Shown here: positions 1-64,000 of the stretch, in pieces | Numbering within the stretch: position 1 is the first letter of the stretch | Layout: the number at the start of each line of letters is the position of its first letter | Origin: an uncultured Eubacteriales bacterium | GTDB lineage: Bacteria > Bacillota > Clostridia > Oscillospirales > Ruminococcaceae | Length of the DNA stretch: 64,000 bases | Assembly: GCA_902489745.1 (NCBI GenBank) | Contig: CABUBB010000008.1 | Location: forward strand, 15,987-79,986 | Reading direction: 5' to 3' | Position numbers and translations under genes: made by a program | Notes under the pieces: generated by a model | What the model saw: the letters and a program-made list of their open reading frames with translations, nothing else | Databases searched by the model: none | What the model was told of the DNA's origin: nothing

Positions 1-825
1 CTCTCCGGCACTGAAATTCACTGGGATTATGTAGACGAATCCCTCATGAAGCTCAAAAAGGAACCCACCACCGTCACTTTTTATCTGCCGGATAACGCGC
101 AGGGGGCGGATACCCTCCTCGCCATCCGCAGCGGGCTTCAAACCCTTCCTTCCCTCTGCCCCGGCGTCGATCTGGGCGCCCTCACCCTCTCCTGCGGCAC
201 CGTCCGCGAGGAGGATTGGGCCACTGTCTGGAAGCAGTATTACCACCCCACCCCCATTGGGGACAAACTGCTGGTCGTCCCCTCCTGGGAACGGGACAGC
301 GCCGTGTTAAACGGCCGCGTCCCGCTAGTGCTCGACCCCGGCATGGCCTTCGGCACCGGTACCCACGCCAGCACCCGTCTCTGTCTGGAGCTGCTTCAAA
401 ATGCCGTCCGCCCCGGTGACGCCATGCTCGACGTCGGCTGCGGCAGCGGTATCCTCGCCGTCGCTTCCCTTTTGCTCGGTGCAGGGCTGGCCGTCGGGGT
501 GGACATCGACGAGCTGGCCGCCAAAATCGCGCTGGAAAATGCTGCGCTCAACGGCGTGGAGGACCGTCTCACCACCTTTGTCGGAGATTTGACCGACAAG
601 GTCCACGGCTCTTTTGACGTCATCTGCGCCAACATTGTTGCGGATGTCATCATCCGCCTCTGCCCGGATATCCCGCAGTTCCTCAAACCCGGCGGGGTGT
701 TCATCACCTCCGGCATCATCGACACCCGCAAGGACGACGTTGTGGCCGCCCTTGAAGCTGCCGGCATTCGTATTACCGAGCTCAAAGAGGATGAAGGCTG
801 GGTTGCTATTCGCTGTACCATTTAA
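1..825 (+). CDS. prmA: Ribosomal protein L11 methyltransferase PrmA; the 5' end is cut by the window edge
   Basis: The frame is open from nt 1 with no upstream stop. It has the SAM-methyltransferase motif LDVGCGSGILA, and the overall PrmA-like sequence ends in EGWVAIRC. Confidence 0.85.
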   Translation, partial: LSGTEIHWDYVDESLMKLKKEPTTVTFYLPDNAQGADTLLAIRSGLQTLPSLCPGVDLGALTLSCGTVREEDWATVWKQYYHPTPIGDKLLVVPSWERDSAVLNGRVPLVLDPGMAFGTGTHASTRLCLELLQNAVRPGDAMLDVGCGSGILAVASLLLGAGLAVGVDIDELAAKIALENAALNGVEDRLTTFVGDLTDKVHGSFDVICANIVADVIIRLCPDIPQFLKPGGVFITSGIIDTRKDDVVAALEAAGIRITELKEDEGWVAIRCTI

Positions 826-830
826 TAGGA

Positions 831-864
831 AACAGGCTGTGGACCGTTCCACAGCCTGTTTTTG
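831..864 (+). terminator. Rho-independent terminator after prmA
   Basis: A 12-bp stem (aacaggctgtgg / ccacagcctgtt) with loop accgtt is followed by TTTTT. It starts 6 nt after the prmA stop. Confidence 0.7.
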
Positions 865-1144
865 TCTGCCCGGCTTTCGGTTCAAAGCCTCGCCATAACT
901 CATCCCAAGCCGAATTGACCTCACCCCCATGGGCGTTGACATTCCAAACGCTACGGCTTTATCTTCCACAGGCGGCTGCCGCAAAAAATAGCCGGTTACA
1001 ACAAACCTGCGCCCAACATTTCCCGGTGCAGTCTGCCTCAAGAATGCAAAACCGCTTTCCGTTGCCATTTTTCTCTGGAGCGCTTTATTCTCTGCAATCA
1101 AAAATATGTCGCTCATACCCTTCCTTTGCTGTAACCGGTTTGTT

Positions 1145-1198
1145 TCAAAAAAGAAATAGCACGGCGGAAGAATTTTCCGCCGTGCTCAACTTTTTTTC
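1145..1198. terminator. Bidirectional hairpin terminator
   Basis: A 10-bp stem (agcacggcgg / ccgccgtgct) is flanked by an A-run upstream and a T-run downstream, so a U-tract follows the hairpin on either strand. It lies directly after the stop of the 51-aa minus-strand ORF. Confidence 0.6.
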
Positions 1199-1199
1199 C

Positions 1200-1355
1200 T
1201 TAAATGCCGCAATCCTCATAATCACGCCACTTTTCCTCATGAATGCGGTTGTTGTGGCTGCGGTATAACAGGTATGCAAGGGTGGAAGCAATCGCCGCTA
1301 CACCAAGCAATAAAGATACGAAGCTAATTTTTTTCTTGTTGTTTTCTGGTTTCAT
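1200..1355 (-). CDS. Small (51 aa) single-pass membrane protein. It is absent from the ORF track because it is shorter than 60 aa.
   Basis: Hand translation gives MKPENNKKKISFVSLLLGVAAIASTLAYLLYRSHNNRIHEEKWRDYEDCGI. A strong RBS (GGGAGGAG) sits 5 nt before the ATG. The gene has its own promoter and terminator and a hydrophobic core flanked by K/R residues. Confidence 0.55.
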   Translation of the reverse strand: MKPENNKKKISFVSLLLGVAAIASTLAYLLYRSHNNRIHEEKWRDYEDCGI

Positions 1356-1398
1356 GACGGCTCCTCCCATCAGGCTGTAAATAGGCTTTTATATCTCT

Positions 1399-1427
1399 AT
1401 TCTACCGAATCCCGCCCCGCTTGTCAA
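1399..1427 (-). promoter_or_regulatory. Sigma-70-type promoter for the 51-aa ORF
   Basis: On the minus strand it reads TTGACA, a 17-nt spacer, then TAGAAT. It lies about 40 nt upstream of the RBS. Confidence 0.55.
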
Positions 1428-1473
1428 CCTGTCCACCTTCATTATATGCGAAGCCGCACCGGATATTCCCCGC

Positions 1474-2790
1474 TCAGACCGCTTTGGGCAGAACCTTGTT
1501 GGCAAGCGCGCCCGCAAAGACTGCAATAAAGAGGCCGGAAATGGTAATTTCCGGAATGGCAACGCCGAACAGGTTGAAAGCCGGCGTGGTAATTCCATTG
1601 CTCAGCCCCAAACCAAAGACCAAAATCAGCGCAACAATCATCAGGTTGCGGCTGTGGGAGAAGTCTAACTGCGCCTCCGAAAGGGTCCGCATGCCAATCG
1701 CCGCAATCATACCAAACAGCACAATCGACATACCGCCCTTAACCGCGTCCGGAATCGCCTGCAAGACGCCGCCGAATTTCCCGAACAGGCCGAGTGCAAT
1801 CGCAAAAATTGCTGCAATTTTAATCACAGCCGTGTCGTAAACTTTGGTCACTGCAAGAACACCGGTATTCTCAGAATAGGTGGTGTTGGCCGGCCCGCCG
1901 AGCAGCCCGGCAGCCAAGGTCGCCACACCGTCGCCCAGCAGGGTACGGTGCAGGCCCGGATCCTTGAAAAAGTCCTTGCCAACCACTGAACCATTGGTGG
2001 TAATGTCGCCAATATGCTCCATGAAGGTGACAAACGCCACCGGCGCCACCAGCAGAATGGCCTGGAAATCAAATTTCGGGAAGAGGAAAAATTCCCCGTT
2101 AAAGCTCCAGAAGGGGTTGATCCAGGAGGCATTGGCAATGATGTCAAAATTGACCAACGGAGCGGAGAACAGGTGGAACCCGTCACAAATCATTGAAACA
2201 ACATAACCCAGCGCAAGGCCAATGAGAATTGGCACCAGCTTGAAAAAGCCTTTGCAGAAAACCGACACCGCAATAATGGTCACCAGCACCACCAAGGCAA
2301 TCAGCCAGTTGCTCGACGCCATCGAAATACCGGTCGGCGCCAGCGTCATGCCAATGACCACAATCACCGGCCCGGTGACAACCGCTGGGAAAAACGCCCG
2401 AATACGATCCGGCCCAACCAGACGGCAGATAAAGGACAAAATGATGTAAACCAGTCCGGCGCAAACAATACCGCCCAGCGCATAGGGCAGCCGTTCATAA
2501 TAAAGCGGGTCAGCAATCACTGCCGAAATGCCCTGTGTTTCCAGCTTGTCCAGCAAAACAGGATTTCCGTTGATGCAAACCGCCTGCACCGCCGGAATAT
2601 AAGCAAAACTGGAACCGAGGAAGACCGGCACCTTGTGCCCGGTGATGAAATGGAAAATGAGTGTGCCAATGCCGGCGCAGACCAATGCGACCGAAACATT
2701 GAGGCCGGTCAGGGTCGGTACCAGAACCGTTGAGCCAAACATGGCAAACAGGTGCTGAACACCCAAGACCACCTTTTTGGATGGATTCAT
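1474..2790 (-). CDS. NCS2-family nucleobase permease (uracil/xanthine permease, UraA/PyrP-like)
   Basis: It carries the signature QHLFAMFGSTVLVP and LGSSFAYI and is a polytopic hydrophobic protein. The start was chosen at MNPSKK (2790) because a GGGGG RBS precedes it. An alternative ATG lies at 2805. Confidence 0.85.
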   Translation of the reverse strand: MNPSKKVVLGVQHLFAMFGSTVLVPTLTGLNVSVALVCAGIGTLIFHFITGHKVPVFLGSSFAYIPAVQAVCINGNPVLLDKLETQGISAVIADPLYYERLPYALGGIVCAGLVYIILSFICRLVGPDRIRAFFPAVVTGPVIVVIGMTLAPTGISMASSNWLIALVVLVTIIAVSVFCKGFFKLVPILIGLALGYVVSMICDGFHLFSAPLVNFDIIANASWINPFWSFNGEFFLFPKFDFQAILLVAPVAFVTFMEHIGDITTNGSVVGKDFFKDPGLHRTLLGDGVATLAAGLLGGPANTTYSENTGVLAVTKVYDTAVIKIAAIFAIALGLFGKFGGVLQAIPDAVKGGMSIVLFGMIAAIGMRTLSEAQLDFSHSRNLMIVALILVFGLGLSNGITTPAFNLFGVAIPEITISGLFIAVFAGALANKVLPKAV

Positions 2791-2847
2791 TTCAATAACC
2801 CCCATAAAATTTGTTCTGCCCTCCCGTCTGTACCAGACGGGAATTTA

Positions 2848-2883
2848 TAAAACAAGGCCAGCATCCTATCGGGACGCATGGCC
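2848..2883 (-). terminator. Attenuator-like intrinsic terminator inside the permease leader
   Basis: On the minus strand ggccatgcgtcccgataggatgctggcc forms an 11-bp stem with one bulge and a 5-nt loop, followed by TTGTTTTAT. It lies about 60 nt upstream of the permease start codon. Confidence 0.5.
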
Positions 2884-3078
2884 ATCTCCGCGAACCCAAA
2901 CGTGCGCCGTTTCTCAGATGAAAATATCATTATGTGAAGCCGGCGGTTTGTCCAACCTGGAAACGTCACTGCATAACCGGCTGCGAGCTTCCGCTGTTGG
3001 CCTCTTTATACCGCCACAGACGGCATAGACGCGGGCCGCCAATTTTCGCCTGGATTCGTCAGAAATATATCGTTTTAT

Positions 3079-3107
3079 ATTTTACTATACTGTGAACGGA
3101 TTGTAAA
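3079..3107 (-). promoter_or_regulatory. Candidate promoter of the permease leader
   Basis: On the minus strand it reads TTTACA, a 17-nt spacer, then TAAAAT, within an AT-rich block. This implies a 5' leader of roughly 280 nt. Confidence 0.45.
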
Positions 3108-3420
3108 TAGAATGCAACCAGTTTTCTCAATTTTTATTTCAATATAGCCGGAATACCCAATATACCGCTGGCTGGCATGACCCAAGCCGGGAATACTCAG
3201 AGCAAACCAAAAGTATGGCAGAATTTCACCATAAATCCCCAGAAATTCCGAACTATGATCCCGCAGGACGGGATGTACCGCTTGATCGCCCCAAGGGAGT
3301 TACCTGCGGTTTGAAAAATACGCCGCCTCCTAATCTGCCACAAATAAGACGTTTTTCTTTCCAGCGCAGGGAGCATCTCTCCGCTTAAAACGGCCGGGCA
3401 TACCCGCGGAAAAGTGCCTG

Positions 3421-3460
3421 AAACAAAGAAAATTGCCGCGCAAAATGCAGCGGCAATTTC
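3421..3460 (-). terminator. Rho-independent terminator of the hydrogenase operon
   Basis: On the minus strand the stem aaattgccgc / gcggcaattt is followed by TTTTCTTTGTTT. It lies about 20 nt after the hydA stop. Confidence 0.65.
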
Positions 3461-3477
3461 TTTTAATTCACCTGGAC

Positions 3478-5220
3478 TTAGCCGTTTTTACGGTCTACAT
3501 ACTGGGTATGAAGAATGTGATGTGCTTTTACGCTGCCCGGCTCGTCAAAGAACTCATCGTAAATCTTCTTGATCATCGGGTTCTCATGCGACTTACGGAT
3601 CGGCAGGTTCTTATCCTCTTCATAGATGGCTTTCGCACGCTCAGCACGCAGGTCTACAAAGTTGCGGACACTTGCAGGCTGGGTCGGCTGGCCGCCGCCA
3701 TTGACGCATCCGCCAGGGCAGGCCATGATCTCGATGAAGTGGTAATTCTTCTCGCCGGATTTCACCTTTTCCAGCAGCTCACGCGCATTGGCAAGACCGG
3801 AAGCAACCGCAACGTTGATGTCCATGCCGGCAACATTGTAGGTCGCCTCTTTAATGCCTGCGGTGCCGCGAACCTCAGTGAAGTCAAGATTTTTAAGTTC
3901 TTCGCCAGTGAGTTTTTCCACTGCGGTACGGAGAGCAGCCTCCATAACGCCGCCAGTCGCGCCAAAGATAGCTCCAGCGCCGGTGGACTCACCAAGCGGA
4001 TTGTCAAACTCCTCATCCGGGAGCTGTTCAAAGATGATGCCCGCGCGTTTGATCATACGGGAGAGTTCACGGGTGGTAAGTGCAATATCAACGTCCGGAA
4101 CACCGGCTGCATCCTGATGATCACGGCCGATCTCGAACTTCTTCGCAGTACAAGGCATAATGCTGACCACGACAATATCTTTCGGATCGAGGTTGTTTTT
4201 CTCTGCATAATAGGTCTTGATGACTGCACCAAACATCTGCTGCGGAGATTTGCAGGAGGAAAGGTTATCAATCATTTCCGGATAATTGTACTCGCAGAAT
4301 TTCACCCATCCCGGAGAACAGGAGGTAATGAGCGGCAGGGTACCGCCATTCTGAACACGATGCAGGAATTCGGTCGCTTCCTCCATAATAGTGAGGTCGG
4401 CAGAGAAGTCGGTATCGAACACTTTTGCAAAGCCAAGGCGGCGGAGCGCCGCAACCATTTTGCCCTTGACGTTGGAGCCAACCGGCATACCAAACGCTTC
4501 ACCCAGGGTGACGCGGATAGACGGCGCGGTGTTGACGATAACGTGTTTAGTTGGATCATTGAGAGCTGCCCAGACCTTATCGGTATCATCCTTTTCCGAA
4601 AGGGCGCCGGTCGGACATGCAACGATGCACTGACCGCAGGAGACGCAGGAGGTCTCGTTCAGGCCGACATCAAACGGACTGCCGATATGGGTTTTGAAGC
4701 CGCGTTCAATCGGCCCAATGACCGATACGCTCTGCTGTACGCTACAAGCAGCAACACAGCGACGGCAGAGAATGCACTTGTTGTTGTCGCGGTACATATG
4801 CGGTGCGGAATCGTCAATGTCAACTGGATCGTTAACGCCTTCGTAGTAATTGACGTCATCTACGCCGTAATCCTTACAGAGCTTCTGCAGCTCACAGTTT
4901 TCACTGCGGACACAGGAAAGACATTTTTTGTCATGGGTAGAGAGAATAAGCTCAAGGGTGAGCTTTCTCGCTTTCTGGATTGCCGGAGAGTTGGTGACAA
5001 CCTCCATACCTTCGTTGACTGGGTACACGCAGGCTGCGACCAGGCTTCTTGCGCCTTTGACTTCGACTACGCAGATACGGCAGGCACCGATGGCATTAAT
5101 GTCTTTTAAATAGCAAAGAGTCGGGATATCGAACCCATTTTCGCGTGCAGCTTCAAGAATGGTGTAGTTCTTCGGCACGCTCAATGGAATTCCATTGATT
5201 TTGATGTTTACATTTTCCAT
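3478..5220 (-). CDS. hydA: [FeFe]-hydrogenase catalytic subunit, multidomain M3-type (HydA/HndD-like)
   Basis: The N-terminus has a 2Fe-2S ferredoxin fold plus several 4Fe-4S Cys motifs. The H-cluster motifs are TSCSPGW, MPCTAKKFE and EIMACPGGCVNGGGQP. The start was set at MENVNIKING because a GGGGAGAA RBS precedes it; the ORF-track start at 5316 overlaps hydB. Confidence 0.9.
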   Translation of the reverse strand: MENVNIKINGIPLSVPKNYTILEAARENGFDIPTLCYLKDINAIGACRICVVEVKGARSLVAACVYPVNEGMEVVTNSPAIQKARKLTLELILSTHDKKCLSCVRSENCELQKLCKDYGVDDVNYYEGVNDPVDIDDSAPHMYRDNNKCILCRRCVAACSVQQSVSVIGPIERGFKTHIGSPFDVGLNETSCVSCGQCIVACPTGALSEKDDTDKVWAALNDPTKHVIVNTAPSIRVTLGEAFGMPVGSNVKGKMVAALRRLGFAKVFDTDFSADLTIMEEATEFLHRVQNGGTLPLITSCSPGWVKFCEYNYPEMIDNLSSCKSPQQMFGAVIKTYYAEKNNLDPKDIVVVSIMPCTAKKFEIGRDHQDAAGVPDVDIALTTRELSRMIKRAGIIFEQLPDEEFDNPLGESTGAGAIFGATGGVMEAALRTAVEKLTGEELKNLDFTEVRGTAGIKEATYNVAGMDINVAVASGLANARELLEKVKSGEKNYHFIEIMACPGGCVNGGGQPTQPASVRNFVDLRAERAKAIYEEDKNLPIRKSHENPMIKKIYDEFFDEPGSVKAHHILHTQYVDRKNG

Positions 5221-5236
5221 CTCGGTACTTCTCCCC

Positions 5237-7024
5237 TTATTTCTTCGAAATTGCTGCGAACTTACATTTCTCCATACAAGCGCCGCACTTAATGCACTTA
5301 TCCTTGTCGATGACATGCGGCTGTTTTACCGTGCCGCTGATGGCGCCAACCGGACATACTCTGGAGCAGAGGGTGCAGCCTTTGCACTTGGCCGGATCAA
5401 TCTCGTAGCTGAGCAGGTCTTTACATACGCCCGCCGGACATCTCTTATCCACAACGTGGGCAATATATTCATCTCTGAAATACCGCAGGGTGGAGAGCAC
5501 CGGGTTCGGAGCAGTCTGTCCCAAACCGCACAGGGAATTGTTTTTAATGTGGTAGCAAAGCTCTTCCATTTTGTCAAGGTCCTCAAGGGTACCCTGGCCT
5601 TTGGTGACTTTATCCAGCATCTCATAAAGGCGCTTGGTGCCAACACGGCACGGGGTGCATTTACCGCAGGATTCGTCAACTGTAAACTCCAAGAAGAACT
5701 TCGCAATATCAACCATGCAGTTGTCCTCATCCATAACGATGAGACCGCCGGATCCCATCATAGAGCCGATGGCGATGAGGTTGTCGTAGTCAATCGGCAC
5801 GTCGAAATGCTCCGCCGGGATACATCCGCCGGAAGGACCGCCAGTCTGGGCGGCTTTGAACTTTTTGCCGTTTGGAATACCGCCACCGATTTCCTCAACA
5901 ATTTCGCGGAGGGTAGTGCCCATTGGGACTTCAACGAGGCCGGTGTTGTTAATTTTGCCGCCAAGTGCAAAAACCTTGGTGCCCTTAGACTTCTCGGTGC
6001 CCATAGAAGAGAACCATTCCGGCCCTTTGAGGATAATCTGCGGAATATTCGCATAGGTTTCAACATTGTTGAGGATGGTCGGTTTGCCGAACAGGCCTTT
6101 CACCGCCGGGAACGGAGGACGGCAGCGCGGCTCGCCGCGTTTGCCTTCAATCGAGGTCATAAGGGCAGTTTCCTCACCGCAGACAAATGCGCCGGCGCCG
6201 AGACGCAGGCCGATGTCAAAATCAAAGCCGGTGCCGAAAATGTCTTTGCCGAGCAGGCCGTATTCACGTGCCTGGCTAATGGCAATTTCAAGGCGTTTAA
6301 CCGCAATGGGGTACTCTGCACGAACGTAGATATAACCCTGGGAAGCACCGATTGCATAACCGGCAATCGCCATTGCCTCAAGAACGGCATGCGGGTCACC
6401 TTCGAGGACCGAACGGTCCATGAACGCGCCCGGATCCCCTTCGTCGGCGTTACAGCAGACGTATTTCTGGTCTGCATGGTTCATGGCAGCAAGAGACCAT
6501 TTACGGCCAGTCGGGAAGCCAGCGCCGCCACGGCCGCGGAGACCGGAATCCAAAATAATCTGAATGACCTGCTCCGGGGTGTACTCGGTCAGACATTTGC
6601 CGAGAGCCTGGTAGCCGTCAAACGCTATGTATTCATCAATATTTTCCGGATTAATAACACCGCAGTTGCGCAGCGCAACACGGTGCTGTTTTTTGTAGAA
6701 GTCGGTCTCGTTGAGAGACTTGATGTTGTCATCCTCAACCGTCTCCTGGTAAAGAAGGCGTTTGACGATACGGCCTTTGAGGAGGTGCTCGTCAACAATC
6801 TCTTTAATGTCTTCCGGTTTTACGCGGGAATAAAAGCTGCCCTCCGGATAAACGACCATAATCGGGCCGAGTGCACAGAGACCAAAGCAGCCGGTACGGA
6901 TGACGTTTACCTCGTTTTCGAGACCGACCGCCTTAATTTCTTTTTCGAGTTCCGCGATAATCTGCTCAGAGCCGGAGGAAGTACAGCCGGTACCACCGCA
7001 GACCAGTACGTTAGAACGAAACAT
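5237..7024 (-). CDS. hydB: NuoF-like flavoprotein subunit of a bifurcating hydrogenase (HydB/HndC-like)
   Basis: It has an N-terminal thioredoxin-like 2Fe-2S region, the motif GRGGAGFPTG, SCGKCTPCR, and two CxxCxxCxxxCP motifs at the C-terminus. An AGGAGG RBS precedes the start. Confidence 0.9.
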   Translation of the reverse strand: MFRSNVLVCGGTGCTSSGSEQIIAELEKEIKAVGLENEVNVIRTGCFGLCALGPIMVVYPEGSFYSRVKPEDIKEIVDEHLLKGRIVKRLLYQETVEDDNIKSLNETDFYKKQHRVALRNCGVINPENIDEYIAFDGYQALGKCLTEYTPEQVIQIILDSGLRGRGGAGFPTGRKWSLAAMNHADQKYVCCNADEGDPGAFMDRSVLEGDPHAVLEAMAIAGYAIGASQGYIYVRAEYPIAVKRLEIAISQAREYGLLGKDIFGTGFDFDIGLRLGAGAFVCGEETALMTSIEGKRGEPRCRPPFPAVKGLFGKPTILNNVETYANIPQIILKGPEWFSSMGTEKSKGTKVFALGGKINNTGLVEVPMGTTLREIVEEIGGGIPNGKKFKAAQTGGPSGGCIPAEHFDVPIDYDNLIAIGSMMGSGGLIVMDEDNCMVDIAKFFLEFTVDESCGKCTPCRVGTKRLYEMLDKVTKGQGTLEDLDKMEELCYHIKNNSLCGLGQTAPNPVLSTLRYFRDEYIAHVVDKRCPAGVCKDLLSYEIDPAKCKGCTLCSRVCPVGAISGTVKQPHVIDKDKCIKCGACMEKCKFAAISKK

Positions 7025-7038
7025 TGATTCAATCCTCC

Positions 7039-7407
7039 TTATGCGTTGGCGCCAATTGTATACTCGGTAACGACGTTACCGTTTACAATGTGGTCGTTGA
7101 TGACTCTTACCATTTTTTCTGCTGTCATTTTGACATAGGTTGTCTTTTTGCCGTCGGCCTCAAAAACCTCGACAACCGGCTCAAATTTGCAGATGCCAAT
7201 GCAGCCGGTCTGGGTGACCATGGCATTATGAAGCTGGCGTTTTGCCACTTCTTCACTGGCAGCGTTGAGAACCGGACGGGCGCCGGCCGCAATGCCGCAG
7301 GTTGCCATACCAACAACAATGCGGTAATCCACGTCATTGTTTTCACGGACGACTACACTGCTCTTTACACGGTCACGGATAGCCTGTAATTCTGCTAAAC
7401 TTTTCAT
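7039..7407 (-). CDS. Thioredoxin-like [2Fe-2S] ferredoxin (HndB-like)
   Basis: A 122-aa protein with the MATCGIAAG ... CIGIC Cys pattern. It sits between the GHKL gene and hydB. Confidence 0.7.
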   Translation of the reverse strand: MKSLAELQAIRDRVKSSVVVRENNDVDYRIVVGMATCGIAAGARPVLNAASEEVAKRQLHNAMVTQTGCIGICKFEPVVEVFEADGKKTTYVKMTAEKMVRVINDHIVNGNVVTEYTIGANA

Positions 7408-7443
7408 AAATGCGCACCACCTTAATGAATTTGTTTGGGATTT

Positions 7444-8004
7444 TCAGGTTATTGAATTGTGTTCGCCGTCAATTTCTCTGGTATTTTCTGCAATCATATC
7501 CCGTAAGAAAGTTAATATCTCATTGGAACAGATGTCGACATCGCCAAGCATTTCCTTCACTTCGCGGGTATCCAGCGTAAAAGTACGGCCGTCCGCCTCA
7601 TAGCGGTAGACAAACGCAATTTGCGGACTCCCGGAAATTAAGGTTGTAATGGTGGAGGGAATGTCCCCCAGCGGCAGCATGTCGATGTGATCGTAGCAGT
7701 ACTCCGCCATGGTCTCGGTTCCTTTGCCAAGGGTGGAATGAATAGCGAACGAGCCGCCAGTCATTTCTGCCGTCATCTTGAAAAAAGGAATTCCAAGCCC
7801 GATGCTGCGGGTGGTACGGGTGGTAAAAAACGGGTCAGTTACCTGTTTTACCTGTTCTTCCGTCATACCGCAGCCATCGTCGCGGATGGTAATCCGCAGG
7901 CGTTTGTCCGCCGTGTTGCGCGCCACCGTAATTTCAACAAGAGACGCTTCTGCACGGACCGAGTTCTGCGCAATGTCCAGAATGTTCAGTGACAGCTCCT
8001 GCAT
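7444..8004 (-). CDS. GHKL (histidine-kinase-like) ATPase domain protein embedded in the hydrogenase operon
   Basis: It has an N-box NILDIAQNS, a G1 box DDGCGM and a G2-like GLGIP. There is no HisKA/DHp domain and no TM segment. It starts 5 nt after the hydC stop. Confidence 0.7.
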   Translation of the reverse strand: MQELSLNILDIAQNSVRAEASLVEITVARNTADKRLRITIRDDGCGMTEEQVKQVTDPFFTTRTTRSIGLGIPFFKMTAEMTGGSFAIHSTLGKGTETMAEYCYDHIDMLPLGDIPSTITTLISGSPQIAFVYRYEADGRTFTLDTREVKEMLGDVDICSNEILTFLRDMIAENTREIDGEHNSIT

Positions 8005-8009
8005 AATGC

Positions 8010-8504
8010 TTATTCAGCGTATTTTGCAAGGATTTCGTCAACATCATCCACCGTGAGGCGGCCGTAGACGTCGTCATTAATGGTCAAAACCGGAGCAAGA
8101 CCACAGGCGCCGATGCAGCGGCAGGCTTCCAGCGAAAATTTGCCGTCCGGCGTGCATTCGCCGTTCTGAACGCCGAGACGCTGACAAAGGCGGTTGAACA
8201 CATCGCCGGAACCCTTGACGTAGCAAGCGGTACCCAGGCAGACCGACACTTTGTATTTTCCTTTCGGGCTGAGTGAAAACTGTGAATAGAAGGTAATGAC
8301 GCCGTAAATTTCCGACATGGAAACACCAAGGCCGTCTGCAACCATCTGCTGTACTTCAACCGGCAGATAGCCGTAGATGTCCTGTGCCTTCTGGAGCACC
8401 GGCATCAATGCGCCGCCCTCACCCTTGAGCTCTTCAATGACCTTTTTGAGCTCCGCTTCCTGCTCGGGTGTTCCGGTAAACGGCAGTGTACTTGTTTTAG
8501 CCAT
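8010..8504 (-). CDS. hydC: NuoE-like [2Fe-2S] subunit of a bifurcating hydrogenase (HydC/HndA-like)
   Basis: It carries the NuoE-type motifs VCLGTACYVKG and CRCIGACGLAPV. The start was set at MAKTSTL (8504) because a GAGGAGG RBS precedes it. Confidence 0.85.
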   Translation of the reverse strand: MAKTSTLPFTGTPEQEAELKKVIEELKGEGGALMPVLQKAQDIYGYLPVEVQQMVADGLGVSMSEIYGVITFYSQFSLSPKGKYKVSVCLGTACYVKGSGDVFNRLCQRLGVQNGECTPDGKFSLEACRCIGACGLAPVLTINDDVYGRLTVDDVDEILAKYAE

Positions 8505-8606
8505 AAAATATGCCCTCCTCAAAATTTGCGATTGGTAAAAACCATTTCTCGCCAATCACCAGAACCACTCTGGTTACAATGCCTAAGTGGTCCACAGTTA
8601 CTGCTA

Positions 8607-8640
8607 ATTATATCATGTATATTTCACAAATGCTATAAAA
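8607..8640 (-). promoter_or_regulatory. Candidate extended -10 promoter of the hydC-hydA operon
   Basis: On the minus strand it reads TGATATAAT. The -35 is weak, the surrounding block is AT-rich, and the implied leader is about 95 nt. Confidence 0.4.
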
Positions 8641-8727
8641 AAAGGAAGATAATGTCGAAAATATAATTGTAAAATTTTTATTAATATTGTGAACGCAGTG
8701 GCGACTTGTTCATATTCTCCGAATTCG

Positions 8728-8755
8728 TTGAATTCCGTTCCATTCATGCTATAAT
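8728..8755 (+). promoter_or_regulatory. Promoter of the divergent DRTGG/GHKL/HydS-like cluster
   Basis: It reads TTGAAT, a 16-nt spacer, then TGCTATAAT (extended -10). It lies about 100 nt upstream of the first ATG. Confidence 0.55.
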
Positions 8756-8857
8756 AAGGGTACAGAAACCGGCGCTGCACACTGTTTCAGAGCGCGGCCG
8801 ACCGGCCCCGGAGAGCGACAAACCCGAAATGATTTGCCGGAGAAATGGAGAGTTATT

Positions 8858-9205
8858 ATGACGATTGGAGACATTCAAAAAATTCTGGACGCCAAAATCA
8901 TTTGCGGTAACGAGAACCTCGGTATTGAAATTCACACCGCATGCGGCTCCGATATGATGAGTGACGTACTTGCCTTTGTAAAGGATCAGTCCTGCCTTTT
9001 GACCGGCATGGTTAATCCACAGGTAATACGCACGGCAGACATGATGGATATGCACTGCATTATTTTTGTACGCGGCAAAAAGCCGGACGACACCATGATT
9101 GAGCTTGCAAACGAGCGCGGCATTACCCTGATGACCACCGCCCACCGGATGTTCAACGCCTGCGGCCTGCTTTGGGAAAACGGCCTGAGGGGAGGCGGCA
9201 TTTAA
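8858..9205 (+). CDS. DRTGG-domain protein (copy 1)
   Basis: About 115 aa with DRTGG-domain-like sequence (SDMMSDVLAF..LLTGMVNPQVIRTA). The start was set at MTIGD because a GGAGAG RBS precedes it. Confidence 0.6.
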   Translation: MTIGDIQKILDAKIICGNENLGIEIHTACGSDMMSDVLAFVKDQSCLLTGMVNPQVIRTADMMDMHCIIFVRGKKPDDTMIELANERGITLMTTAHRMFNACGLLWENGLRGGGI

Positions 9206-9209
9206 TCTC

Positions 9210-9644
9210 ATGAGTGAAATGAACGACGCGGTCACCCTCCGTTATGACGTAGACGGCAACGATTTTACCCGCGCGGGGGAAGCCTCTGCGAATGTCAAAA
9301 AGACGCTGCGTCAGCTTGGCATTGCGCCGGACGTCATCCGCAAAGTGGCAATCGTGCTGTATGAGGGTGAAATTAACATGGTCATTCACGCAAACGGCGG
9401 CGTGATTGACGTCACCATTGCGCCGGAAGCAATTCAAATGGTGCTCAAGGACACCGGCAAGGGCATTGCCGACATTGAGCTTGCTATGAAAGAAGGCTAT
9501 TCCACTGCACCGGAGGAGGTGCGCTCGCTCGGATTTGGCGCAGGCATGGGTCTTTCCAACATGAAAAAGTACAGCGATGAAATGCATATAGACTCCACCG
9601 TTGGGGTGGGCACCACGGTGACCATGACGGTGAAAATTGCATAG
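9210..9644 (+). CDS. RsbW/SpoIIAB-like GHKL serine-kinase / anti-sigma-type ATPase
   Basis: A 144-aa protein with the pattern EGEINMVIHA ... DTGKGIADIE ... GFGAGMGLSN, typical of small HATPase_c anti-sigma regulatory factors. Confidence 0.65.
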   Translation: MSEMNDAVTLRYDVDGNDFTRAGEASANVKKTLRQLGIAPDVIRKVAIVLYEGEINMVIHANGGVIDVTIAPEAIQMVLKDTGKGIADIELAMKEGYSTAPEEVRSLGFGAGMGLSNMKKYSDEMHIDSTVGVGTTVTMTVKIA

Positions 9645-9730
9645 CATCAGTGCGCAGAAACAATCAAGAAGCATCACATCCTTAGAACAAGCTACCACTG
9701 CAATACAATTTTTGAAAGGGGTGCTGCCAG

Positions 9731-11044
9731 GTGGAATTTTTCCATTCCGTTACTTTGGATAAAGAAAAGTGCAAAGGGTGCATCAATTGCATTAAACGCT
9801 GTCCGACCGAGGCCATTCGCGTGCGCAACAAGAAAGCGTACATCATCCCAGAGCGGTGCATCGACTGCGGCGAGTGTATCCGTGTCTGCCCGCACCATGC
9901 CAAAAAGGCAACCTGTGATTCTCTGGACATTCTGGAACAATTCAAGTACACCATTGCCCTTCCGGCGCCGGCGCTCTATGGGCAGTTCAACAATATGGAC
10001 GACATCGACATCCTGCTGCGCGCGCTTATCGACTTCGGTTTTGACGAGGTCTACGAGGTTGCGAAAGCGGCCGAGCTCGTTTCGGCTGCAACCCGCAAGC
10101 TGATGCGGGAAGGCAACCTGCCGCGGCCGGTCATCAGTTCGGCCTGCCCAGCGGTGACGCGGCTTATTCGAGTGCGTTTTCCGAACCTGATTGACCATGT
10201 GCTCCCGCTCAACGCACCAGTTGAGCTGGCGGCGAGACTGTCCAAAGAGGCAGCACATGAAAAAACCGGCATTCCCATGAAGGACATTGGTGCCATTTTC
10301 ATCTCGCCCTGTGCGGCCAAGGTAACGGCTTCCAAGATGCCGCTCGGCACCGAAAAGAGCGAAGTGTCCGGCGTTGTTTCCATTAACGATATTTATCCGA
10401 AACTGCTTTCCATTATGCATCTGCCTGTCCAAGAAGATGAATCACTTGTGCAGAGCGGCAAGATCGGCGTAGCGTGGGGTACCAGCTCCGGCGAGGCGGC
10501 TGGGCTGCTCAACGACAGCTATCTGGCGGCGGACGGGATCGAAAACGTCATCCGTGTGCTGGACGATTTGGAGGACGAACGATTCAACAATCTGGAATTT
10601 ATTGAATTAAACGCTTGCAGCGGCGGCTGTGTAGGCGGCGTGCTGACGGTGGAGAACCCGTATATTGCCAAAGCGAAGCTCAAGCGGATTGTCAAATACC
10701 TACCGGTGTCGATGAACCATATTGACAAGGTACCAGATGAGGCGGTGTGGGATTCTAAGCTGGAATACGCGCCGGTTCTGACGCTGGATTCGGATATGCA
10801 CAAGGCCTTTGAAAAGATGAACGAGCTTGAACAGATTGAATCCGAGCTTCCAGGGCTGGACTGCGGCTCCTGTGGCGCGCCATCCTGCCGGGCGCTGGCA
10901 GAGGACGTTGTGCGGGGCGTTGCCTCGCCGGACGACTGCATCTTCAAATACAAGGAGAGCATTGAAAACCTAATTCGGGATATCCACAAGATCGAAGCCT
11001 CGATTCCGCCGCCGTTCCGCACCGAGGAGGACGAGGAAAAGTAA
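9731..11044 (+). CDS. HydS-like putative sensory [FeFe]-hydrogenase homologue: 2x[4Fe-4S], an H-cluster domain and a C-terminal Cys-rich Fe-S domain
   Basis: GTG start with an AAAGGGG RBS. It has CKGCINCIKRCP and CIDCGECIRVCP motifs. The H-cluster motif equivalents are SSACP, SPCAAK and ELNACSGGCVGG. The C-terminus has LDCGSCGAPSCRALAED...DDC. Confidence 0.75.
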   Translation: MEFFHSVTLDKEKCKGCINCIKRCPTEAIRVRNKKAYIIPERCIDCGECIRVCPHHAKKATCDSLDILEQFKYTIALPAPALYGQFNNMDDIDILLRALIDFGFDEVYEVAKAAELVSAATRKLMREGNLPRPVISSACPAVTRLIRVRFPNLIDHVLPLNAPVELAARLSKEAAHEKTGIPMKDIGAIFISPCAAKVTASKMPLGTEKSEVSGVVSINDIYPKLLSIMHLPVQEDESLVQSGKIGVAWGTSSGEAAGLLNDSYLAADGIENVIRVLDDLEDERFNNLEFIELNACSGGCVGGVLTVENPYIAKAKLKRIVKYLPVSMNHIDKVPDEAVWDSKLEYAPVLTLDSDMHKAFEKMNELEQIESELPGLDCGSCGAPSCRALAEDVVRGVASPDDCIFKYKESIENLIRDIHKIEASIPPPFRTEEDEEK

Positions 11045-11326
11045 AAGAACCGATGCGGGGGCATATGATGCTTTGACGTTTCACCCGCTCCCGCGGGTGG
11101 GCAACTCCGTTTCCAAGATTAACTAAACAAATCTACAGGCAACGTCAAAGTATATGAAGGGCTGAAACTTTCGCTGTAGAAGGCGTATGAACGCGATCGG
11201 GATAAAGGAAATGCATGCTTTTACGGCCCGGTGCGATACGCCAAAACATGGTCTCCGGGATCATATAAAGTAAAACCAAAAACACTATTTGTATTATTAT
11301 CTGAAATTATACAAGGAGGCGTTCCT

Positions 11327-11662
11327 ATGACACCGATGGAACTTGCCAAAGCACTGAATTTAAAGGTTGTCAGCGCCGGGAATGGCAGCGAGCGGACGGC
11401 AGGCGGGGTATTCTGCTGTGATCTGCTCAGTATCGTAATGGGAAAAACCAAGACTGACGCGGTCTGGATTACGGTGATGAGCAACATCAATACGGTGGCG
11501 GTGGCGGTGCTTTCCGACGTGAGCTGTGTGATTGTCTCCGAGGGAATCCCGGTGGATGAGGAAATGACACGGCGGGCCGAGCAACAGGACGTCTGCCTGC
11601 TGCAAAGCGATCTGCCTTCTTTTGACCTTGGGCTTGCTATTCACAAGCTGTTAAACCCATGA
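11327..11662 (+). CDS. DRTGG-domain protein (copy 2)
   Basis: It is a paralogue-like match to the first DRTGG protein (CCDLLSIVMGK..VWITVMSNINTVAVA). An AGGAGG RBS precedes the ATG at 11327. Confidence 0.6.
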   Translation: MTPMELAKALNLKVVSAGNGSERTAGGVFCCDLLSIVMGKTKTDAVWITVMSNINTVAVAVLSDVSCVIVSEGIPVDEEMTRRAEQQDVCLLQSDLPSFDLGLAIHKLLNP

Positions 11663-12345
11663 GATACTCATACGACCTGCACATGCACTCCTGCCTTTCC
11701 CCCTGTGGGGATATGGATATGACGCCGAACAACATTGTCAACATGGCTTGCCTGCTGGGCTTGGACATCATTGCCGTGAGTGACCACAACACAGCCCGCA
11801 ATCTGCCCGCGGTTTTCGCGGTGGCAAAGGAAGCGGGGCTGACGGTGGTACCCGCGATTGAAGCGTCCAGCGCGGAGGAGGTTCATGTGCTCTGCCTGTT
11901 TGAACGGCTGGAGGATGCCCTCTCCTGTTCTGACGAATTTTATGAGCACCTGCCGCCGGTCATCAACAGGCCGGAAATTTTTGGTGAGCAGATCATCTTA
12001 AACGAAAAGGACGAACGGATTGGAACCATTGACAAGCTGCTGATTAATGCGCTGGATTTGGGTATGGACGCTCTGCTTGAAACGGTGCGCCGCCACGGCG
12101 GCCTGCCTATCCCCGCTCACGCGGACAAAAGCGCTTATTCCATCATGTCAAACCTGGGGTATATTCCAGAGGAATACGGATTTCACTGCATTGAAGTCAA
12201 AAATCCGGACATCGGTCTGCCCTTCAAAGGACGGCGCATTACCGACTCGGATGCGCACTACCTGCAAGATATTGCCGAGCCAATCCATTTTCTGGAGCTG
12301 CCGGAAAAAAGCGTGCAGGCTGTGCTGGCGTTGTTAAGCAAATAA
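11659..12345 (+). CDS. PHP-domain metal-dependent phosphoesterase
   Basis: It carries YDLHMHSCLSPCGD and AVSDHNT motifs. Its start overlaps the upstream stop in an ATGA junction. Confidence 0.75.
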   Translation: MRYSYDLHMHSCLSPCGDMDMTPNNIVNMACLLGLDIIAVSDHNTARNLPAVFAVAKEAGLTVVPAIEASSAEEVHVLCLFERLEDALSCSDEFYEHLPPVINRPEIFGEQIILNEKDERIGTIDKLLINALDLGMDALLETVRRHGGLPIPAHADKSAYSIMSNLGYIPEEYGFHCIEVKNPDIGLPFKGRRITDSDAHYLQDIAEPIHFLELPEKSVQAVLALLSK

Positions 12346-12656
12346 GCCCGGTGGAAGCACCGCGGTGCGAACCCCCTCCTGCCATAGTTGACAGAAGATG
12401 GTTTTTGACGCGTAGGGAACATGCGCCGGGAGAACTGCGCACGTATACGCCCCCTTGAGACATGCCGGGTGGCGTTTGAATAATCTTACTGGGCGATGGG
12501 CCGCCATGTGTATGGATAAAACCACAGGGGCAACTGCGGAATTGCTCTCACACGACGCGGTGCATTGCGGCGAAAAACCGCAGGAATTTTGCCGCGGGAT
12601 GATTGCTTTTTCTCTTGTGAGGGAGTAAAATAAAAGAAAAAATAGGAGACAAAACA

Positions 12657-13649
12657 ATGGATTATTTTAAGCTACATAACACAGACATCAGCATTCCGAA
12701 ACTTTCGCTGGGAACCTGGAGTTTTTCAGGCGCAAAAATCTGGGGTTCCAACGAGGAGCAGGATTCGATTAACACCATTCACGCGGCACTGGATGCTGGG
12801 GTCACCCTGTTGGACACCGCGGAAAAATATGGAGACGGCAAGAGCGAAGAAGTGCTTGGCAAGGCCATTAAGGGCCGCCGGGACAAGGCGATTATCGCCA
12901 CCAAGGTCTACACCGACTGCCTGCATTATGACGACGTCATCGCCCACTGTGAGGCGAGCCTCAAGCGAATGGATACCGATTACATTGATATTTACCAAAT
13001 CCACTGGCCGAGCCGGGAAATCCCGCACGAGGAGACCTTCCGTGCATTTGAAAAGCTCAAGCAGGAAGGGAAAATCCGGTCGGTCGGCGTCTGCAACTAT
13101 GGTCAAGGCGCACTGGACGAAGTGAAGGATTACGGCGTTGTGACAAATCAGCTTCCCTATTCGCTCATTTGGCGGCTGGTGGAGAAGGGCATTATCCAGA
13201 AAAGCGTGGAAAACAACGTGGCTGTCTGGGCGTACTGTCCGCTGGCACAAGGGTTGCTGACCGGCAAGTTTCGTTCGATTGACGATGTACCGATGGGCCG
13301 CCGCGAGACCCGTTTTTACAGCGGCAAATGGCAGCAGGGCCGCCACAACGACACCGGCTTTGAAACCGAGATTTTCACCTTTCTCGACGTGCTGGCAGAC
13401 GTCTGCGAAGAAACCGGCTTCCCGATGGCAACGCTGGCGCTCGCTTTCCTGAAAAAGGCATACGGCGTTGGCAGCATTCTGATGGGGGCGCGCAACATTG
13501 GGCAGTTCCAGCAGAATCTCGCTGCGTTTGAGGCCGAGGTGCCGGATGAGGTCGTACAGCAGATTACCGACCTTTCCGAGGGTCTGAAGGCTGCTATGGG
13601 AGACAACCCGGACTTGTGGGAAAACCGCAATGGCGGTCGGATGTATTAA
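12657..13649 (+). CDS. Aldo/keto reductase family oxidoreductase
   Basis: It has LDTAEKYGDGKSEE and IDIYQIHWP motifs, and a GGAGA RBS precedes the start. Confidence 0.85.
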   Translation: MDYFKLHNTDISIPKLSLGTWSFSGAKIWGSNEEQDSINTIHAALDAGVTLLDTAEKYGDGKSEEVLGKAIKGRRDKAIIATKVYTDCLHYDDVIAHCEASLKRMDTDYIDIYQIHWPSREIPHEETFRAFEKLKQEGKIRSVGVCNYGQGALDEVKDYGVVTNQLPYSLIWRLVEKGIIQKSVENNVAVWAYCPLAQGLLTGKFRSIDDVPMGRRETRFYSGKWQQGRHNDTGFETEIFTFLDVLADVCEETGFPMATLALAFLKKAYGVGSILMGARNIGQFQQNLAAFEAEVPDEVVQQITDLSEGLKAAMGDNPDLWENRNGGRMY

Positions 13650-13683
13650 TTCCGGTTCTTATATGTGTTTTCGAATACAACCG

Positions 13684-13719
13684 AAAAAATCCCCTGCGCC
13701 GAGGTGCAGGGGATTTTTT
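13684..13719. terminator. Bidirectional terminator between the convergent AKR and DUF2461 genes
   Basis: The sequence aaaaaatcccctgc-gccgaggt-gcaggggatttttt forms a 9-bp GC-rich stem flanked by an A-run and a T-run. Confidence 0.75.
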
Positions 13720-13843
13720 CGCCTATGCATATTTTGCCGGAGGCTGTGTTTTTCTGTATGAAAAATGGCCGTTCCCCACGCAGACAGCGCCGCTTTCTGG
13801 CAGTGGGCAGGAACTCATGCAGCCCAAAGGAGCAGGCTTCTTG

Positions 13844-14533
13844 CTACTTTTCTGCCTGTGCAAGGGTATTTGCACGGAGGAAAAACTCGTAAACCGGTTT
13901 CAGCCGCCGAAACCCTTCGGCAAGGGTATAGGAGAGTTCCTCTGAAAACAGAAGCCCCCAATCCTTGCTGTTACAGTTGACTGAAAGCCCTTTGCGTTCC
14001 AGCCACTCCCGCTCATCCGGCGGGGCGTCCGGAAAATGGGGACGTTTGTACCGTTCCCCTTCCAATGCGAACTGCGGTTGATTCTGAAGCACCTCCTGCG
14101 CGCACAGAAAGCTGCGGTCATGACTGAGCACAAGAGAACGAACCGCATCCATATAGTCGGTCGGGAGAGAATAGTAGCCACAGCCGTAGCGAAACCCCGA
14201 CGGGGAAAATTCAAAGAAAAATCCCGGCGGGCAGTAGACAATCTTTTTATCCCGCATAAAGGCGAGCCACATAACGTCTCGGTAGAGGGTTTTATCCTTG
14301 GAAAAACGGGTATCCCGGTAAATACGGGAGATGGAGCGATCGACCCGCGGTTCAACGACGAGTTTGGGATCCATTTCCCGCAGAGTAGGTGCAAGCTGTT
14401 CGACCAGCTCTGCCAACGGGGCAAGGACAAGCTCCCGATACTGCGCCTTGTGCTCCTGGTACCAGACACGGCTGTTATTGAGCCGGTTTTCAACTAGAAA
14501 ATCCAGCGTTTTGGCCGAAATTGGCATAAACAT
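13844..14533 (-). CDS. DUF2461 (TIGR02453)-family protein
   Basis: The N-terminus LDFLVENRLNNSRVWYQEHKAQYRE and the segment SRIYRDTRFSKDKTLYRD are typical of this family. An alternative start lies at 14527. Confidence 0.6.
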   Translation of the reverse strand: MFMPISAKTLDFLVENRLNNSRVWYQEHKAQYRELVLAPLAELVEQLAPTLREMDPKLVVEPRVDRSISRIYRDTRFSKDKTLYRDVMWLAFMRDKKIVYCPPGFFFEFSPSGFRYGCGYYSLPTDYMDAVRSLVLSHDRSFLCAQEVLQNQPQFALEGERYKRPHFPDAPPDEREWLERKGLSVNCNSKDWGLLFSEELSYTLAEGFRRLKPVYEFFLRANTLAQAEK

Positions 14534-14815
14534 GCCCCACTTTCATAAACGTAATTTGTTTTATCATAGCACATTGTGATGAAAAAAGGAACAGATAGGA
14601 TTGCAGCGGTATTCTGTTTTTCAGCATGGTAGAGAGACCGCTCTACCCACTGAATGGAAACTTTTCTGCCGATATCTATAATTTGCAGACGAATCATTGA
14701 ATTAGCGTCTCCAATTTATGAAACAAGAGCAAACTACTTTGACTTTTCACCTTTGACGATGGATTTCCCCATCCCGGCGCTGTATAATGAAGAAAAAACG
14801 GAAGAGGCGCATGCT

Positions 14816-15293
14816 ATGATGGAAATACAAATCCGGCGCTACCAGGAAGCAGATACAGAACCGCTTACAGCGCTGATTCGGCAAAACCTGCTGGCGGTGA
14901 ACATCCGGGACTATCCGGCTGCGGAACTGGAAGCGCTGGCCAACGCATATCATACTGAGCGGCTCCGGCAGATTGCCGCTTCCACGCATTTTTATGTTGC
15001 CTGCGTGGCGGGGCGCCCTGTGGGATGCGGCGCAGTTGCACCCGGATGGAAACCCGGCACCTGCTGGGTACAAACGGTATTTGTTCATCCCAAGCATCAT
15101 GGAGACGGCATTGGACGGCGTATTATGGAGGCGTTGGAACAGGATCCGCTGGCGGTGGAAGCTGACCGGATGGAACTGGGGGGCGTCAAAAACCGCGCAT
15201 GGGTTCTATTTGGCCCTAGGGTATACCGATCTTTCCGGTCAACCGGATCAACACGGGCTGTACCAGATGGGAAAGCGGTTAGGTGGATTGTAA
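14816..15293 (+). pseudogene. GNAT N-acetyltransferase interrupted by a +1 frameshift in a G6 run
   Basis: The N-terminal two-thirds, in the frame of ORF 14654.., read MMEIQIRRYQEAD...VFVHPKHHGDGIGRRIM. The C-terminal GNAT end, in the frame of ORF 14973..15293, reads ASKTAHGFYLALGYTD. The frames switch at GGGGGG 15178-15183. Confidence 0.7.
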
Positions 15294-15545
15294 AAAACGT
15301 CAGTGGCCTTTGCGCTATCCATATGACCGGTAAATCCATAAAAAAATTGTGGAAAATACCAAAGGCGGAGAGCGGCCTTGTTTTACCACGGTCAGAAGAG
15401 GGTTTGATCGTTTTTGAAATGAGCCAGCAAAACCGTCGGACATCTGACAAAATGAGGGGAACACTTTTTAAAACCAAACCGCCAAACCAAAACAGTTTTG
15501 ACGAAACCTACAAAAAAGAAAGCTGTAGTTTGAGCACTTTTGGAA

Positions 15546-15574
15546 TTGTGTTTTTCAAAAGTGTTTGCTATTAT
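15546..15574 (+). promoter_or_regulatory. Candidate promoter of the GH39-ADH pair, overlapped by an inverted repeat
   Basis: It reads TTGTGT, a 17-nt spacer, then TATTAT. The inverted repeat CACTTTTG (15535-15542) / CAAAAGTG (15556-15563) brackets the -35. Confidence 0.4.
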
Positions 15575-15596
15575 AACTGTGAGGAGTTGACGAACC

Positions 15597-17483
15597 ATGC
15601 AAACCATTCAAATGAAGATTGATTTCAGCAAAAATCCCATTCCATTTCCCCACTTTTTCAATGCATTCGGCTATGCACACTGTGATTACACCTACACCAA
15701 GCCAAGCCGTAAAATGTACCGGCACCTGGCCTCGATTGGCCGCGATTTTTACTATATGCGGCTGCACAGCATCCTGACGGCACACGGCGACGGCGATTTA
15801 TACATTTTGACCGAAGGGCAGGACTATGGCAACCCCGACGTCAACGCCGGGCGCTGGGTAGACAAGGTCTTTTCCATGAAGGACGGCAAGCTGGCCTGCG
15901 AGTGGAAGTATGTGGACCAGATTTACGACATCATTCTCGCAAGCGGCGGGCGGCCGATTGTAGAGACACACTTCATCCCCTCCTGTATTCAGAGTGAGGA
16001 TTATTTTATCCCAAAGGATTACAACCTCTGGGCAGAGGTGTTGCAGCTTTTTGTCCGGCACTGCATTGAGCGGTACGGGTTGGACGAGGTACGCAAGTGG
16101 TACTTTGAAATTTGGAATGAGCCGGACAACCATGAAAAATGGCTTCACGATTCCAGCACATTAATGGCCTTTTACGACTATTTTGAATACGCCATCCACA
16201 GTGTGGACGACCAGCTGAAGGTTGGCGGCCCGGCGGTCAAGCAGTGGGAGGGCGCGGAAAAAATCTACCGTGAATTTTTAGAACACTGCGCGCACGGGCT
16301 TAATTACAAGCGCGGAACCTTCGGAACCCGCATCGACTTTGTCTCGGTGCACTGCAAAGCCGGCTACCCGGAGGAGAACAACCCAAACATCGACGTCATG
16401 TTTGAGTGGCTCAAGCGGTATACCTCGATTTTGCAGGAATATCCGGAATTTCGGGATATTGAATTTTTCAACGACGAATCCGACATTGTATGGCACGGCA
16501 ACCTCGGCACCTGGGTAAAAAGCTGGCTCAACTTCCGCAATACCCATTACCCGGCGGGGATTACCTGCAAAATGATGACCAAATACTGCGACCTGGTGCT
16601 GGACGACTGGAAGGTCAACCTCAAGGTGGTGGACAGCGACAACTGCCACACCCAGTGGGAACGCTACCTCTATTCCGGCAACCGTTCCCAGTTTACCCCG
16701 CTCAACAAATACGGGACCGATGATCTCATCAAAAAGCCGCTGTTCAACGCTTATGTGCTGCTCAACCGCTTGGGGGACATCCGTTACAAGGCCGTATGTA
16801 ACGACGAGGGCTTTGGGGATAAATTCGGCGTCCTGCCGACCTCCTGCAAGGACGGCTATGCCGTAATGGTGTGGAACTTTGAGGACGGTATGGAGGACGA
16901 CATCAACCCGCGGAAGGTACACCTCAAGCTGGATGAAATGAAATCCGGGCGGTACCGGCTCGCCCATTACCGCATTGATAAGGAGCACAGCTCTTCTTAT
17001 CACATCTGGCAGCAGTTTGGCAAACCAGAGGAGCCAAATGCGGAACAGATTCAGGCCATGCGCGCCCACGAGGGACTGGAACTTTACGAGGAAAATATGG
17101 AAATGCTATTGGGCAGCGGCTGCGCGCTGGACGTGGAACTGCCAATGCACGCGGTTTCCCTGCTGCTGTTCACCCCGGTGAGCCAGACGGCCCCGGCGGC
17201 GCCGGAAGGCATTTGGGCCACTGCAGAGGATGGATTTGCCGGCAACCGTCAAATCTTTTTGCAATGGAAGCCAAACCGTGAATACGATTTGATGCGGTAT
17301 CGCATCCTGCGGAGCGAGGATGGCGGCGATTATAAGGAGATCACCGGCAATACTATGCTGAATGTTTCGGCCTATACGGATATGACCGCAGAGCGAGGAA
17401 AAACCTATCGTTACATCATCAAGGCGCAGAATTTCTCCGGTGCGGAGAGCGGCGCCTCGGAACCATTTACCATTGAAGCGTAA
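15597..17483 (+). CDS. Cytoplasmic clan GH-A glycoside hydrolase (GH39-like) with a C-terminal Fn3-like domain
   Basis: It has the acid/base-type motif WYFEIWNEPDN and no signal peptide. The C-terminal ~90 aa (FLQWKPN...YRYIIKAQN) look Fn3-like. Confidence 0.6.
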   Translation: MQTIQMKIDFSKNPIPFPHFFNAFGYAHCDYTYTKPSRKMYRHLASIGRDFYYMRLHSILTAHGDGDLYILTEGQDYGNPDVNAGRWVDKVFSMKDGKLACEWKYVDQIYDIILASGGRPIVETHFIPSCIQSEDYFIPKDYNLWAEVLQLFVRHCIERYGLDEVRKWYFEIWNEPDNHEKWLHDSSTLMAFYDYFEYAIHSVDDQLKVGGPAVKQWEGAEKIYREFLEHCAHGLNYKRGTFGTRIDFVSVHCKAGYPEENNPNIDVMFEWLKRYTSILQEYPEFRDIEFFNDESDIVWHGNLGTWVKSWLNFRNTHYPAGITCKMMTKYCDLVLDDWKVNLKVVDSDNCHTQWERYLYSGNRSQFTPLNKYGTDDLIKKPLFNAYVLLNRLGDIRYKAVCNDEGFGDKFGVLPTSCKDGYAVMVWNFEDGMEDDINPRKVHLKLDEMKSGRYRLAHYRIDKEHSSSYHIWQQFGKPEEPNAEQIQAMRAHEGLELYEENMEMLLGSGCALDVELPMHAVSLLLFTPVSQTAPAAPEGIWATAEDGFAGNRQIFLQWKPNREYDLMRYRILRSEDGGDYKEITGNTMLNVSAYTDMTAERGKTYRYIIKAQNFSGAESGASEPFTIEA

Positions 17484-17498
17484 AAGGAGGATAACACT

Positions 17499-18527
17499 AT
17501 GGCAACCCACATGACAATGGCAAAGCTGGATCTGGTAGACGGCCCGGGTGAAAACACCCAAATGGCGGCAGTGCTGGAGCAACCTTATAAAATCCGGCCG
17601 GCTTATGCAAAAATTCCGGAGCCGGGGCCGGACGAGGTTCGGGTAAAGATCAAATACACCGGAATATGCGGTTCGGACCTGGAGGCTTACCGAGGCACCC
17701 GCGCGCCGGAGTTCATCAGCATTCCGGCACGGCTTGGGCATGAAGTCGGCGGGATTATTGATAAAATCGGCGAGAACGTACGCGGCCTGCGGGTGGGTGA
17801 TAAGGTAACCTGCCGCTATATTTGGGGGGCGTTTGCGCAGTACATTGTCTGCAAGCCATTTAATGTTAAGGTGCTGCCGGAACATTTCCCGCTGAAAACC
17901 ATCAGCCCGGTGGAGGTTCTCCCAGGGATTCTGCACGCAGTGGATCTGGCCAAAATTGACCAGACCAAAAATGTGCTGATTATGGGGCAGGGCGTAAGCG
18001 GCCTCTTGATGACCCAGGCAGTGGCGCTCTCCAATCCGAAAAATCTTGTCGTCACCGACCTGTACGACAGTCATCTCACACTTGCAAAACAATACGGAGC
18101 CACCCATACCTACAAACTCTCCGCACACGACGCCAAGACGGCGGATGTAGTCAAGCAGGACTTCCCAGACGGATTTGACATCGTCATCCCCTGTTTGCTG
18201 GAGGGCGACGGGCTGGTGGACGCTATTGATATGGCGGCGGTCTGCGGAAAGATTATCCTCTACGGATGCATTGGGGTTTGCAACAAGCCTATTGACTTTT
18301 TCCGTTTCCACCGCAAACGACTGGAACTCTACAGCACCGAGCCGCGGCGGGACATCGACATGCGGCATTATTTCCACGATGGAATTGAACTCATCTGTGA
18401 CGGACTAATCCAAACCGATGGAATCATCACCCACATTGTTCCGCTCTCCCGGATTCAGGAGGCATTTGACATCCGCAACCAAGCGGGCGAGGATACCATT
18501 CACGTGCTGGTGGACTGCGAGGCTTGA
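17499..18527 (+). CDS. Zn-dependent medium-chain alcohol/polyol dehydrogenase (sorbitol/threonine-DH-like)
   Basis: It has GICGSDLEAY and GHEVGG motifs and a GxGxxG-like MGQGVSG. An AAGGAGG RBS precedes the start, which lies 15 nt after the GH39 stop. Confidence 0.8.
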   Translation: MATHMTMAKLDLVDGPGENTQMAAVLEQPYKIRPAYAKIPEPGPDEVRVKIKYTGICGSDLEAYRGTRAPEFISIPARLGHEVGGIIDKIGENVRGLRVGDKVTCRYIWGAFAQYIVCKPFNVKVLPEHFPLKTISPVEVLPGILHAVDLAKIDQTKNVLIMGQGVSGLLMTQAVALSNPKNLVVTDLYDSHLTLAKQYGATHTYKLSAHDAKTADVVKQDFPDGFDIVIPCLLEGDGLVDAIDMAAVCGKIILYGCIGVCNKPIDFFRFHRKRLELYSTEPRRDIDMRHYFHDGIELICDGLIQTDGIITHIVPLSRIQEAFDIRNQAGEDTIHVLVDCEA

Positions 18528-18611
18528 ACCCCCAGCGGTAAAAGCACATATAAATCCTCTGCAAACAATAAAATTAAGAACCTATGCGGATAGTTGTAGG
18601 CTCTTAACAAA

Positions 18612-18640
18612 AGCACCTCAGGATTCTGGGGTGCTTTTTC
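18612..18640. terminator. Bidirectional terminator downstream of the ADH (+) and azlD (-) genes
   Basis: A 10-bp stem (agcacctcag / ctggggtgct) with a 4-nt loop has T-runs on both strands. Confidence 0.65.
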
Positions 18641-18855
18641 ATTGAGCGAAAGGCGAAAAATCCCGCGTGGAACGCATCTATCCTCGCTGTACCTTTCATA
18701 AACGGTTGGCTTCACCAACTATGAAACCGTTACGGTACATTCAATCTTTTATCAAGCGGGCCGGTTGAAATATGCGTACATTAAAAACCTATGCCCTAAA
18801 AACTTTATGGTCAAATCGACTTAAACTATAGCAACTCACATTCTTGCATTCATCC

Positions 18856-19179
18856 TTAGGGCAGGATATAGCGGATGACGCACTCCACCAGTAAAACACC
18901 GCCACAGGCCGACAGCGCAACGGTGAGCAGGCCCTTTTCAAAATAAGACAGTACTATAGCAATGAGCAGCCCTGACGCCGCTGACCAGACGCTTCCGGTG
19001 GAAAAGAAAATATCTGGGAAGGTCATGGCGCCGAGGACGGCATACGGCACATAATACAGAAATGACTGCACAAATTCGTTTTCCAGCTTGCGCTTGAATA
19101 CGGCAAGCGGAAGCATTCGGATAAGGTAGGTGACCCCCGCCATGACGGCGAGATTAATCCAAAAAGTCTCAGGGAGCAT
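18856..19179 (-). CDS. azlD: AzlD-family branched-chain amino acid transport protein
   Basis: A 107-aa hydrophobic protein whose start overlaps the azlC stop by 1 nt. Confidence 0.75.
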   Translation of the reverse strand: MLPETFWINLAVMAGVTYLIRMLPLAVFKRKLENEFVQSFLYYVPYAVLGAMTFPDIFFSTGSVWSAASGLLIAIVLSYFEKGLLTVALSACGGVLLVECVIRYILP

Positions 19180-19940
19180 CAGGAATCCGCCTCCTTCCTA
19201 TGGCTGTGTACCGGAAAGAAGCGAGCGCCGAATGCGGCAGCGGCAACGGCACAGATGATGATAACGAAGCCGGAGGAAATTTGGTTGAGGCCCGGTACAA
19301 AACGGAAGATGCAGCTCAGTGCTACAGCTACGAGAATGACCTTGAATACCGGCCGGAAATGTTTGGCGGGCGGGATGATGATGGCAAGGAACATGCCGTA
19401 GATGGCAATGCCGAGCGCCGACTGGACAATCTCTGGGAGAAGGCTGCTGGCCGCCGCGCCGAGAAAGGTACCGAAGGCCCATCCAAAATAAGGGGTGAGG
19501 ATCAATCCGTATAGATAGCGGCGGCCGACCTCGCCCGGCTTGCTGCTGGCAACGGCAAAGATTTCGTCGGTGTTGCAGAAAGCAATGAGAACGCGATCCA
19601 GTAAGCGCACCGAATGGTGAAGTTTCTGGGAAAGTGAGAGTGACATGAGGGCATAACGGGCGTTGATGACAAGCTGGGTCAGCGCCATTTCAACCAGAGA
19701 GCCAGGGCCGGCGAGCAACGGCAGGCCGGCGAACTGCCCGGCGGAGGTGACGTTAAGCATGGAGATGACGACAGCGGCCCAAACCGGCAGGCCGGCAGCG
19801 ACTGCCATGATACCAAAGGTAAAGGAAACCGAAAGATACCCCAGAGCAATGGGGACGCCGTCCCGCAGACCAGTACGAAAACGGTTTTCAAGCGGCGGGC
19901 TATTTTTGGCCGCCGCAGGAACAGTTGGTTGGGTTGCCAC
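19179..19940 (-). CDS. azlC: AzlC-family branched-chain amino acid permease component
   Basis: It has an AzlC-like N-terminus (GLRDGVPIALGYLSVSFTFG) and is polytopic. The start is GTG. Confidence 0.75.
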   Translation of the reverse strand: MATQPTVPAAAKNSPPLENRFRTGLRDGVPIALGYLSVSFTFGIMAVAAGLPVWAAVVISMLNVTSAGQFAGLPLLAGPGSLVEMALTQLVINARYALMSLSLSQKLHHSVRLLDRVLIAFCNTDEIFAVASSKPGEVGRRYLYGLILTPYFGWAFGTFLGAAASSLLPEIVQSALGIAIYGMFLAIIIPPAKHFRPVFKVILVAVALSCIFRFVPGLNQISSGFVIIICAVAAAAFGARFFPVHSHRKEADS

Positions 19941-20022
19941 GGTAATTGGTTGCTCCTTTGCAAAAAGATGGGGTTTAACCGTAAAAAAACGCCTCCGCTT
20001 TTGCCCGGTGGCGTTTGAACGA

Positions 20023-20262
20023 TCAACCGTTCATGTTGATGAAAGACATCATAAACGGAATAGCCCAGACCATAAAAAGAATCAAGCCGATGGCACAGGC
20101 CGAGGTGATAAGGATCCGCTTGAGCTGGGTGCCGGTGGAACCTTCCTCCTGCTCCGGATCATAAGGGGGCTGATCAGAAAAATCAAACTGTTTTTCACAT
20201 TCTTCACAGATGCCGTGCTCTGTGAGCTTGTCTACATTTTTACGGCAAAGCATACAACGCAT
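20023..20262 (-). CDS. Small Zn-ribbon membrane protein (79 aa), function unknown
   Basis: The N-terminus MRCMLCRKNV..HGICEECEK has a CxxC..CxxC pattern, and one C-terminal TM segment follows. An AGGAG RBS sits 7 nt before the ATG at 20262. The ORF-track start at 20325 has no RBS. Confidence 0.55.
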   Translation of the reverse strand: MRCMLCRKNVDKLTEHGICEECEKQFDFSDQPPYDPEQEEGSTGTQLKRILITSACAIGLILFMVWAIPFMMSFINMNG

Positions 20263-20285
20263 AGATTTGCTCCTACAACATAAGA

Positions 20286-20317
20286 CTGCGGTAACTGCCG
20301 CAGGATTTTTTATTTTT
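20286..20317 (+). terminator. Orphan terminator-like hairpin that is functional only in the plus orientation
   Basis: A ctgcgg-taactg-ccgcag hairpin is followed by GATTTTTTATTTTT. No plus-strand gene lies upstream of it. Confidence 0.35.
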
Positions 20318-20482
20318 GCGGACAAGAGAGAACGATATACGTCTAAGGGAACGGCCTATATCCCATTGGATGGCAAACACTTCCTTACGAAAGTGTCACC
20401 GAAAGCGGTGCAAAATGCCGCTGTGTTCCTTATGGATGAATTCAAAAGCAGCGGTTTTCTATTATCCCATTTGTCCGGATTT

Positions 20483-20511
20483 ATTATACCATGCTTTGCA
20501 ATTTTGCGCAA
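20483..20511 (-). promoter_or_regulatory. Promoter of the Zn-ribbon gene, with a leader of about 200 nt
   Basis: On the minus strand it reads TTGCGC, a 17-nt spacer, then TATAAT with an upstream TGG (extended -10). It lies immediately after the rplQ terminator. Confidence 0.5.
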
Positions 20512-20543
20512 ACAAAAAGCACGGCGGAATTACGCCGTGCTTT
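20510..20543 (-). terminator. Rho-independent terminator of the ribosomal alpha operon, after rplQ
   Basis: On the minus strand the stem agcacggcg / cgccgtgct is followed by TTTTGTTTG. Confidence 0.7.
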
Positions 20544-20557
20544 ACTATGCTCTGTGG

Positions 20558-20899
20558 TTAGATGAGCTCAATGATTGCCATTTCTGCTGCGTCGCCGCGG
20601 CGCGGGCCAATCTTTACAATTCTGGTGTAACCACCGTTTTTGTCGGCGTATTTCGGAGAAATTTCATCCAGAACTTTTTTGGCGACAGACTCTTTGGTGA
20701 TATAAGAATAAACCTGACGTTTATTGTGGAGAGAGCTGTCTTTGCCGACTGTAATCATCTTTTCAGCCATAGCACGAACTTCTTTGGCGCGTGTTACGGT
20801 TGTTTCAATCTTACCATTCTCAAGCAAGTAGGTAACCATCGCTCTGAGCATTGCTTTTCTGTGGTCAGTGCTTCTGCCCAGCTTTCTGCTTCCTGCCAT
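20558..20899 (-). CDS. rplQ: 50S ribosomal protein L17
   Basis: The sequence is L17 and the gene sits after rpoA. Confidence 0.95.
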
Positions 20900-20957
20900 T
20901 TGAATTCACTCCTTACCCTATCGGATTTCCCGGGAAATCATCACCGGGAAACCGGTA

Positions 20958-21911
20958 TTATTCGTCGTTGCCGCTGTTCAAATTAAAGCCGAGGGCCTTG
21001 AGTTTTTCAACGACCTCTTCCAGCGACTTTCTGCCGAGGTTTCTGACTTTCATCATATCATCCTCGGATTTATTGATCAAATCCTCAACCGTGTTGATGC
21101 CTGCACGCTTCAAGCAGTTGAAGGAACGCACAGACAGGTCAAGCTCCTCAATGGTCATCTCGAGGACTTTTTCTTTGCCCTTGTCGTCTTTTTCCACCAT
21201 AATCTCGGTGTTATATGCTTCCTCAGACAAATCAATAAACAGATTCAGATGCTCGTTGAGAACCTTGGCGCCCAGGGAAACGGCTTCTTTCGCAGAAATC
21301 GTCCCATCGGTCCAAATTTCCAGGGTCAGCTTATCGTAGTCGGTAATCTGGCCCACACGTGTATTTTCCACGGTATAGTTCACTTTGAGCACAGGGGTGT
21401 AAATACTGTCCACCGGAATAACGCCAATGGTGGACTGGAGATTCTGCTTGTTGCGCTCCGACGGGACATAGCCCCGGCCGCGGTCAATGACAATCTCCAT
21501 ATACAATTTTGCGCCCTGTGAAAGGGTTGCAATATGCATACCCGGGTCGAGAATCTCGACTTCGCTGTCTGCTTTGATATCGCCGGCAGTTACTTCACAC
21601 TCGCCCTCCGCCTCAATGTAGACGGTTTTGGGAGCTTCGCCGTGAATCTTTGCAATTAAGCCTTTGATGTTCAGAACAATCTCAGTGACGTCTTCTTTCA
21701 CGCCAGGGATGGTTGAAAACTCGTGTTGTACGCCGTCAATTTTAATTGATGTAACAGCAACACCAGGTAGCGAGGAGAGCAGCACACGTCTTAAACTATT
21801 ACCCAGAGTTGTGCCGTAGCCGCGCTCGAGCGGTTCGAGAACAAACCGGCCGTAGGTGCCGTCCGGTTTAATTTCTGCCGTCTCAATTCTTGGCTTTTCG
21901 ATTTCAATCAT
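20958..21911 (-). CDS. rpoA: DNA-directed RNA polymerase alpha subunit
   Basis: The N-terminus is [25 protein letters not shown], and the C-terminal domain is present. Confidence 0.95.
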
Positions 21912-22006
21912 TTATAACCCTCCTGTATGCATGCCCAACGCGTACGATGAGCTAAAATGTTTCGACCGGCGAACCGGCAAGCCATAGTTCCGATTCATGA
22001 TGCAAA

Positions 22007-22032
22007 GCGCAAGGCCGGAGAAGGCCTTACGC
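22007..22032 (-). other. GC-rich hairpin between rpsD and rpoA, possibly a partial terminator or processing site
   Basis: On the minus strand gcgtaaggcc-ttctcc-ggccttgcgc forms a 10-bp stem followed by TTTG only. Confidence 0.3.
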
Positions 22033-22062
22033 CCGCCCTGCACATGAAACAGTAATCGAAGA

Positions 22063-22689
22063 TTACTTGGAATAAAGCTCGACAATGAGATGCTCTTCGA
22101 CATCAAGGTCGATGTCCTCACGGTTCGGCAAACGGCTCACTTTGGCAGTGAGGTTTTCCTTGTTGAGGTCAAGCCACATGGGGATTGGACGCGCGCCGGT
22201 GGATTCCAGAACTGCTTTGATTTTGTCGCTGGAACGGCTCTTGTCGCAGATGGAAATCTCGTCGCCTTCTTTTACGAGGAAGGAAGGAATGTTGACCTTT
22301 TTGCCATTGACGAGGTAATGGTTATGAACAACCAACTGTCTGGCCTCTGCTCTGGAAGTTGCAAAGCCTAGGCGGTAAACAACATTGTCAAGGCGGGTCT
22401 CAAGGATACGGAGGAGGTTTTCACCGGTCATGCCGGCTTTACGCTCTGCCATATCGAAATATTTTGCGAACTGGCTTTCCAAGACGCCGTAATAACGTCT
22501 GGTTTTCTGTTTCGCTCTCAACTGAATACCATATTCAGACACTTTTTTGCGGCTTTGACCGTGCTGGCCAGGGGCATAGCCTCTTCTGGCGAAGGCACAT
22601 TTATCAGAATAGCAGCGTTCGCCTTTGAGGAACAATTTCTGTCCTTCACGGCGGCACATTCTGCATACCGCGCCGGTATATCTTGCCAT
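22063..22689 (-). CDS. rpsD: 30S ribosomal protein S4
   Basis: The sequence is S4 and includes the N-terminal Cys4 motif CRMCRREG...CYSDKC. Confidence 0.95.
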
Positions 22690-22706
22690 TTCGTTACACC
22701 TCCAAA

Positions 22707-23108
22707 TTAGACACGTCTTCTTTTCGGCGGACGGCAGCCGTTATGCGGAATCGGGGTGACGTCTTTAATCATGGTCACCTCAAGACCTGCGGACTGCAGT
22801 GCGCGGATAGCAGCCTCACGTCCAGAACCAGGGCCTTTGACAAAAACTTCAACCGTTTTAAGGCCATGCTCCATAGCCGCTTTTGCAGCGGTTTCAGCAG
22901 CGGTCTGGGCTGCAAACGGGGTGGATTTTCTGGAGCCGCGGAAGCCAAGGCCACCGGCGGAAGCCCAGGAAATTGCATTGCCCTGCGTGTCAGTAATGGT
23001 TACCATTGTATTATTGAAAGTGGACTGGATATGAACGGCGCCACGCTCAATGTTTTTACGTTCACGACGTCTGCGGACAGTCGTTTTCTTAGCATTCTTA
23101 ACAGCCAT
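22707..23108 (-). CDS. rpsK: 30S ribosomal protein S11
   Basis: The sequence is S11. Confidence 0.95.
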
Positions 23109-23127
23109 GTGTTCTTATCCTTTCCTA

Positions 23128-23496
23128 TTATTTCTTTTTGTTCGCAACCGTCTTAACCGGGCCTTTGCGGGTACGCGCATTGGTCTTGGTTCTCTGACCG
23201 CGGACGGGCAAGCCTTTGCGGTGGCGAACACCACGGTAGCAGCCAATTTCGATCAACCGTTTGATGTTGAGCGCAGTACTTCTGCGAAGATCGCCTTCAA
23301 CCTCAAGGTTTTTGTCGATGTAATCACGAAGCGCGGCCTCGTCGGCGTCGGTCAAATCCTTGACTCTGGTGTCAGGATTGATGCCGGTTGCCTCAAGGAT
23401 TCTCTTCGCGGTTGCATCACCGATGCCGTAGATATAAGTAATACCAACTTCGATTCTCTTATCTCTCGGCAAGTCAACTCCAGCTATACGAGCCAT
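23128..23496 (-). CDS. rpsM: 30S ribosomal protein S13
   Basis: The N-terminus is [14 protein letters not shown]. Confidence 0.95.
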
Positions 23497-23615
23497 TTTC
23501 TACCTTGCACCTCCAGTGCTTGACGAAAGCCCTTCCCTCCCTGTGCATTACAGGTTTACAGGAACTCATTTTCGTCTGCTTGAAATTTATATGGGTTTAT
23601 TGCGAAACAAAATAA

Positions 23616-23729
23616 TTAACCCTGGCGCTGTTTATGCTTCGGGTTCTGGCAGATTACCATGATACGCCCTTTGCGCTTGATAACCTTGCATTTTTCACAA
23701 ATAGGTTTTACCGAAGGCCTTACTTTCAT
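23616..23729 (-). CDS. rpmJ: 50S ribosomal protein L36. It is absent from the ORF track because it is shorter than 60 aa.
   Basis: Hand translation gives [46 protein letters not shown] precedes it. Confidence 0.9.
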
Positions 23730-23790
23730 TTGAAATACCTCCTAACGAGCGCCGGACCGCAGCCTTAAGCTCTGGCCGGACAACATTCGG

Positions 23791-24009
23791 TTATTTGGAG
23801 CGCCAGGTAATGCGCCCCTTGGTTAAATCGTACGGTGACATTTCAACGGTCACCTTATCGCCTGGCAGGATACGGATGAAGTTCATCCGCAGCTTGCCGG
23901 ATATATGAGCCAGAATCTTATGGCCGTTTGCAAGCTCCACCTGGAACATGGCATTCGGCAGGGATTCTACAACAGTACCTTCAATTTCGATGACATCATC
24001 TTTCGCCAA
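23791..24009 (-). CDS. infA: Translation initiation factor IF-1
   Basis: A 72-aa S1-like IF-1 sequence. Confidence 0.95.
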
Positions 24010-24027
24010 GCAAATACCTCCCTATCG

Positions 24028-24297
24028 TCAATCTGCTTCCGACCGACCGCCGTACTGGAAAGGCCAGAGGAGCCGCCGGAGCATTTTATCACTGTGGATT
24101 TCGCCTAATACAAGAGTTTGCCGCAGAACAACAAGGTGTTTAGGGTTTTTGCGTTTTGGACGCTCCAGCAGGCGGTATTTTCCGTCTGCCACAAGCGGCC
24201 AGCCTTCTGAAAACCCTATGACCACACCGTAGCTGCCTGCGTCATGACCTGCCGTGGATTTTACCACTGAGCCCTCCGTCAGCTGCATTAAAACCAC
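24028..24297 (-). CDS. Small KOW-domain protein commonly found between map and infA in Clostridia
   Basis: An 89-aa protein with a KOW-like N-terminus (GSVVKSTAGHDAG). The call also rests on its position. Confidence 0.5.
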   Translation of the reverse strand: MVLMQLTEGSVVKSTAGHDAGSYGVVIGFSEGWPLVADGKYRLLERPKRKNPKHLVVLRQTLVLGEIHSDKMLRRLLWPFQYGGRSEAD

Positions 24298-24298
24298 C

Positions 24299-25048
24299 TC
24301 ACGCCCTTGTCAGGATGACAGGACCGTCGCGTGTAATTGCAATGGTGTGTTCGAAATGTGCCGAAAGACTGCCTGAGGCCGTTTTAACCGTCCAGCCGTC
24401 CGCAAGCACGTTCACGCCCTCGCCCTTGATGTTGATCATGGGTTCGATTGCCAGCGTCATACCCGCTGCGAGCCGCACGCCCCGCCCTGCGGGACCATAG
24501 TTCGGAACTTCTGGGGATTCGTGAAGCTCATGCCCCACACCGTGACCGACAAACTGCTTGACGACCGCGTAGCCCCTGCTTGTGACATAGGATTCAATCG
24601 CGTGAGACACATCGCCGAGGCGGTTGCCAACGCGCGCCATTTTTATGCCTTCATAAAGGCTCTGCTCGGTGACATCCATAAGCTGCCTTGCTTCCGGCGA
24701 AACGTCGCCGACAGCATAGGTAGCTGCGTTGTCGCCGTGGTATCCATCCACATAGGCGCCTACATCCACCTTGACGATGTCCCCATTCTGGATAATCCGC
24801 TTTTTACTTGGAATACCGTGGATAACCTCGTCATTGAGTGAGATGCATGCGCTGCCAGGGAAGCCGCCATACCCTAAAAAGGACGGTTTTGCCCCCTGTG
24901 AGAGGATGAATTCCCGGATAATCATGTCAAGCTCGTAGGTGCTCATGCCTGCTTCCAGCCGCTCGCCGGCAAGCCTTAACGCTTGGGCGGAGATGGTGGT
25001 TGCCTTGCGCATGCGCTCAAGTTCACGAGCTGTTTTGAGCGAAATCAT
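24299..25048 (-). CDS. map: Type I methionine aminopeptidase
   Basis: The sequence is MetAP-like, with metal-ligand regions such as DIVKVDVGA and HGVGHELHE. Confidence 0.9.
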   Translation of the reverse strand: MISLKTARELERMRKATTISAQALRLAGERLEAGMSTYELDMIIREFILSQGAKPSFLGYGGFPGSACISLNDEVIHGIPSKKRIIQNGDIVKVDVGAYVDGYHGDNAATYAVGDVSPEARQLMDVTEQSLYEGIKMARVGNRLGDVSHAIESYVTSRGYAVVKQFVGHGVGHELHESPEVPNYGPAGRGVRLAAGMTLAIEPMINIKGEGVNVLADGWTVKTASGSLSAHFEHTIAITRDGPVILTRA

Positions 25049-25050
25049 GT

Positions 25051-25683
25051 TTAAGCCTCCACAGCTTTAATGGTCAGTGCAGTAGTATCTTTCACTTCTT
25101 CCTGACCAACGACGACGACGAGTTTACCAGCTTTTTCATAATACCCTTTCAAAGGCTCGGTCTGCTCATGGTAGACCTGCAAACGCTCTTTGACGGTATC
25201 CGGATGGTCATCTTTGCGGAGCACGGTCTTGCCGCCGCACTTGTCGCAGACACCTTCCGCTTTGGAAGGTTTATACTCCAGGTGATAGGAGGCGCCGCAC
25301 ACTTCACAGACCCGTCTGCCGGAAAGCCTTGCCATGATTTTTTCATCCGGGACCTCGATATCGACAACGCGGTCAATGACGATACCCATTTGGTCAAGGG
25401 CTTCAGCCTGCGGGACGGTACGCGGAAAGCCGTCCAGAATAAAGCCGTTTTTGCAGTCGTCCTTCGCAAGACGCTCTTTGATGATGCCAATGACGATATC
25501 ATCCGGCACCAGTTTTCCTTCATCCATATAGGACTTGGCTTTCAGCCCCATTTCGGTGCCGTTTTTGAGCGCTTCACGAATGATGTTGCCGGTAGAAATG
25601 GTTGGGATACCGAGGTGTTCGGAAATAACCTCTGCCTGGGTCCCTTTACCAGCGCCCGGCGCACCTAAAAAAATCAGGTTCAT
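25051..25683 (-). CDS. adk: Adenylate kinase with a Zn-lid
   Basis: It has the P-loop GAPGAGKGTQ and a lid with CEVCG...CDKCG. Confidence 0.95.
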   Translation of the reverse strand: MNLIFLGAPGAGKGTQAEVISEHLGIPTISTGNIIREALKNGTEMGLKAKSYMDEGKLVPDDIVIGIIKERLAKDDCKNGFILDGFPRTVPQAEALDQMGIVIDRVVDIEVPDEKIMARLSGRRVCEVCGASYHLEYKPSKAEGVCDKCGGKTVLRKDDHPDTVKERLQVYHEQTEPLKGYYEKAGKLVVVVGQEEVKDTTALTIKAVEA

Positions 25684-25696
25684 AGCGTTCCTCCCA

Positions 25697-26983
25697 TTAT
25701 TCTAAAAAGCCTTTGTGATGTCTCATCGTAATCTGGGATTCTAGGGTGCGCATGGTTTCCAGCGCAACGCCGACGACAATCAGGATAGAAGTACCACCGA
25801 TGGCAATGTTGATCCCGCTGATGTTGGTAAAGATAATCGGGAAAATGGCAACGATGCCAAGGAAAATTGCCCCGACAAAGGTAATTTTGGAAAGAACCTT
25901 GGAAATAAAATCGCTGGTGGGCTTGCCCGGACGAATACCCGGAATTGCACCGCTATTCTTGCGGAGATTATTGGCAATTTCAATTGGATTATACTGAATA
26001 GCGACATAGAAATAGTTAAACGCTATGATCAGCAGGAAATAGATGATGCCGTACCAGATACTGGTATAGCTGAACACATCTACAAACCCTTTCCAGAACG
26101 TGCCTTCTTCCGGTTTGAAGAACGCCGCAATGGTACCCGGAATGGAAACGAACGAGCTTGCAAAGATGATTGGCATAACGCCGCTCATGCTCACCTTAAT
26201 TGGAATATGGGAATTCTGACCGCCGTACATTTTGCGCCCAACCACACGTTTGGCATACTGAACCGGGATTCTGCGTTCGGCGTTGGTCATAACAACAATA
26301 AACGCAATCATCGCGATAAAGATGACAACAATCAACGGGATGAGGACGTAGTAAAGCGGATTACCCAGCTGCAGGTACTGAATGGCGGTGTTAATCATGG
26401 CAGGACCGCGCGAAATAATACCCGCAAACAGGATAATGGAAATGCCGTTTCCAATTCCTTTTTCGTTAATGCGCTCACCGAGCCAGACGATAACCGCAGT
26501 ACCGGCTACGAAGGTAACCACGATAATTGCCGCAACAAAGAATCCGGCGAAACCGGTACGGTGCTCACTGGTAATTGCGCCGACATTAACCATTAAGAAA
26601 TAATACATAATGGCCATAACAAGCGCAAGGGCAAAGGTAACATAACGGGTAATTTTTGCAATTTTCTTGCGCCCGGTGTCGCCCTCTTTGGCCATACGCT
26701 CCAGCGGAGGAATGGCGACCGTGAGCAGCTGCATGATAATGGATGCATTGATATACGGCATAATCGACATGGCAAAAATGGTTGCCTGTGCGAAGGAACC
26801 GCCCGTCATAATATCCAAAAAGCCGAGATTATTGGTATCAATCATGGCTTTTAATGCAGCCGGGTCAAGAAAAGGAACTGGAATTGCTGAGCCAATACGG
26901 AAGATGACAATAATCATCAGGGTATAAAGGAGCTTTTTCCTTGTTTCAGGAACAGCCCAGGCATTCCTTATCGTCTGAAACAT
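25697..26983 (-). CDS. secY: Preprotein translocase SecY
   Basis: The sequence is SecY. The start was set at MFQTIRNAW because a GGAGG RBS precedes it. Confidence 0.95.
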   Translation of the reverse strand: MFQTIRNAWAVPETRKKLLYTLMIIVIFRIGSAIPVPFLDPAALKAMIDTNNLGFLDIMTGGSFAQATIFAMSIMPYINASIIMQLLTVAIPPLERMAKEGDTGRKKIAKITRYVTFALALVMAIMYYFLMVNVGAITSEHRTGFAGFFVAAIIVVTFVAGTAVIVWLGERINEKGIGNGISIILFAGIISRGPAMINTAIQYLQLGNPLYYVLIPLIVVIFIAMIAFIVVMTNAERRIPVQYAKRVVGRKMYGGQNSHIPIKVSMSGVMPIIFASSFVSIPGTIAAFFKPEEGTFWKGFVDVFSYTSIWYGIIYFLLIIAFNYFYVAIQYNPIEIANNLRKNSGAIPGIRPGKPTSDFISKVLSKITFVGAIFLGIVAIFPIIFTNISGINIAIGGTSILIVVGVALETMRTLESQITMRHHKGFLE

Positions 26984-27036
26984 TGTGACCTCCATTCCGT
27001 CTGAAAACGACAATGTACTTTAAGACTGCCGGTCAC

Positions 27037-27477
27037 TTATAAAACCTCTGCCACGCCGCCTGCTTTTTCAATCTTCTCTTTTGCGCTTGCAGAGAATGCA
27101 GCAGCTTTGACGGTGAGCTTTTTGGTGAGCTCGCCATTGCCAAGGATTTTGATGCCGTCCAGCTCTTTGCGGACAACGCCGGCCTTGACAAGCGCCTCGG
27201 CATCAACAACTGCGCCGTCCTCAAACTTATTTAAGTCTGCAACGTTCACAATGGAATACCGGGTCGCAAAAATATTGTTAAAGCCTCTCTTCGGGACACG
27301 TCTCTGAAGCGGCATCTGGCCGCCTTCAAAGCCCGGGCGTACGCCACCGCCCGAACGGGCGTTCTGTCCCTTATGGCCTTTACCGGCTGTTTTGCCGTTT
27401 CCGGAACCAGCGCCGCGACCTTTGCGTTTCGCGTCCTGGTTGGAACCAGCCGCCGGAGTCAACTCATGCAGTTTCAT
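27037..27477 (-). CDS. rplO: 50S ribosomal protein L15
   Basis: The sequence is L15. The start was set at MKLHEL because a GGAGG RBS precedes it. Confidence 0.9.
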
Positions 27478-27546
27478 ACTAAACCTCCGTTCCGCCGCTT
27501 TTTGCAAGCGGCAAATGTGTCAGGGGAACTGTTCCTTGCAGGAACC

Positions 27547-27732
27547 TTAGCCTTCAACGACCTCTACGAGGTGGGAAACCTTGGCAATTTTGCCTTTGGT
27601 GGCGTCATTGTCCGGCTGAGCGGAAACATCGCCAATTTTGCGAAGGCCAAGCGATTTGACCGTGGCGATCTGGTCGTCTTTTCTACCGGAAAGCCCTCTC
27701 ACGAGCTTTACGTGAATCATTTTCTCTGCCAT
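27547..27732 (-). CDS. rpmD: 50S ribosomal protein L30
   Basis: The sequence is L30. Confidence 0.9.
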   Translation of the reverse strand: MAEKMIHVKLVRGLSGRKDDQIATVKSLGLRKIGDVSAQPDNDATKGKIAKVSHLVEVVEG

Positions 27733-27747
27733 GAGGGTAAGCCTCCC

Positions 27748-28248
27748 TTATCCTAAAATTTCTTTGACCGATTTGCCTCTGATTTCAGCCATCTGCTCAG
27801 CAGTGCGGAGGGAAGCAAGTCCATCAATGGTGGCCCTTACGACGTTGCAGGGATTGTTGGAACGCAGAGCCTTGGTTCTGATATCCTTAATCCCAGTAAC
27901 TTCGATAACGGCACGAACCGGGCCGCCAGCGATAACGCCGGTACCTTCCGGAGCAGGGTTCATCAAAACACGGCCGGCGCCGAATTTACCAATGACCTCG
28001 TGCGGGATGGTGGTGCCGCGGATGGAAATCTTCTTTAAGTTCTTCTTGGCGTCCTCAATCCCCTTGCGGATTGCGTCCGGAACCTCGCCGGATTTACCAA
28101 GACCGAAACCCACGATATCGTTGCCGTCACCGACAACAACGAGAGCCGCGAACTTGAAGATACGGCCGCCCTTTACCGTTTTGGAAACACGGTTGATGGC
28201 AACCACTTTTTCTTTCAAATCGTATGCGTTAGCATCTATAATAGCCAA
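27748..28248 (-). CDS. rpsE: 30S ribosomal protein S5
   Basis: The sequence is S5. A TTG start at 28248, preceded by a GAGGAGG RBS, avoids overlap with rplR. Confidence 0.9.
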
Positions 28249-28262
28249 ATGAATACCTCCTC

Positions 28263-28622
28263 TTAAAACTTGAGGCCGCATTCGCGGGCTCCCTCAGCCA
28301 GTTCCATAATACGGCCGTGGTAGATGTAACCGCCGCGGTCAAAAACGACCTCTTCGATACCCTTCTCCAAAGCTTTCTTAGCAACCAACTGGCCTACTTT
28401 ACGAGCGCCCTCCTTATTGGAGCCGCTGCCTTCAAAATCCTTTTCATTCGACGAAGCTGCAACAAGGGTTACACCGTTAATGTCGTCGATGATCTGGGCA
28501 TAGATGTGTTTGGAGGAGCGGAAAACATTCAGGCGCGGACGTGCGGGAGTACCACTGATTTTGGCACGCACCCTGCGGTGTCTTTTAATTCTGGAATTGG
28601 TTCCAGCAGACTTTTTCACCAT
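28263..28622 (-). CDS. rplR: 50S ribosomal protein L18
   Basis: The sequence is L18. Confidence 0.95.
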
Positions 28623-28643
28623 TACCTAGTCAACTCCTTTCAA

Positions 28644-29189
28644 TTACTTCTTGCCCTTACCGGCCTTGCCTTCTTTGCGCTGGATGTACTCGTCAACGTA
28701 CTTAATCCCCTTGCCTTTATACGGCTCCGGCGGACGTTTCTCGCGGACTTCAGCGGCAAACTGGCCAACCTTTTGTTTGTCAGGACCGGAAATGATAATT
28801 TTGTTCGGAGACGGAACTTCGATGGAAATACCATCAATCTCCGGGCAGATAACCTGGTGAGAATAACCGAGGTTCATAACAAGGTCTTTGCCCTGTTTTG
28901 CTGCACGGTAGCCGACGCCGTTGATTTCGAGCTCTTTGGAAAAACCTTTGGTAACCCCCTCAACCATGTTGGAAATGAGGGTACGGGTCAGACCGTGAAG
29001 GCTTTTGTGAGCTTTGTCTTCGCTGGGACGGGCAACATTAATGACTGCGCCGTCTAGCGAGACGAGCATATCTTCATGGAAATCTCTTTCCAGGGTTCCC
29101 TTAGGACCTTTTACAGCGATGTGGTTACCGCTGATTTTGACTTCTACGCCGGAGGGAACATCGATGGGTTTTCTTCCTATACGAGACAT
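28644..29189 (-). CDS. rplF: 50S ribosomal protein L6
   Basis: The sequence is L6. Confidence 0.95.
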
Positions 29190-29204
29190 ACGACGTGAAC
29201 CTCC

Positions 29205-29603
29205 TTACCAGATGAATGCGAGGACTTCGCCGCCGACGTTTGCTTTACGCGCCGCCTTATCGGTCATGATGCCCTTGGAAGTGGAAAGAATTGCCACGCC
29301 AAGGCCTTTCATAACTTTGGGCATATCCTCAACATTTGTATAAATACGCAGGCCGGGTTTGGAGACCCTGCGCAGGCCTGTAATAACCTGAGACTTATTC
29401 TCACCGTATTTCAAAGTGATACGGATGAGACCCTGCTTCCCGTCCTCTACGACCTGGAAGCTTTTAACATAACCCTCGTCAACAAGAATCTGGGCGATCG
29501 CCTTTTTCATGTTGGATGCGGGTATATCCACCGTGTCATGTTTTGCTGTATTTGCATTCCGGATACGGGTGAGCATATCAGCAATCGTATCGGTGATTTG
29601 CAT
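29205..29603 (-). CDS. rpsH: 30S ribosomal protein S8
   Basis: The sequence is S8. Confidence 0.95.
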
Positions 29604-29630
29604 GCCGTCAACCTCCTTTGCTTCTAGCCT

Positions 29631-29816
29631 TTACCAGCTTGCTTTTTTCACGCCTGGAATCTGGCCTTTGTAAGCCAGCTCCCTGAAGCAGATACGGCAG
29701 ATGCCATATTTCCGCAGGTAAGCGTGCGGTCTTCCGCAGATTTTACACCTGTTATAGGCACGGGTGGAAAACTTCGGCTCTCTCTGCTGTTTTACCTTCA
29801 TGGACGTTTTCGCCAT
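29631..29816 (-). CDS. rpsN: 30S ribosomal protein S14, type Z (Zn-ribbon form)
   Basis: A 61-aa protein with CKICGRP...CRICFRE. Confidence 0.95.
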
Positions 29817-29830
29817 TTGTGTTTCCTCCC

Positions 29831-30370
29831 TTATCTCTCAAACGGAGCGCCGAACAACGTAAGCAGTTCACGCGCTTCTTCGTCGGTTTTCGCGGTGGTG
29901 ACGAAGCAGATATCCATACCGCGGACCTTGTCAATTTTATCGTAGTCAATTTCCGGGAAGATAAGCTGTTCTTTGAGGCCCATGTTATAGTTGCCGCGGC
30001 CGTCGAAGGAATTGGGGTTAATGCCGCGGAAGTCTCTTACACGGGGGAGAGCAACGTTGAACAGACGGTCAACGAACTCATACATACGCTCAGCACGCAG
30101 GGTAACCTTTGCGCCGATGTCCATGCCCTCACGGAGCTTGAAGTTAGCAACGGATTTTTTCGCCTTGCAGACGACGGGTCTCTGGCCGGTGATAGCGGTC
30201 AGATCGCCGACGATGGCGTCAATCATTTTGGAGTTGTCGCGAGCTTCGCCGCAACCAACGTTGATAACAACCTTTTCAAGCTTCGGAATCTGCATGACAC
30301 TTTTATAGCCAAACTTTTTCATCATTGCAGGTGCGATGTCTTTTACATAAGCATCTTTCAGTCTTGCCAT
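29831..30370 (-). CDS. rplE: 50S ribosomal protein L5
   Basis: The sequence is L5. Confidence 0.95.
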
Positions 30371-30389
30371 GAAAATCTTTCCTCCTCAC

Positions 30390-30707
30390 TTAAAAGGTTG
30401 CGCCGCATTTTTTGCAAAGGCGCTCTTTTTTGCCGCCCTCATTGACCTTATGGCCAACGCGGGTTGGCTTTTTGCACTTCGGGCAGACAAGCTGTACCTT
30501 ACATGCATAAATCGGGGACTCAGCTTTGACAATACCGCCGGTCTCACCCATTCTTCTCGGTTTTACGTGTTTGCTGATGATGTTGCAGCCTTCCACGATA
30601 ACCTTCTGCTCAGACGGGCTAACTTCAAGGACTTTGCCCTGTTTGCCGCGATCTCTGCCGGTCAGGATCACAACGTTGTCGTCGCGTTTTACGTGTACTT
30701 TATTCAT
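30390..30707 (-). CDS. rplX: 50S ribosomal protein L24, with a C-terminal CxxC...CxxC
   Basis: It has an L24 KOW-type N-terminus and a C-terminus with CPKC...CKKC. Confidence 0.95.
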   Translation of the reverse strand: MNKVHVKRDDNVVILTGRDRGKQGKVLEVSPSEQKVIVEGCNIISKHVKPRRMGETGGIVKAESPIYACKVQLVCPKCKKPTRVGHKVNEGGKKERLCKKCGATF

Positions 30708-30723
30708 TTAAGTGCACCTCCAA

Positions 30724-31092
30724 TCAAAGAACTTCTGGTGCAAGGGAGAGAATCTTGAGGTATTCTTTCTCACGAAGCTCTCTTGCAACAGGCCCAAAAA
30801 TACGGGTGCCTCTTGGGTTTTTATCGTCTCTGATGATAACTGCCGCGTTCTCATCGAAGCGGATATAGGTTCCGTCATCACGGCGAACGCCTTTTGCGGA
30901 ACGGACGATGACAGCTTTGACCACATCGCCTTTTTTAACAACGCCGCCGGGTGTTGCTTTTTTGACCGAAGCAACGACGACATCGCCAATATTAGCATAC
31001 CTTCTGCGGGAACCGCCCAGCACACGGATGCACATTAATTCTTTCGCACCGGTGTTGTCGGCAACCTTCAGGTAACTCTGCATCTGTATCAC
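30724..31092 (-). CDS. rplN: 50S ribosomal protein L14
   Basis: The sequence is L14. Confidence 0.95.
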
Positions 31093-31121
31093 AGTGCAAG
31101 CCTCCTTTTGGCATCACTTAG

Positions 31122-31379
31122 TTATTTCGCCTTTTCAATGATTTCTACAACTCTCCATCTCTTGTCCTTGGACAGAGGACGGGTCTCCATAACCGACACC
31201 TTATCGCCGATGCTGCAGGCGTTACCTTCATCATGGGCTTTGAGTTTCACGGTGCGTTTGATAATCTTTTTGTAAAGAGGATGTTTTACATTGTCAACAA
31301 TGGAAACCACAACGGTTTTATCCATTTTATTGCTGACAACCATGCCTACCCTCGTTTTTCTGAGGTTTCTTTCACTCAC
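31122..31379 (-). CDS. rpsQ: 30S ribosomal protein S17
   Basis: The sequence is S17. Confidence 0.95.
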
Positions 31380-31398
31380 AGCTTAAATCCTCCCTTCC

Positions 31399-31605
31399 TT
31401 ACTTACCAGCGTTTTCCTTGAGTTCCTGCTCACGGATGACTGTTTTCAAGCGAGCAATGTCTTTTTTGACAGCCTTGATGCGCTGAGGGTTCTCAAGCTG
31501 GTTCACTGCAAGCTGGAAGCGCAGGTTGAAAAGCTCTGCTTTAAGGTCGCTCACCTTGTTGTTCATTTCAGCCAGCGACATATCACGAATTTCCGTAGCT
31601 TTCAT
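31399..31605 (-). CDS. rpmC: 50S ribosomal protein L29
   Basis: The sequence is L29. Confidence 0.95.
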
Positions 31606-32030
31606 TATTGCTCACCGCCTGTCTGTTCCTTAGATACAAATTTGCATTTGATGGGCAGCTTATGCATAGCAAGACGCATAGCTTCTCTGGCAGCCTCTTC
31701 GGAAACGCCTGCAATTTCAAACAGGACGCGGCCCGGTTTTACAACGGCCACCCAGTATTCCGGAGAACCTTTACCGGAACCCATGCGGGTTTCAGCCGGT
31801 TTTTCGGTAACCGGTTTATCCGGGAAAATTTTAATCCAGACCTGACCACCACGTTTGATGTAACGGGTCATGGCAATACGAGCCGCCTCGATTTGGTTCG
31901 AGGTAATCCAAGCCGGCTGCAGCGCCTGCAGGCCATATTCGCCGTGGGACACGGTATTACCGCGGGTAGCGGTACCGGTCATACGCCCTCTGTGGACACG
32001 GCGGTATTTCACACGCTTTGGTAACAGCAT
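31605..32030 (-). CDS. rplP: 50S ribosomal protein L16
   Basis: The sequence is L16. Confidence 0.95.
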
Positions 32031-32755
32031 TACTTGTTACCTCCTTCCCTACGGGGTCTTCTGCGGTTGTCATTCCGGTCGCTACGGTCATTCCTGCGGG
32101 AAGACGTACTGGTGGAAGAAACCTCGCCTTTCAAAACTTCACCTTTATAAATCCAAACCTTAACACCAATGCGGCCATAGGTAGTAGCAGCCTCTGCAAA
32201 ACCGTAGTCAATATCAGCACGGAGGGTCTGGAGAGGGATGGTGCCCTCATGATAACTTTCAGAACGTGCAATTTCAGCGCCGCCGAGACGGCCGGAAACA
32301 GCGGTCTTAATTCCTTTTGCACCAAGTTTCATGGTTCTGCCAATGCACTGTTTCATAGCACGGCGGAACGAAATGCGGCGTTCGAGCTGGGAAGCAATGT
32401 TCTCAGCGACAAGCTGTGCATTGAGATCCGGCTGTTTTACCTCAACAATATTGATGAGTACAGTCTTACCGAGCATTTTCTGAAGTTCTGCACGGAGCTT
32501 CTCAATTTCGGAACCACCGCGGCCAATGACCAGACCCGGTTTTGCACAGTGGATATGAATACGGACTTTGACTGCGTCGCGCTCAATCTCAATGCGCGGG
32601 ACGCCTGCCGCGTACAATTTGTTTTTCAGATACTTACGGACCTTGTAATCCTCAACGAGGGTATCGCCGAAAGCAGCGTCGTTCACAAACCAGCGGGAAT
32701 CCCAGTCTTTGATTACGCCCACTCTGAAACCGTGTGGGTTTACTTTCTGTCCCAT
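32030..32755 (-). CDS. rpsC: 30S ribosomal protein S3
   Basis: The sequence is S3 with a basic C-terminal tail. Confidence 0.95.
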
Positions 32756-32775
32756 AGTTTACCTCCTCTTTCAGC

Positions 32776-33111
32776 TTATTCCTTTTCCTTTAATACAAGG
32801 GTAATGTGCGAAGTTCTCTTTAACACCTTAAAGGCCCTGCCCTGGGCTCTCGGTCTGACGCGTTTCATGGTCGGACCCGGTGTTACAAAGCACTCTGCAA
32901 CATAGAGGTCGTCTTTGCTCATGCCGTGGTTATTTTCGGCGTTAGCAACTGCTGATGCCAGAAGTTTTACCAGAGGCTCACACGCAGCTTTCGGCGTGTT
33001 TTTCAAAATTGCCATAGCGAGGTCGACCGGTTTGTTGCGGATTAAATCCAGAACAATCTGGACCTTTCTCGGGGCGATGCGGGCATGTCTGAGGTAAGCC
33101 CTTGCTTCCAT
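32776..33111 (-). CDS. rplV: 50S ribosomal protein L22
   Basis: The sequence is L22. Confidence 0.95.
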
Positions 33112-33130
33112 TTAAAATCCTCCTTCCGGC

Positions 33131-33415
33131 CTATTTCTTACCGTTATTTGAAGTCTTGGAACCGGCATGGCCTTTGTACGTACGGGTCGGGGCAAACTCA
33201 CCGAGCTTGTGGCCGACCATATCTTCGGTAACGTAAACAGGGACATGCTTGCGTCCGTCGTGAACTGCAAATGTATGACCTACGAAATCAGGGAAAATTG
33301 TGGAAGCGCGGCTCCAGGTTTTGAGAACCACTTTTTCGCCTGCTTCGTTCATTTTCTGAACACGCTGTAACAGGACCGGCTGAACGTAAGGTCCCTTTTT
33401 AACACTTCTACCCAT
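33131..33415 (-). CDS. rpsS: 30S ribosomal protein S19
   Basis: The sequence is S19. Confidence 0.95.
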
Positions 33416-33439
33416 AGGTTCATCTGTCTCCTTTCAGCA

Positions 33440-34273
33440 TTACTTCGCATTTCTGCGTTTTACGATAAACTTATCGGAGCGATGATGCTTCGCGCGGGTC
33501 TTGTAACCGAGGGTCGGTTTACCCCAAGGCGTAACAGGTCCGGGACGTCCGATAGGCGATTTACCTTCACCACCGCCGTGCGGATGGTCATTCGGGTTCA
33601 TAACAGAACCGCGGACCGACGGACGCCAGCCCAAGTGACGTTTTTTACCCGCTTTACCGATGTTGGTGTTCTCGTGGTCTGTGTTGCCAACCTGGCCAAT
33701 GGAGGCCATGCAGTTGGCCGGAATATTCCGCTGCTCACCGGAGGGCAGACGGATGAGGGCATAAACGCCTTCTTTCGCCATAAGCTGCGCCATGTTGCCC
33801 GCAGAGCGGACGAGCTGTGCACCTTTGCCCGGGTAAAGCTCAATGTTGTGGATAACGGTACCAACCGGAATTGCACTGAGCGGCAGTGCATTGCCCGGCT
33901 TGATATCTGCGTCTGCACCAGCGCGGACCGTGTCGCCTACTTTGAGGCCAACCGGCGCGATGATGTAGCGCTTTTCACCGTCCTCATATTTGAGCAGGGC
34001 GATGTGAGCGGAACGGTTCGGGTCATACTCCAGGGTCATGACCTCTGCGTTCATGCCAACCTTGTCACGCTTGAAGTCGATGACACGGTATTTCTTTCTG
34101 TTTCCGCCGCCATGATGGCGAACGGTAATTCTTCCGTAGCTGTTACGACCGGCAGTCTTCTTGAGTGGCTCAAGCAGGCTTTTCTCCGGCGCTACCTTGG
34201 ACAGCCCCGAATAGTCAACGACGGTCATATTACGCCGGGACGGGGTTGTTGGCTTGTAGCTTTTGATTGCCAT
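33440..34273 (-). CDS. rplB: 50S ribosomal protein L2
   Basis: The sequence is L2. Confidence 0.95.
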
Positions 34274-34371
34274 GTTACTTTCACTCCTTGTTTCGGTTTA
34301 GCGAGGACGCTTTTAAAAGTTGGTCCTCATACATCACCGCCCGGACCTTTTGCCCGGACTGTCACAAAGGC

Positions 34372-34665
34372 TTATGCGAGGCTCTCGAAGATTTCAATCC
34401 CCTTGGAGTCATCGGTCAGGGTGACAATCGCCTTTTTCCAATCCGACTGGTAGCCGGAATTCATGCCTACGCGTTTTGCGCGGCCCTTGCAGTTCATGGT
34501 GTTGACCTTGAGCACCTTGACGCCGAAAAGCGCCTCAACTGCCTGAGCGATTTCAATCTTATTGGAATCCTTCGCGACTTTAAAGGTGTATTTCTTATCC
34601 GCGACGCTGGTGATGGATTTCTCCGTCATGATCGGGCGGATGATGATATCCTGCGGTGCTTTCAT
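34372..34665 (-). CDS. rplW: 50S ribosomal protein L23
   Basis: The sequence is L23. Confidence 0.95.
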
Positions 34666-35288
34666 TACGCGTACACCTCCTCAAGTTTGAGTGCGGTATC
34701 CTTGAGCAGTACCACCTTGTCACAGTTGAGAATATCGTACACATTCAGGGTGTTGTACTGGGTGGTTTTGACGCCCGGGATATTCGCAGCGCTCTTGATG
34801 ACCTTCTGGTCGACGGTCGGCAGAGCGATGAGTACCTTCTTGTCCGCGCCGATGGCGGAGAGAACGCTCATCATCTCTTTGGTTTTGTACTCGGTGATGC
34901 CGAAGCTGTCGAGTACAATCATTTCACCGCCCTGTACCTTTGCAGAGAGAGCGGATTTCAGTGCGAGCGCACGAACTTTTTTGTTGAGTGCAAAGCGGTA
35001 ATCACGCGGTTTCGGGCCGAGTGCAATACCGCCGTGCCGCCACTGCGGAGCGCGGATGGAACCCTGTCTTGCATGACCGGTCCCCTTCTGGCGCCACGGT
35101 TTGCGGCCACCGCCGCGAACCTCAGTGCGGGTGAGGGTGGACTGGGTGCCTTGGCGCTGGTTTGCCAGATAATTCACCACAGCCATGTGCATAACCGCCT
35201 CATTCGGGGTTACGCCAAAGATAGCATCAGAAAGCTCCATCGTGGAAACCTCTTTGCCATTGCGATCCAAAACTTTGATGTTTGGCAT
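34665..35288 (-). CDS. rplD: 50S ribosomal protein L4
   Basis: The sequence is L4. Confidence 0.95.
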
Positions 35289-35305
35289 GTTGCTTCCTCC
35301 TTCCG

Positions 35306-35941
35306 TTAAGCCTTCTTCACAGCACTTTTAATGGTGACGATACCGCCCTTAGGGCCAGGGATCGCGCCTTTGAGTGCAATCAGATTGTTTTCTGCGTCCA
35401 CTTTTACAACTTCAAGGTTCTGGACCGTAACGGTCTCAGCACCGAGATGGCCAGGCATTTTCTTGCCCTTCATGATTCTGGAAGGGTCAGAGCCCGCGCC
35501 CATGGAGCCGGCATGCCGGCCGACCGGGCCTGTACCATGAGTTGCTTTCAGAGAACGGTTATTGTAACGCTTGATAGTACCGGCGAAGCCTTTACCTTTG
35601 CTGGTGCCGCAGACATCGACGATGTCGCCCGGCTCAAAAGCATCTGCCTTAATGATATCGCCGAGGTTGTAAGCGTCCATATCGTCAAAGCCGAACTCTT
35701 TCAGGGTTCTCTTTGCAGCGGCGTCCGCTTTTGCGAAATGGCCTTTCTGCGGCTTGTTGACGTTCTTGACGCTGATTTCGCCGAAGCCAAGCTGGACAGC
35801 GGAATAGCCGTCGTTTTCAGCGGTCTTTTTCTGGACCACGACGCAAGGGCCTGCTTCTACAACAGTAACAGGGATGACCTTGCCGTTGTCATCGAAAATC
35901 TGAGTCATGCCGATTTTCTTACCAACGATACCTTTTTTCAT
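35306..35941 (-). CDS. rplC: 50S ribosomal protein L3
   Basis: The sequence is L3. The start was set at [16 protein letters not shown] because a GGAGG RBS precedes it. Confidence 0.95.
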
Positions 35942-36008
35942 TGTCTTTCCTCCTATTCGGTTATTGGTTGACCGGTTGCAGCCAACATGACCTGCGGTGC
36001 GGTGATAC

Positions 36009-36320
36009 TTAGAGTTTAATCTCCAGCTCCACGCCGGCAGGAAGCTCAAGACCCTGTAAAGCCTCAACAGTTTTGTTGGACGGCCTTAAAATGTCAATGA
36101 GTCTTTTGTGGGTTCTCATCTCAAACTGCTCACGGCTGTCTTTGTACTTATGAACAGCGCGGAGAATGGTTACGACCTCTTTTTCGGTCGGGAGCGGGAT
36201 TGGCCCCGAAACCCTTGCGCCGGTACGCTTTGCTGTTTCAACAATTTTAGTTGCCGCAGCGTCGACCAGGCTGTGGTCATAGCTTTTAAGTCTGATTCTG
36301 ATTTTTTCTTTGACTGCCAC
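36009..36320 (-). CDS. rpsJ: 30S ribosomal protein S10
   Basis: The sequence is S10. The start is GTG, 9 nt after an AGGAGG RBS. Confidence 0.95.
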
Positions 36321-36401
36321 TTTTCATCGCCTCCTAAAATAATGTACGCGGTGAACATCAATCGCCCAAACACGGCGCCGTGTGTTTCGTGCAAACCCAT
36401 T

Positions 36402-36432
36402 AAAAAACCGAAAAAACACGCAGTTTTTCCGG
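36402..36432 (-). terminator. Attenuator-like terminator inside the S10 operon leader
   Basis: On the minus strand ccggaaaaac-tgcgt-gttttttcgg forms a 10-bp stem followed directly by TTTTTT. It lies about 80 nt upstream of the rpsJ start. Confidence 0.45.
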
Positions 36433-36637
36433 AGACGGTACAGAGACGCAAGAACCCTATACCCATACGACGCAGGCGTACTTACCCGCGGCAAGCCGCA
36501 CGGCAGTATACACCGTACTACCTGTTCAGTAATTGTTGTCGCCCGGTTTAAAATCGGACATACTCCACGGAAATTCCCCGCCCGGATGGACGGCCACCTC
36601 CCGCTTCATCGCATATCTGTCGCAGTCGTGCCTCATT

Positions 36638-36666
36638 ATTATACAATACAGGCAGCGCAACAGCAA
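36638..36666 (-). promoter_or_regulatory. Candidate S10 operon promoter
   Basis: On the minus strand it reads TTGCTG, a 17-nt spacer, then TATAAT. It lies just downstream of the proS terminator and implies a leader of about 300 nt. Confidence 0.5.
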
Positions 36667-36684
36667 GCAAAATGCCTGTAGAAT

Positions 36685-36737
36685 TTTTTGTATAAAACAG
36701 CCCTGTTTCTGTGCAAATTGCACAGAAACAGGGCTGT
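36685..36737 (-). terminator. proS terminator, an unusually long perfect hairpin
   Basis: On the minus strand acagccctgtttctgtgca / tgcacagaaacagggctgt forms about 19 bp with a 3-nt loop, followed by TTTTATAC. Confidence 0.75.
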
Positions 36738-36890
36738 AATGAATCCACGGGACAAGATAGGCCCTAAAACTTGTTTCTAGAGTGATAAACGAGCAAGATT
36801 TTTCGTTTTCCCAGCAAGGCATTAAGCCAATCCAGACAGGAAAACACACGTTATCGGCAAAACCACCCGTCTCAGCGCAGAGGGACGCTG

Positions 36891-38330
36891 TTAATACTGG
36901 CGGCCCCAGTAGACCATGTGTTTGGCAGGCTTGCCGCAACAGACGCAGGTATCGGAAATGTGCTCTTCTTCAAACGGGATGCAACGGGATTTGACGCCGC
37001 CGGTGATATCCTTGAGCTTGTCTTCGCATTCGGCGTCACCGCACCACATGGCTTTGATAAAGCCCGGATGGTTTTTGGCAATGTCGAGGAACTCATCGTA
37101 ACTATGCGCGGTAAAGGTTTTTTCCTTGAGGTTTGCGAGTGCCTTTTCGTACAGGCCGTCGTGCACCGCCTGAAGCGCCTTCGGAATTTCGGTCATGAGA
37201 TCGTCAAGTCCCACGACAATTTTCTCCCGGTTGTCCCGGCGGACAAGAACGCACTGGTTCTGTTCAATGTCCTTCGGGCCAATTTCAAGGCGAAGGGGTA
37301 CCCCTTTCATTTCATACTGGCTGAATTTCCAGCCAGGGGTGTTGTCGCTGTCATCGAGCTTGACGCGGAATGTCTCGGAAAGTTTATCCGCGACCTCACG
37401 CGCTTTGTCAAGCACGCCTTCTTTGTGCTGGGCAATCGGGATAACGGCAACCTGAACCGGGGCAATTTTCGGCGGGAGAATAAGGCCGCTGTCGTCGCCG
37501 TGCACCATGATGATAGCACCGATCATACGGGTGGAAACGCCCCAGGAGGTTTGATGCGGATACTGAAGGGTGTTGTCCCGTCCGGTAAAGGTGATGCCAA
37601 AGCTCTTGGCAAAACCGTCGCCAAAATAATGGGAAGTACCGCCCTGAAGGGCGACGCCGTTGTGCATCATCGGCTCAATGGTATAGGTGGAAACCGCACC
37701 GGCAAACTTCTCTTTCTCGGTTTTTTTACCCATGACAACCGGAATTGCAAGGGATTCACGATAAAAATCCGCATAGACGTTCAGCATGCGGAGGGTTTCT
37801 GCCTCTGCCTCCTCAGCAGTCTCGTGCATGGTGTGACCCTCCTGCCAGAGAAACTCAGAATTGCGGAGAAACGGGCGGGTAGTTTTTTCCCAACGCATGA
37901 CCGAGCACCACTGGTTGTAGAGCTTGGGCAGATCGCGGTAAGAGTTGATGACCTTTGCATAATGCTCACAGAAGAGCACCTCCGAGGTTGGGCGAACGCA
38001 GAGACGTTCGGTCAGCTTTTCACTGCCGCCCTGGGTAACCCACATAACCTCCGGCGCAAAGCCGTTGACATGATCCTTCTCTTTCTGAAGAAGGCTTTCC
38101 GGGATCAGCATAGGCATATAGACGTTTTCGTGCCCGGTTTTTTTAAAGCGGGCATCCAAATCCTTCTGAATGTTTTCCCAAATGGCGTATCCATAGGGGC
38201 GGAACACCATGCAACCTTTTACCGAAGAGTAGTCAATCATCTCGGCTTTTTTGACCACGTCGGTATACCACTGGGCGAAATCTTCCTCCATTGAGGTGAT
38301 GGCTTCCACCATCTTTTTTTGCTGTGCCAT
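36891..38330 (-). CDS. proS: Prolyl-tRNA synthetase (479-aa short form without the bacterial INS editing domain)
   Basis: The sequence is class II ProRS, with a C-terminal Zn-type motif [22 protein letters not shown]. Confidence 0.9.
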
Positions 38331-38501
38331 TTTCTTTTTCTATCCTTTCAAACGGGGCAGAACCCGCTTCATACTGATCAACGGTTCCATAAGCGGCCAT
38401 TGACGCACCAGCAACAAACGCCGGTACAGCACACGGACGGTACTGCCGTTTCTTCAAACACTGCCCCCGCCTGTAAAGCGGGGACTTTTTGCCTGAATTC
38501 T

Positions 38502-38530
38502 ATTTTAGCATGGGGGGCAGAATTTGACAA
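38502..38530 (-). promoter_or_regulatory. proS promoter
   Basis: On the minus strand it reads TTGTCA, a 17-nt spacer, then TGCTAAAAT (extended -10). The implied leader is about 165 nt. Confidence 0.55.
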
Positions 38531-38658
38531 GGGGGGTGAAAGCCCGGGCTTTGTCCTTCACAGCGGCAGTGGGTGGAACGCCGCTTCGCGTTACCGCTGG
38601 TATTCGAGTTTAAACGTGTGCTTATCATACATCTCCGTTCAACGCATATTAAAAAGCA

Positions 38659-39249
38659 TTATCCACCGTGAGGCTCTACATAACCGTGTTTTGTATAAAC
38701 CAATGTAAAATCGATATAATTGTTCCAGTCAGAAGAATACCGGCTTCTTTCAAGTTCTTCCCAAGTATAGGAGTTTTCGTCAATCAAAATATAGTGCAGC
38801 GTTCCAACATTAACTGCGCCGTTTTTCGAAATGTCAAAATACCGCACAAGATATTTGTATTCTCGGGTATATTCCTGACCACTTTCAAATGAATAAAGCA
38901 GGTAGTGCTCGCCGTCATACGTCAAATCCTGTAAGAAGCCATCCGAACCACCATTGGTATAAAACGCCAACCGGACAAACGCAGGTTCTCCGCGGCTGGT
39001 TTTTTCGATGAATGCGTCCCAAACCTCCTGGCCGGAGACAAGATCATACTGCTTGTGCACAACGCAGCCGTCCTGCTTTGCCTGTTCGAACGAATAATCT
39101 TTCGGGAGTTCAGCATAGGGCAGCATGCCGTCCGGAAGCGCAATGCTGTCCGGAAGGGAATTGCTGGCGCCGGCATCTCCATAAGTTCCGGTGGAACAGG
39201 AGGTGAGCAAAAGGGCCATCAGCACGAATAGGACAGCAAACCGTTTCAT
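38659..39249 (-). CDS. Lipoprotein, possibly DUF4362-like
   Basis: It has a signal peptide with the lipobox LLTSC (MKRFAVLFVLMALLLTSCS). An AGGGGAG RBS precedes the ATG at 39249. Confidence 0.6.
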   Translation of the reverse strand: MKRFAVLFVLMALLLTSCSTGTYGDAGASNSLPDSIALPDGMLPYAELPKDYSFEQAKQDGCVVHKQYDLVSGQEVWDAFIEKTSRGEPAFVRLAFYTNGGSDGFLQDLTYDGEHYLLYSFESGQEYTREYKYLVRYFDISKNGAVNVGTLHYILIDENSYTWEELERSRYSSDWNNYIDFTLVYTKHGYVEPHGG

Positions 39250-39390
39250 AACCAACACTCCCCTTAACATAAATTCACCTTCATTATAACATCGGGTCTG
39301 AGCGAAGAGAAGCCTGCCGGGACAGACACTTGTCGAATTCATCCTTTTGGCTAAACCAATTGCTTACTTCTTGGGGAGTTTGCCATATAT

Positions 39391-39429
39391 GTTCGAAAAA
39401 ATCAAAAAGCCCCCACCGAAGCGGAGGCT
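39391..39429 (-). terminator. Terminator after the NifX-like gene
   Basis: On the minus strand gcctccgc-ttcg-gtgggggc forms a hairpin with a UUCG loop, followed by TTTTTGATTTTTT. Confidence 0.65.
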
Positions 39430-39442
39430 TTTGACCTAAAAC

Positions 39443-39826
39443 TTATTCGTGGTGATGGCCGCAGGTGTGGCCATGTTCATGACCTTCCCCGTGGTGGTGG
39501 CTACACTGCACGTTAGGATTATGCTGAAGCGCGCCGGAGAGGTAATCCGCTACAGCGGTCTCGATATCACCGGAAGCGCCTGCAACAAGCTCAATGCCGG
39601 CCGACTGGAGTGCCGCCTTTGCACCGCCGCCAATACCGCCGCAAATTAACAGCGAAACGCCGTTTTGTTTGAGGATAACCGCAAGAGCCTCGTGACCGCT
39701 CATGGAAGTATCCAGATCAGAACGTGCGACAACCTTGCCTTCCTCAACGGTAAAGAGTTTAAAAATTTTTGTGTGGCCGAAATGCTGGAATACCTGGTTC
39801 CCTTCGGCTGTGACTGCAATAACCAT
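39443..39826 (-). CDS. NifB/NifX-family (dinitrogenase FeMo-cofactor-binding fold) protein with a His-rich C-terminal tail
   Basis: It carries QHFGHTKIFKLF and LICGGIGGGA motifs. The tail reads CSHHHGEGHEHGHTCGHHHE. Confidence 0.7.
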   Translation of the reverse strand: MVIAVTAEGNQVFQHFGHTKIFKLFTVEEGKVVARSDLDTSMSGHEALAVILKQNGVSLLICGGIGGGAKAALQSAGIELVAGASGDIETAVADYLSGALQHNPNVQCSHHHGEGHEHGHTCGHHHE

Positions 39827-39917
39827 TTGCTTTTCCTCCCAAAGGCGAGGACCTGTTGAAGTCCCTGCAAATAAAATGTTTAAACCTCTTCACGGCAAAA
39901 GCCGGAATGCGCCAAGT

Positions 39918-40748
39918 TTACAGCGTTTCAATCAAGTCGGCGGCACCGTCGAGCCAATCGCCCTCAAACAATTCGATGACACCCTGATCCGCTGCCTGCG
40001 CGACTGCCGGGGAAACCGGGAGCTTGGCAAGAACCTTAATACCATAGCGAGAGGTGATTTCATCGATGTGGCTCTGACCGAACAGTTCAATTTTTTTGCC
40101 GCAGTCCGGGCATTCCACATAGCTGAGGTTCTCAACAACGCCAAGGATCGGGATGTTCATCATATTCGCCATGTTGACCGCTTTTTCCACAATCATCGAG
40201 ACGAGTTCCTGCGGAGAAGCGACAACAATGATACCGTCAAGCGGGAGAGACTGGAAAACGGTGAGCGGCACGTCGCCGGTTCCCGGAGGCATATCGACAA
40301 ACATATAATCAACGTCCTGCCAGACCACGTCGGTCCAGAACTGCTGAACCACTCCCGCAAGGATCGGTCCGCGCCAGATGACCGGGTCGGTGTCATTTTC
40401 CAGCAGGAGGTTGACCGACATAATATCAATGCCGGTTTTGCTCTTGGCCGGGACAATGCCCCATTCGTTCGACATGGCTTTTTCCTTAATACCGAACGCT
40501 TTCGGAATTGACGGGCCGGTGATGTCTGCGTCAAAGACAGCACTGTGGTGGCCGCGGCGGTTCATCAGAACCGCAAGCATGGAAGTGACCATGGATTTCC
40601 CGACGCCGCCTTTGCCGCTGACAACACCAATGACCTTTTTGACGGAACTCATTTCATTGAGGGAGAGCAGCATGCTCTCCTGTTCCCGCTCGCTGCAGTT
40701 CTGGCTACAGGAGCCACAATCGTGATTACAGGCTTCGCTCATTTTCAT
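39918..40748 (-). CDS. Mrp/NBP35/ApbC-family P-loop ATPase (Fe-S cluster carrier-like) with an N-terminal Cys4 extension
   Basis: It has a deviant Walker A (GKGGVGKS), a CPDCG motif, and an N-terminal CNHDCGSCSQNC. Its start overlaps the DUF134 stop in an ATGA junction. Confidence 0.8.
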   Translation of the reverse strand: MKMSEACNHDCGSCSQNCSEREQESMLLSLNEMSSVKKVIGVVSGKGGVGKSMVTSMLAVLMNRRGHHSAVFDADITGPSIPKAFGIKEKAMSNEWGIVPAKSKTGIDIMSVNLLLENDTDPVIWRGPILAGVVQQFWTDVVWQDVDYMFVDMPPGTGDVPLTVFQSLPLDGIIVVASPQELVSMIVEKAVNMANMMNIPILGVVENLSYVECPDCGKKIELFGQSHIDEITSRYGIKVLAKLPVSPAVAQAADQGVIELFEGDWLDGAADLIETL

Positions 40749-41092
40749 TTCTCCTCTTTGTTTTCAAACCGGCAGTGAGCGCAGGATTCCCTCTGCGCAC
40801 AGGGGCGGTCTGTAATTTCGTAATTTCCGCCCTGAATGGACAGGGCCTTTCCCAATACAATGGCTTCCGCTGTATGCCGGCGGGCCGAATACAGCACCCG
40901 CTGCAGCGTCCCGCGTGAAACATTCATCCGCCCGGCGGCCTCTGCCTGATCCATCCCCTCCAGATCACAAAGGCGCAGAGCTTCCAGTTCTTCCACGCTC
41001 ATAACGATGGCCTGCCCTTCCCCGTGCTCCGGAGAAAAGCGGCGGCAGCCTGGCTCGGCGCAGACGCGCCTGCATTTTGCGCCTCTTGGCAT
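40745..41092 (-). CDS. DUF134 (UPF0251) putative DNA-binding protein
   Basis: It has the N-terminus MPRGAKCRRV and a sigma-70 region-4-like HTH (EELEALRLCDLEGMDQAEAAGRMNVSRGTLQRVL). An AGGAAG RBS precedes the ATG at 41092. Confidence 0.7.
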   Translation of the reverse strand: MPRGAKCRRVCAEPGCRRFSPEHGEGQAIVMSVEELEALRLCDLEGMDQAEAAGRMNVSRGTLQRVLYSARRHTAEAIVLGKALSIQGGNYEITDRPCAQRESCAHCRFENKEEK

Positions 41093-41140
41093 CTGATACA
41101 CTTCCTTTCGGACGACCGCCATCCGTTTTGGTTCCCTTTT

Positions 41141-41169
41141 ATTATAATGTGCATATGCACATTTGTCAA
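41141..41169 (-). promoter_or_regulatory. Consensus sigma-70 promoter of the DUF134 operon with a palindromic spacer
   Basis: On the minus strand it reads TTGACA, a 17-nt spacer, then TATAAT. An 18-bp perfect palindrome, AATGTGCATATGCACATT (41146-41163), spans the whole 17-nt spacer plus the last base of the -10. Confidence 0.7.
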
Positions 41170-41185
41170 CTCGTTCACATCACAG

Positions 41186-42376
41186 TTACGAATATGCAGT
41201 AAACCCGAGTTGTTTTAGTCCAAAACCAACATTTGGAAGCAACAATTTGTCCTGAATTGTATTCATGAATCCGTCAATTTTGCCGAGCATCTCCTCTACA
41301 AAATCCTCTTTGGAACCGTTTGAACCATTTCCACTTCTGAGCGAAAAGGAATCCAACTCCAACTGCATGGAGGATGAAACCGCCGATTTTTTCACCTCAG
41401 CCACCCCAGTGGCGTACCGGTTCGTATAAGCCAATTGGCACATGCCGTCATTTCCAAACGTCACAGATAAATATTCCTCTGCCTGAGCGCCTTCATACCG
41501 GAAAGTAATATCCCTCATATCCTCCCAGCACCATATATAATACAGCCCGTCTTGGTTGTTATGCTTCAGCATTTGGTAGCCGTGAATATCGTCTGGAGGA
41601 ATCTGCGTGACCACCCATGCGCTGAGAGAATAATACGGCTGCGATGGATCTGGATGGCCGCAATAATCGCAGAGATATTTCCCATAATCATGTCTGGGGG
41701 CGGTATAAGCGTCTGTATAGTGATACCCGCACTTGGAACAGGTATGCACCGTATACCCTTGTTTTGTGCAGGAGGGCCTAACTGTTTCCGCAATAAACGT
41801 ATGAGAGCAACCCTGCGGCTGTGACGGGGAATCGGCTTGAGACTGCGGCTGCGTACCGGACTGCGGTGAAATCTGCTGTTCCGGTTGCTGCTCAGACTGG
41901 GAAAAGGCCGCTTCACCCTCTTCGCCGAAGGAGGCGCTTTCACTGCTGGGTGCTTCCGGAAGCGGTTGCGTTTCCTGCGGCGCGGAGAACTCTCTCATGA
42001 TACTTTTTGGCAAAAGGTTCGCAGACCCGCCGTCACTTCCACTGACTGCAACGGTTTGATTCTGTATAAGCGCAACCGCAAGGACAACCCCTGCGAGAAA
42101 CAAAACAGCCAGGCACCCGGATACAACCGCTGTTCTTTTTTTACTGAAAAAACGCCCATGCCCAGCCAGTTTCCGATCCGCCTGTGCCTGCAAGGCACTT
42201 GCCAACGTTTCCGGCGCTGCATCTAGTGCATCTGCCAAAGGCGACAACTGACTTTCCGGAATAGTGGCACCGGACTCCCATTCGGAAAGCTCCTTAACGG
42301 TTATACCAAGTTTTTCTGCCAGAACAGGCCGCGATAAATGTTTTTTACGACGTAATTTTGCAAGCTGCTTCATCAT
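41186..42376 (-). CDS. Membrane-anchored XRE-family HTH protein with an extracytoplasmic Cys-rich domain
   Basis: It has an N-terminal HTH (LSRPVLAEKLGITVKELSEWESG), one TM segment (AVVSGCLAVLFLAGVVLAVALI), an S/Q/P-rich linker, and then CSH..C..C..CSKCG..CDYCG. Confidence 0.6.
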   Translation of the reverse strand: MMKQLAKLRRKKHLSRPVLAEKLGITVKELSEWESGATIPESQLSPLADALDAAPETLASALQAQADRKLAGHGRFFSKKRTAVVSGCLAVLFLAGVVLAVALIQNQTVAVSGSDGGSANLLPKSIMREFSAPQETQPLPEAPSSESASFGEEGEAAFSQSEQQPEQQISPQSGTQPQSQADSPSQPQGCSHTFIAETVRPSCTKQGYTVHTCSKCGYHYTDAYTAPRHDYGKYLCDYCGHPDPSQPYYSLSAWVVTQIPPDDIHGYQMLKHNNQDGLYYIWCWEDMRDITFRYEGAQAEEYLSVTFGNDGMCQLAYTNRYATGVAEVKKSAVSSSMQLELDSFSLRSGNGSNGSKEDFVEEMLGKIDGFMNTIQDKLLLPNVGFGLKQLGFTAYS

Positions 42377-42444
42377 TGTTTGCCCCCTGTTTCATACGCA
42401 CAAGACGCCTGTCCTTTCTGGGCGGCCCGTACAGTATAGTATGG

Positions 42445-42477
42445 CAAAAGCGGCCAAAAGAGCACTCTTTTGACCGC
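42445..42477 (-). terminator. Terminator after acpP
   Basis: On the minus strand gcggtcaaaaga-gtgc-tcttttggccgc is followed by TTTTGCC. Confidence 0.6.
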
Positions 42478-42518
42478 CTCCATTGTTATTCATCTGTAAC
42501 CGATAAACTTGTGTGTGA

Positions 42519-42746
42519 TTACGCGTTGTCTTCAATGTATTTCACGATATCGCCAACGGTTTTGATGTTTTCAACCTGATCGTCCGGGATTTCAACATCA
42601 AACTCCTCTTCAAGGGACATTACCAGATCGACGAAATCGAGGGAGTCAGCACCCAAATCTTCGGTGACAGAAGCCTCCATTGTAACCTTTTCCTCTTCGA
42701 CATCCAACTGGTCAACCAAAATGTCTCTTACTTTTTCGAATACCAT
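42519..42746 (-). CDS. acpP: Acyl carrier protein
   Basis: It carries the phosphopantetheine attachment motif LGADSLD. The start was set at MVFEKV because a GAGGAGG RBS precedes it. Confidence 0.9.
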
Positions 42747-42809
42747 GATAATCCTCCTCAAATTGTTTCAAAGCGTACCAAACGAGCCTATCAACATCAT
42801 GGCTCTTAT

Positions 42810-43613
42810 TTACTCTGAATATACGCCAATTTTTCTGAATTTATTATAGCGGCTATCCAGTAAAATATCAATATCTATTTTGGACAATTTTTCTAATGTT
42901 TCTGACAGATATTGTGAAATGTGTTCGGCGGTCTCCACCGGATCGGTATGAGCGTCTCCGTTCGCCTCAGGGATAATCGCCTCGGCAACTCCAAAACCGA
43001 CCAAGTCCTCCGCGGTTATTTTGAGCACTTCGGCCGCTTCTTTTTCACGGGAAGCGTCTTTCCAAAGGATGCTGGCACAACCGCGCGGCGAGATAACCGA
43101 ATACAGGGCGTTTTCCAGCATGGCGAGCTCGTCGCAGACGCCAAGCGCCAGCGCGCCGCCGCTCCCGCCCTCACCGAGGACAATAGAAATAATAGGGGTT
43201 TTCAAACCGATAAACTCAAACATATTTCGTGCAATGGCCTCACCCTGTCCCCGCTCCTCCGCAGCGATGCCGCAGAAAGCGCCGGGGGTGTCAATAAAAC
43301 AGACGATAGGCCGGCGGAACTTTTCTGCCTGCCGGGCAAGGCGCAGCGCCTTGCGGTATCCTTCCGGATGCGGCATGGCAAAGTTGCAGTTCTTGTTCTC
43401 GTTAATGTTGCGGCCTTTGACCTGGGCGATGACGGTGACCGGGGTACCGTGGAAACTCGCCACACCGCCGGTGATAGCGGCGTCGTCCCCATACAGGCGG
43501 TCGCCGTGCATTTCAAAATACTCTTCAAACAGGAGCGGGATATAATCGTTGATGGTGGGGCGCTCTTTGTTGCGGATAACCTCCATGCGCTCCCATGCAG
43601 TTCTGCTGTTCAT
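42810..43613 (-). CDS. accA: Acetyl-CoA carboxylase carboxyltransferase alpha subunit (short N-terminus)
   Basis: The sequence is AccA-like (FIDTPGAFCG, GEGGSGGALA). Confidence 0.9.
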   Translation of the reverse strand: MNSRTAWERMEVIRNKERPTINDYIPLLFEEYFEMHGDRLYGDDAAITGGVASFHGTPVTVIAQVKGRNINENKNCNFAMPHPEGYRKALRLARQAEKFRRPIVCFIDTPGAFCGIAAEERGQGEAIARNMFEFIGLKTPIISIVLGEGGSGGALALGVCDELAMLENALYSVISPRGCASILWKDASREKEAAEVLKITAEDLVGFGVAEAIIPEANGDAHTDPVETAEHISQYLSETLEKLSKIDIDILLDSRYNKFRKIGVYSE

Positions 43614-44473
43614 TACGCACCCTCCTTTGTGTGAAGCCGGATGAGGTGGGACAGGGTGCGGCGCATCTTATCGCGGCCGACAATCATATCGGCAAAACCG
43701 TGCTGCAACAGAAATTCGGCGGATTGAAAATCGTCCGGAAGATGCTGCTTGATGGTGCTTTCAATGACGCGGCGGCCGGCAAAACCGACCAGAACCTTCG
43801 GCTCCGCGATGATGACGTCTCCGAGTGATGCAAACGAGGCGGTGACACCGCCGGTAGTCGGATCGGTGAGAACGGTGATATACAGCAAGCCCTTTTTACT
43901 GTGGCGGGCGGCTGCGGCAGAGGTTTTCGCCATCTGCATCAGCGAAATGATGCCCTCCTGCATGCGGGCGCCGCCGCTCGCGGCAAAAATAATGACCGGG
44001 AGCTTTTTCTCAGTGGCGCGTTCAAAGGCACGGGTGATTTTTTCGCCGACAACCGAACCCATGGAAGCCATCATAAAACGGGAATCCATAATGGCAATGA
44101 CGGTACGGTTTCCGCGGATGGTGCATTCCCCGGTAATAACAGCGTCCTTGAGCCCGGTAGATTTGCGCAGAGCCTCTGCCTTTTCCGCATAATCGGCAAA
44201 CTCCAGCGGATTTTGGCTGATCATATCCGGGTCGTATTCAATAAAACTATCCTTATCCACCGTGATAGCAAGCCGTTCCGGCGCCGTCAGGCGGGCGTGG
44301 TAGCCGCAGGCCTCACAGACCTTGTGAGCCTCCTCAAACGCTTCGGCAAAGGCAACCTTGCCGCAGCGGGGACATTTGAACAGCAGGTTGGACGGGATGT
44401 TCACCTTGCTACTGGGCTGCCTGGGTTCCTGGGCGGAACGCGTTTTGACGATTTTAAACAAGTCTTCTAACAA
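43613..44473 (-). CDS. accD: Acetyl-CoA carboxylase carboxyltransferase beta subunit
   Basis: It has an N-terminal Zn-ribbon (CPRCGK..CEACG) and a CT-beta domain. Confidence 0.9.
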   Translation of the reverse strand: MLEDLFKIVKTRSAQEPRQPSSKVNIPSNLLFKCPRCGKVAFAEAFEEAHKVCEACGYHARLTAPERLAITVDKDSFIEYDPDMISQNPLEFADYAEKAEALRKSTGLKDAVITGECTIRGNRTVIAIMDSRFMMASMGSVVGEKITRAFERATEKKLPVIIFAASGGARMQEGIISLMQMAKTSAAAARHSKKGLLYITVLTDPTTGGVTASFASLGDVIIAEPKVLVGFAGRRVIESTIKQHLPDDFQSAEFLLQHGFADMIVGRDKMRRTLSHLIRLHTKEGA

Positions 44474-44491
44474 AGCGGTGCCACCTCATTC

Positions 44492-45838
44492 CTATTTCAT
44501 CACGTCTTTGCGGTTTAAAAAGCCAATGTCATAATTTGCGGACTCAAAATCCGGGTCGCGAATAAGCGAAAGCTGGAAGTCGATGTTGGTGTCAACCCCC
44601 TCGACCAGAAATTCCGCGAGCGCCCATTTCATTTTGGCGATTGCCTGCTCCCGGTCGGGCGCATAGGCGATAAGCTTTGCAATCATATTATCATAATACG
44701 GAGTGATTTCATACCCCTGGTAAACCGCACTGTCAATCCGCACACCGGGGCCGCCCGGAAGATGGAGGGCGGTGATCCGGCCCGGAGAGGGACGGAAATT
44801 GAATTTTGGGTTTTCCGCATTGATCCGGCACTCAATGGCGTGGCCGGTGAGTTTGACGTCCTTTTGCTCAAAAGGAAGCTCTTCTCCGCCCGCAATGAGA
44901 ATTTGCTGCTTGACCAGGTCGATACCGGTCACCAGCTCAGTGATGGGGTGCTCAACCTGAATGCGGGTGTTCATCTCCATAAAATAAAAGTTGCGGTTGG
45001 CGTCCACCAGGAATTCAACGGTGCCGGCGTTCCAGTAACCGCAGGCTTCCGCTGCTTTGACCGCGGCTTCGCCCATGCGGGCGCGGAGCTCCTCGGTCAT
45101 AAAGGGGCTCGGCGCTTCCTCCAGCACCTTCTGGTTGCGCCGCTGGAGCGAGCAGTCCCGCTCGCCCAAATGAACAACATTGCCGTGCTGATCGGCCAAA
45201 ATTTGAATTTCAATGTGGCGGGGGTTGACGATGAACTTTTCAATGTAAATTTCATCGCTGCCAAAAAACTGGAGCGCCTCCTGCTGCGCGGCGGTGACGG
45301 CGTTTTCCAGCTCGGAATCATCTCGGACCATGCGAATGCCGCGTCCGCCGCCGCCCGCTGAGGCTTTGACCATGACGGGGTAACCAATGGCGTCGGCAAT
45401 ATCAAACGCCTCTTTCATGGTTTTAACCACGCCATCCGAACCTGGGACGACCGGGACACCAGCTTTTTTCATGGTATCCTTGGCGCGGGCCTTATCCCCC
45501 ATAAGTTCAATGGATTCCGCGTTGGGGCCGATAAAAGCGACTCCGCACCGTTTGCAGGTGTTGGCAAAAGTAGCGTTTTCGGACAGGAAGCCGAAGCCGG
45601 GATGAATGGCATCTGCTCCGGTGATTTCGCAGGCGGCAAGCAGCGCGCCGACGTTTAAGTAGCTGTCTTTGGTCGCCGCCGGGCCAATGCAGACGGATTC
45701 ATCCGCAATTTGGGCGTGAAGGGCGCCGCGGTCTGCCTCGGAAAAAACGGCAACGGTCTGAATGCCGAGCTCCCGGCAGGCCCTGATGATGCGCACCGCA
45801 ATTTCGCCGCGGTTTGCAATCAATACCTTGGTAAGCAT
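44492..45838 (-). CDS. accC: Biotin carboxylase
   Basis: It has the N-terminus KVLIANRGEIAVRIIRA and an ATP-grasp domain. Confidence 0.95.
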   Translation of the reverse strand: MLTKVLIANRGEIAVRIIRACRELGIQTVAVFSEADRGALHAQIADESVCIGPAATKDSYLNVGALLAACEITGADAIHPGFGFLSENATFANTCKRCGVAFIGPNAESIELMGDKARAKDTMKKAGVPVVPGSDGVVKTMKEAFDIADAIGYPVMVKASAGGGGRGIRMVRDDSELENAVTAAQQEALQFFGSDEIYIEKFIVNPRHIEIQILADQHGNVVHLGERDCSLQRRNQKVLEEAPSPFMTEELRARMGEAAVKAAEACGYWNAGTVEFLVDANRNFYFMEMNTRIQVEHPITELVTGIDLVKQQILIAGGEELPFEQKDVKLTGHAIECRINAENPKFNFRPSPGRITALHLPGGPGVRIDSAVYQGYEITPYYDNMIAKLIAYAPDREQAIAKMKWALAEFLVEGVDTNIDFQLSLIRDPDFESANYDIGFLNRKDVMK

Positions 45839-45887
45839 AAGGAACTATCCCTTTCGTCTGTATGGGTTTACACGGCCTTACGCCGTG

Positions 45888-46319
45888 TTATCTCTGGAGC
45901 GCGCAGGTAATCTCTGCGCTGACAGCGCGTTCCTCGCCGACAAAGGCCTCCGCCTTGCAGACGCCGATAGGGCCGCGCTGCTTGATGATTTCAACCTCCA
46001 GCCGGAGGGTCTCACCCGGCAGAACCTGGCGGCGGAACCGCGCCTTATCAATACCGGCATAAAAAGCAATTTTACCCTTGTTCTCCGGTACGCTGAGGAT
46101 GCACACAGCACCCGCCTGCGCAAGCATTTCCATGGTGAGAACACCTGGCTGAACCGGATAATCCGGGAAATGGCCCTTGAACCAGAACTCATCCTCTTTA
46201 AGATGTTTGAGGGCGGTGCAACGCACACCCGGTTCCAGTGCAACGACTTCGTCGATGAGGAGGAAAGGATCGCGGTGGGGAATAATCTCCATAATCTGTT
46301 CACGGTTTAAAACTGCCAT
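45888..46319 (-). CDS. fabZ: 3-hydroxyacyl-ACP dehydratase FabZ
   Basis: It has PHRDPFLLID and HFPDYPVQPGVL motifs. Confidence 0.9.
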   Translation of the reverse strand: MAVLNREQIMEIIPHRDPFLLIDEVVALEPGVRCTALKHLKEDEFWFKGHFPDYPVQPGVLTMEMLAQAGAVCILSVPENKGKIAFYAGIDKARFRRQVLPGETLRLEVEIIKQRGPIGVCKAEAFVGEERAVSAEITCALQR

Positions 46320-46331
46320 TCCCTACCCCTC

Positions 46332-46781
46332 CTATTCAATACGCATAACCGGCTGGCCGAATTCAACCGGCTGGCCGTTTTCCACGAGGATTTCCGCCAC
46401 TTTTCCGTCAAAGTCGCTTGCAACCTCATTCATAAGCTTCATGGATTCAATGATAAACAGGGTGTCGCCCTTCCGGACGCTGTCTCCCACCTGAACAAAG
46501 GGGTCTTTGTCCGGGCTGGAGGAGCGGTAAAAGGTGCCGACAATCGGCGATTTGACCACCTTTCCGGAAAGCTCCGGAGCAGCGGGAGCAGCAGCCGGAG
46601 TCGGCTGCGCAGGCGATGCGGCAGCAGGAGCTGCCGGCTGGGGCGCAGCCTGAAGAATTGGCTGCGGCTCCTTCGCCTTGATCTTTACCTTAACGCCGTC
46701 CGCTTCAAGCGAAAGCTCGCCGAGACCGACGGCGGAGAGTTTATCCATTAAAGAATATACATCTTCAAGTGTCAGTTTCAT
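46332..46781 (-). CDS. accB: Biotin carboxyl carrier protein
   Basis: It carries the biotinylation motif IESMKLMNE and a P/A-rich linker. The start at MKLTLED is the most plausible. Confidence 0.85.
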
Positions 46782-46815
46782 AAGTCCATCCATTCTCCCT
46801 AGCTGAGGAACCACC

Positions 46816-48051
46816 TCAGCCCTCGTATTTTTTCAAGCAGAGTGTGGCGTTGTGGCCGCCGAAGCCGAGCGAATTGGAAAGCGCAAAGCGAAAATCGACT
46901 TTGCGGGCGCCCTCGGTGACATAATCGAGGTCGCATTCCGGGTCCGGCTTTTGGTAGCCAATGGTCGGGGGAATGACCCCTTCCTCAAGAGCGAGCGCAC
47001 AAGCAATGCTCTCCACAGCGCCGGCGGCGCCGAGCAGATGCCCGGTCATCGACTTGGTGGAGCTGACAGCGAGTTTTTCTGCCGCCTCTCCAAACGCAAG
47101 TTTAACAGCTTTGGTTTCATATTTATCGTTGAGCCCGGTTGACGTGCCATGGGCATTGAGGTAGCCGACCTCCTCCGGAACTACGCCGGCCTCTTCCATT
47201 GCCAGTTTCATGGCGTGGGCGGCCGCTTCTCCCTCCGGCGAAGGACTGGTCATGTGGTAAGCGTCACAGGTGGCGCCGTAGCCGACAATTTCCGCATAAA
47301 TATGGGCGCCGCGGGCCTTCGCGTGTTCCAATTCCTCCAGCACAAGGATGGCGCCGCCTTCCCCCATGACAAAGCCGTCGCGGTCCGCATCAAACGGAAT
47401 GGATGCACGGTCTGGATCGGTGCTCTTGGAGAGCGCCTTCATGTTGTTGAATCCTGCCGCCGAAAACCTGGTGATGGTCGCTTCAGATCCACCGGTGATG
47501 CAGGCGTCCAGATAGCCGTGTTTGATGGCATGGAACGCCTCGCCAATGGCGTGGCTTGAGGTGGCGCAGGCTGTAACCGGGCAGTAGTTAAGGCCCTTAA
47601 AGCCGGTTTTCATGGCAATGGTGCCCGCCGCCATATTGGAGATCATCATAGGGATAAAAAAGACCGAAACACGGTCTGGGCCTTTCTCCATAAGCTTGGT
47701 GTGCTCCGCCTCCAGCGTATGCAAACCGCCGATGCCGCTGCCGACAATGACGCCGACGCGGTAAGGATCCAAATCCTTCAAATCTGTGCCGCTGTCCTCC
47801 AGCGCATCCAGCGCGGCGACGACGGCAAACTGACAGAAGCGGTCGGTCCGGCGCACTTCTTTTTTATCAATGTATTTTGACGGGTCAAAGTCCTTGACCT
47901 CGGCCGCAATTTTCACATCCATATCCGAGGTGTCAAACGCGGTGATCGGTGCAAATCCGTGGCGGCCCGCCTTGAGACTTTTCCAGAATTCTGCAGGAGT
48001 CTTGCCAATTGGCGTAACCGCGCCCATTCCTGTAATAACGACTCGTTTCAT
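46816..48051 (-). CDS. fabF: 3-oxoacyl-ACP synthase II
   Basis: The sequence is KAS II-like ([13 protein letters not shown], active-site ACATS, HGTST). Confidence 0.9.
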
Positions 48052-48071
48052 AACTTCCCTCCGTACTGTTG

Positions 48072-48824
48072 TTACATGGACATTGCGCCGTCAACAACGA
48101 TAACCTGTCCGCTGATATAAGCGGCGTCATCCGACGCAAGGAACGCAACTGCGGCTGCAACTTCCTCCGGCTTGCCGTAGCGGCCGAGTGGGACGGTTGC
48201 AAGCGCCGCTTCCCGCTGTGTTTCGGTGAGGACGGCAGTCATTGGTGTTTCAATAAAGCCTGGGGCAACCGCATTGACGGTGATGTTCCGGGGACCGAGC
48301 TCCTTGGCGGCAGAAAGGGTCATACCCACAACGCCCGCCTTGGTGGCAGAATAGTTGAACTGCCCGGGATTGCCGTAAAGCCCGGCAACCGACGAAATGT
48401 TGATGATGCGGCCATGCTTCTGGCGCATCATAACGCCGCTGACATGACGACACATATTGAAAACGCCCTTGAAATTGACCGACGCAACGGCGTCAAACTG
48501 GGCTTCCGACATACGGGCCAGCAGACCGTCTTTGGTAATGCCCGCGTTGTTGACCAGCACATCAATGGTGGAAAAACGCTCCTTGACGGCTTTTACCATA
48601 TCGGCGCAGGACTCAAAATCCGACACATCGCCGATGAAGCATTCCGCTTCCACGCCGAGCGCGCGGCATTCCTCCGCCACCTGGTCTCCTCCATTCTGCT
48701 GTTCCTTTTCACTGTAGCAGTTGATTGCAAGATTGAACCCGTCTTTTGCGAGCCGTTTTGCAATGGCGGCGCCAATCCCCTGAGAAGCGCCTGTGATCAA
48801 TGCTGTCTTTGCCAAATGATACAC
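48072..48824 (-). CDS. fabG: 3-oxoacyl-ACP reductase
   Basis: It has the SDR motifs TGASQGIG, NNAG and YSATKAG. Confidence 0.85.
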   Translation of the reverse strand: MYHLAKTALITGASQGIGAAIAKRLAKDGFNLAINCYSEKEQQNGGDQVAEECRALGVEAECFIGDVSDFESCADMVKAVKERFSTIDVLVNNAGITKDGLLARMSEAQFDAVASVNFKGVFNMCRHVSGVMMRQKHGRIINISSVAGLYGNPGQFNYSATKAGVVGMTLSAAKELGPRNITVNAVAPGFIETPMTAVLTETQREAALATVPLGRYGKPEEVAAAVAFLASDDAAYISGQVIVVDGAMSM

Positions 48825-48874
48825 CCCTTACCTTTTTGAATCCTTTTCTCTATTCTGCATGTGCCTGCTGCACA

Positions 48875-49867
48875 TTACCATTCCAAAACTGCAGCGCCTG
48901 CAATGAGGCCTGCGCCGAAGCCCACAAGGCAGATTTTGTCGCCGCGCTTGAGCGTGCCCGCACGGTTTGCCTCATCCATACAAACCGGGATGCAGGCGCT
49001 GGAAGTATTGCCGTGCTTCTGAATATTCACCAAGAACCGATCCATAGTCATTCCAAGGCGCTGAGCCGCGGTTTCAATGATGCGGATGTTTGCCTGGTGC
49101 GGGATAATCCAGTCCAGATCGTCCAGCGTAAGGCCCGCTTTAACGACGGCATCCCTAGTACATTCCGCCATAATGCGGGTTGCGAATTTATAGACCTCTT
49201 TGCCATTCATATAAAGACAGCCCTCTTCATACTCGCCGTAACCGTCGTAATCCATTGCCGGGGAGGGATTGCAGAACGGATTGCGGGTAACATGATTGCG
49301 GCCAAAGATGTATTTTGCTCCGTCGCCGTCCGCTTTGAGCGAGGAGGCAAACAGCCCCTCCGAAGCGGTGACCACCGCGGCGCCCGCGCCGTCGCCAAAA
49401 ATGACGCAGGAAGAACGGTCTTTGAAATTGGTGACGCGAGAAAGCATTTCCGCACTGACGATGAGGATATTTTTATACTCGCCTGAAGCGAGATAATGCC
49501 GTGCCATATCCAGCGCGTAAACAAAGCCTGCACAGGCGCAGCTGATGTCAAACCCAGTGGCATTTACCGCGCCAAGCCGCCCCTGGAGCACACAGGCGGT
49601 TGAAGGTGTGGAGTAATCTCCCGTAACGGTGGTTACAAGAATGAGATCCAGCTCCTCTGGAGAAACCTTTGCCATTTCCAGCGCCTGGCGCGCCGCTTTT
49701 TCCCCCATTGACCAGGTGGGTTCCCCGTCGGAAAAATGCCGTGTATGAATTCCGGTGCGGGTGCGAATCCACTCGTCCGAGGTTTCCAGGAACTCGGTAA
49801 ACGCCTCATTGTCCACACAAAGGGCAGGCATGTAACTGCCGGTCCCCTTTATTGTTACGCCAATCAT
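48875..49867 (-). CDS. fabH: 3-oxoacyl-ACP synthase III
   Basis: The sequence is KAS III-like (CAGFVYAL, HQANIRI, GFGAGL). Confidence 0.9.
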   Translation of the reverse strand: MIGVTIKGTGSYMPALCVDNEAFTEFLETSDEWIRTRTGIHTRHFSDGEPTWSMGEKAARQALEMAKVSPEELDLILVTTVTGDYSTPSTACVLQGRLGAVNATGFDISCACAGFVYALDMARHYLASGEYKNILIVSAEMLSRVTNFKDRSSCVIFGDGAGAAVVTASEGLFASSLKADGDGAKYIFGRNHVTRNPFCNPSPAMDYDGYGEYEEGCLYMNGKEVYKFATRIMAECTRDAVVKAGLTLDDLDWIIPHQANIRIIETAAQRLGMTMDRFLVNIQKHGNTSSACIPVCMDEANRAGTLKRGDKICLVGFGAGLIAGAAVLEW

Positions 49868-49911
49868 AGCTCATGGCTCCTTTCCATCATCTTGCGCAAG
49901 GACGCGCAAAC

Positions 49912-49927
49912 TGGTATAATTATACCA
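49912..49927. promoter_or_regulatory. 16-bp perfect palindrome overlapping a TGnTATAAT element upstream of fabH
   Basis: The palindrome is TGGTATAATTATACCA and lies 45-60 nt upstream of the fabH ATG. It reads as an extended -10 on either strand. Confidence 0.45.
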
Positions 49928-50119
49928 TATTCTTCTCCAAAATTTGTTGGTTTTACGCAAATGTTCAAAGTTTATTCATAAAGCCAGATGAATTTTTTGC
50001 CTGGAACGCTATTTTTAAGGCGGAAAAAGATTCCACACTTTCAACATTTTTCTGTTGAAACACACCTTGATTATACAAAAAGTTAACACAACTATACACC
50101 GCTTACACAGGAGGCGTAC

Positions 50120-50974
50120 ATGAAACATTTTGCACTAACCGGACATCCGCTGGGGCATTCGGTTTCACCGCAGATTCACACACGGCTGTTTGCGCTTTCC
50201 GGCCGGGAGGGGTGCCGGTATGAGCTGCTGGATCTCCCGCCGGAAGAACTTACCAAACGATTCGGGGAACTGAAGATACTGGATGGCTTCAATGTGACCA
50301 TCCCGCATAAGCAGACAATCATCCCCCTGCTGGACAGACTGGATGAAACGGCAGAACGGTACGGCGCAGTGAACACAGTGCGGCGTGAACAGAATATCCG
50401 GACTGGGTACAACACCGACGTGATTGGCTTCCTGCGCAGCATTCAGACGCTCGGCGTGCCCTTAAAAGGCTCTCGTGTGCTGGTGCTGGGTTATGGCGGC
50501 GCCGGCCGGATGATGGCGCTGGAGGCGGCGCACCAGGGCGCTCATACCGTAACGGTGGCAGCACGGCAGAAAAGCTTAACCGGCGCTGGGACGCTCGCGA
50601 AAGAAATTGCCTCGCAGTATCCAAATTGCAGGGTAACATGCGTCGATCTGATGGCGATTCAAGGAAAATTTGACCTCATCTGCAATTCTACGCCGGTGGG
50701 AATGTATCCGCACAGCGAGGACTCTCCGCTGCCCGACGGCGCATGCTGCGGAAGCACCGCGCTGTTTGACGCCATTTACAATCCCGTCGAGACCCTGCTA
50801 ATGCAGCAGGCGCGCCAGACGGGGCTGCAGGTGGCTGGCGGAATGACCATGTTGGTCTGGCAGGCCGCTGCAGCGCACGAAATCTGGTATGGGGCGCGGT
50901 TTGCGCCGAAAGAAATTCAAGCGCTTATCTCGGAGATGGAAGCCCTGATTGAAACAGAATTTCTTCCAAAATAA
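50120..50974 (+). CDS. aroE: Shikimate dehydrogenase
   Basis: The sequence is AroE-like (GHPLGHSVSPQIH, NVTIPHK, NTDVIGF). A GGAGG RBS precedes the start. Confidence 0.9.
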   Translation: MKHFALTGHPLGHSVSPQIHTRLFALSGREGCRYELLDLPPEELTKRFGELKILDGFNVTIPHKQTIIPLLDRLDETAERYGAVNTVRREQNIRTGYNTDVIGFLRSIQTLGVPLKGSRVLVLGYGGAGRMMALEAAHQGAHTVTVAARQKSLTGAGTLAKEIASQYPNCRVTCVDLMAIQGKFDLICNSTPVGMYPHSEDSPLPDGACCGSTALFDAIYNPVETLLMQQARQTGLQVAGGMTMLVWQAAAAHEIWYGARFAPKEIQALISEMEALIETEFLPK

Positions 50975-50999
50975 AACGCCTGTGAAATGAGGAAACCAA

Positions 51000-51500
51000 G
51001 TGGCACGACACATTTTTTTATGCGGCTTTATGGGCTGCGGCAAAACAACGGTGGGGGCGGAGGCCGCACGGCTTACCGGGACGGCTTTTTTTGACTTGGA
51101 CAATGAAATCATCCGAGAGGCAGGAATGCCCATCCCCGAAATTTTTTTCCGGTACGGTGAAGAGCGGTTCCGGGAATATGAGACCGGGGTGCTCAAACGG
51201 ATTGCGGCCTCGTCTGACGCAGCGATTGTAGCGACCGGCGGAGGCGCGCTTGTCAGCGCACGCAACGCGGATATCTGCCGGAGCGGCGGACTGGTTCTGC
51301 TGCTGGACGTGCCCTTTGAAACCTGCTACAAACGCATTCAGGGGGATAAAAACCGCCCCAACGCCACCGGCAGAAGCCGGGAAGAACTGCTGGCGCTGTA
51401 TGAAGCACGGCTGGGCAGCTACCGTGCACACAGCGATGTTGTTGTGCCGGACAACGGACTGGAGCAGCGTGCGGCGGCAGTGGCGGCCTATTTCAAATAG
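51000..51500 (+). CDS. aroK: Shikimate kinase
   Basis: It has the P-loop GFMGCGKTT and a GTG start with a GAGGAA RBS. Confidence 0.85.
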   Translation: MARHIFLCGFMGCGKTTVGAEAARLTGTAFFDLDNEIIREAGMPIPEIFFRYGEERFREYETGVLKRIAASSDAAIVATGGGALVSARNADICRSGGLVLLLDVPFETCYKRIQGDKNRPNATGRSREELLALYEARLGSYRAHSDVVVPDNGLEQRAAAVAAYFK

Positions 51501-51622
51501 CCCGCGGCAATAACTTGTTTCGCCCCTGTTGCAAAGCGGCGAACAGGTTTGGCTGTGTCCCGCATAAAAACAGAAAGGCACCGCTTACCCCGGACAGACG
51601 CTCCATATAAAACACGAAAAAC

Positions 51623-51660
51623 AAAAACTTCCCGTCCATACTGTTTGGCGGGAAGTTTTG
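51623..51660. terminator. Bidirectional terminator between aroK and the DUF3048 gene
   Basis: A 9-bp stem (aacttcccg / cgggaagtt) is flanked by A- and T-runs. Confidence 0.55.
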
Positions 51661-51677
51661 CTGCGTTTTAAAGGCGT

Positions 51678-52760
51678 TTATTCCGCTTCGGAAGCGGCTG
51701 CGGTATTTTCCAGCTTCAAAGAGCCTTTTTCACTGTTCGGTACAACGCAGACCCAGGTCTTTCCGGTGTTGAACTGAACCGTGGCACCGGATTCATTCTT
51801 GAGGACGAAGGGCTTGTTATAATCGCCCTTACTCCAGGTGAGGGGCTCCGATTTGCCGCCCGACAGGTAGTAGCCGCTGCCGCTGGTCAAATCGTACCGG
51901 GTGAGATATGTACCTTCAATGACCGAGGTAGGCGAAAACAGGATAAGGACATTGTCGACCGCAACCTGTGCATTGTTGTTGGCGTCGATATGGGCTTCGC
52001 CATACTGCCCTTTGAGGTATTTGCCGGTTGAGGCATCATAATTAAAGGTGGCTGTGGTATAGCCGGAGAAACGGACAGTGGCTTTATCGACCGTATCACC
52101 GCTCAGGGAAACGGCAGAGCCGGGTTCCACAAAGGAAAATGCTGTAGGTGTATTTCCGGACATAGTGTAGCCTTTTTTCTCAGCTCCCGCGGCAATCATA
52201 GAAGCGTCGGTATAAAACGTGTGTTCCCGGCCACGGTTTGCAAGACGCTGTTTGTCCTGCTGGAAGCAGGTACCGGACAGCGTCATGCCGTCAATATCCT
52301 CAATGTTATATTCCTCGAGAGCGTCGTAACCAGTGGTGCTTCCACCAAAATGGACAAAAAGAGCATGGAACGGCTCGCTGAACTGCGGGTAATATTCACG
52401 CACCGAACGGATCGGGCCGACCTTTGGCACAGCAGATGGATCAGCGTACATACACATCAAACGGGTAATACCGCCCTCGGTAACCGCTTCGTAAACGAGA
52501 TCTGCTTCACTGATACCCCATTGAGGGAGCGAATCCTTGATGTTGCTCACCATAACAGCGACCGGACGCTGGCCGACGGCGTCCGGACTGAAACCGTCTT
52601 CTCCGGTGAGAGGATTGATCACCGGTTCCGGCTTGCTGCTCTCGAAGGAGGACGGCTGGGAGTTGGAGTCCGACGGTTCTTCACTGGCCTGGCAGCCCGC
52701 AAAGACTGAAAGGCTGAGGGCAGCGCAAAGGCAGACTGCCAAGATTTTTGCTTTTTTCAC
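51678..52760 (-). CDS. DUF3048 (YerB-like) lipoprotein
   Basis: It has a lipobox signal peptide (LSVFAGC) and a GTG start with an AAGAGG RBS. The mature part looks DUF3048-like. Confidence 0.6.
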   Translation of the reverse strand: MKKAKILAVCLCAALSLSVFAGCQASEEPSDSNSQPSSFESSKPEPVINPLTGEDGFSPDAVGQRPVAVMVSNIKDSLPQWGISEADLVYEAVTEGGITRLMCMYADPSAVPKVGPIRSVREYYPQFSEPFHALFVHFGGSTTGYDALEEYNIEDIDGMTLSGTCFQQDKQRLANRGREHTFYTDASMIAAGAEKKGYTMSGNTPTAFSFVEPGSAVSLSGDTVDKATVRFSGYTTATFNYDASTGKYLKGQYGEAHIDANNNAQVAVDNVLILFSPTSVIEGTYLTRYDLTSGSGYYLSGGKSEPLTWSKGDYNKPFVLKNESGATVQFNTGKTWVCVVPNSEKGSLKLENTAAASEAE

Positions 52761-52865
52761 GTAGGATACCTCTTTTCAAGTCAATGCTGATAAATCAAAA
52801 GCGACAGCAGTTCCCTGTCCGCCAGAGCGGAAAGTACCGCTGAAATACAAAACGACGACATGCCC

Positions 52866-54017
52866 CTAAGCCAATGGCTTGGTCAGGCTGAGCTTAGGCA
52901 GGTTCTGGTCTTCCGCAAAGGTCTCAACATTGTAGACAAACAAAATCTGATCATAAGAAGCCAAATCCACCCGCTCGCTTAAATCCGAATTGATATAGCG
53001 CAGGTCAACCATGGTGATCTCAGAATAATGCTGGGTCAGAAACGGCACCAGACTGTGGGCGTAGGAGTCCTTGATGACCAGCAGCTTTTTACCGCCGGCA
53101 AGATCGGTTTTAACATTGACCACCGGCTGATTACTGCCGAGAAAGGAGGAGTACTGGTCCTTTTGCTCCAGATACTCCCGGAAATACATACTGTTATAAA
53201 CCTTTTCATTTTTGCCGGGGTTGACCGTAACCGTTGTCACATCTACACCCTTTGGGGAAGGATAATAGTAATAGTCAATGGTATCCGGACCCATATCGTC
53301 ATAGATCACCTTGGAATACAGAGTGCCCAGAAAGCTGTGAGAGGCGTGTTCAATATTAAAGCTGCTGCGGGGGATACTTTCATACCCGAGTGCTTTGGAA
53401 GCGGCACTGTACCCCAAATAGGCGCCGAGGCTGGTCCAGTGATGGTCGGTCTTATAATAAATATACTCGTCCTTTGAAGAATATAACATGGTATAGGCGT
53501 CTATAACCGAAAGAGAATCCGAAAGACGGGTATATACGCTGTCAATGAGCATTTTCTGGTTGAGTACCGGGGCGTTGGGGTCGAGCAGATCCTTTTGGAT
53601 CTCACAGGCGGTGGGAACTAGCATAACCGAAGTGGGAATTCCGGTGTTTTCTGCAAACTCTTTCATAGCGGCGACGTTTTTGGCGACGTTGGTGCGGTCG
53701 TAGTCCTCAAACTTTTGAATGAGGCGATCCCCCAGTACAAAAACGCCGTTGACCTCTTTTTTGCCGGCAAGCAGCTCGGTGCGGGTTTTGGCGGCAATCC
53801 ATTCGTCACGGAGAAAGAAGTGATCGGCGACATAGGCTTCAAACCCTTTCATAAATTCGCCGCTGGTAATGCTCTCAAATGAAAGCTCCGGAAAGGTGGC
53901 GAGAACCCGGTTTTCATTGTCCGAAAACTCTTTTTTGGGCAGAAAGATAAGAAGCAGTAGAACTCCGGTAATCAGGACAAAAAAGACGAGTGCCGACACT
54001 TTCTTGGCAGTTGACAT
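52866..54017 (-). CDS. DHHW-family (AlgX/AlgJ/PatB-like SGNH) membrane-anchored protein
   Basis: It has an N-terminal TM anchor and the literal DHHW motif (YYKTDHHWTSLGAY). It lies 15 nt after the MBOAT stop. Confidence 0.7.
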   Translation of the reverse strand: MSTAKKVSALVFFVLITGVLLLLIFLPKKEFSDNENRVLATFPELSFESITSGEFMKGFEAYVADHFFLRDEWIAAKTRTELLAGKKEVNGVFVLGDRLIQKFEDYDRTNVAKNVAAMKEFAENTGIPTSVMLVPTACEIQKDLLDPNAPVLNQKMLIDSVYTRLSDSLSVIDAYTMLYSSKDEYIYYKTDHHWTSLGAYLGYSAASKALGYESIPRSSFNIEHASHSFLGTLYSKVIYDDMGPDTIDYYYYPSPKGVDVTTVTVNPGKNEKVYNSMYFREYLEQKDQYSSFLGSNQPVVNVKTDLAGGKKLLVIKDSYAHSLVPFLTQHYSEITMVDLRYINSDLSERVDLASYDQILFVYNVETFAEDQNLPKLSLTKPLA

Positions 54018-54032
54018 AGGGACGGCACCTCC

Positions 54033-55439
54033 TTAAAAGCGGAAATAAAGGAACGGGTTGTAGGTGGCATTGACGAGAAAGGCCGTGCAGACAAACAGCA
54101 GACCAACCTCAAACACCGGGGAAACGCAGCGCACCGCAACCGGGAATTTGGCGGAGATTTTCTCCACCAGCTTCTTGGGGTAATCGGTGGCGGCAATGAC
54201 GCAGACAATCAGGATTAGCAAATAAGATGAGAGCAAATAGCCCGCTTGTCCATCCACAAGGCCCGCGCCGAAGCCGCCGAACATGGCGGAAAAATAGGCA
54301 CCGACATTGGAGAGGTTATCAAATTCAAAGAGCACCCAGCCAAAGACGACCAGCAGGAAGGAGTAAGCGACCTGCAAAAAGACCGGCAGTTTTTTAAGGT
54401 ACTTTCCAAGAAAAAAGCGTTCAATGATGAGAATAACACCGAAGTAAAGTCCCCAGAGGATGAAGTTCCAGCTTGCACCGTGCCAAAGTCCGGTAAGTAG
54501 CCAGACGACCAAAAGGTTGCGCAGCAACTTGAGGGTGCCGACACGGTTGCCGCCGAGTGGAATGTAAACATAATCCCGGAACCAGGAACTCAAGGTGATA
54601 TGCCAGCGGCGCCAGAACTCGCTTACGCTTTTGGAAAGATAAGGGTAGTTGAAGTTCTGCGGGAAGTTAAAGCCCATCATTTTGCCCATACCGACGGCCA
54701 TATCCGAATAACCGGAAAAATCAAAATAGATTTGGAAGGTAAAGGCGATGATCCCGAGCCACGCGGTCAGCACCGAAAGCTCATCGAGCGGGGTTCCTTT
54801 GACGGTGGTCCAAAGCATGCCAATGTTGTTTGCAAGCAGCACCTTTTTGGCAAGCCCCCGCAGGAAAATACCAACGCCCTCCCCAATTTTGGTCAGAGTG
54901 ATGGTACGGTGCTCTAATTCGACCGCAATGTCCTGGTAACGGACAATGGGGCCAGCAACAATCTGCGGGAAAAGGGTGACGTAAGCCGCGTAGTTAATAA
55001 AATTCTTCTGCACACTCACCTTGCGCATATACATATCCAGCGTGTAGGACATGCTTTGGAAGGTGTAGAAGGAAATGCCGATGGGGAGCGGAAGCTGCGG
55101 ATCCGGCAGATTCACCCCAAACAGGGCGTTGATGTTGCCAATGACAAAGGAGCTGTACTTGAATACACACAGCAGCGCCAGATTGATGGCTACGGCGGAG
55201 ATCATAACCGCCATGCGAACCTTACGGCTGTCATCAAATTTGTCAATCAAACGGCCCGCGGTGTAATCCACCGCGGTGGTAAACAGCATGAGTAGCACAT
55301 AGACCGGCTCGCCCCACGCATAAAAAAGGATGCCGGAAAGCAGAATCAACGCATTCTTGAACTGCTTTGGCGCGGCATAGTAAACCAGCAGGACCACTGG
55401 CAAAAACACATAAATAAAGGTGACGCTGGAAAATACCAT
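54033..55439 (-). CDS. MBOAT-family membrane-bound O-acyltransferase (AlgI/DltB/PatA-like)
   Basis: It is polytopic with a conserved His region (FWRRWHITLSSWFRDYVYIPLGGNR). Confidence 0.85.
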   Translation of the reverse strand: MVFSSVTFIYVFLPVVLLVYYAAPKQFKNALILLSGILFYAWGEPVYVLLMLFTTAVDYTAGRLIDKFDDSRKVRMAVMISAVAINLALLCVFKYSSFVIGNINALFGVNLPDPQLPLPIGISFYTFQSMSYTLDMYMRKVSVQKNFINYAAYVTLFPQIVAGPIVRYQDIAVELEHRTITLTKIGEGVGIFLRGLAKKVLLANNIGMLWTTVKGTPLDELSVLTAWLGIIAFTFQIYFDFSGYSDMAVGMGKMMGFNFPQNFNYPYLSKSVSEFWRRWHITLSSWFRDYVYIPLGGNRVGTLKLLRNLLVVWLLTGLWHGASWNFILWGLYFGVILIIERFFLGKYLKKLPVFLQVAYSFLLVVFGWVLFEFDNLSNVGAYFSAMFGGFGAGLVDGQAGYLLSSYLLILIVCVIAATDYPKKLVEKISAKFPVAVRCVSPVFEVGLLFVCTAFLVNATYNPFLYFRF

Positions 55440-55441
55440 CT

Positions 55442-56053
55442 TTACTCTCCCTGGGCGCCCGTCTGTTCAATGAAACGGGCCAGTTCATTTTTCGTCATCA
55501 TCCGGTTGAGGACAGCGAGCAAGGCATTTGCGCTCATGCGTTCCGGCAGGTTCAGCGCCCGCTTGAGTGCATTGCGCGCCGCGGCGCTCTCCGGCCGGCC
55601 TGAAAGGCCAAGCTCATACAAATCCGCTTTGGTAAGACCGGCGTCAAACGGTGTGCCGGCAGTGACGCCGCACTGTTCAAGTGCATGCTCCAGAATCTCC
55701 AGCGAAACGCCCTCCACACCAAGCTTTCCCTCTTTGGAAGGGACGGACTTGCGCTTTTCTTTTCCGGCAATGTCCGGAACATAGAGGTGGTAAATGGTAC
55801 AGCCCTTGAGAAGCGACTGCAAAAAAGCGCGGATTTGAAAGCCTGCGGCATCCGGGTCGGTCGCAATAACAGCGCCGTGGGCCGCCGCAAGGGTACGGAT
55901 GAGTTTTTGCTTTTCCCTATCCCGGAAAATGGAAAAGCCGTCCGTTTTTATTATAACCGTATTCACCAAAGTTTCAAGTTTAATTTTGTCATATTTGCCC
56001 TCTAAAATGACAATCGGCTCAATTTTGATGCGTTTATCCTCTGTCATGCTCAT
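55442..56053 (-). CDS. Toprim-domain protein, RNase M5-like (DUF4093)
   Basis: It has the Toprim motifs ILEGKYD and ATDPDAAG. Its start overlaps the holA stop in an ATGA junction. Confidence 0.65.
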   Translation of the reverse strand: MSMTEDKRIKIEPIVILEGKYDKIKLETLVNTVIIKTDGFSIFRDREKQKLIRTLAAAHGAVIATDPDAAGFQIRAFLQSLLKGCTIYHLYVPDIAGKEKRKSVPSKEGKLGVEGVSLEILEHALEQCGVTAGTPFDAGLTKADLYELGLSGRPESAAARNALKRALNLPERMSANALLAVLNRMMTKNELARFIEQTGAQGE

Positions 56054-57093
56054 TCAATCCCACTATGAATTTTAACCAGAGTTTGCTCCAAACATTCAAA
56101 AGCATCCGCCCGGCTGGATTTTAAAGTTAAATCCAGCGCGTGCAGGCAGCGAATCCCCTGCCGCAAACGGGAGAGCTCCATGCGGCCGGCACTGCGAAAG
56201 GCGTTGTCCACCCGGAAACGAACCCGCGGGTTGTAGCCGAAATCCGCTGTGACCTGCGCGGCGTTCGCGCCGGCTACGAGGGCGCATTTGGCACGGTAGA
56301 GGTCAACAAAGGCGCTGTTGAGCGCCCCGGCGACCATAATAGGTTCAGCGTGCTGGGCCTTGAGCTCGCCTACGATGTCCAGCGCGCCGCTTAAATTGCC
56401 GCGCAGCAACGTATTGGCAAGATCAAAGGCGGTGGCGTCCATCGTCTGGGGGACGAGGGTATCCACCGAGGCAACGGCAATCTCCCCTTCTCCGGTAAAA
56501 CCGATGAGCTGATCCAGTTCCGAAAGAAGGTTGGTTAAATCCGAGCCGGAGCGGTCGATCATGCGGTCAGCCGCCGCGGCAGAAAGAAAGCACTGCCGTT
56601 TGGCTGCCTGGTCCATGAGGAATTTGGCGAGATCGGACTTGGAAAGCGGAGAAAACTCCCCAACCGTGCCCGCCTTTTCCATAAATTTGATGAAATTCTG
56701 GGTTTTACGGCTGGTTTTAAGGTTCACCTCAAACCCTGTCACATAAAAAACGAGGATGACGTTTTCCGGGAGGTTTTCCACCAGCTTTTGAAGGCGTTTG
56801 GTATCCTCAGCGGCCAACTGTTCCGGGTTGAGGTCGTGTACCACCACCGTCTTGGAGCTTGCCATAAACGGGAGATTGTCCACCGCGTCCTCGAGTGCGG
56901 AAAGGTCGAGTGCTCCTTTTTCTCCTTCAAACCGTTCGGGATTGAACTCATTTGGGGAAGGCACCGCCTTTTGCAGCAGCCGCTCCAGGCAGCGGTTGAG
57001 CAGGTACAGTTCGCTTCCATAGAGAAAGTAAGCCCCTCCAATATTGTTTTTGCGGATTTCGCCCGTGAGCTTGCGGGCGTCCAGCTTTGCCAT
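56050..57093 (-). CDS. holA: DNA polymerase III delta subunit
   Basis: The HolA-like length and sequence fit, and the position after comEC is the one conserved in Firmicutes. Confidence 0.75.
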   Translation of the reverse strand: MAKLDARKLTGEIRKNNIGGAYFLYGSELYLLNRCLERLLQKAVPSPNEFNPERFEGEKGALDLSALEDAVDNLPFMASSKTVVVHDLNPEQLAAEDTKRLQKLVENLPENVILVFYVTGFEVNLKTSRKTQNFIKFMEKAGTVGEFSPLSKSDLAKFLMDQAAKRQCFLSAAAADRMIDRSGSDLTNLLSELDQLIGFTGEGEIAVASVDTLVPQTMDATAFDLANTLLRGNLSGALDIVGELKAQHAEPIMVAGALNSAFVDLYRAKCALVAGANAAQVTADFGYNPRVRFRVDNAFRSAGRMELSRLRQGIRCLHALDLTLKSSRADAFECLEQTLVKIHSGIE

Positions 57094-57105
57094 ACGGCAC
57101 CTCCT

Positions 57106-59280
57106 TTAAGAGTTCGCTGCCTCCCAGTCCGGGAAGCGGCGAACCGCGGTATGCGATGGATAAACGGCGGCGATGCGCTCGTCGCCAGGATCGTTTTCTT
57201 CGGTTGGCGTAAGCAGCAAAACCTCTTCCGCTGCGGATCGGCCGGGATTACAGGTAGCCGTCTGTGCGACGACAAGATCCAAAGCGGAACCGTCCTGAAC
57301 CTCCAGCGTGGATTTTACATCCAGTGCGGCCAAAACGCGCCGCCCGTTCCGGGTGATTTCAAGCACCGGCTCCTCTGTGCCGGTCACATGGAGTTTGGTG
57401 CCGTCCGGATATTCCAGGCTGATATTGGTCAATGGAATCATATCCTCCTCCGGTACGGAGGCCGTCACCGAACGGGTGATGATGTTCTGCTCCTCCAGGG
57501 CAAGAAGGTGTACCGGAATGACAGCGTCCAGCCGTTCGGTGACCCGGTTTGGCTTGCGGCCGGTACCGGGCTGGATGTAAAGATCAATCGTGCGGATGCC
57601 TTTGCCCATAAGCAAGCGGCGGAGAGCGGTCCCCGTACTGGTATCATCGGTTCCATAAACAATGTTGACACCGCCGGATTGAATGAGAACCGCCGAAGAA
57701 TCCCCGGCTGAGACGGTGGTTACAGTTAGCGCGTGATCGGTGATATAACGGCTTCCACCAGCTATGAGTACAACAAACAGCAACGAAACCGGCAGCAGCG
57801 TCATCATGAGAGTCCTGCGTCTGCTGCGGAAAATCCAGCAAATGCCGACAGCTGCCAATACAATAAGAAGCCCTGCTTTCATCAAACGGTTTCCAACCGG
57901 AAGGTAGGCAAACGGCAGCTTGACCGCAAGTTCCGCACCACGGGCAACGGCGTTGACAGCCCAGCTGCAAATCATTCCACTTACCGCCGCGAAAGGCGCG
58001 AACAGTGGGAAAAGCCCAAGAAAAGCTGTTACAAAACCGGAAAGCATCACAATGGTCACAAAGGCGTTGACCACTGGGTTGAGAACCAAGCCGATCAGGG
58101 AGACCTCCTCAAACGCGATTACGGTTACCGGAAGAGTCCCCGCAACTGCAGAAACCGAAACGGTAAAAAGCGAGGCAAGCTCTTTACCCAGCCTGCTTTT
58201 GATTTCCAAACGCCGGCACAGCCGCCGGTGAAGCGGCCCCTGAACCAACAGAATTCCCAACGTGGCCGAAACCGAAAGCAGAAATCCAACATCATACATA
58301 ATATAGGGATTCGAAAGCGACAGGAACAGGCAGGCCAGACCAAGGGAATTAAGCCCGCTGCTGTGCCGGCGCACCAACAGCCCGGAAAGGAGCAGAAGCA
58401 TCATGATACCGGAACGCATCACCGAGGCGGTAAAGCCGGAGAGCGCCATAAACCCCAGCACGGCAACCATGCCGGCAGCAGCAGATCCGCGCTTTCCAAT
58501 GCGGAAACAGGACAGCACCACCATAAAAAGCTGAACGACAACGGAAAGGTGCAGGCCGGACACGCTGAATAGATGATTGACTCCGGCCCGGCTGAAGGTG
58601 ACCTTTTGCGCATCGTCCAGATTGGTGGTCCCGCCAAGCAACATCCCGGAAACAATATCTGCACGGTCGGTGGGCATAGTGTTGTAAAGCGAGTCCATCA
58701 ACATAGTGCGGAAACTCCGGATAGCCGATACAAGATTGTATGCAGCGCCCGGCTCCGCCACCATTTGCTCCACAGTGTCAGTTGAAAGAAACAGACCGTG
58801 GGATTTGTAATAGTCCCCGAGCACAGCGTCTTCTGCTGACTCGTTGAGTGAGAGCGACGCACGAACGGTTATACGATCACCATAAGTGATGCTGCCGTCA
58901 TCGTTCCAGGAGTAAAGCAAAACGCCAAAGGAGCGGACCGACGTGCCGTCGACCTCCGAGACCGAAAGCTCATAGCTTTTGTAGCTTCCCCAGTCGGTGA
59001 TATCTTCGACCGAAGCCCGGAGCTCGGCCGTTTTACCATCCAGCTCTGCAACCGGCCGGTAGACAAACGACGTATACAGGAAAAACGAAGCGAGCGCAAG
59101 CACCGCCGCCGAAAGAACGCACCAATACAGCGTATGGTTCCGCAGCCTTTTCAGGCAGACGCCCGCGGTCAACAACAGCAAAAGCGCCGGAAAACACCAA
59201 ACCAGATTTCCGGCGCCCACAAGGGAGGCAAACAGCAGGAAGGCGGCGTACGCATAACCGAATTTCGCCAGTACCTGCAT
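57106..59280 (-). CDS. comEC: ComEC/Rec2 DNA internalisation channel protein
   Basis: It has an N-terminal DUF4131-like region and a polytopic competence domain (GVNHLFSVSGLHL). The C-terminal beta-lactamase-like region lacks the His motif. Confidence 0.8.
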   Translation of the reverse strand: MQVLAKFGYAYAAFLLFASLVGAGNLVWCFPALLLLLTAGVCLKRLRNHTLYWCVLSAAVLALASFFLYTSFVYRPVAELDGKTAELRASVEDITDWGSYKSYELSVSEVDGTSVRSFGVLLYSWNDDGSITYGDRITVRASLSLNESAEDAVLGDYYKSHGLFLSTDTVEQMVAEPGAAYNLVSAIRSFRTMLMDSLYNTMPTDRADIVSGMLLGGTTNLDDAQKVTFSRAGVNHLFSVSGLHLSVVVQLFMVVLSCFRIGKRGSAAAGMVAVLGFMALSGFTASVMRSGIMMLLLLSGLLVRRHSSGLNSLGLACLFLSLSNPYIMYDVGFLLSVSATLGILLVQGPLHRRLCRRLEIKSRLGKELASLFTVSVSAVAGTLPVTVIAFEEVSLIGLVLNPVVNAFVTIVMLSGFVTAFLGLFPLFAPFAAVSGMICSWAVNAVARGAELAVKLPFAYLPVGNRLMKAGLLIVLAAVGICWIFRSRRRTLMMTLLPVSLLFVVLIAGGSRYITDHALTVTTVSAGDSSAVLIQSGGVNIVYGTDDTSTGTALRRLLMGKGIRTIDLYIQPGTGRKPNRVTERLDAVIPVHLLALEEQNIITRSVTASVPEEDMIPLTNISLEYPDGTKLHVTGTEEPVLEITRNGRRVLAALDVKSTLEVQDGSALDLVVAQTATCNPGRSAAEEVLLLTPTEENDPGDERIAAVYPSHTAVRRFPDWEAANS

Positions 59281-59311
59281 GCTCTCACCTCACCTGCTGT
59301 CAGTTTTCTCC

Positions 59312-59851
59312 TTATTTTTCAAACAGGGGCAGTTCTTCAAGGAAGATAATGTCGTCGCGTTTGGCGGCATCCCCTTCGGCGAGGACGGTCGCAATGCCGG
59401 CAACCTGCCCGCCTGCCTCTTTGCAGAGTTCGAGCAGCGAGGAGAGGGACTCTCCGGTGCTGATGACGTCGTCGACCACAAGGACGCGCTTGCCTTTGAG
59501 GAGGGCAACATCGTACTGGTCGATGTAAAGGGTCTGCATGTGCATGGTGGTAATGGATTTGACATCCACCTTGATGGGATTCTTCATGTAGAGCTTAAGC
59601 CCCTTGCGGGCAACAACATAGCGCTCGCCGAGCTGACGGGCCATTTCATAAGCAAGCGGGATGCCTTTTGCCTCTGCGGTGAGGATGACGTCGTGCTCCG
59701 GCACCCGTTTAATGAGTTCTGCCGCGCAGGCAACGGTAAGTTCAACATCGGTAAACATAACAAACGCCGCAATGTCAAGGTGCTCGTTGACCGGGCAGAG
59801 CGGCAGCTCACGGGTGAGCCCCGCAACCTTTAAGGTGTATGTATCTTTCAT
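59312..59851 (-). CDS. Type I phosphoribosyltransferase (purine PRTase-like)
   Basis: It has the PRPP-binding motif VLVVDDVISTGES. The start was set at MKDTY because a GGAGG RBS precedes it. Confidence 0.7.
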   Translation of the reverse strand: MKDTYTLKVAGLTRELPLCPVNEHLDIAAFVMFTDVELTVACAAELIKRVPEHDVILTAEAKGIPLAYEMARQLGERYVVARKGLKLYMKNPIKVDVKSITTMHMQTLYIDQYDVALLKGKRVLVVDDVISTGESLSSLLELCKEAGGQVAGIATVLAEGDAAKRDDIIFLEELPLFEK

Positions 59852-59870
59852 GGTAAAACCTCCATCTTCA

Positions 59871-60275
59871 TCATTGATTTGCCGGGGCTTCTCCATCCAG
59901 CAAAACCTTGTCGTTTTTTATCTGTTCCCGTTTGTCGACGCCGTCCGGCACCATACGCAACACCAGAAAATCAGAAGGGTTCTCAAAGGGATTTTCTATG
60001 GTATGCACCGCGCGGCCAACCTTGAGGATGGCGTCTTGGGGGACGGTACGGGACATTGTCTCGCCGTTTTCCAGCCAATGCACCACAACTGCGCCGGAAA
60101 GCACGACCAGGGTTTCATCCACAACGCAGTGGCTGTGCCATTCCTGAACGGAATGCGGCGGGATGGTACAGCGGTGGATTTCAGACTCCTCAAAAATATA
60201 ATAATCCACGGCCGTGCGGTTGGGTTTTACAACCGAAATGGCGTCCGCACGGGTTAAAATCCTGATTTCTGACAT
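59871..60275 (-). CDS. Cupin-domain protein
   Basis: It has a cupin-like H..H core (VQEWHSHCVVDETLVV) and about 134 aa. An AGGAAGG RBS precedes the ATG at 60275. Confidence 0.6.
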   Translation of the reverse strand: MSEIRILTRADAISVVKPNRTAVDYYIFEESEIHRCTIPPHSVQEWHSHCVVDETLVVLSGAVVVHWLENGETMSRTVPQDAILKVGRAVHTIENPFENPSDFLVLRMVPDGVDKREQIKNDKVLLDGEAPANQ

Positions 60276-60415
60276 CCGCCCTTCCTTTCGCAACAGGAAA
60301 ACGCACGACTGTCTTTTGAATACAAATAGTATTATTAAAAACAGTTATACAATCAGCGATATACTATCTGTATTTTTAATCATGTAAATTACAAGAACGG
60401 CAAATCTTTCCGCGT

Positions 60416-60754
60416 TTATGCCATCTGGCCGGAGAGCTTCGCGCCGCCCAGCAGATGAAAATGCAGATGAGGGACCGACTGCGCGCCGTTTTCCCCGCTG
60501 TTGGTGACAATGCGGAAGCCTTGGTCCAAGCCGAGTTCCTTGGCGAGCTTTGCCGCGACCTCAAAGATATGTGCGACCACAGCGGAATTTTCCGCCGTGA
60601 TATCCGCCGCACTTTGAACGTGCTGCTTGGGGACGATGAGTACATGCACCGGCGCCTGGGGGCTAATGTCGTTAAACGCATAGACCAGGTCATCCTCATA
60701 GACCTTTGTGCTGGGGATTTTCCCGGCAATAATGTTGCAGAACAGGCATTCCAT
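60416..60754 (-). CDS. HIT-family (Hint-like) nucleotide hydrolase
   Basis: It has the histidine triad HLHFHLL and the N-terminus CLFCNIIAGKIP. Confidence 0.9.
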   Translation of the reverse strand: MECLFCNIIAGKIPSTKVYEDDLVYAFNDISPQAPVHVLIVPKQHVQSAADITAENSAVVAHIFEVAAKLAKELGLDQGFRIVTNSGENGAQSVPHLHFHLLGGAKLSGQMA

Positions 60755-60778
60755 AACAAAATCCTCCCTTACACGAAC

Positions 60779-63421
60779 TTAGATTGTGGTCAGTTTTTCA
60801 ACGAGGGACGGAAGATGCGCAAGCGCCTCGTCCATTTTAAACGGGTCGGAAACGCCGGCCATTGCCATGTTGGGGCGTCCGCCGCCTTTTCCGCCTGCGA
60901 GAGCGGCAATCTCCTTAATCACCACCCCGGCGACAACCCCCTTTTCAATGGCGCCCGCGCCGCAGGCGGCAACCAGAGTTCCCTTGCCGTCCCGGATGGT
61001 GCCAACAACCACTACGGTATTCGGCATGGCGGAGATCATTTTGTCGGCAATTTTTTTAAGGGCGTCCGGCTGCGCATTCTGGAACAGGAAAGAAACCACC
61101 CGCAGGCCGCTTACTTCTACCGCGTTGTCAGCAACGCCGCGCGCCTGGAATTCGGCAAATTCGGCGTTGATCTTGTCGAGCAGGCGATCCTTTTCCTTCA
61201 AATCGTTCGCCACAGCGGCAATCTTAACCGGCAGCTCGGCCGGATTGGTGATTTTAAGGGTCTGACAGCACTGGGCAAGCATTTCATCGGTTTCCCGGAT
61301 AAGGTTCAACACCCCGGCGCCGGTGACTGCTTCAATGCGGCGTACGCCTGCGGCAACCGAACTTTCACTGATGATTTTGAACAAACCGATTTTGCCGGTA
61401 TTGTCCACATGGGTGCCGCCGCAAAGCTCGATGGAATATTCCCCAATGTCGCAGACGCGGACAATGTCTCCGTACTTTTCGCCGAACAGCGCCATTGCCC
61501 CTTTGGCTTTGGCGGACTCGATGTCGGTCTCGTAGAGCTTGACATCGACGGCGGAAAGGATGGCACGGTTGACGTCGGTCTCAATCTGGTTGAGTTCTTC
61601 CGGAGTGAGCGCCTGGAAATGGGAAAAGTCAAAGCGCAGACGCTGTGCGGTGACAAGCTGCCCCGCCTGATGGACATAGTTGCCAAGGGTTTTGCGCAGG
61701 GCGGCCTGCAGCAGATGGGCAGAAGTGTGGTTGCGCATGATAGCACGGCGGTTGTAGGCGTCAATCGCTGCATCTGCCGTCTCGTCAAGGGCAACGGTTC
61801 CCTCGGTCACTTCACCAATGTGGAGGAAATGGCCGCCGTCGTCCTTTTGAACGTCGCTGATCCGGAACACGCCGGACGCAGTTTGGATTTCGCCAATATC
61901 AGCGACCTGTCCGCCGCTTTCCGCGTAGAACGGGGTTCGATCCAGCACCAAAACACCCTTAGAGCCAGCGTTGATTTCACCGACCAGCTCACCTTCTGAA
62001 GAAAGTGCAAGAATTTTTGCCTTGCAGGCGGTTTCGGTGTAGCCGGCAAATTCCGTCGCAGGCAGGGCGGAAAGATCAAGCGCGTCGTCTTTCCAAGCAA
62101 CATCGCCGCCTGCAAAATGAGCAGTGCGGGCGCGTTCGCGCTGTTCCTTCATCAATTCGGCAAAACGGGTATCATCAACTGAAATGCAACGCTCCGCAGT
62201 GATTTCCATGGTGAGGTCAATGGGGAAACCAAAGGTATCATAGAGCTTAAAGGCATCGTCGCCGGACAGGATAGTTTCACCGCTGCCGTCCATCCGGTCC
62301 AGGATAGAGGTGAGCAGCTCCATGCCCTTGTCCACGGTTTTTTCAAAGTTTTCCTCTTCAACGCGGACAACCTTTTTGATGTAATCCGCCTTCTGGACAA
62401 GCTCCGGGTAAGCGGTCTCGTTTTCCTTGATGACGGTATCCACCACTTCATAGAGGAACGGCTTCTTGATGCCGAGCAGGCGGCCGTGGCGCGCAGCACG
62501 GCGCAGCAGGCGGCGCAGAACGTAGCCGCGGCCCTCGTTGGAGGGGAGCACGCCGTCCCCGACCATAAAGACGGTGGAACGCACATGGTCGGTAATGACA
62601 CGGAGCGACACGTCGGCCTTTTCCTCCTCTTTATAGGTGACACCGGCAATCTGGCTGATGTGTTTCATAATATTCTGGATGGTGTCAACCTCAAAAAGAT
62701 TATCCACCCCCTGGCAGATGCAGGCAAGGCGTTCGAGGCCCATTCCGGTGTCGATGTTCGGGTGTTCCATACGGGTGTAATTGCCTTCGCCGTCGCCGTT
62801 GAACTGGGAGAAAACGAGATTCCAGAATTCCACATAACGGTCGCAGTCACAGCCGACGCCGCAGGTGGGCTTGCCGCAGCCGTATTCCTCGCCGCGGTCA
62901 AAATAGATTTCGGAACAGGGGCCGCAGGGGCCGGAACCGATTTCCCAGAAGTTGTCCTCCTTGCCGAGACGGACAATCCGATCCGGCGCTACGCCGACCT
63001 CGTTGACCCAAATGTCAAACGCCTCATCGTCGTCCTGGTAGATGGAAACCCACAGGCGGTCCACCGGCATTTTAATGACCTCGGTGATAAACTCCCAGGC
63101 CCATTTGGTGGCTTCATGTTTAAAATAATCGCCAAAGGAGAAGTTGCCCAGCATCTCAAAAAAAGTGCCGTGGCGGGAGGTTTTACCAACATTTTCAATG
63201 TCCGGGGTGCGGATGCACTTCTGGCAGGTGGTAACCCGTTTGTTCGGCGGGGTTGCCTGGCCCAAAAAGAACTTTTTCATCGGGGCCATACCAGAATTGA
63301 TGAGCAGCAGGCTGCTGTCACCAATCGGGACGAGCGGATAACTCGGCAGGCGGGTATGGCTTTTGCTTTCAAAGAATCTTAAAAACTGCTCGCGCAGGTC
63401 GTTGAGTGAGGTCCACTCCAT
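60779..63421 (-). CDS. alaS: Alanyl-tRNA synthetase
   Basis: The sequence is AlaRS. The start was set at MEWTSLNDLREQFLRFF. The ORF-track extension to 63490 runs into the T-box terminator. Confidence 0.95.
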   Translation of the reverse strand: MEWTSLNDLREQFLRFFESKSHTRLPSYPLVPIGDSSLLLINSGMAPMKKFFLGQATPPNKRVTTCQKCIRTPDIENVGKTSRHGTFFEMLGNFSFGDYFKHEATKWAWEFITEVIKMPVDRLWVSIYQDDDEAFDIWVNEVGVAPDRIVRLGKEDNFWEIGSGPCGPCSEIYFDRGEEYGCGKPTCGVGCDCDRYVEFWNLVFSQFNGDGEGNYTRMEHPNIDTGMGLERLACICQGVDNLFEVDTIQNIMKHISQIAGVTYKEEEKADVSLRVITDHVRSTVFMVGDGVLPSNEGRGYVLRRLLRRAARHGRLLGIKKPFLYEVVDTVIKENETAYPELVQKADYIKKVVRVEEENFEKTVDKGMELLTSILDRMDGSGETILSGDDAFKLYDTFGFPIDLTMEITAERCISVDDTRFAELMKEQRERARTAHFAGGDVAWKDDALDLSALPATEFAGYTETACKAKILALSSEGELVGEINAGSKGVLVLDRTPFYAESGGQVADIGEIQTASGVFRISDVQKDDGGHFLHIGEVTEGTVALDETADAAIDAYNRRAIMRNHTSAHLLQAALRKTLGNYVHQAGQLVTAQRLRFDFSHFQALTPEELNQIETDVNRAILSAVDVKLYETDIESAKAKGAMALFGEKYGDIVRVCDIGEYSIELCGGTHVDNTGKIGLFKIISESSVAAGVRRIEAVTGAGVLNLIRETDEMLAQCCQTLKITNPAELPVKIAAVANDLKEKDRLLDKINAEFAEFQARGVADNAVEVSGLRVVSFLFQNAQPDALKKIADKMISAMPNTVVVVGTIRDGKGTLVAACGAGAIEKGVVAGVVIKEIAALAGGKGGGRPNMAMAGVSDPFKMDEALAHLPSLVEKLTTI

Positions 63422-63468
63422 AATGTTTGAACATCCTTTCCATGCGTCTTTATTTGGGCTTTGCCGTG

Positions 63469-63728
63469 AAAAAATAAAAACAGCCCCCATCCGCAGAAAA
63501 TTTCTGGGACGAAGACTGACGTTTCCGTGGTACCACCCGGCTTGGATTTCCGTTTTGAAATCCCACTTATAGCTCCTTAACGCGGAGAGACGGTGCGCTT
63601 AATAAATATTTTGCACGCACAGCTCCAAGGCGGCTTCCCTTCTCCCCCGTTTCAAGCCTTGCACCATCCGGCTTTTCTCTGGCGCACGGAAGCAGGAGGG
63701 TTAACCTTTTCACAGCCGTTCCAATATC
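63469..63728 (-). promoter_or_regulatory. T-box leader (tRNA-sensing riboswitch) controlling alaS
   Basis: On the minus strand there is an AGAGA motif in stem I and a conserved T-box core AAGCCGGGTGGTACCACGG (63525-63540). A terminator (cagtcttcgtcc / ggatgggggctg) is followed by TTTTTATTTTTT (63469-63518). Confidence 0.8.
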
Positions 63729-63734
63729 CATTGT

Positions 63735-63763
63735 ATTGTAGCATCCTTTTGGCGGAATGTCAA
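63735..63763 (-). promoter_or_regulatory. Promoter of the alaS T-box leader
   Basis: On the minus strand it reads TTGACA, a 17-nt spacer, then TACAAT. The -35 overlaps the stop region of the upstream PBP gene. Confidence 0.65.
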
Positions 63764-64000
63764 TGTTTGGCTTGTTCGGTGCGGATCTCGTCAAGCAATG
63801 TGATTTGGTCGGCGATGTTTGCAAAGACCGGCCCGGCGCTCAGGTTGCCGGTACGGCCATGCTCCACCATGACCGAAACAACGTATTTGGGGCTTTCCGC
63901 CGGGAAGTAGCCGGCGAACCAGACGTCGAGAATTTCCTCGCCGTTTTCATCAAAGCTGCCGGTTTGAGCGGTAGCGGTTTTGCCCGCAGCAGTGACCAAA
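63760..64000 (-). CDS. Penicillin-binding protein (class B transpeptidase), C-terminal end only
   Basis: It has a KTG-type motif (GKTATAQ). The frame stays open to the window edge. Confidence 0.65.
   Translation of the reverse strand, partial: LVTAAGKTATAQTGSFDENGEEILDVWFAGYFPAESPKYVVSVMVEHGRTGNLSAGPVFANIADQITLLDEIRTEQAKH

Follow-up and report, generated by a model that had tools for sequence, protein, structure and literature searches.

What do three neighboring genes for a DUF134 protein, an Mrp/NBP35-type ATPase and a NifX-like protein carry, for which clients, and under whose control? The question is posed by a locus in a 64,000-nt window (the whole stretch of DNA analyzed) from an uncultured Eubacteriales bacterium of the Ruminococcaceae, and it bears on a process, Fe-S protein maturation, that is poorly understood in strict anaerobes. 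All three ORFs lie on the minus strand, with the gene for the helix-turn-helix (HTH)-bearing DUF134 protein first, followed by the Mrp/NBP35 and NifX-like genes (Table 1). Profile searches bore out the family assignments of an earlier, sequence-only reading of this DNA, namely a DUF134/UPF0251 protein with a sigma-70 region-4-type HTH (PF02001, 78.9 bits against a cut-off of 27, thus passing the gathering score, with an additional Sigma70_r4_2 match, PF08281, at 28.7 bits against 25.7), an Mrp/NBP35-type P-loop Fe-S carrier with an extra N-terminal motif (PF10609, 286 bits), and a NifB/NifX-fold protein (PF02579, 73.8 bits). The consensus promoter and dedicated terminator described in that reading were also recovered: the sigma-70 promoter (TTGACA-17-TATAAT, 41169-41141) matches the consensus at 12/12 positions, and a 12-bp stem followed by a T-run closes the unit. 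On the minus strand of the spacer between the Mrp and NifX-like genes (39827-39917), the scan called no promoter or terminator. Translation of DUF134 almost certainly begins at ATG 41092 (MPRGAKCRRVC...), as in all homologues, with an AAGGAAG ribosome-binding site 8 nt upstream, and the ATG of the longest ORF at 41122 is an unlikely start. The ATGA junction reported earlier between DUF134 and Mrp is present in the sequence (40745-40748), but Mrp homologues begin MSE..C and a GAGGAG site lies 8 nt ahead of the second Mrp ATG (40742), so the true junction is probably a 2-nt gap; the two genes are tightly coupled whichever start holds.

Table 1. Features of the three-gene locus, in window coordinates.
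Feature	Positions	Strand	Basis and remarks
-35 hexamer TTGACA	41164-41169	-	Promoter scan and sequence reading; 17-nt spacer
-10 hexamer TATAAT	41141-41146	-	Promoter scan
18-bp perfect palindrome AATGTGCATATGCACATT, putative DUF134 operator	41146-41163	.	Palindrome search
DUF134/UPF0251 gene, 115 aa	40745-41092	-	PF02001 and PF08281; putative auto-repressor
Mrp/NBP35-type P-loop Fe-S carrier gene, 274-276 aa	39918-40748	-	PF10609, NF041136; probable start 40742
Mrp/NifX-like intergenic spacer, 91 nt	39827-39917	-	Holds GGGAGG ribosome-binding site
NifX-like (Nitro_FeMo-Co/Di-Nase) gene, 127 aa	39443-39826	-	PF02579; TM1816/MrpORP C-terminal type
Cys/His-rich C-terminal tail CSHHHGEGHEHGHTCGHHHE of the NifX-like protein	39446-39505	-	Orthologue comparison
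Intrinsic terminator, 12-bp stem then T-run	39405-39432	-	Terminator scan

The linkage in relatives that the sequence-only reading had proposed to look for was found throughout: in 80/80 related loci, drawn from Oscillospiraceae, Lachnospiraceae, Christensenella and Synergistaceae, an Mrp gene, a NifX-like gene or both come after DUF134 (42 DUF134-Mrp-NifX, 18 DUF134-Mrp and 20 DUF134-NifX). Carriers of the module include Lachnoclostridium phytofermentans (L075) and Anaerocolumna (L049 and L081), both of them tractable relatives. Because it recurs in every one of these loci, the arrangement is far beyond chance, and on this comparative sequence evidence the three genes form one conserved transcription unit, as had been proposed. 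Clustering of all ORFs from -3.5 to +5.5 kb of DUF134 in the 80 loci revealed no conserved further partner or client gene; beyond the three genes, nothing occurred in more than about 10 of the 80. The flanking genes were common only to a near-identical relative (L008), and the module is therefore autonomous. DUF134 itself is a single-copy gene in the 2.5-Mb genome; of 151 genomes sampled from the host's phylum, 107 (~70%) contain it, and our literature search found no publication on its role, function or operator.

The putative operator fills the whole promoter spacer and shares its final base with the -10 hexamer. The palindrome AATGnGCATATGCnCATT was present upstream of DUF134 in 76/81 related loci, as was its exact core GCATATGC, and 118 of the 142 such cores in 830 kb of locus DNA fell within the 160 nt upstream of DUF134. 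Relatives usually carry two operator boxes, 26-27 bp apart, with the -10 hexamer between them. A position weight matrix built from the 118 sites and scanned over the whole 2.5-Mb genome gave a sole well-scoring site, the operon's own promoter (31.3 bits; runner-up, 14.5 bits), and a wider regulon was rejected on this result. Since the promoter palindrome is kept in 76/81 loci, DUF134 seems to repress its own operon, with the palindrome as its putative operator, and the single genomic occurrence of the site suggests that this auto-repressor is a dedicated one; both lend weight to the earlier proposal of a self-regulated unit. A DUF134 dimer would bind the palindrome via its sigma-4-like HTH, blocking RNA polymerase, and once bound would repress DUF134, Mrp and the NifX-like gene together; its five conserved cysteines (C7, C11, C98, C104 and C107 in two homologue alignments) may themselves bind metal or a cluster.

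It is rather unlikely that the palindrome serves another regulator, with DUF134 being an accessory protein or adaptor of HTH-like fold. The AF2 model of DUF134 (pLDDT 86.6) contains an HTH like those of SigR/ECF sigma region 4 and the DeoR DNA-binding domain, and the fold-search matches, which would suit an adaptor, are confined to this ~45-residue HTH and are weak (E at least 0.07). Against such a role, the site is single in the genome and so is no global-regulator site, and it travels with DUF134 across families into Synergistaceae while the neighbors change. The neighboring XRE-type regulator gene adjoins DUF134 only in L008 and in 0/79 other loci, and was rejected as the palindrome binder on this lack of conservation. 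When the window-clade operator was tested on 20 unbiased DUF134 loci across the phylum, none scored above 15 bits, which makes the exact motif specific to its clade; in distant DUF134 clades, related yet different CATATG-centered palindromes occur, which fit a co-evolving protein-site pair.

By its sequence, the second protein bears every signature of Mrp/NBP35 Fe-S carriers, together with an extra N-terminal four-cysteine motif, CNHDCGSCSQNC (Cx3Cx2Cx3C). Its Walker A motif GKGGVGKS (deviant GKGGhGK[ST] type) recurs in 57/57 orthologues, and a CXXC motif (window context YVECPDCGKK) stands at the same position in all 57, mostly as CPDC with some CGNC, CPGC and CPHC variants; the N-terminal four cysteines are likewise kept in 57/57. 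Cluster binding, transfer and ATP hydrolysis are predicted by homology: the CPDC motif would hold a [4Fe-4S] cluster that bridges the Mrp dimer and is either built there or taken over, a second cluster site would lie on the N-terminal cysteines, and clusters would be handed to apo-proteins in an ATP-dependent manner. This is the only true Mrp of the genome, which also holds one SufB/D-type gene and one IscU/NifU-type scaffold; no A-type carrier was found in the genome inventory, and tblastn of the genome with Orp3/Orp4-like (MinD-ferredoxin) proteins gave only ferredoxin-motif fragments. Given this set of single SufB/D, IscU/NifU and Mrp genes, with neither an A-type carrier nor Orp3/Orp4, the carrier most likely serves the Fe-S proteins of the cell in general, not an ORP complex.

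A general carrier also fits the presence of only one Mrp better than does a dedicated maturation factor for one complex metalloenzyme, such as the [FeFe] hydrogenase system encoded ~27 kb away in the window. We consider the latter improbable, even though the organism depends on [FeFe]-type hydrogenases (8728-12345), a distant DUF134 gene (L101) lies upstream of an [FeFe] hydrogenase gene, and another Mrp paralogue of D. vulgaris belongs to a hydrogenase-biogenesis operon (PMC6345978). The putative operator occurs nowhere else in the genome, so there is no co-regulated client operon, and the flanks shared only with L008 supply no candidate client. The link to hydrogenase that had been suggested for this locus thus found no support, as conserved client genes are lacking next to the module across the 80 loci.

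The NifX-like protein is the only one of its type in the genome. Its PDB match is 1o13/1t3v (TM1816; E 1.3e-12), and it lies outside the ORP/MTH1175 subtype, matching the orange protein 2wfb at only E 0.17; an ORP-type paralogue in locus L018 matches the same structure at E 1.6e-13. The last 26 residues include 10 His and 2 Cys; the tail also has 3 Glu and is free of Lys and Arg. At least four His occur in the last 25 residues of 54/61 orthologues, and the tails of nearly all 61 start with C-[NDS]-H-H and contain 2-6 Cys. The His tail described earlier is a conserved Cys/His motif opening C-x-H-H rather than a plain His tail. This opening may correspond to the CDH motif of MrpORP. The window protein has QHFGHTK, and because both cysteines of the MrpORP motif CXHFGHCE are missing, its cluster type may differ from that of MrpORP, or a plain metal ion may be bound through the His-rich tail; many relatives carry HFG[HK]C. 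In our proposed mechanism, a cluster or metal-sulfur species would be bound via the HFGH motif and the Cys/His tail. A nitrogenase NifDK-type gene (PF00148) was found nowhere in the whole 2.5-Mb genome (100% complete), which extends the absence of nitrogenase genes noted earlier for the window, and a FeMo-co/nitrogenase role was rejected, as the Nitro_FeMo-Co domain is present but NifDK is not.

The composition of the tail raises the possibility of a divalent-metal buffer or chaperone with SmtB/SmtA-like logic, in which the NifX-like protein would store or deliver Ni, Zn, Co or Cu, the DUF134 cysteines would sense metal and derepress the operon, and Mrp would be a CooC/HypB-like insertion NTPase. 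The conserved tail indeed resembles those of Ni/Zn chaperones, five cysteines are conserved in DUF134, and a more distant DUF134 gene (L096) adjoins a heavy-metal P-type ATPase gene. We nevertheless regard this alternative as unlikely, since the ATPase is a genuine member of the Mrp/NBP35 family and has the cluster-bridging CXXC, and every characterized member of the NifX-like fold (MrpORP C-terminal domain, ORP, IssA, NifX) binds metal-sulfur clusters. A Ni chaperone in particular is weakened by the genome, in which no [NiFe] hydrogenase was found and the sole Prismane/CODH-family gene looks fragmented. The same DUF134 genes, moreover, head full ORP-type clusters that include ferredoxin-type ATPases in other Bacillota (L018, L095, L106, L108, L109).

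Gene fusions place the NifX-like domain beside both other proteins. Mrp and the NifX-like domain are fused as a single protein, with no spacer, in 18/57 Mrp orthologues (about one third), and these relatives score 406-422 bits across the full MrpORP model. DUF134-NifX single-ORF fusions occur in L095, L103 and L104; at E <= 1e-10, the related protein clusters number 2,945, and both PF02001 and PF02579 were present in all of the best 120 of them. DUF134 and the NifX-like protein are separate here and in most Clostridia, and fused in Selenomonadales-type lineages. Being fused to Mrp in some proteins and to DUF134 in others, the NifX-like domain probably works with both carrier and regulator; it would dock on each of them and report the loading state of the carrier to the repressor. 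An AF2 model of the DUF134-NifX fusion showed well-folded domains joined by a disordered linker, with a pTM of 0.67 that is indecisive as to a fixed interface between them.

The fused form leads to MrpORP (Orp9), known as DVU2109 in Desulfovibrio vulgaris Hildenborough and Dde_3202 in D. alaskensis G20 (NCBIfam NF041136). The window Mrp matched NF041136 positions 1-235 (331 bits) and the NifX-like protein positions 265-365 (74 bits), although the equivalog cut-off of 450 bits was missed by the window pair (331 + 74) and by the fused relatives alike. On these matches, the system is not of an unknown kind: its Mrp is the counterpart of the N-terminal domain of MrpORP, and its NifX-like protein that of the C-terminal domain. 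MrpORP binds Fe-S clusters in vitro and transfers one of them (Pardoux et al. 2019, PMC6345978); its CXXC holds a [4Fe-4S] cluster that is transferred to apo-aconitase and Orp3/Orp4, and its Di-Nase domain binds a [3Fe-4S] cluster (PMC6345978). The earlier view that substrate and function were undefined was thus overstated, as the two proteins match the halves of a characterized Fe-S carrier, whereas the proposal that the module handles a metal-sulfur cofactor is supported by analogy with this homologue. Collectively, our findings favor a minimal, split MrpORP-type Fe-S carrier module of anaerobes that is switched by its own first gene, to which we assign a probability of about 0.6. By the same analogy, this small and, among anaerobes, very widespread operon most likely carries Fe-S clusters.

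The cellular role of the ORP/MrpORP system itself is still unsettled. A module functionally equivalent to the complete ORP complex of Desulfovibrio, with a role in cell division or morphology, would agree with the homology to Orp9/MrpORP and with the full ORP-type clusters headed by DUF134 in the five loci listed above. It is, however, highly improbable here, and a full complex was rejected: the genome lacks homologues of Orp3/Orp4 (MinD-ferredoxin), no orange-protein-type paralogue was found in it, and its one NifX-like gene is not of that type.

Within the split-carrier reading, a bolder and still doubtful extension is that DUF134 and the Cys/His-tailed NifX-like domain constitute an unrecognized transcription-factor family sensing Fe-S status or metal-sulfide, with the NifX-like domain as the sensory part and DUF134 as the DNA-binding output. 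The same sensory domain would dock on Mrp, to which it is fused in MrpORP-type proteins. If this were true, the repressor would read the loading state of a late-acting Fe-S carrier directly, and the role played in aerobes by IscR or SufR would be filled by a family present in ~70% of the sampled phylum genomes. The locus offers a minimal test bed, with one consensus promoter, a genome-unique perfect operator, a repressor candidate, a carrier, and a small partner protein that in certain lineages has become part of the carrier and in others part of the repressor through gene fusion; the locus makes both the role of DUF134 and the control of Fe-S carrier levels in anaerobes experimentally tractable.

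Among known systems, MrpORP shares with the window module a P-loop domain with a deviant Walker A and CXXC, four extra N-terminal cysteines, a Di-Nase partner and anaerobic hosts, and its fused form is present in relatives of the module. It is, however, one protein with both domains, whereas the window has two genes 91 nt apart. The N-terminal cysteines are regularly spaced in the window (Cx3Cx2Cx3C), in contrast to CX3CX20CXC and CXCX5CX4C in MrpORP, and the window Di-Nase domain differs in lacking the CXHFGHCE cysteines and in its long Cys/His tail. MrpORP clusters with orp3/orp4 client genes, which have no counterpart in the window genome, and is under sigma-54/OrpR control, unlike the sigma-70 promoter and putative operator seen here. 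The ORP complex operons of D. vulgaris, orp7-orp8-orp9 and orp5-orp4-orp3, involve the same gene families, i.e., Mrp, NifX-like and a small head-of-operon gene; Orp7 (DVU2107) may be a DUF134 protein. The regulon is local in both systems, as OrpR regulates orp operons only (PMC8359166) and the window genome has a single putative operator. The two differ in the kind of regulator (DUF134 versus the sigma-54 enhancer-binding OrpR) and in Orp3/Orp4 and the orange protein, which are missing from the window genome.

Further likenesses concern single components. Among solved structures, the best match to the NifX-like protein is TM1816, a structural-genomics NifB/NifX-fold protein of Thermotoga maritima, which naturally ends in a His-rich tail as well; the genome of T. 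maritima, searched as a control, gave no DUF134 match. IssA of Pyrococcus furiosus, which serves thioferrate storage, resembles the NifX-like protein in its IPR003731 globular domain, functional C-terminal tail and Fe/S handling. Its tail is cationic, rich in Gly and aromatic residues, and has one Cys (PMC5524996), unlike the His/Cys/Glu-rich window tail, and IssA-like storage was rejected on this tail chemistry. Ni metallochaperones of the HypB, SlyD and UreE type differ in fold, that of the window protein being NifX-like, and also in context, the genome being without [NiFe] hydrogenase. ApbC/Mrp of bacteria and Nbp35/Cfd1 of eukaryotes share the Walker A, the CXXC and the PF10609 match, although the ApbC equivalog model gave the window Mrp 187 bits against a cut-off of 348. 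Nbp35 likewise has an extra N-terminal four-cysteine cluster site, with a spacing unlike that in the window. Partnership with DUF134 and a NifX-like protein sets the window system apart from these carriers.

The three ORFs of the unit (DUF134, Mrp/NBP35 and NifX-like) are bounded, as the sequence-only reading had held, by a consensus promoter and a terminator of their own, and the signal scan called no internal promoter or terminator on their strand. The longest DUF134 ORF begins at 41122. Every DUF134 homologue opens with MPR..KCRRVC, and the ATG at 41092 is preceded, at 8 nt, by an AAGGAAG ribosome-binding site; the protein therefore has 115 aa and almost certainly starts at this ATG. The sequence of the ATGA overlap proposed between DUF134 and Mrp is present (40745-40748), but the junction is more likely a 2-nt gap, because Mrp homologues begin with MSE..C and a GAGGAG site suits the second ATG (40742). 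The NifX-like gene follows a 91-nt spacer carrying a GGGAGG ribosome-binding site. The XRE-type gene upstream is not part of the module, because it is kept beside it only in the near-identical relative L008, the one locus sharing the window's flanks (XRE regulator and lipoprotein genes).

Coordinates of the unit, its signals and features discussed in the text (positions without prefix refer to the window)
Feature	Position	Strand	Remark
Three-ORF unit	39405-41169	-	
Promoter, sigma-70	41169-41141	-	TTGACA-17-TATAAT, 12/12 match
Palindrome			perfect, 18-bp, AATGTGCATATGCACATT; fills promoter spacer
Terminator	39432-39405	-	strong
XRE-type HTH protein gene	41186-42376	-	396 aa; directly upstream of module
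Fused Mrp-NifX gene	L036:6381-7583		stop codon between body and in-frame Cys/His tail
NifX-like gene	L009:7299-7662		apparently frameshifted ahead of tail
PF09719 ORF	L016:6275-6817		between DUF134 and NifX-like gene
Prismane/CODH-family gene	G000:C3:174379-175771		outside window; several frames, in-frame stops

In profile searches, DUF134 matched PF02001 (78.9 bits) and Sigma70_r4_2 (28.7 bits), and its alignment revealed three invariant cysteines (C11, C104 and C107) and two near-invariant ones (C7 and C98). The AF2 model (pLDDT, 86.6; pTM, 0.80) contains a predicted three-helix HTH that superposes on region 4 of ECF sigma factors and the DNA-binding domain of DeoR, and a structure search found no solved structure matching the whole model fold. 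A whole-word literature search found no functional study of DUF134 (UPF0251, PF02001, COG1342); Orp7/DVU2107 of Desulfovibrio is presumably a DUF134 protein. The Mrp/NBP35 protein (PF10609, 286 bits) carries a Walker A motif (GKGGVGKS), a cluster-bridging CPDC motif and the N-terminal motif CNHDCGSCSQNC, whose Cx3Cx2Cx3C pattern is kept exactly by 50 of 57 orthologues and in closely similar form by the other seven. The NifX-like protein, a Nitro_FeMo-Co protein of 127 aa (PF02579, 73.8 bits), ends in ...VQCSHHHGEGHEHGHTCGHHHE. In nearly all of 61 orthologues, this tail starts with C-[NDS]-H-H and holds 2-6 Cys, and at least 4 His occur among the last 25 residues in 54 of the 61. The protein belongs to the type of TM1816 (PDB 1o13/1t3v; E, 1.3e-12), which likewise bears a natural His tail. 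Assignment to the orange-protein type was rejected, as 2wfb was matched at only E 0.17; the first NifX-like paralogue of locus L018 matched it at E 1.6e-13. The stop in L036 and the frameshift in L009 may reflect decay, sequencing errors or recoding.

Conservation of the unit was assessed in 80 loci (DUF134 identity, 48-96%) collected by a DUF134-alignment scan with one genome per species, from Oscillospiraceae, Lachnospiraceae, Christensenella, Cellulosilyticum, Anaerocolumna and also Synergistaceae. All 80 had an Mrp and/or NifX-like gene after DUF134 on the same strand, in agreement with the proposal of a single unit: DUF134-Mrp-NifX in 42, DUF134-Mrp in 18 and DUF134-NifX in 20. Of the 57 complete Mrp orthologues, 18 carry NifX-like, tail included, as part of one fused protein (407-439 aa). 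Comparison of the 80 neighborhoods yielded no recurrent further gene beside the module. The L016 ORF encodes a C_GCAxxG_C_C 'putative redox-active protein', and ORFs of the same similarity cluster occupy the same position in seven other DUF134-NifX loci of its clade, all without Mrp (e.g., L026, L039, L057, L063 and L068). The feature is real, conserved and composed of ordinary gene families.

In 76 of 81 loci, the 160 nt ahead of DUF134 contain the exact palindrome core GCATATGC, in 42 of these in two copies. These upstream stretches account for about 1.6% of the locus DNA (830 kb in all) and hold 118 of its 142 cores (consensus, AATGnGCATATGCnCATT). Boxes in two-box loci are mostly 26-27 bp apart, around a TATAAT/TATACT -10 hexamer; the window has a single box. 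A weight matrix built from the locus sites found one site in the 2.5-Mb host genome, at the module promoter; its 31.3 bits are the highest score that the matrix allows, and the next-best site (14.5 bits) falls below the weakest training site (17.5 bits). As expected for a dedicated auto-repressor, and in line with the self-regulation first suggested, the putative operator overlaps the core promoter, occurs once in the genome and moves with DUF134 across families; we consider it quite probable that DUF134 acts as a repressor.

Across the phylum, 107 of 151 sampled genomes (91 of 127 genera) carry DUF134. In an unbiased sample of 20 DUF134 loci from different families, 12 had downstream Mrp, NifX-like or MinD-ferredoxin (Orp3/4-like) genes, except that L099, counted among these 12, has its Orp4-like match upstream of DUF134 and a radical-SAM gene downstream; several of the 12, plus L018, contain full ORP-type clusters. 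Four others precede a metal- or Fe-S-related gene (L091, L096, L101 and L107), and the remaining four a class II ribonucleotide reductase, an HD-domain protein, a GlpP antiterminator, a Vut_1 transporter or nothing identified (L102). DUF134 lies about 300 nt upstream of genes for a hybrid-cluster protein (L091), a heavy-metal P-type ATPase with CopZ (L096), a class II ribonucleotide reductase (L097), an [FeFe] hydrogenase (L101) and radical-SAM enzymes (L107 and L099). Because distant DUF134 genes precede such metal and Fe-S genes, regulation of varied metal and Fe-S functions by the family is suggested. The operator matrix of the window's clade found no site in the 20 loci. Several of them have a different, related CATATG-centred palindrome, TGACATATGTCA, which lies upstream of DUF134 in distant clades (L090, L095, L100, L103 and L104); often there are again two boxes, one on each side of the -10 hexamer, the first overlapping a TTGACA -35 hexamer.

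DUF134 and NifX-like form a single ORF (229-273 aa) in three of the 20 loci (L095, L103 and L104, from genomes G058, G071 and G048). The NifX-like part of the L103 fusion is of the same subtype as the window protein, with which it shares 55% identity and the tail. Searching with this fusion retrieved 2,945 protein clusters (E <= 1e-10); both domains were present in each of the 120 best, and the named ones among them belonged to Mitsuokella, Anaerovibrio and Selenomonas (Selenomonadales-type genera). A DUF134-NifX fusion was modeled by AF2 with a disordered linker and tail (pLDDT, 81; pTM, 0.67). Depending on the lineage, the fusion partner of the NifX-like domain is the carrier or the regulator, and this two-way Rosetta-stone argument suggests that the domain probably cooperates physically with both.

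The host genome holds one each of DUF134, true Mrp, NifX-like, SufB/D-type and IscU/NifU-type scaffold genes. The noted absence of nitrogenase genes from the window extends to the whole 2.5-Mb genome, in which Orp3/Orp4, A-type carriers and [NiFe] hydrogenase were likewise not found. Its sole Prismane/CODH-family gene is split and must be a pseudogene unless the assembly is at fault.

Our overall reading, to which we assign a probability of about 0.6, is a split, self-repressed Fe-S carrier module. What we observed directly is the gene content, the motifs, the synteny, the fusions and an operator site that is conserved and unique. For every binding, transfer and sensing step, we infer the following: a DUF134 dimer on the palindrome would occlude the promoter, and its release would allow co-transcription of the three genes. 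Mrp would serve as the late Fe-S carrier of the cell, holding a bridging cluster at CPDC, and its N-terminal cysteines would form a second site. The NifX-like protein may use HFGH and its Cys/His tail to bind a cluster or metal-sulfur species and may touch both Mrp and DUF134, thereby coupling carrier loading to repression; this role as a sensor-adaptor is tentative and rather doubtful. The literature searched yielded no description of the DUF134 operator-repressor pair or of the fusion of the NifX-like domain to two different partners, and both findings open the role of a widespread uncharacterised regulator to direct testing.

The module had been taken as uncharacterised; instead, it corresponds to the known MrpORP system. 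The orange-protein (ORP) system of Desulfovibrio includes MrpORP (Orp9, DVU2109/Dde_3202), an Mrp/NBP35 protein of two domains with four extra N-terminal cysteines, a CXXC-bound [4Fe-4S] cluster transferable in vitro to apo-aconitase and Orp3/Orp4, and a [3Fe-4S] cluster in its Di-Nase domain; its authors catalogued 99 such fusions, with Clostridia among the sources (PMC6345978). As judged by alignment, this architecture occurs here in split form, because the window's Mrp and NifX-like proteins align to the N- and C-terminal stretches of the 365-position model NF041136 (1-235, 331 bits; 265-365, 74 bits; cut-off, 450), and the Mrp-NifX fusions of related loci score 406-422 bits across the whole model. 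The NifX-like tail is unlike that of IssA, which is cationic. Whereas MrpORP is one two-domain protein, the window has two genes separated by a spacer. The module is thus a variant of the MrpORP/ORP system that is reduced and split and is under sigma-70 and, probably, DUF134 control.
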